NCBI GenBank assembly: GCA_963726195.1
Contig: CAVSBO010000006.1
Location: 1 to 11,562, forward strand
DNA from: Candidatus Thorarchaeota archaeon
GTDB lineage: Archaea; Asgardarchaeota; Thorarchaeia; Thorarchaeales; Thorarchaeaceae
Reading direction: 5' to 3'
DNA length: 11,562 nucleotides
In this document: piece by piece, positions 1 to 11,562 of the stretch
Numbering within the stretch: the first letter of the stretch is position 1
Layout: every line of letters begins with the position of its first letter
Notes under the pieces: generated by a model
Databases searched by the model: none
What the model was told of the DNA's origin: nothing
What the model saw: the letters and a program-made list of their open reading frames with translations, nothing else
Translations under genes and position numbers: made by a program

Positions 1-590
1 ATGGCGATGGCCTTGGCACCGCGGGATTTCGCAGCTTCTACGTCGCGTGGCGTGTCGCCGATGATCATCACAGAGTCGTTGCCGCGTAATTGGTACTTCA
101 TGACACATGTGTCGACGGCTTCCCTGACCAAGTCACGTCTATCGAAGTACCCATCGCTATAGAATGTCTCAGCGAAGTATGCTCTAATACCCGTGAGACC
201 TAGTTTCTCCTCGGCGACGACGGAAAGATTCCCGGTGACAACGCCAAGCTTATGCTTCGACGAGGCGCTCAGTATCTTCAGTAGCTCTCTGACCCCGTCA
301 TTTAGAATCGGGTGCTTTTCCATTGCCTTGTAGATTTCTCCAACTCGTTCAATCACTCTTCGAAGATGTCTGCCTACGGCACTCTCGCTGAGACCTACGT
401 CGATGAGTAGGAGTCTGCAGATTTGTGGGTCCACCATGCCGTCATACCTCCAAGGCTGAGTCGGCGGGGATTTACCCACCTCATCAACAATCGCACGCCT
501 GAAACGTTCTAGTTCGTCCGCATCAGTGCTTCGCTTCAGCACGAGCGTGCCGTCTATGTCAAAGAGAATTACGCGCATTGCACTCACCAT
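1..590 (-). CDS. HAD-superfamily hydrolase (phosphatase-like); 3' end runs off the window
   Basis: Not in the ORF track. Hand translation from ATG 590 (or 578) gives MVSAMRVILFDIDGTLV (motif I, DxDGT), KLGVVTGN (motif II) and VMIIGDTPRDVEAAK (motif IV, GDxxxD). The frame is open to the window edge. Confidence 0.93.
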   Translation of the reverse strand, partial: MVSAMRVILFDIDGTLVLKRSTDADELERFRRAIVDEVGKSPPTQPWRYDGMVDPQICRLLLIDVGLSESAVGRHLRRVIERVGEIYKAMEKHPILNDGVRELLKILSASSKHKLGVVTGNLSVVAEEKLGLTGIRAYFAETFYSDGYFDRRDLVREAVDTCVMKYQLRGNDSVMIIGDTPRDVEAAKSRGAKAIA

Positions 591-660
591 TCATTGAAGC
601 ACCTCTGCAACGAGATGAGATAAGGGGGAGTCTCCCGGTGATCACTTTCGCATGTCTCCG

Positions 661-700
661 CATATTAAATACCAATCGGGCTACCGAGACTAACTGGAGG
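661..700 (+). promoter_or_regulatory. Putative TATA box and SD for the VOC gene
   Basis: TTAAATA at 665-671 and GGAGG at 696-700, upstream of ATG 712. Confidence 0.5.
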
Positions 701-711
701 CGAAGTGGAGA

Positions 712-1065
712 ATGATCGAGCAAATTCAGACCGTCGCGGTTATGGTGTCAGATGAGAAAAAGGCCAAGGAATGGTACAGAGACAAACTCGAATTTGAGGT
801 ACAGAGCGATGAGGAACACTGGATTGTAGTTGCTCCGCGAGCATCATCATCCGGCTTACACCTATGTCCAGACGAAGCGCTCGAACCCGGGAACACTGGA
901 ATCCTGATGCTTGCCGGAGACATCGAAAACACATGCAAGGAACTCAAGAGGAAAGGTGTACAGTTCACCCGCGAGCTCGGAAAAGCCGAGTGGGACGAGA
1001 AGATAACCTATGCCATGTTCAAGGACCTGGACGGTAACGTGTTCTGGTTAATGCCGAAGAAGTAG
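712..1065 (+). CDS. VOC family (glyoxalase/bleomycin-resistance-like) protein
   Basis: 117 aa. N-terminal VAVMVSDEKKAKEWYRDKLEF and C-terminal AMFKDLDGNVFWL match VOC patterns; DIENTCKELKRKGV lies in the middle. Confidence 0.92.
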   Translation: MIEQIQTVAVMVSDEKKAKEWYRDKLEFEVQSDEEHWIVVAPRASSSGLHLCPDEALEPGNTGILMLAGDIENTCKELKRKGVQFTRELGKAEWDEKITYAMFKDLDGNVFWLMPKK

Positions 1066-1103
1066 CAAGGGCAATGACAGAAGTGATGGATGTCCAAATC
1101 AAC

Positions 1104-1542
1104 CTAACTAATCATTCTGTAGCATCTTTGCGCTATCATATCTAAGATATCATTGTGCCTTTTCTCGTCTTCCCCTAGGTGCAGGAGCAGCGTTCGCACT
1201 GCCTCGTCATCTGTCTTGCTCATCTCTTTCTGTATGTGAGCTGCCATGGATTTGCTCAATGTCTTGTGATTCTCTATCTCTCTTTTTACTATGATTGGAT
1301 CAGCGAATCCACTGAACGCCTGCTGCCAGAGGGGCTTAGAAGATTGATCGCCTTTCAGTGCCTCAACAACTGCCTCTAGGACTGCTGCGTGCTTCTGCGA
1401 GTCGACATCTCATCTCCACCAGTAGAAGCTTTGCCGCTCCCGTGCCTACCTTTTGTTCGGTCTCGCTAAGCCTTGTTGCGCTTTCCCTCTCGATCTGAAC
1501 CTGTTCTCGTACTAGGTCGATCAATTCTTTACGTGATTCCAC
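1104..1542 (-). pseudogene. Ferritin/rubrerythrin-like four-helix-bundle protein with one extra base near 1407 (real frameshift or sequencing error)
   Basis: GTG 1542 gives MESRKELIDLVREQVQIERESATRL...LLLVEMR. After removing one base it continues VDSQKHAAVLEAVVEAL...EIENHKTLSKSM...LLLHLGEDEKRHNDILDMI to TAG 1104-1106. The span is 439 nt, i.e. 146 codons + 1. Paired D-x-x-x-H / ExxH helices are present. Confidence 0.75.
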
Positions 1543-1687
1543 TCGTGTTCACTGTGAGTGCAGGCTCCACCCACCTATCTAAAGAATAGTCCTAGTCTGA
1601 TGCCAAACCCGTTCCATTCGCATCATACGTAAGGACATATCTTGATCTCCGAACCCTTACGCACGTAAAGTGCTCTGTTCTCTGGAA

Positions 1688-1706
1688 GCCCGATGACGCA
1701 TCGGGC
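1688..1706. terminator. Stem-loop just downstream of the DUF4013-like gene; possible terminator or stability element
   Basis: GCCCGATG-ACG-CATCGGGC is a perfect 8-bp stem about 20 nt past the stop at 1726. Confidence 0.35.
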
Positions 1707-1725
1707 ATTATGTCCGTTTGCTGGT

Positions 1726-2406
1726 TCACTCACTATAGAGTAGCCCTAATGATCTGAAGCAGAACACCGTCACAGCTGGTCCGATGATCGCTGCTAGGAG
1801 CCATCCCACAACGGGTATGGCACCAGCTATTGCGCCGACGATGGCGGCGAGTACTACGATCAGGATCAGCCAAGCGATGTATTTGCCCCATCCAATCTTT
1901 CCAATCAAGTTTAGGATTTCGCTAAACGCGAAAGCCTTTCCGAACTTCCCGGTTTTGATCATGTGAGCGATTCCGGCGGCGAGGAGAATCAGCATTACGA
2001 ACGCGACGAGCAGCCCAATCAGGGCAAGCGCAATGCCCGTGCCGCTCAGCAGACCCATATATGCTGGCTTGAATTCGCCCGGCACGAAATTGGGACCACC
2101 TTCTGTAACCATGGCGGCGAAGAACGACCCTACGCCCGCTGCAATCAGAATCAATGGGATGAGCATGTAGATGATTGAGACGACCGCGATCTTCAGACCG
2201 TCGATGAACATGTCCCCGTAGTTCTCCAATTTCGGAGGCGAGTCAGCTCCAGGAGACTCCTTCAGCACTCTGGAGGCATAACCCGTTACGATCAAATTCA
2301 CAATGGGTATGAGGTCTAGCACGATGAGTATTACAAGCCTGCCGAAATCACTGAACAGCTTCTTGGCGAACGCGAAGCTGTTGGTCAGGTTATCAGACAA
2401 ATCCAA
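1726..2406 (-). CDS. DUF4013-like multi-pass membrane protein
   Basis: Motifs LIPIVNLIVTGYASRVLKE, PKLENYGDMFIDGLK and GKFGKAFAFSEI are typical of this family. The start is probably TTG 2406 or 2409, after SD GAGGTG, rather than 2430. A TATA-like TTATATA lies at about 2443-2449 on the minus strand. Confidence 0.85.
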   Translation of the reverse strand: MDLSDNLTNSFAFAKKLFSDFGRLVILIVLDLIPIVNLIVTGYASRVLKESPGADSPPKLENYGDMFIDGLKIAVVSIIYMLIPLILIAAGVGSFFAAMVTEGGPNFVPGEFKPAYMGLLSGTGIALALIGLLVAFVMLILLAAGIAHMIKTGKFGKAFAFSEILNLIGKIGWGKYIAWLILIVVLAAIVGAIAGAIPVVGWLLAAIIGPAVTVFCFRSLGLLYSE

Positions 2407-2537
2407 CAAGAGACACCTCGAGTTTGCCAAGCTAGCCTTGAATATATAAGTAGTGGATTACTCCCAGACCTAACTGGTGTAGGCAGCGCTATTCTGATCG
2501 ATACTTCCATGTTTAGCTGCCGGCTCTTTGAGAGTAG

Positions 2538-2858
2538 ATGTCGGAGAGAAAGCACGCCGTGAAAAGCAGGGGAACATATTCAAGGAAGGTGTCTTCGGAA
2601 GAGGCGCGGGAAGGTTATCTTCTGGTTCTGAAGAGCAAGCTCCAGCTCTTTCCTCATCTTGGAAAGGAATTCGACCTTGTTCAGGATGACTTTGCCAGAA
2701 AGGCAAAGGTGGAATCCTATCGGTGTACATGTAGAGGCCCCGAGCTACCTCACGAGCACTACTTCATCCGTTGGAAAGGATTGAGATCCAAGGATAGGGT
2801 GGAGATACGAGAAGACCCAGAAAGACAGGGCAGATATCTTGTCCAAGTTAGGCACTGA
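2538..2858 (+). CDS. Hypothetical protein with a CxC-x6-HxH putative metal site
   Basis: 106-aa ORF filling the gap between two minus-strand genes; contains YRCTCRGPELPHEHYF. Confidence 0.75.
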   Translation: MSERKHAVKSRGTYSRKVSSEEAREGYLLVLKSKLQLFPHLGKEFDLVQDDFARKAKVESYRCTCRGPELPHEHYFIRWKGLRSKDRVEIREDPERQGRYLVQVRH

Positions 2859-2920
2859 CTGACGAAATTTGGGCATTGGATAACTTGTCGACAACAATCC
2901 CAAACGGAGTGCTCAGCGGA

Positions 2921-4106
2921 TCACTCAGGTGCCTTAGCATGCTCTAAGTTCCGAAATAGCGTATAGAATAGCGTGATCGAGGCGACGTAGAGTACAGTGC
3001 AGAGGTAAAATGGGAGACTCAAGTTACCGCCACTCAAGGCCGCGGCTCCCACAACTGTGGTTGCAGCATTTGGTATTCGCCAGACCACAGCGTTGAGCGC
3101 AGACGCAGTGGCTCGTTCGTCCTGAGCGACCAAATTCATCAGCAGTGAATCAGCAAGCGGACTGGACATGTTCATGAGCATCGAGCGGATGACATAGAGC
3201 ACAGCTGCGATCGGCGCTGTTGGGCTGAACGGTGTAGCTAGCAAGAACAATGTTGAGATGAGTTGCGTCGCTGCAATGCCGACGACTAGGCCGGTCTTCT
3301 TTGCTATAGTCGGCGACGCGATCGCCGCGATTCCCATGAGTATGCTTGAGACTGCCACCACGGGACCTGAGAATGCATCGGTCACATTGAATCGAAGATA
3401 AAACCAAGTAGGTATGAGAGGGATTATGAGCCCCGCACCGAGGGCTATCATCAGATTTGCGGTCGAGAACTTCGCCAAGATTCTCAGTGACTTGCGAGGC
3501 AGTATCCCACGACGAGACCGCACAGGTTTGATGTCAACCGCCCAGCGCGATACAGCATAGGGAGTCAACAACCCTAAGAAGCCTAACGCGACAAAAGTGA
3601 TCCGATGAGCTTCCAAGAAACCCAAAGGGCAGTAGTGGAAAAATAGCTGGAAGAAAACTGCCCAAGCCTGCTCCCATCGTGAAGACCACGAATGACAGAC
3701 TGAACGTTGCGGGTCTGGTGGAGACCGACGTAGCGTCCGCAAGGTAAGCATTCCATGTCGAAATATACATGGCCTCCGCTGCGCCGCCTACCAGAGCGGA
3801 CATCTCAAGAATGAAGAAGTCTGATGTCAATCCAGGAATCATCGTTACAGGCATGGAGAGAAGTGCTCCAACGAACATCAGTAACTTGCGTCCGTAACGG
3901 TCCGACAGAATCGAAAACGGAATACTGCAGACCACTGCTGCAAGCCCAAACGTGGTCAGTATGGCTCCGACGTTGGTGATGGAGACTCCTTCCAGAGGAA
4001 GGAATACAGCGATCGCTACCTCGTAGAATCCGAGCCCTGCTGCAAGAGGACCAGCCCCTAACACGACCTTGCTGACCTGGGGGGGAACCTCTCCAAAGGA
4101 TCGCAT
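2921..4106 (-). pseudogene. MFS transporter split by one extra base at about 3618-3629 (real frameshift or sequencing error)
   Basis: ORF 3534..4226 carries the N-half from ATG 4106 (MRSFGEVP..., motif A SILSDRYGRK). ORF 2921..3751 carries the C-half (GFLEAHRITFVAL..., VAQDERATAS). The span is 1186 nt, i.e. 395 codons + 1, a normal 12-TM MFS length. Confidence 0.88.
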
Positions 4107-4189
4107 CGTTGGCTCGCACGGCAGGATGAATGAGGAACGATTAAGTCTGTCGCTGTTTAGCATGAGGGACGATCCGAAAGAGGATTCGC

Positions 4190-4951
4190 ATGACAGGCCA
4201 AAGCGAGAAACTCGCCATTGAAACACTGGATCTCAAGAAGTCCTACAAGATGGGACTCGTGACGGTATATGCGCTGCGTGGAGTGAACCTGAGAATGCGG
4301 CATGGCGAGATTGTTTCTGTGGTTGGCCCGTCTGGCAGCGGGAAGTCAACTCTGCTGAATATGTTGGGTGCTCTCGATACACCGACAAGTGGCAAGATAC
4401 TCATTGATGGCGTTGACATAAGCCGAATGGGAGAGAGAGCACTCGCCAGATTTCGCAACAGAAAGATCGGTTTCATCTTCCAGTCCTACAACCTCATCGA
4501 TAGATCAAAGGTGGCCAAGAACGTAGAGTTGCCCGCTATAGTTGCAGATATGCCGAAGAAGCTGAGGAATCAGCGAGTGCATGAACTCTTAGACCTCGTG
4601 GGTTTGGGTGACAAATCGAATCGTAGACCGAATGCGCTCAGCGGCGGAGAACAACAGCGAGTCGCAATAGCCCGGGCACTCATCAATGATCCCGCATTCA
4701 TTCTCGCAGACGAGCCGACCGGCAATCTCGACTCTAAGACTGGAGAGGAGATACAGAATCTCCTGCTTCGCGTGAACGAAGAGAGAAAAGCAACCATACT
4801 AATCGTTACACACAACTTGGAACTAGCCGAGAAAACGGGAAGGATCCTCCATTTGAGGGACGGCGTCGTGGAGAAAGAGAGAGCAGGACTCATTCCGCAT
4901 AGTAAGCCCAGTGATTCTGACTTGAACGTCGGCGCAAACGGGAGGACGTGA
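4190..4951 (+). CDS. ABC transporter ATP-binding protein, LolD/MacB/FtsE-like
   Basis: Walker A GPSGSGKS, Q-loop GFIFQSYNL, signature LSGGEQQRV, Walker B ILADEPTGNLD and H-loop VTHN. Confidence 0.97.
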   Translation: MTGQSEKLAIETLDLKKSYKMGLVTVYALRGVNLRMRHGEIVSVVGPSGSGKSTLLNMLGALDTPTSGKILIDGVDISRMGERALARFRNRKIGFIFQSYNLIDRSKVAKNVELPAIVADMPKKLRNQRVHELLDLVGLGDKSNRRPNALSGGEQQRVAIARALINDPAFILADEPTGNLDSKTGEEIQNLLLRVNEERKATILIVTHNLELAEKTGRILHLRDGVVEKERAGLIPHSKPSDSDLNVGANGRT

Positions 4952-6195
4952 GGACAGTGGTCGTACTTGATCTGATTGGGCTCTCGTTTGGGGCCTTGAA
5001 AGAGCGAAGACTGAGATCAGGCCTCACAGTATTGATGGTAGTCATAGGTGTGGCACTCATGACCTCGATCAATGGACTGGGCGGAGGCATGAACAACTAC
5101 ATTACTGACGAGCTGAGTACGCTGGCCGCCAACGTCCTAATAATCACGCCTTCTGCGCAGATGTTCGGGCCAGAAGCACAGTCAGGCATGCAGACAAAAC
5201 TGACGGCTCAGACCGTTCACACGATTGAAAGAGTCCCAGGGATGAAGGATGTTGTCCCATTCTTCCAGGGCAGTGCAACCCTGAAGTCTGGCGGCGAGAT
5301 GAAAACTGTCATGATCATAGGAATCGACCACAACAAGGTGCTGTACATTGCTCCCAAAGTCAAACTCGAGTCCGGATCATATGTGTCAATTGGTGACTCC
5401 AGCGGAATGGTATTGGGATACAGCATTGCTCACCCATCAGGCCAAGACCACCCATTCGCGAAGACAGGTCAGACGGTGTTTGTTGAGTTTTCAAAGGTCG
5501 AGACCAAAGGAGGAGTTGAGAAAATCGTGACGAAAACCAAAGCGTTCCAAGTTAGGGGGGTACTCACTGAGCAGGGAACTTCACAGGTCGATAGTGTGGT
5601 CTTCATTACGCTCGCATCGGCGAATAGTCTATTCGAAAAAAGCGGGGCATATGACGGCATCTACGGAGTCACGCACAGTGCAGACGAAAATGACAAGGCT
5701 GAAAATGGCATCAGGAAGATCTACGGGAAGAATATCGGCGTAACATCACCCAAAGCGATCGCAAGCACCGTACAGGAACTGATGGGCACTTTCATCGGAT
5801 TCCTGTCCGCCATTGCCGCGGTCTCTATGTTTGTCGGTGCTGTCGGCATCATCACCACGCTGTACACTTCAGTCATGGAGAGGACCCGCGAGATAGGGCT
5901 ATTGAAGGCGATAGGCTATGCAAGAGAAACAGTCCTCCTCATGTTTCTCACGGAATCCTTCGCAATCGGACTTCTAGGCGGACTGCTGGGATTGGTTTTC
6001 GGCGTTGCCGGAGCATACGTGTTGATCGGGATCTTGCCTTTTGGAGCGGGAACAGTGCGCGTGACTCCCTCGTTTCTGGCGACCGACCTTCTTCAGGTAT
6101 TCCTTCTCGCCTGCGCCCTAAGCGTCGCAGCAGGTATCTATCCTGCCTGGAGAGCATCTACTCTGAGTCCGATAACAGCCCTAAAGAAGGAGTAG
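4948..6195 (+). CDS. ABC transporter permease, MacB/FtsX-like (4 TM with a large extracytoplasmic domain)
   Basis: N-terminal RSGLTVLMVVIGVA, SVMERTREIGLLKAIG and C-terminal GIYPAWRASTLSPITALKKE. GTGA overlap with the ATPase stop. Confidence 0.96.
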   Translation: MRTVVVLDLIGLSFGALKERRLRSGLTVLMVVIGVALMTSINGLGGGMNNYITDELSTLAANVLIITPSAQMFGPEAQSGMQTKLTAQTVHTIERVPGMKDVVPFFQGSATLKSGGEMKTVMIIGIDHNKVLYIAPKVKLESGSYVSIGDSSGMVLGYSIAHPSGQDHPFAKTGQTVFVEFSKVETKGGVEKIVTKTKAFQVRGVLTEQGTSQVDSVVFITLASANSLFEKSGAYDGIYGVTHSADENDKAENGIRKIYGKNIGVTSPKAIASTVQELMGTFIGFLSAIAAVSMFVGAVGIITTLYTSVMERTREIGLLKAIGYARETVLLMFLTESFAIGLLGGLLGLVFGVAGAYVLIGILPFGAGTVRVTPSFLATDLLQVFLLACALSVAAGIYPAWRASTLSPITALKKE

Positions 6196-6303
6196 AGAGC
6201 GGAATCGATTTCGCGATTCAGAGAGCATCACATAGCCCATTGGACACGGGAGGCTCTTCTTCCAATGAACTTCTCAGTCCATCGAGCCTCGCGGCTACTA
6301 CGC

Positions 6304-6396
6304 TCACATGACCGACTCATGCGTTTGAGATCCATTTCTTCTTAGCAGGTCAAGGTATTGGCTAGCTGTAAGTGGTCGTCTCTTTCTCTTTTTCAA
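6304..6396 (-). CDS. Basic microprotein, copy 1 (30 aa, MKKRKRRPLTASQYLDLLRRNGSQTHESVM)
   Basis: TTG start after an AGGAG SD. Paralogous to 11210..11314 with synonymous codon differences. Confidence 0.6.
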   Translation of the reverse strand: MKKRKRRPLTASQYLDLLRRNGSQTHESVM

Positions 6397-6526
6397 ATAC
6401 CTATGCTCCTGAATCTGCCACTATTCTTGTAGCTTGGACCAGATGGTTCCTGTTTCCTTCACGTTGAACTCTCTACAGGCCTTGCGAAAATCCAGGAAGA
6501 AAACCGTGCCTGCATACGATTGTGCT

Positions 6527-6889
6527 TCATTCTACCTTAGGCTTGTCTCTCGTACTCGCATTCTCGCCCTCGTGCGACTCAAGAGGGAGCTTCCTGAGAG
6601 ACCACCCCAGCCACAGGACACCACAAACCGCTATTATGACCGCCAACATTGCGAGGCCGTTTACTAAACCGAGGTGGGGATTCATGTTTCCAAACTGGGC
6701 GGCTCCCGCGAAGTTTCCAAACTGATCAGCCCCGGTGAAGTTACCTGGAGTCATGGGAGGTTGAGACCGAGGCCTTTGCGCGAACAGAAATGAACCAATA
6801 GTTGTGTAAGTGGTCGCGATGGCGGAGAGAACCACGCCCCCCAAAGTTGCCAAGTACGCATATCTTATCTGCTGTTCAATCTTAGTCAA
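6527..6889 (-). CDS. Hypothetical two-TM membrane protein with a GNFxGAxQF tandem repeat in the loop
   Basis: Two hydrophobic segments (YLATLGGVVLSAIATTYTTIGSFLF and LAMLAVIIAVCGVLWLGW). The start is probably TTG 6889 or 6892 after AGGTG; the track's 6955 start lies inside the promoter array. Confidence 0.78.
   Translation of the reverse strand: MTKIEQQIRYAYLATLGGVVLSAIATTYTTIGSFLFAQRPRSQPPMTPGNFTGADQFGNFAGAAQFGNMNPHLGLVNGLAMLAVIIAVCGVLWLGWSLRKLPLESHEGENASTRDKPKVE
6683..6745 (-). repeat. 27-bp in-frame tandem repeat (2.3 copies)
   Basis: GGTAACTTCACCGGGGCTGATCAGTTT / GGAAACTTCGCGGGAGCCGCCCAGTTT / GGAAACATG, encoding GNFTGADQF GNFAGAAQF GNM. Confidence 0.85.
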
Positions 6890-6924
6890 CAATCTGCACC
6901 TTGCAGCCACACTGGTCTTCAAGA

Positions 6925-6979
6925 GATTAAGGCGTGTTTCAAAATTCAACCGCAATTATGTCCAAATCAAATCAAGACT
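6925..6979 (-). promoter_or_regulatory. Phased 11-bp repeat array A plus weak TATA
   Basis: Minus strand reads AGTCTTGATTT GATTTGGACAT AATTGCGGTTG AATTTTGAAAC then ACGCCTTAATC, about 35 nt upstream of start 6889. Confidence 0.75.
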
Positions 6980-7171
6980 TCAAGTGAGAGTGCTCCGGGA
7001 ACAGATGAATACCGACGTTTCGCTGTGCGCTAGTTGCGAAACCTCGCCTTTCAGTGTCACTTGCAGCTCAGTTGTCCGGTAGAACATACTTCGATACGTT
7101 CCATTAAGAGGTAGTCTCTCGCACAAGAAAGGAGGCAATGACATAATTTTCCAGCTATCACTTCTTGTTTG

Positions 7172-7438
7172 TCAGACGAATTTGTCGAATTGGAGTATTC
7201 TCTTTAATGGGTTTCTCTGTCGCAGCATAGAAAGCTCGAATAGTGGTAGCAGCATGGCCGAAACACAGATGACCTGGATCCATTACCCCTGCTGTTGCGC
7301 AAGCTGTGCTGTAAAGTACATTGCCATCCCAAGATAAAGCAAGAGCTCCAATGTGTCCGGAAGCAGATGACTGAACGACCTCGCGTTGGTTGCCAACCAG
7401 TTCATTAATCCGCTAATAATGGATCTCACGCTTGGCAT
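7172..7438 (-). CDS. Small membrane protein: 51 aa to TAA 7283-7285, or an 88-codon gene with an internal stop
   Basis: ATG 7438 follows GAGTGAGG and gives MPSVRSIISGLMNWLATNARSFSHLLPDTLELLLYLGMAMYFTAQLAQQQG*. The same frame continues hydrophobic (WIQVICVSAMLLPLFELSML...) to TGA 7172-7174. Confidence 0.5.
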
Positions 7439-7470
7439 TGATCCTCACTCTCTAGTCTGGAGAAGAATCG

Positions 7471-7617
7471 TCAGCGCCTTTCCTCGTGTGTCCTGCAATA
7501 ATGCCGCTTCAGCCGCGCCTTTGTGCTGTAACTTCGGTCGCATACGATGCATGTGTAGATGCCTATGATGGGTCGTTGATCCTTACTCCATTCATGGTCC
7601 CGAAACACGTGCGTCAT
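7471..7617 (-). CDS. Stand-alone C2H2 zinc-finger microprotein (48 aa)
   Basis: MTHVFRDHEWSKDQRPIIGIYTCIVCDRSYSTKARLKRHYCRTHEERR matches Y-x-C-x2-C-x3-Y-x5-L-x2-H-x4-H exactly. Confidence 0.82.
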   Translation of the reverse strand: MTHVFRDHEWSKDQRPIIGIYTCIVCDRSYSTKARLKRHYCRTHEERR

Positions 7618-7636
7618 CTCATGCACCAGATGTACG

Positions 7637-7804
7637 TCAGTAACGTGATTGCTGCCATCTGAGTCGGCGTCGCTGACTTGCCAAAGTTGCGTATGAAATC
7701 AGGAGCACGAGCCAGGCCGAAATGATCACCATAACGAGGACAAACCATACTCCATCAGACACGAAGCCACCTACGGAACAGCCATTACAGATCCATGTCA
7801 CCAA
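7637..7804 (-). CDS. Single-TM microprotein with an N-terminal CxxC (55 aa)
   Basis: TTG 7804 follows SD GAGGTG and gives MVTWICNGCSVGGFVSDGVWFVLVMVIISAWLVLLISYATLASQRRRLRWQQSRY: one TM followed by a basic cluster. It lies directly downstream of array B. Confidence 0.72.
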   Translation of the reverse strand: MVTWICNGCSVGGFVSDGVWFVLVMVIISAWLVLLISYATLASQRRRLRWQQSRY

Positions 7805-7966
7805 ATTCGACACCTCAGCAACTTGCAGTCAGACCTAGTTCTCAGAAAGATTAAGACGTGTTTCAGAATTTCACCGCAATTGTGCCCGAATCATTTCCAA
7901 GAATGACGGCGCAATTCCAGTCTGCTCGCGAGAGAAGCTGCCTCAAAGCGAGGAAGCTCAATATGG
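7775..7966. repeat. Diverged inverted duplication, partner at about 10889-11078
   Basis: Shares an identical 30-mer (7937-7966 is the reverse complement of 10889-10918), the array, the leader and the first codons (MVTWICNGC vs MVTCSGNGC). Confidence 0.88.
7849..7903 (-). promoter_or_regulatory. Phased 11-bp repeat array B plus weak TATA
   Basis: Minus strand reads TTCTTGGAAAT GATTCGGGCAC AATTGCGGTGA AATTCTGAAAC then ACGTCTTAATC. Confidence 0.78.
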
Positions 7967-8167
7967 CTGGGTCTATGAACGAGAAAATGTTCTGCCTGAC
8001 CAAACTTGAAGGGAGGCTACTCAAGAGAAATTGAATGTCGACCTGTGACCGTGCACTAGCCCTCTGAAGGACATGTCTTCAGCGTCACGTGCGGCTTTAG
8101 GCCACTGAGATTCCTGCTAACTCAAGAACGGAATTCGGTTTCCTGTGTGCATCAACACAAATCTCGT

Positions 8168-8611
8168 CTAGTATCTGAAAGTGAGGTATAGCAGTACGCT
8201 TAGCGCCACGCATGTGAACAAGTCAGGTAGCATGGCAAATGGCCCAAGTCCGAATGCGCGGAAACCGAAGACTCGCTGGAGAAGAGGATTAGAGGACAAC
8301 GCGTAGAAGAGTAAGATGACCGAGAACACCATTAGGCCCAAAGTGAAATCCGATTTCACCTTTCGGTAGATGCCCAGATATGCGGAAAACAGGAAGATGA
8401 GTAGTGCGGCATTGACAGTCGAGAGTACCACAGTGATCCCATAATACAACTGTATATCTCCCGGGGGCGGTGGAAAGGTCGGTCTGGGCTCAAACGCCGG
8501 TCTGAGTGGCTCCAGATAAGTGACACCTAGAAACGCTACAAGCAATGCAACCAAGATGACTGTCGCATAGACAATCCCCGCCTTCTGATTCTTCTTCATG
8601 TTTGACTTCAC
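8168..8611 (-). CDS. Conserved hypothetical membrane protein (4 hydrophobic segments), partner of the winged-helix regulator
   Basis: 147 aa containing YRKVKSDFTLGLMVFSVILLFYALSSNP. Its GTG start overlaps the regulator's TGA (GTGA, 8608-8611). Confidence 0.85.
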   Translation of the reverse strand: MKSNMKKNQKAGIVYATVILVALLVAFLGVTYLEPLRPAFEPRPTFPPPPGDIQLYYGITVVLSTVNAALLIFLFSAYLGIYRKVKSDFTLGLMVFSVILLFYALSSNPLLQRVFGFRAFGLGPFAMLPDLFTCVALSVLLYLTFRY

Positions 8612-8934
8612 TCTCGGTCGTCGTCTTTAGCCTTTTTCCAGATTTTCCCCACAATCTCCTCAAAGAGAGCATAGTTCTCTTCCATCTGTGAGGACAGGAA
8701 ATAGGTGGTCCCATACCTGTCTCCAGCAGTGACGATTATGCCGTGCTTGCCAAGAATCTCAAGATGATGCCTTATGGTTCTGTAGTCCTTCTCGAGTCTG
8801 TTCGCCAGCTGATTCGCGTTCTGAGGAGTCTCCTTCAACACCGCGATCATCTCGGCGCGAGTCGTCCCTCCTTTCGTGCCTGCGATTAGCCAACCCAGCA
8901 GATGCTTCAGCGACGACTCGGTGTGAAAGACCAT
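8608..8934 (-). CDS. Archaeal ArsR-like winged helix-turn-helix transcriptional regulator
   Basis: LLGWLIAGTKGGTTRAEMIAVLKETPQNANQLANRLEKDYRTIRHHLEIL (HTH) and GDRYGTTYFLS (wing). No cysteines. Confidence 0.92.
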   Translation of the reverse strand: MVFHTESSLKHLLGWLIAGTKGGTTRAEMIAVLKETPQNANQLANRLEKDYRTIRHHLEILGKHGIIVTAGDRYGTTYFLSSQMEENYALFEEIVGKIWKKAKDDDRE

Positions 8935-9108
8935 GTCGATTCCAGCCTTCAGGGATCACTCTGGTGCTAGGTTTGAACGAAATGCGAATTTGGCGCATTA
9001 TATGTCTTCCGAGACCATCGCGGTCGATTGGGCAGGCAGCCTAACAGCACTCGCGCTCAGAATGACGAGATTGGGAACAGTCTCGACCTTTCATGGGATG
9101 AGAGGTTA

Positions 9109-9163
9109 CATAAGGGATGAATTAGTCAAAGATTCGGGTCAAATTCTGAAGAACCGCTAATAG
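9109..9163 (+). promoter_or_regulatory. Phased 11-bp repeat array D plus weak TATA, divergent from the regulator gene
   Basis: CATAAGGGATG AATTAGTCAAA GATTCGGGTCA AATTCTGAAGA then ACCGCTAATAG. SD-like GGAGAGG precedes ATG 9213. Confidence 0.72.
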
Positions 9164-9212
9164 CTCACCGCCTCAAGGCCGAGGACATCGCAATGGAGAG
9201 GCGAACACGCAT

Positions 9213-9428
9213 ATGGTTAGTGAAGCCAAGTGGCGGGAGAGGACTATTTTCCAATGTGAGCTCTGCGGCCACAGCTATGCAGATCTAGAGACAGCCGAAC
9301 GTTGCGAACAATATTGCTACTCGCACGGAAGACCATCGCCCACGCTAATGGAGAAGTACCCTTTGAAGCTTCAGCGAAATGACATTGGGACACCTAACAG
9401 AAAGAATCCCAGATACAAAATGAACTGA
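9213..9428 (+). CDS. Small putative zinc-binding protein (CxxC...CxxxCxxH)
   Basis: 71 aa containing FQCELCGHSYADLETAERCEQYCYSH; SD present. Confidence 0.8.
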   Translation: MVSEAKWRERTIFQCELCGHSYADLETAERCEQYCYSHGRPSPTLMEKYPLKLQRNDIGTPNRKNPRYKMN

Positions 9429-9475
9429 GAGATTTTCGACTCTCCCCAAGAAGTGGTATGTGAAGAGGAAAGTGA

Positions 9476-10432
9476 ATGATCTTCCCGGACGCTCAATTCC
9501 TCGTGGTGTTGATCTGGGGTTTGATAACTCCGTCGACGCCCTTCCTGCCTACAGTAGAATTCATGGTGGCTAGCATCATAGTCGCGATGTTGTCTCGACG
9601 TTCCTTTCACCGGCAGACTATTGCTTTGCTCTGTGTCTTGGGCATAATGTCCATCCAGAGCCTCGAGCTTGTTATGTTGGCATTGCATGTCCAGGTTTTC
9701 ATGACGCCATCCGGTGCGTTCTTGCCAACCCCCGATAATATGTCGAATTATCTTTCGATCTTGTTTGAGGCAAATCTCTGGTTTGCTGGATTCGGTGCTG
9801 CCGCTGCGGCATTTGTGGCGGTTTATGTTTGTTTTGGGAAATCTCGGTTGGAAATGTTACGCGCTTCTCCTGGTGCTATCCTGATTGAAAACCCGATGTG
9901 GCTCAGAAAGATCGCATTAGGCTTGGCAAATCGGGCGAACGTGAGCTGTCCGGAGGTTTGTCTGGTCGATTCTGGAACTCCGCAAGCCTTCACGGTGAGA
10001 GAGAAGAGCAAGTATGTCATCGCACTGTCTGTCGGGATATTGGAGTGTTTCGACACCAAGGAGGTTGAGGCTTGCATTGCTCACGAGATAGCTCATATCA
10101 AGAACAATGACTTCATGATCAGGTTTCTTGCCACATTGGGTAAGGTTGCTGTCTTTTCCAAACCGGTGAGTTATCTCATTGAAGCAGCAATTTACCGTGC
10201 ACGCGAGTTTCACGCGGACAAAACAGCGGCGTCATTGATTGGAGGACCCGATGCACTCATATCAGTGCTCACAAAGCTCGGTGAACTTAACTCATATTCC
10301 TCAATCCCGACTACTCCGGGCCCTGCTTGTGCGTGTTTATTGGATCGAAGCGAAGGCATGCGCAGGATCTTGGACAAACATCCGGCTCTTGAGTCTAGGA
10401 TTAGGTTGTTGAACGAATTGAAATCTCCCTGA
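9476..10432 (+). CDS. M48 family (HtpX-like) membrane zinc metalloprotease
   Basis: N-terminal TM segments, PQAF, HEIAH zinc motif, third ligand in AREFHAD, and C-terminal HPALESRI. Confidence 0.9.
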   Translation: MIFPDAQFLVVLIWGLITPSTPFLPTVEFMVASIIVAMLSRRSFHRQTIALLCVLGIMSIQSLELVMLALHVQVFMTPSGAFLPTPDNMSNYLSILFEANLWFAGFGAAAAAFVAVYVCFGKSRLEMLRASPGAILIENPMWLRKIALGLANRANVSCPEVCLVDSGTPQAFTVREKSKYVIALSVGILECFDTKEVEACIAHEIAHIKNNDFMIRFLATLGKVAVFSKPVSYLIEAAIYRAREFHADKTAASLIGGPDALISVLTKLGELNSYSSIPTTPGPACACLLDRSEGMRRILDKHPALESRIRLLNELKSP

Positions 10433-10604
10433 ACACATGGCCTAGGACAAGATTTGCGTGGCTAGAAATTGGCACATACTCTCTGCCTTAGCAGATAGGG
10501 CGTCAAGTTTCTTCTTAGTGAGATCAGTAGTCGAACCAAGAGTCCTGCTGCAAGTGGTAGGTTTCACAAATAACGATCCAGACAGGTATTCACCAAGAAC
10601 ACCA

Positions 10605-10702
10605 CAGTGCCGGTGACATTAGGATTGGAGGTGAATTAGGAGAGAAGTTGGGAGCAATTCTGAAAACCCCTCTTATGGTGCGAGGTCATTTCGGTGATGC
10701 GA
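10605..10702 (+). repeat. About 98-bp direct repeat, copy 1 (partner 11417-11513)
   Basis: 10645-10702 and 11456-11513 match at 55 of 58 positions, with weaker similarity upstream. Confidence 0.92.
10623..10678 (+). promoter_or_regulatory. Phased 11-bp repeat array E plus weak TATA
   Basis: GATTGGAGGTG AATTAGGAGAG AAGTTGGGAGC AATTCTGAAAA then CCCCTCTTATGG. Confidence 0.72.
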
Positions 10703-10709
10703 ACGCAAA

Positions 10710-10883
10710 ATGAAACCAACTACCCCATCGAACCCTCGTTCTGATCCTGCTCCTTCAGTTGAAACCTTAGGGGTGACCAAAGTCTACAGAGTCGGTTCTT
10801 GCCAGACCGTGCGTTTGGCTTCAGATTTCTTCCTGAGCTGCCTCAGTTCGAGTCCGGTTGTATGGAGTGTCTTGGATTCGTAG
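10710..10883 (+). pseudogene. Probable 5' remnant of an ABC ATP-binding gene
   Basis: The 57-aa ORF MKPTTPSNPRSDPAPSVETLGVTKVYRVGS... resembles AIETLDLKKSYKMG of the 4190 ATPase, then loses similarity before Walker A. Confidence 0.5.
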
Positions 10884-10948
10884 CATTACCATATTGAGCT
10901 TCCTCGCTTTGAGGCAGCCTCTCTTGGAGCAGGCTGGAATCACACAGC

Positions 10949-11002
10949 CGCTTTGACGTGATTTGGGCATAATTAAGGTGAAATCCTGAAATAGCCTTAA
11001 TC
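10949..11002 (+). promoter_or_regulatory. Phased 11-bp repeat array C plus weak TATA
   Basis: (CGCTTTGACGT) GATTTGGGCAT AATTAAGGTGA AATCCTGAAAT then AGCCTTAATC. Confidence 0.75.
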
Positions 11003-11048
11003 TCTCCGAAGACTACACTCTGACTGAAAGTTATCTGAGATGTTGGAA

Positions 11049-11114
11049 TTGGTGACGTGCAGCGGCAACGGCTGTTTCAGGGCTCAAATGGCAACCACGA
11101 TTTCACTGAGGTAG
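11049..11114 (+). pseudogene. Truncated paralog of the CxxC single-TM microprotein (21 aa)
   Basis: TTG GTG ACG TGC AGC GGC AAC GGC TGT (MVTCSGNGC) is homologous to the start at 7804; it then diverges and stops without a TM segment. Confidence 0.5.
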
Positions 11115-11209
11115 ATAGGAAGGGAGGGCCGTCGGGAATTGGGCGTGGAAGCGACGCAAACCACGTGTCCAAACTGTAAGAACAATTGCAGATTTAGGAG
11201 CATTGCTCT

Positions 11210-11314
11210 TTGAGAAAGAGAAAGAAAAAGCCTCCGACCGCTGGCCAATATCTCGACCTATTGGAATATGAATGGAGGAAACCAAAAAAAGGTAAATCGG
11301 CCATGTGGGCGTAG
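11210..11314 (+). CDS. Basic microprotein, copy 2 (34 aa, MRKRKKKPPTAGQYLDLLEYEWRKPKKGKSAMWA)
   Basis: TTG start after AGGAG; paralog of 6304..6396. Confidence 0.6.
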   Translation: MRKRKKKPPTAGQYLDLLEYEWRKPKKGKSAMWA

Positions 11315-11416
11315 AGCACGGTCATTGTTCGTCCTTAGAGGTCAAATCCGCTCAGCGTGGTAGCTATCAGGCATGGTACACCATGACCCCAGGCATTTGT
11401 TCGCCGGGGGTCACTG

Positions 11417-11513
11417 CAGCGCCGGCACACTCAGATTGGGGAAGAATTAGGACACAAGTTGGGAGTAATTCTGAAAACCCCTCTTATGTTGCGAAGTCAT
11501 TTCGGTGATGCGA
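11417..11513 (+). repeat. About 97-bp direct repeat, copy 2
   Basis: Matches 10605-10702. Confidence 0.92.
11434..11488 (+). promoter_or_regulatory. Phased 11-bp repeat array F plus weak TATA
   Basis: GATTGGGGAAG AATTAGGACAC AAGTTGGGAGT AATTCTGAAAA then CCCCTCTTATG. Confidence 0.72.
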
Positions 11514-11562
11514 GCGATCGGTTTATCGAGAGAGACGAGCGTCTTCAGCGAATTGATTCTTA

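Follow-up and report, generated by a model that had tools for sequence, protein, structure and literature searches.

The window (the whole stretch of 11,562 nt analysed here, taken from contig CAVSBO010000006.1) encodes a candidate DNA-binding regulator coupled to a membrane protein, and contains six arrays of short repeats (A to F), each followed by a TATA-like box:

Regulator, 8608..8934 (−): 108 aa, predicted winged-helix protein with an ArsR/SmtB-like fold; candidate array binder
Membrane partner, 8168..8611 (−): 147 aa, 4-TM; its GTG start overlaps the TGA stop of the regulator (GTGA)
Array A, 6936..6979 (−): three good units, GATTTGGACAT AATTGCGGTTG AATTTTGAAAC, and, distal to these, a poor one; PWM score 38.9 bits
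TATA-like box of A, 6926..6931 (−): CTTAAT, 4 nt past the last unit, an offset matching that of TTTAATA in 133 related sites
Array B, 7860..7903 (−): GATTCGGGCAC AATTGCGGTGA AATTCTGAAAC; PWM score 42.1 bits
TATA-like box of B, 7850..7855 (−): CTTAAT
Array C, 9109..9152 (+): AATTAGTCAAA GATTCGGGTCA AATTCTGAAGA; divergent from the regulator gene
TATA-like box of C, 9157..9162 (+): CTAATA
Array D, 10623..10666 (+): four units, GATTGGAGGTG AATTAGGAGAG AAGTTGGGAGC AATTCTGAAAA
TATA-like box of D, 10671..10676 (+): TCTTAT
Array E, 10949..10992 (+): inverted, diverged copy of array B and its leader
TATA-like box of E, 10996..11001 (+): CTTAAT
Array F, 11434..11477 (+): four units; copy of D
TATA-like box of F, 11482..11487 (+): TCTTAT; the contig ends 75 nt further on

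Six phased arrays and the genes behind them

The coordinates and strands of the six 44-nt arrays, first proposed by inspection of the sequence, were all borne out. Each array had been credited with three to four units: three stand in exact 11-nt register everywhere, while a good fourth, distal unit is confined to D and F. In all six, the units follow the order RATTnGG, RAkTnnGG and then AATYYTGAA. The motif scan suggested with the original prediction placed the arrays at 33.5–42.1 bits (using a 33-nt PWM made from these six sites themselves), far above the runner-up in the 2.9-Mb assembly, at 19.6 bits. A sequence-blind rule, which asks for three RATTnGG spaced 11 nt apart and a score of at least 15 of 18, was satisfied at only 13 of 5.8 million positions, ten of them inside the six arrays. 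No other contig of the assembly carries the motif, and a chance origin of the six arrays is excluded.

A TATA-like box had been expected 3–5 nt past each array, and the gap proved to be 3 nt in E and 4 nt in A, B, C, D and F. The predicted hexamers were found in A, B and E (CTTAAT) and in C (CTAATA); in D and F, TCTTAT replaces the CTTATG originally read. The boxes were described as weak, which holds on this contig and only there, the family consensus being a good TTTAATA (TATATA in Thorarchaeota). Because most family promoters have a good TATA box, the argument from weak promoters to activation fails beyond the contig.

Downstream of the arrays lie the following genes and remnants:

Target of A, 6527..6910 (−): membrane protein of about 121–127 aa, start uncertain
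Target of B, 7637..7813 (−): 58-aa CxxC single-TM peptide, heading a run of micro-ORFs
Target of C, 9213..9428 (+): 71-aa zinc-ribbon protein; DUF7128, below cut-off
Target of C, 9476..10432 (+): membrane M48 (HtpX-like) metalloprotease with HEIAH; Peptidase_M48, 61.7 bits
Target of D, 10710..10883 (+): 57-codon remnant of a MacB-type ABC ATPase gene

The claim that every array points at an ORF start survives for B (GTG at 7813) and C (ATG at 9213), is ambiguous for A, and fails for D and E, which face remnants, and for F, which is cut off by the contig end. At promoter A, the GTG at 6910 probably lies too near the TATA-like box, and a TTG near 6892 is the likelier start; profile searches with this target (6527..6910) gave no family match. 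The array type of B recurs at another locus (L031, 8078, + strand), again followed by a homologue of the 58-aa peptide, and a homologue of the zinc-ribbon protein follows the same array as C in L075. Array C has identical copies in L028 and L029, and its placement, divergent from the regulator gene, is the commonest in the family. L028 also holds an array orthologous to D, with an intact ABC ATPase gene behind it. The intact counterpart of the D remnant in a relative encodes 249 aa; likeness to the intact gene ends at 10796, the point from which, in two DNA runs, other contigs run on into that gene. The contig was found in no RNA run. The target of E is a remnant of the gene behind B.

Duplication had been thought to relate A, B and C on the one hand and E and F on the other, leaving three independent contexts (A/B/C, D and E/F). 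Alignments contradict this grouping and the contexts drawn from it: they unite A, B and E, pair D with F and leave C alone. Likeness among A, B and E covers 79–192 nt at 76–78% identity and extends into the downstream CxxC micro-ORF (for E and B, 10889–11076 aligns with 7966–7777 at 78%), and D and F share 87% identity over 90 nt. The contig is 85–92% identical at the nucleotide level to a Bathyarchaeia MAG; judged by its sequence, it is bathyarchaeal and foreign to the Thorarchaeota bin that holds it.

Recurrence of the arrays in archaeal genomes

The same repeat row, beside the same small regulator and its membrane partner, recurs in about 90 uncultured archaeal genomes, where it precedes genes for proteases, transporters and secreted chaperone-like proteins. 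We identified 133 modules in 80 loci, mostly from Bathyarchaeia, that encode relatives of the 8608–8934 regulator, the module being defined as two to four RATTnGG units at an exact 11-bp period, followed by AATTCTGAAAA, 4 nt and a TATA box. The consensus of these 133 sites is gATTaGGnanA GAtTtGGGTnt AATTCTGAAAAA cnn TTTAATA. Co-occurrence with the regulator family, as envisaged in the original prediction, was found in 76 of the 80 loci of Bathyarchaeia type (a locus was counted if either search rule recovered it; one rule recovered 71, the other 67) and in 12 Thorarchaeota-type places. These adjoining arrays lie within about 1 kb of the regulator–partner pair. A site is found 60–260 nt upstream of the regulator gene and on the opposite strand in 57 loci; others come after the membrane gene or 0.7–1.3 kb away.

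Register was assessed using the 10-mer AATTCTGAAA as sole anchor, which gave 108 hits in 1.6 Mb of sequence with both strands counted. Relative to these anchors, RAWTnKG occurred at −11 in 73 cases, at −22 in 63 and at −33 in 10, and was rare elsewhere; the 17 hits at −10 stem mostly from GAATTGG-type units, which match the pattern a second time when it is shifted by one base. At 72 of the 108 sites, a TATA-like word begins 15–16 nt after the anchor. Both the strict 11-bp phase and the fixed distance to TATA proposed for this contig are kept across related loci. Units 1 and 2 are clearly direct repeats, with a column correlation of 0.88; for units 2 and 3 the value is 0.65, much the same as the 0.62 obtained for the best dyad, an imperfect palindrome, GAATT-N6-AATTC, centred between them.

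Five Bathyarchaeia genomes, two of them assembled as single chromosomes, contain only 2–6 sites each, compared with 0–1 for the reversed pattern. For about seven of these 17 sites, a stretch of about 1.5 kb around the site was free of a regulator gene, and one genome has them hundreds of kb from it, which indicates a trans-acting factor.

Thorarchaeota carry relatives of the regulator at 44–56% identity and their own version of the array: 3–5 GATTTGGGTAT-like units repeated every 11 bp, the last one stopping 4 nt short of TATATA. This version was found in ten loci of other genera and at two positions in the assembly's own genome (C4:113906 and C13:67464). At one more locus, L009, the array is upstream of the regulator gene and divergent from it. 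We found no paper on this system of array, regulator and partner in the literature.

Candidate regulator, membrane partner and proposed regulon

The regulator matched Pfam HTH_5 (PF01022) at 27.5 bits against a cut-off of 22, and nearly all of its relatives have a precomputed PF01022 assignment. Its AF2 model (pLDDT 86; element order H-H-H-H-E-E-H-H) predicts an ArsR/SmtB winged-helix fold flanked at both termini by helices, which serve dimerisation in this family, and Foldseek aligned it with SmtB, CzrA, HlyU, SqrR and Rv0081 at TM 0.6–0.7, and also with ST1710 and pNOB8 AspA. None of its 108 residues is a cysteine, leaving it devoid of alpha3N-type Cys ligands, so it is not a classical metal sensor. 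Nor does it qualify as a member of the SdpR subfamily (NF033789), scoring 27.3 bits, far under the cut-off of 100. The recognition helix, DY(R/K)T(I/V)RHHL, is near-invariant in both clades, as is the ATTnGG core of the arrays.

The partner gene directly follows the regulator gene in 77 of 80 loci. In its product, the outer loop is rich in Pro and the inner loop is conserved (IYRKTRSEFT), and the TM1–TM2 loop is predicted to face outward; searches of Pfam, NCBIfam and PDB folds gave no match.

Genes driven by the arrays encode MacB-type ABC transporters, HtrA- and HtpX-like proteases, PAP2 and secreted LTxxQ-repeat proteins. FtsX+MacB_PCD permeases (34 sites) and small N-anchored proteins (31 sites) were counted alongside ABC ATPase, Trypsin_2+PDZ, UbiA and M48 targets. 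One small-protein family consists of 40-aa LTxxQ modules with sub-threshold matches to Metal_resist and LTXXQ, which are CpxP/Spy-type families. In two loci (L040 and L042), the TM1–TM2 loop of the partner carries a single module of this kind as an insertion (63% identity over 40 aa, E 3e-13).

A candidate envelope regulon and its parallels

The motif, its phase, its register to TATA, its linkage to regulator and partner in two phyla and the gene content are established. Recurrence of array, regulator and partner before envelope-type genes suggests that the array is probably the control site of an envelope stress response. We favour, with a probability of roughly 60%, a reading in which the arrays are operators of a small regulon run by the candidate winged-helix regulator and its coupled 4-TM partner, and in which this regulator probably activates. 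Each promoter presents two, three or four RATTnGG recognition units, with exactly one helical turn (11 bp) from each to the next, and then a variant proximal unit (AATTCTG), whose core ends 7–8 nt before TATA, flush with the BRE; the A-run of this unit is probably the BRE itself. Several regulator subunits would bind cooperatively along one face of the DNA, the proximal one touching TFB/TBP and aiding promoter loading, while the membrane partner would set the amount of free regulator. The regulon would serve envelope maintenance through a MacB-type ABC transporter, HtrA-like and HtpX-like proteases, a PAP2 phosphatase, and secreted LTxxQ-repeat and other small anchored proteins. Binder identity, cooperativity, activation and signal are what we infer here, with activation probably exerted from the site flush with the BRE. 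If true, this would be an archaeal cell-envelope stress response, undescribed so far.

Several points count against an activator. ArsR-fold proteins are symmetric dimers, and most of them act as repressors on inverted repeats; the proximal unit pair is also readable as an imperfect palindrome; and an operon of regulator and membrane protein would suit a sequestered SdpR/SdpI-type repressor as well. The regulator might coat the arrays and occlude the BRE from TFB until the partner captured it under envelope stress, giving derepression as in SdpI/SdpR. We regard this as possible but doubtful. It draws on the ArsR/SmtB fold, on a best NCBIfam match to the SdpR autorepressor family (27 bits against a cut-off of 100), on coupling of the regulator gene to a membrane-protein gene as in sdpRI, on overlap of the last unit with the A-run just upstream of TATA, and on the good TATA box of most family promoters, which would make help unnecessary. 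However, all recognition cores are found on the upstream side of the BRE, with none over TATA or the expected TSS, where archaeal repressors usually sit (PMC5512572); the strict 15–16-nt register between unit and TATA suggests protein–protein contact rather than mere occlusion; and the partner is not SdpI-family by Pfam, NCBIfam or fold.

It is improbable that the arrays are read by something else, such as a specialised TFB/TBP paralogue on an extended BRE (AATTCTGAAAAA) or a small zinc-ribbon protein, with linkage to the regulator reflecting a shared regulon. Conservation within the module is indeed highest in proximal AATTCTGAAAAA plus TATA, some sites have no regulator gene anywhere near, and zinc-ribbon genes often stand directly behind arrays. 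Yet the upstream units match the proximal one in position specificity, and both clades conserve them along with an invariant recognition helix; an extended BRE would have no need of two to four phased copies; and the regulator–partner pair has an array no more than about 1 kb away in 76 of the 80 Bathyarchaeia-type loci and in the 12 Thorarchaeota-type places. Scarcely credible is a functionless relic of local duplication or an assembly artefact on the contig, even though duplication links A/B/E and D/F, gene remnants follow E and D, and contigs from public runs join or break at arrays: comparative data contradict it, since the same 45-bp module precedes unrelated genes in more than 80 genomes, with unlike flanks and the module alone conserved.

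The favoured activator arrangement has archaeal precedents. EarA, TFB-RF1 and the ara-box factor illustrate that archaeal activators usually act from sites immediately upstream of the BRE, recruitment of TFB to a weak BRE having been proposed for EarA and shown by gel shift for TFB-RF1 (PMC5512572). The arrays share this position immediately upstream of BRE/TATA with the EarA sites of the Methanococcus maripaludis fla promoter, Pyrococcus TFB-RF1 and the Sulfolobus ara-box, and share with the EarA sites the use of several short repeats (PMC5512572). They differ in their 7-nt cores, strict 11-bp period and distinct proximal variant, and in a candidate binder that is ArsR-like in fold and has a dedicated membrane partner; activation, too, is inferred here. 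Bacterial pho boxes, bound by PhoB/OmpR proteins, are 7-bp direct repeats with 4-bp spacers, giving an 11-bp period, and abut the −35 region. Winged-helix protomers set head to tail one helical turn apart, with the proximal one contacting the basal machinery, would make the arrays alike, although here there is no receiver domain or histidine kinase, the machinery is archaeal TBP/TFB and the winged-helix subfamily is different.

AspA of Sulfolobus plasmid pNOB8 (PDB 4rs8), a fold match to the regulator model at rank 32 (E 1.2e-3), is likewise a small winged-helix protein of ArsR-like type from an archaeon. This centromere-binding protein extends along DNA in rows of dimers, but it serves plasmid partition from a palindromic site, whereas the array locus lacks partition genes. 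In Bacillus subtilis SdpR/SdpI, an ArsR-like regulator gene likewise lies just upstream of, and overlaps, the gene for a polytopic membrane protein, which is thought to control the regulator by sequestration (PMC2910880). Here the 4-TM partner lacks the SdpI signature, the phased row is upstream of the core promoter, and the regulon exceeds its own operon.

In E. coli, CpxAR controls degP, htpX, spy and cpxP, and CpxP, an LTXXQ protein and a DegP substrate, exerts feedback on the sensor. The signalling proteins of the array system are unrelated and include no two-component system, but its gene set is similar, with an HtrA/DegP-like protease, an HtpX-like M48 protease and secreted LTxxQ-repeat proteins. 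This parallel, an analogy of function only, suggested by gene content and sub-threshold family matches, may extend to the LTxxQ module carried in some loci on the TM1–TM2 loop of the sensor-like partner.

The six arrays and the origin of the contig

Inspection of the window sequence located all six arrays of 11-bp repeats at exactly the positions claimed in the original prediction, around the genes for a putative regulator and its membrane partner:

6936–6979, minus strand: array A
7860–7903, minus strand: array B
8168–8611, minus strand: partner, a 147-aa membrane protein
8608–8934, minus strand: regulator, a 108-aa winged-helix protein
9109–9152, plus strand: array C
10623–10666, plus strand: array D
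10949–10992, plus strand: array E
11434–11477, plus strand: array F

All six share one register: unit 1 reads RATTnGGnnnn, unit 2 RAkTnnGGnnn and unit 3 AATYYTGAAnn. A gap of 4 nt (3 nt in array E) separates unit 3 from CTTAAT, CTAATA or TCTTAT, the TATA-like hexamer. Arrays D and F carry a good fourth, distal unit (GATTGGAGGTG, GATTGGGGAAG). A 33-nt position weight matrix, derived from the same six sites that it scores, gave the arrays 33.5–42.1 bits against 19.6 bits for the best other site in the whole 2.9-Mb assembly (19 contigs). Three RATTnGG words at 11-nt steps, with at least 15 of 18 matches, occurred at 13 of 5.8 million positions, ten of them inside the six arrays. The duplication groups originally proposed, A/B/C and E/F, had to be redrawn, as BLAST and a repeat finder gave A/B/E, D/F and C alone.

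An Rfam scan of the whole window (E ≤ 1) returned no match, so no known RNA family accounts for the repeats. Intrinsic DNA curvature was rejected as their sole function, since G residues are among the conserved positions and the core is not an A-tract. Unit-like words (GATTTGG, AATTGGG and AATTCTGAAAAA) also occur in the 3′ end of the regulator gene (8620–8665, minus strand) and of its relatives; these are probably a coincidence and not an internal operator, since they coincide with codons of a conserved EIW/KIW...IG(K) tail and are spaced by 12 nt, not 11. Directly upstream of arrays B and E lies an inverted pair of 36-nt stretches (7931–7966 and 10889–10924), 97% conserved within duplicated DNA that is about 78% identical, and each could form an imperfect hairpin (GCTGCCTC...GAGGAAGC).

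The window is the entire contig C6, 11,562 bp long. Both halves of it show 85–92% DNA identity to two contigs of a single Bathyarchaeia metagenome-assembled genome (MAG), and its regulator is 99% identical to proteins from two Bathyarchaeia MAGs. Genomes of the same genus as the Thorarchaeota bin lack C6, save for patches of ABC-ATPase motif. A 12-kb segment of C3, the main contig, aligns with them over most of its length; there the Bathyarchaeia MAGs show short patches only. A paralogous regulator on another contig, C4, has Thorarchaeota as its named relatives. C6 is thus a bathyarchaeal contig, probably either a binning contaminant or a recent transfer into the Thorarchaeota genome. This assignment is drawn from sequence identity and not from composition: tetranucleotide usage (r 0.88 versus a mean of 0.92) does not flag C6 as foreign.

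The right end of the contig calls for a separate reading. The ORF behind array D (10710–10883) is a 57-codon remnant, whose first 28 codons match a MacB-type ABC ATPase before running into unrelated sequence. Similarity to the intact 249-aa ATPase gene at a Bathyarchaeia MAG locus (L028) ends at 10796; past that point, other contigs in two public DNA runs read on into the intact gene. Contig joints in the same two runs fall at arrays: 6923/7848 (A/B), 7893/10934 (B/E) and 9028/10631 (upstream of C to D). These joints, with the intact gene past 10796, indicate that the E/F part either reflects structural variation or was joined at the repeats during assembly; arrays E and F are therefore extra copies and not independent evidence for the arrays.

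A conserved module linked to the regulator and its partner

The regulator scores above the cut-off for Pfam HTH_5, and its structure model (pLDDT 86) is a winged helix with flanking helices, with fold matches to SmtB, CzrA, HlyU, the MarR-type ST1710 and the pNOB8 centromere protein AspA. It has no cysteine and so is not a classical metal sensor. A PDB sequence search with the regulator returned spurious DARPin matches only. Its stop codon overlaps the GTG start of the partner gene, and partner and regulator genes adjoin in 77 of 80 loci around regulator relatives. Four transmembrane helices are predicted in the partner; the loop that follows TM1 is rich in proline, and another loop, IYRKTRSEFT, is conserved. 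The partner matched no family, and its model found no PDB fold match at E ≤ 0.001.

Relatives of the regulator number more than 2,100 at E < 1e-5. For comparison, we used the 80 loci around close relatives (58–99% identity), mostly from Bathyarchaeia but including Terraquivivens, Nitrososphaeria and Methanomethyliaceae. By one search rule, 71 of these loci contain 133 sites in all, and by a second, 67 contain arrays; only four loci were array-free under both, and at least two of the four have little upstream DNA. The anticipated co-occurrence of the module with the regulator family was thus borne out. Over the 133 sites the consensus is gATTaGGnanA GAtTtGGGTnt AATTCTGAAAAA cnn TTTAATA, a good TATA, so that the 'weak TATA' of the original prediction holds for C6 alone.

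To escape circularity, sites were also anchored on the 10-mer AATTCTGAAA alone, which gave 108 hits against about 1.5 expected (1.6 Mb, both strands counted). The unit RAWTnKG lay at −11 relative to the anchor in 73 cases, at −22 in 63 and at −33 in ten, and was rare elsewhere except for 17 hits at −10, mostly GAATTGG-type units matched one position over. In 72 of the 108 cases a TATA-like word began 15–16 nt past the anchor start, in keeping with the prediction that arrays stand at a set distance ahead of TATA boxes.

The commonest site position, found in 57 loci and occupied by array C in the window, is on the opposite strand, 60–260 nt upstream of the regulator gene; further sites lie 0.7–1.3 kb off in the same direction or, like array B, directly after the membrane gene. 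Five Bathyarchaeia genomes (two of them single-chromosome assemblies) have only 2–6 sites each, versus 0–1 for a reversed control pattern. About seven of the 17 genomic sites lie more than about 1.5 kb from any regulator gene, and one genome separates them by hundreds of kb. Few sites, some of them far from the regulator gene, point to a trans-acting factor that serves a small, dispersed regulon. The strict motif, sought in 60 relatives of the assembly, gave one hit, with one mismatch and within a coding region (genome G017), which we take as chance.

A second clade comprises Thorarchaeota relatives of the regulator (44–56% identical), from the assembly's own genome and other genera of the family, in which a similar membrane gene again follows. 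Downstream of it, three to five units resembling GATTTGGGTAT follow one another every 11 bp exactly, and the row ends 4 nt before a good TATATA. This order of membrane gene then array occurs in ten loci of other genera and at two places in the assembly (C4:113906 and C13:67464, both minus strand); at locus L009 the array lies upstream of the regulator and divergent from it. The assembly's own Thorarchaeota genome has two paralogous regulator–partner systems, each with its own 11-bp arrays:

C4:113812–114670, minus strand: system 1, AATGCGGGCAC GATTTGGGCAT GATTCTGGCTC GAAGTCGGCCA before TTATAT
C13:67341–67849: system 2, AATCTGGAAGT AATTTGGGTCT CTTTCTGGCAG ATTGTCGGTCT before TATATA

Across the two clades the recognition helix, DY(R/K)T(I/V)RHHL, hardly varies, and neither does the ATTnGG core. 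The proximal unit differs from the others in both clades (AATTCTG or ATTTCGG), and its core stops 7–8 nt short of the TATA. The anatomy of the module is conserved and the module is genetically linked to the regulator and its partner.

Genes behind the arrays

Targets were clustered from the first ORF of at least 60 aa within 260 nt behind each site, which was present at 115 of 139 sites. They encode 34 MacB-type permeases (FtsX + MacB_PCD) and ABC ATPases, HtrA-like proteases (Trypsin_2 + PDZ), PAP2 phosphatases, one UbiA prenyltransferase, zinc-ribbon proteins, one large Ig-domain surface protein and 31 small N-anchored proteins of two families. Array C in the window precedes a zinc-ribbon protein with an M48 (HtpX-like) protease behind it, and Thorarchaeota arrays precede a polytopic membrane protein with a sub-threshold GT-C/PMT_2-like hit, as well as a MacB-type ABC ATPase. 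Because most arrays lie in divergent intergenic regions, a control for the orientation of downstream ORFs did not discriminate.

Proteins of one small-protein family are built from a 40-aa module, PPWM..LTDEQ...SGAT.EEIR.AV.AKLQEWGI, present two or three times, and give sub-threshold hits to Metal_resist and LTXXQ, families of the CpxP/Spy type. In two partners (L040:6303–6866 and L042:6261–6851), one such LTxxQ module is inserted between TM1 and TM2, with 63% identity over 40 aa to an array-driven secreted protein (E = 3e-13). Its presence in the partner loop hints at sensor–ligand feedback of the CpxP/CpxA kind.

Small reading frames also lie behind the minus-strand arrays of the window. Behind array B (7283–7813, minus strand) are three micro-ORFs of 58, 51 and 51 codons. 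The first encodes a single-TM peptide with a CxxC motif, and a homologue of it follows an array of the same type at locus L031. The gene behind array A contains a 27-nt tandem duplication (6686–6739), and its product, a small membrane protein without a family match, carries the resulting repeated (F)GNF.GA.QF peptide.

Mode of regulation and comparison with known systems

The winged-helix protein would bind the units along a single side of the DNA helix. With a column correlation of 0.88, units 1 and 2 are plainly arranged as direct repeats. For units 2 and 3 a dyad, GAATT-N6-AATTC (0.62), is about as good a description as a direct repeat (0.65), so a dimer might bridge two adjacent cores. As to the sign of regulation, the balance tips modestly towards activation, because every core is upstream of the BRE, clear of both the TATA and the expected transcription start, because the spacing to the TATA is constant to the exact nucleotide in both clades and because EarA and TFB-RF1, archaeal activators sited directly upstream of the BRE, occupy just such a place (PMC5512572). 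Repression by occlusion of the BRE, coupled to sequestration of the regulator at the membrane, has a precedent in SdpR/SdpI (PMC2910880) and is a serious, if less probable, rival. For Bathyarchaeia at large, two derivations of a BRE/TATA consensus from the loci compared yielded too few sites or confounded counts.

These observations are also compatible with a bolder reading, to which we assign a probability of roughly 0.35: a pan-archaeal envelope-stress response unlike any bacterial one. A four-TM sensor would hold or release a cysteine-free ArsR-fold protein which, once released, would line up head to tail on the 11-bp phased units, contact TFB at the BRE and switch on HtrA, HtpX, MacB transporters and secreted LTxxQ chaperone-like proteins. 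In turn, the LTxxQ protein would act back on the outer loop of the sensor, in the manner of CpxP on CpxA. Such a response would span Thermoproteota (Bathyarchaeia, Methanomethylicia and Nitrososphaeria), Asgard archaea (Thorarchaeota) and several euryarchaeal orders.

Literature searches returned no description of the motif, of the regulator–partner pair or of a comparable envelope-stress regulon in archaea. To our knowledge, and in the literature searched, no defined regulator, operator and regulon has been described by which archaea sense and repair envelope damage. The present system offers all three: a 108-aa protein suited to production in E. coli, a scannable 45-bp motif and a short, coherent target list. 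It would also provide a rare instance of an ArsR-fold protein acting from phased direct repeats against an archaeal BRE and a clean system for the dialogue of bacterial-type regulators with eukaryote-like basal machinery. As the hosts are uncultured archaea of peat and sediment, the motif offers a route to their stress states from metatranscriptomes.

An operator array for a transcription factor upstream of an archaeal core promoter is a known arrangement; for the architecture, the partner and the regulon no such precedent is known. HtrA, HtpX and an LTxxQ protein are hallmark members of the Cpx envelope-stress regulon of E. coli, and the HtrA, HtpX and LTxxQ set of the array regulon is a functional parallel to it, not an evolutionary one.

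Follow-up and report, generated by a model that had tools for sequence, protein, structure and literature searches.

Organization of the locus

The window analysed here (the whole 11,562-nucleotide stretch of DNA) contains a pair of minus-strand genes set among six repeat arrays. The upstream gene, REG (8608–8934, minus strand), encodes a 108-residue, cysteine-free winged-helix regulator of the ArsR/SmtB fold, as identified from the open reading frame list, Pfam, a structural model and an alignment. The downstream gene, MEM (8168–8599, minus strand), encodes a 143-residue protein with four transmembrane (TM) helices, assigned from its reading frame, homologues and model to Pfam family PF26119 (DUF8036). 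The initial annotation had described the regulator gene as overlapping, through GTGA, a membrane-protein gene of 147 residues. Both reading frames and the overlap exist, the longer MEM frame starting at a GTG at 8611 (8168–8611, minus strand) and overlapping the REG stop codon. However, the ATG at 8599 is most likely the MEM start, because homologues are 143 residues long in more than 30 clusters and begin with MKKNQK or MNKN. This ATG lies 8 nucleotides past the REG stop codon and is preceded by a Shine–Dalgarno-like GAGAGTGA; with either start the two genes are tightly operonic. A putative TATA box for the operon (ACATATAATG; 8996–9005, minus strand), read from the sequences, lies 62 nucleotides upstream of the REG ATG, a position kept in close relatives (L007–L012).

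The six arrays flank REG–MEM as originally described, with array D divergent from REG. Array A (6920–6977, minus strand) lies in front of a gene for a membrane protein of about 127 residues (6527–6910), and array B (7845–7901, minus strand; 36.9 bits) in front of two microprotein genes (7637–7813 and 7471–7626). Array D (9111–9162, plus strand; 33.3 bits) is made up of three 11-bp units, AATTCTGAAGA and a TATA-like GCTAATAG, and precedes the genes of a zinc-ribbon-like protein and an M48 protease. Array E (10624–10682, plus strand) precedes a 57-codon remnant of an ABC ATPase gene (10710–10883), and array C (10952–11001, plus strand) is located within a copy of the A/B cassette that is inverted and has an internal deletion. 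Array F (11435–11493, plus strand) duplicates E (87% over 90 nucleotides), and its target meets the contig end. With E-values of 9e-10 to 7e-7, these are the only significant matches in the 2.9-Mb genome, and all lie within 2.6 kb of REG–MEM. They do not represent six independent events, because A, B and C are recent duplicates of each other, as are E and F.

Structures of REG and MEM

REG scores 27.5 bits against Pfam HTH_5 (cut-off 22), which places it in the ArsR/SmtB family, and PF01022 is a precomputed annotation of its homologues. The REG model (pLDDT 89) displays the α1-α2-α3-αR-β1-β2-α5 succession of the ArsR/SmtB fold, with helices at residues 6–19, 23–35, 40–47 and 51–63, a wing at 67–80 and a C-terminal helix at 88–107. 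Its best fold matches in the PDB are HlyU, CzrA and SmtB, HlyU (4k2e) being the top one (TM 0.60–0.68, identity 19–20%); a profile search against PDB sequences gave weak matches to 5duk, PH1932 and Phr (E 0.002–0.007). In the alignment, the family signature is LLGWLIAGT(K/R)GG, and the C terminus forms an amphipathic basic helix (KIWKKxKRE). The recognition helix, DY(R/K)T(I/V)RHH, is invariant in both subfamilies, like the GATTnGG core of the arrays. The initial annotation had proposed envelope or metal stress as the signal. The metal part is not borne out: the metal ligands of ArsR/SmtB proteins (the α3N cysteine pair or the α5 His/Asp/Glu cluster) are absent from the REG sequence and alignment, the only histidines being H5, H11, H56, H57 and H65, with none in the C-terminal helix. 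A metal-sensor reading of REG was rejected on these grounds.

All 120 MEM homologues among the matches listed carry a precomputed PF26119 annotation, and the nearest Atlas clusters are 98–100% DUF8036. The structure model has four TM helices, and the conserved motifs are YRKxKSxFT in the inner loop and SNP...GLGPF...PDLF on the outer side. In the model, the cytoplasmic surface is very small, comprising an N terminus of about 8 residues, one loop of about 8 residues and three C-terminal residues. A fold search of the model against the PDB returned no match with E < 0.5. When MEM and REG, each entered as a 62-row alignment, were submitted to complex prediction, the score was 0.00, which speaks neither for nor against binding; the sequestration of the regulator by the membrane protein suggested in the initial annotation thus gained no support.

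Conservation of the pair

The initial annotation had held that regulators of this type often have a small membrane-protein neighbour in archaea, and our neighbourhood survey agrees: REG is followed by MEM at 96 of 100 loci examined, the remaining four running into contig ends. REG lies directly upstream of MEM on the same strand at 76 of 80 loci (the other four are contig ends) and at all 20 held-out loci. Among 87 related genomes of the same class, REG and MEM are either both present or both absent; 25 genomes have both, side by side, and the four discordant cases are all fragments or contig ends. Three paralogous REG–MEM pairs are present in the window's own genome. The survey supports REG and MEM being an obligate, widely conserved module, which spans hundreds of uncultured Bathyarchaeia and extends to some methanogens (Methanocellaceae); one of the loci, L051, belongs to the complete genome of 'Ca. 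Bathyarchaeum tardum'.

REG is the sole DNA-binding protein gene common to all loci. Pfam and NCBIfam searches found no histidine kinase or response regulator domain in REG or MEM, the pattern of two-component systems such as Cpx, Bae, Zra, Bce and Lia, and none recurs at the loci on comparison with the window proteins. No REG–MEM fusion was found among longer proteins, which is weak evidence.

A phased array upstream of target promoters

Each array consists of two to four direct GATTnGG repeats with 11-bp spacing, followed by a near-invariant AATTCTGAAAA and then a TATA box, the last unit (AATTCTG) adjoining the BRE/TATA of the target promoter. The array lies wholly upstream of the BRE/TATA, not over the TATA box or the start site, and the BRE/TATA behind it is near consensus in many clades (GAAAAA...TTTAATAA). 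An alignment of 66 arrays is gap-free, with G-A-T-T..G-G conserved at columns 12, 23 and 34, and its information content autocorrelates at lag 11. The conserved bases are GATT and GG, not A-tracts. When checked for inverted repeats of the 12-2-12 type, the array showed a direct repeat with self-complementary AATT cores; a purely palindromic reading was rejected, as the conserved GG is asymmetric and the repeats run in one direction.

A position weight matrix (PWM) of the array gave 93 matches in 695 kb and none in reversed controls. Both the array model and the PWM were trained on pattern-picked arrays from the same loci, so detection at the training loci is partly circular; the independent part of the evidence consists of the positions, the controls and the whole-genome searches. 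At 50 of 66 loci an array lies within 450 bp of REG–MEM, and by position 44 arrays lie upstream of REG in divergent orientation (median 158 bp) and 12 closely follow MEM. In four of the five complete single-pair genomes the best array match abuts the pair, and further strong distal matches form a regulon; in G089, also a complete genome, 3.6 kb separate the pair from its nearest array. Weaker unit arrays adjoin both paralogous pairs, on C4 and C13, of the window's genome. In the paralog class, a variant array (GATTTGGGTAT AATCAGGAAA GATTTCGGTAA, then TATATAC) sits directly 3′ of MEM at about 12 of 20 loci, in front of a gene for a membrane protein of about 500 residues. The negatives of array-model searches of 87 and 151 genomes are unreliable, since first-look candidates numbered up to several thousand in a genome and 35–61 were scored; the linkage rests on the targeted loci and the five complete genomes. 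These data support a tie between REG–MEM and 11-bp-phased arrays across phyla and paralogous subfamilies, in line with the control of a surrounding regulon envisaged at the outset. Arrays in genomes lacking the regulator, which the initial annotation had held would speak against such a tie, were seen as two weak matches (24–26 bits) in genomes with neither REG nor MEM.

Array-driven genes

The genes behind 109 arrays include 21 MacB-type FtsX permeases, 23 signal-anchored proteins and 6 HtrA proteins, together with PAP2, UbiA and surface proteins. The array-driven genes are thus supported as envelope genes, in agreement with the envelope part of the original stress proposal. The window's own targets comprise membrane and zinc microproteins, an M48 protease and a truncated ABC gene. 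The first gene behind array D (9213–9428, plus strand) encodes a 71-residue zinc-ribbon-like protein with CxxC...CxxxC and a weak DUF7128 match, and the second (9476–10432, plus strand) a 318-residue HtpX-like M48 membrane metalloprotease. Of the neighbours listed in the initial annotation, the M48 protease, an intact MacB-type ABC system (4190–6195) and the truncated ABC ATPase were confirmed, whereas the zinc-microprotein calls correspond to weak Pfam matches only. L007 has an intact version of the ABC ATPase gene that follows array E, and colinearity with that locus stops at 10796; with this truncation and the duplicated cassettes, the window's regulon is partly degenerate.

The pair had also been likened to BlaR/BlaI. 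As in BlaI/BlaR1 and MecI/MecR1, a winged-helix regulator is combined with a membrane protein, and the window's M48 protease just reaches Pfam Peptidase_M56. However, a Pfam search gave no BlaI/MecI (Penicillinase_R) match for REG, and the protease is a target of array D, has no sensor domain and is found beside REG–MEM solely in the clade of the window: in L007 and L008, and as weak matches in L042 and L077. Being a clade-specific target gene, the protease was rejected as a BlaR-like sensor.

In the array-driven anchored proteins of the repeat type, an LTxxQ motif is visible in each repeat. One of them (in L075) matches Metal_resist (PF13801) at 31.5 bits (cut-off 29.2), and two others score 25.5 and 22.7 bits; against LTXXQ (PF07813) these array-driven repeat proteins score 12–21 bits, under the cut-off of 24.3. 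One LTXXQ repeat is also found in the outer loop between TM1 and TM2 in 13 of 96 MEM variants, where it shares 51–54% identity with the repeats in a protein encoded behind an array (E = 4e-11). Judged from sequence, this repeat, common to the outer loops of some MEM variants and to secreted proteins encoded by the regulon, would fit a sensor role for MEM.

A candidate kinase-free envelope-stress switch

Together with the conserved promoter element ahead of envelope-maintenance genes, REG–MEM constitutes a candidate kinase-free archaeal envelope-stress switch. In the reading that we favour, and regard as reasonably probable, REG would occupy the arrays and probably act as an activator, MEM would be the membrane-side envelope sensor, and the output would be an envelope-maintenance regulon. 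The two genes would constitute a kinase-free signalling module that occurs in Bathyarchaeia and also in Methanocellaceae. REG, a predicted DNA-binding protein, would read the head-to-tail GATTnGG units, which their 11-bp interval brings onto a single helix face, and would most likely activate transcription through recruitment of TFB/TBP. That REG is an activator is most likely because the candidate operator always lies upstream of the BRE/TATA, the sole feature from which we infer it; in archaea, as known from TrmBL1, SurR and Tgr, this operator position favours activation. MEM may sense the state of the envelope, the presumed stimulus, through its outer face (the TM1–TM2 loop and the SNP, GLGPF and PDLF motifs) and, through a putative contact with REG, may set the amount of free REG that reaches DNA, in either direction. 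The output would comprise one or more MacB-type ABC exporters, HtrA, the HtpX-like M48 protease, a PAP2 phosphatase, surface proteins and CpxP/Spy-like LTXXQ-repeat proteins.

Some features count against parts of this reading. ArsR/SmtB proteins are symmetric dimers, normally found on inverted repeats, and a head-to-tail array is atypical for their fold. The near-consensus BRE/TATA would suit a strong promoter under repression no less than one under activation, and the cytoplasmic surface predicted for MEM is small.

The alternative that survives best, which we nonetheless consider unlikely, follows the logic of SdpR–SdpI of Bacillus subtilis, an ArsR-family autorepressor and a polytopic immunity and signal protein, in which the membrane protein is proposed to govern whether the regulator can reach DNA (PMC2910880). 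REG would act as a repressor, covering the arrays and denying access to TFB/TBP, and MEM would be an immunity or protection effector that captures REG at the membrane upon encountering an external toxin or ligand, with derepression as the result. In both systems an ArsR-type gene lies directly upstream of a small polytopic membrane-protein gene, in one operon and without a kinase, and SdpI homologues often lie downstream of ArsR, PadR or GntR regulators, archaea included (PMC2910880). SdpR (NF033789) is the best NCBIfam match of REG, many arrays precede a near-consensus BRE/TATA, which suggests that these promoters have to be repressed, and antimicrobial-resistance systems typically have MacB-type exporters and PAP2 among their outputs. 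However, the SdpR match is weak (27.3 bits, far under the NCBIfam cut-off of 100), and MEM, a four-TM DUF8036 protein, has no Pfam match to SdpI (PF13630) at E up to 0.1 and no structural match in the PDB. The host is archaeal, and the candidate operator is a phased direct-repeat array wholly upstream of the BRE/TATA, where the archaeal position rule favours activation; the regulon, with its many envelope genes, is also far wider than the regulator's own operon.

Less probable again is that MEM takes no part in signalling, being a small membrane effector and the regulon's first co-transcribed member, with REG sensing alone through a ligand, its redox state or contact of its basic C-terminal tail with the membrane. 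The little of MEM that the model predicts to be exposed to the cytoplasm would agree with this, as would the amphipathic end helix of REG, which could touch lipid directly, and the number of REG-like proteins, about 2.6 times that of MEM-like proteins in protein searches. Yet an ordinary target would be expected to vary like the other targets, and MEM does not: it adjoins REG in every intact case, across subfamilies with differing targets. Moreover, some MEM variants have gained, in the outer loop, the repeat of the regulon's LTXXQ proteins, which points to ligand or partner sensing, and REG has no cysteine and no obvious ligand pocket beyond its 108-residue DNA-binding fold.

Least probable is that the arrays are bound by another factor, or act as a curved-DNA upstream promoter element, and travel with REG–MEM as an inherited or transferred block: the recent duplications among the window's arrays and the two weak matches in genomes without REG would agree with it, but no other DNA-binding protein gene is shared by all loci, the link survives changes of targets, of array position (divergent or downstream of MEM) and of phylum (Bathyarchaeia to Methanocellaceae), distal arrays occur in genomes that bear the pair (G020 and G088), and conservation falls on specific bases rather than A-tracts.

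Relation to known systems

The output attributed to REG–MEM is of the same kinds as that of the Cpx (CpxA–CpxR–CpxP), Bae and Zra systems of Gram-negative bacteria: DegP/HtrA, HtpX-type M48 proteases and LTXXQ proteins like CpxP, Spy and ZraP. In Cpx and Zra the LTXXQ module is likewise tied to the sensor, CpxP and ZraP acting on their sensor kinases; in REG–MEM, some MEM variants carry it as an insertion in their outer loop. Unlike these systems, REG–MEM has no histidine kinase or response regulator, but an ArsR-fold regulator and a 143-residue, four-TM sensor candidate, and the likeness is functional only, not by descent.

We put forward tentatively, as possible rather than probable, that REG–MEM is the first defined archaeal envelope-stress response, a kinase-free analogue of Cpx. 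A DUF8036 sensor, with an LTXXQ repeat in its outer loop or with LTXXQ proteins of the regulon contacting that loop, would restrain or license an ArsR-fold activator; assembled head-to-tail on 11-bp-phased repeats by the BRE/TATA, the activator would drive HtrA, the HtpX-like protease, MacB exporters, a lipid-carrier phosphatase and LTXXQ proteins that feed back on the sensor. We found no paper on DUF8036 or on REG, its candidate operator or its regulon, and literature searches on DUF8036, archaeal envelope stress regulators and Bathyarchaeota ArsR proteins with a membrane protein returned nothing relevant. Envelope-damage sensing and repair in archaea is a largely uncharted field, in which the module offers a regulator with its likely operator, resolved to single bases, together with a candidate sensor and a coherent target set, and archaeal envelope sensing therefore becomes directly testable. 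If the proposal is true, an ArsR-fold protein reads head-to-tail repeats, and both prokaryotic domains make convergent use of HtrA, HtpX and LTXXQ proteins in envelope quality control. The array operator model can also be used for regulon prediction in metagenome-assembled genomes.

HlyU, a positively acting ArsR/SmtB regulator of Vibrio and the best structural match of REG, is likewise free of a metal site. It works by displacing H-NS and differs from REG in its low sequence identity and in having neither a membrane partner nor a repeat-array operator. Pho boxes are direct repeats spaced 11 bp, next to the core promoter, and are read by a winged helix of the PhoB/OmpR type. REG, as a putative reader of DNA, and the arrays resemble PhoB/OmpR activators on pho boxes in the winged helix, the 11-bp direct repeats and the adjacency to the core promoter, whereas REG has no receiver or Trans_reg_C domain in a Pfam search, adopts the ArsR/SmtB dimer fold and is associated with archaeal BRE/TATA promoters.

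An obligate regulator–membrane protein pair

The window is the whole of contig C6 (11,562 bp), which belongs to a Bathyarchaeia MAG of 2.9 Mb (88.9% complete). The regulator gene, REG (8608-8934(-)), is a cysteine-free ORF of 108 aa, as described in the initial annotation. The 147-aa membrane-protein gene (MEM) said to overlap it exists as an open frame at 8168-8611(-), whose GTG overlaps the REG stop as GTGA. However, MEM probably occupies 8168-8599(-), starting at ATG 8599, 8 nt past the REG stop, because homologs in more than 30 clusters are 143 aa long and start at the equivalent position; this ATG is preceded by a Shine-Dalgarno-like GAGAGTGA. REG and MEM form a single tight operon whichever MEM start is used.

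The neighbourhood survey proposed in the initial annotation bore out the pairing. REG lies directly upstream of MEM, on the same strand, in 76 of 80 loci obtained via MEM from one-genome-per-species contigs (the remaining 4 are truncated by a contig end), and in 20/20 additional loci from the window's own GTDB class. Of the 87 genomes in this class, 26 have MEM, 28 have REG and 25 have both, adjacent; the discordant cases are fragments or contig ends. The pair is thus obligate. A fused REG–MEM protein was looked for and none was found; one REG homolog (G013:C96:4491-4793) sits inside a 278-aa open frame, possibly an extended or fused version of the protein, and the partial MEM of that genome is on another contig.

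Two more pairs with the same gene order and 38-49% identity are present in the window's genome (G000:C4:113914-114660 and G000:C13:67559-68309). The module is accessory, since an intact pair is missing from all three remaining genomes of the window's genus (MEM in 0/3); one of them, G023, gave only a REG-like match, partial and at 46 bits. Bathyarchaeia account for most hosts; some are Methanocellaceae and a few carry other labels. Bathyarchaeia-like pairs with arrays also occur in two MAGs labelled Acidobacteriota (Acidoferrum, Acidiferrales; loci L061 and L082), and are probably mis-binned archaeal DNA.

REG matches Pfam HTH_5 (ArsR family) at 27.5 bits, above the cut-off of 22. Its model, built from a 62-sequence alignment (pLDDT 89), has the fold a1-a2-a3-aR-wing-a5, and the closest solved folds are those of HlyU, CzrA and SmtB (TM 0.6-0.7). 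REG lacks all the metal ligands that ArsR/SmtB sensors have. Invariant residues of the family give the signature LLGWLIAGT(K/R)GG and the recognition helix DY(R/K)T(I/V)RHH.

Promoter arrays beside the pair

The six promoter regions flanking the pair (arrays A–F) align gap-free when read in the direction of transcription. Each array comprises two to four 11-bp units (consensus GATTnGGnnnn) and a final unit AATTCTGAA(A/G)(A/C), followed after 4-5 nt by a TATA-like box. Arrays A, B and C are recent duplicates of one another, as are E and F. Upstream of arrays B and C lies a 36-nt inverted pair (7931-7966 / 10889-10924; 97% complementary) that is better conserved than the surrounding duplicated DNA. 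Loci of relatives share this architecture and have a better TATA (TTTAATAA); their arrays are typically found either 90-200 bp ahead of REG on the opposite strand or immediately after MEM. The alignment of 66 array sequences (A3) is without gaps, and its information on G-A-T-T and G-G falls in columns 12-15/17-18, 23-26/29-30 and 34-40, an 11-bp direct repeat.

A sequence-only covariance model (R1) and a PWM were built from A3. In 66 loci (695 kb), the very loci from which the training arrays had been picked by pattern, the PWM gave 93 matches, against 0 in reversed sequence, and an array lies within 450 bp of the pair in 50/66. The six window arrays are the only significant model matches in the window's genome. 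Of five complete genomes that each carry a single pair, four have their top match adjoining it, and 9 of the 26 matches in the five fall within 3 kb of the pair (~0.1 expected); other strong matches are distal. Large-scale genome searches with the array model scored a small share of candidates. Genomes without REG gave two weak array matches. A convincing array, GATTTGGGTAT GATTTGGGTGA GATTTTGGAAT plus TATA, is found at G026:C7:5335-5388 (L133), in a 97% complete genome where REG is present only as a 46-residue fragment and MEM is lacking; this array may be the remnant of a lost module.

Weaker arrays with diverged units, detected with the first PWM, lie directly beside both paralogous pairs of the window's genome. 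The C13 array is divergent and drives a MacB-type ABC operon; the C4 array is downstream of MEM and drives the next gene, a polytopic membrane protein. In ~12 of 20 held-out paralog-type loci, MEM is directly followed by a variant array (GATTTGGGTAT AATCAGGAAA GATTTCGGTAA, then TATATAC), behind which is a polytopic membrane protein of ~500 aa that matches PMT_2 weakly.

Genes behind the arrays

Targets were surveyed for 109 arrays by taking the first long gene after each. Signal-anchored proteins (140-220 aa) make up 23 of these targets, and MacB-type FtsX permeases, all with an ATPase next in line, another 21; 6 are HtrA proteases (Trypsin_2 + PDZ). The remainder are ABC ATPases, large surface proteins, zinc-ribbon proteins, a UbiA prenyltransferase, a PAP2 phosphatase and a Cthe_2159 protein. 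A subgroup of the anchored proteins carries 2-3 repeats of ~45 aa, each starting LTxxQ. Metal_resist is their best or near-best Pfam match (over the cut-off in one case) and weak LTXXQ matches recur, so that these proteins appear by sequence to be CpxP/Spy/ZraP-like.

In the window, array A precedes a ~127-aa membrane protein, array B membrane and C2H2 microproteins, array D a zinc-ribbon protein and an HtpX-like M48 protease, and array E a truncated ABC ATPase gene that is intact in the close relative L007. Colinearity with L007 (91.5% identity) stops at 10796, 87 nt into this gene, and 10796-11562 repeats the 6300-8030 cassette in inverted orientation, with parts deleted, and adds a second copy of array E. 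The regulon of the window is thus rearranged and partly degenerate. Two overlapping frames (2921-3751(-) and 3534-4226(-)), placed just upstream of the window's intact MacB-type ABC operon, each match Pfam MFS_1 (profile 3-179 and 16-144), as if an MFS transporter gene had been frameshifted or duplicated.

A shared module in MEM

MEM belongs to Pfam DUF8036 (PF26119), a family of unassigned function. Its model has four TM helices and resembles no fold found among solved structures. The TM1-TM2 loop is proline-rich and weakly conserved, the TM2-TM3 loop is basic and conserved (YRKxKSxFT), and the conserved SNP, GLGPF and PDLF motifs lie on the side opposite the latter. In 13 of 96 MEM genes (L024, L025, L028, L033, L035 (5734-6300), L036, L041, L065, L067, L072, L078, L081 and L086), a longer form of 186-202 aa has a single CpxP/Spy-like LTxxQ repeat between TM1 and TM2. 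At 51-54% identity to each repeat of one array-driven protein (E = 4e-11), this insert is homologous to the repeats of the array-driven secreted proteins. The TM1-TM2 loop should face outward, because the MEM N-terminus is basic and most of each anchored LTXXQ protein lies outside. An outer-loop module common to MEM and secreted regulon members would be expected if MEM is a sensor that these proteins contact or that competes with them.

Proposed mechanism and alternatives

REG–MEM belongs to the systems in which a regulator has a membrane partner. Closest in architecture is SdpR/SdpI, but the top NCBIfam match of REG, to the SdpR family, is at 27.3 bits well under the cut-off of 100, and the MEM sequence has no SdpI signal. 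The bacterial Cpx, Bae and Zra responses are closest in output; however, REG–MEM has no kinase or response regulator. The arrays resemble pho boxes in operator geometry, whereas the REG fold is ArsR/SmtB. A literature search found no paper on DUF8036 or on the array regulon.

On balance, we favour a reading in which MEM would sense the envelope state and control REG, perhaps through contact with it, and REG, bound to phased units on one DNA face adjoining BRE/TATA, would activate envelope-maintenance genes. In archaeal TrmBL1, SurR, Tgr and Ptr2, an operator upstream of BRE/TATA goes with activation, and from this analogy, its one basis, we infer that REG activates. The near-consensus BRE/TATA in many clades would suit instead a REG that represses in the manner of SdpR/SdpI, which the operator position makes less likely. 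That MEM is just a co-regulated effector, itself part of the output, is improbable given the module that it shares with the secreted proteins. REG is probably the array-binding factor, because it is the sole DNA-binding protein common to all loci, and it would be surprising if the arrays belonged to another factor.

In the window, two units resembling those of the arrays, GATTGTGGGGA AAATCTGGAAA, also occur within the 3' end of REG itself (EEI..KI(W/G)KK codons; 8615-8655(-)), ~40 nt ahead of where MEM starts. This spot is seen in most loci (for example, L099 2480-2511, L102 2996-3027 and G000:C13:67815-67845), and 18 of the 20 held-out loci give a model match here. For MEM, it may act as an internal promoter that depends on REG, or as a roadblock; alternatively, it could be a mere by-product of the conserved peptide.
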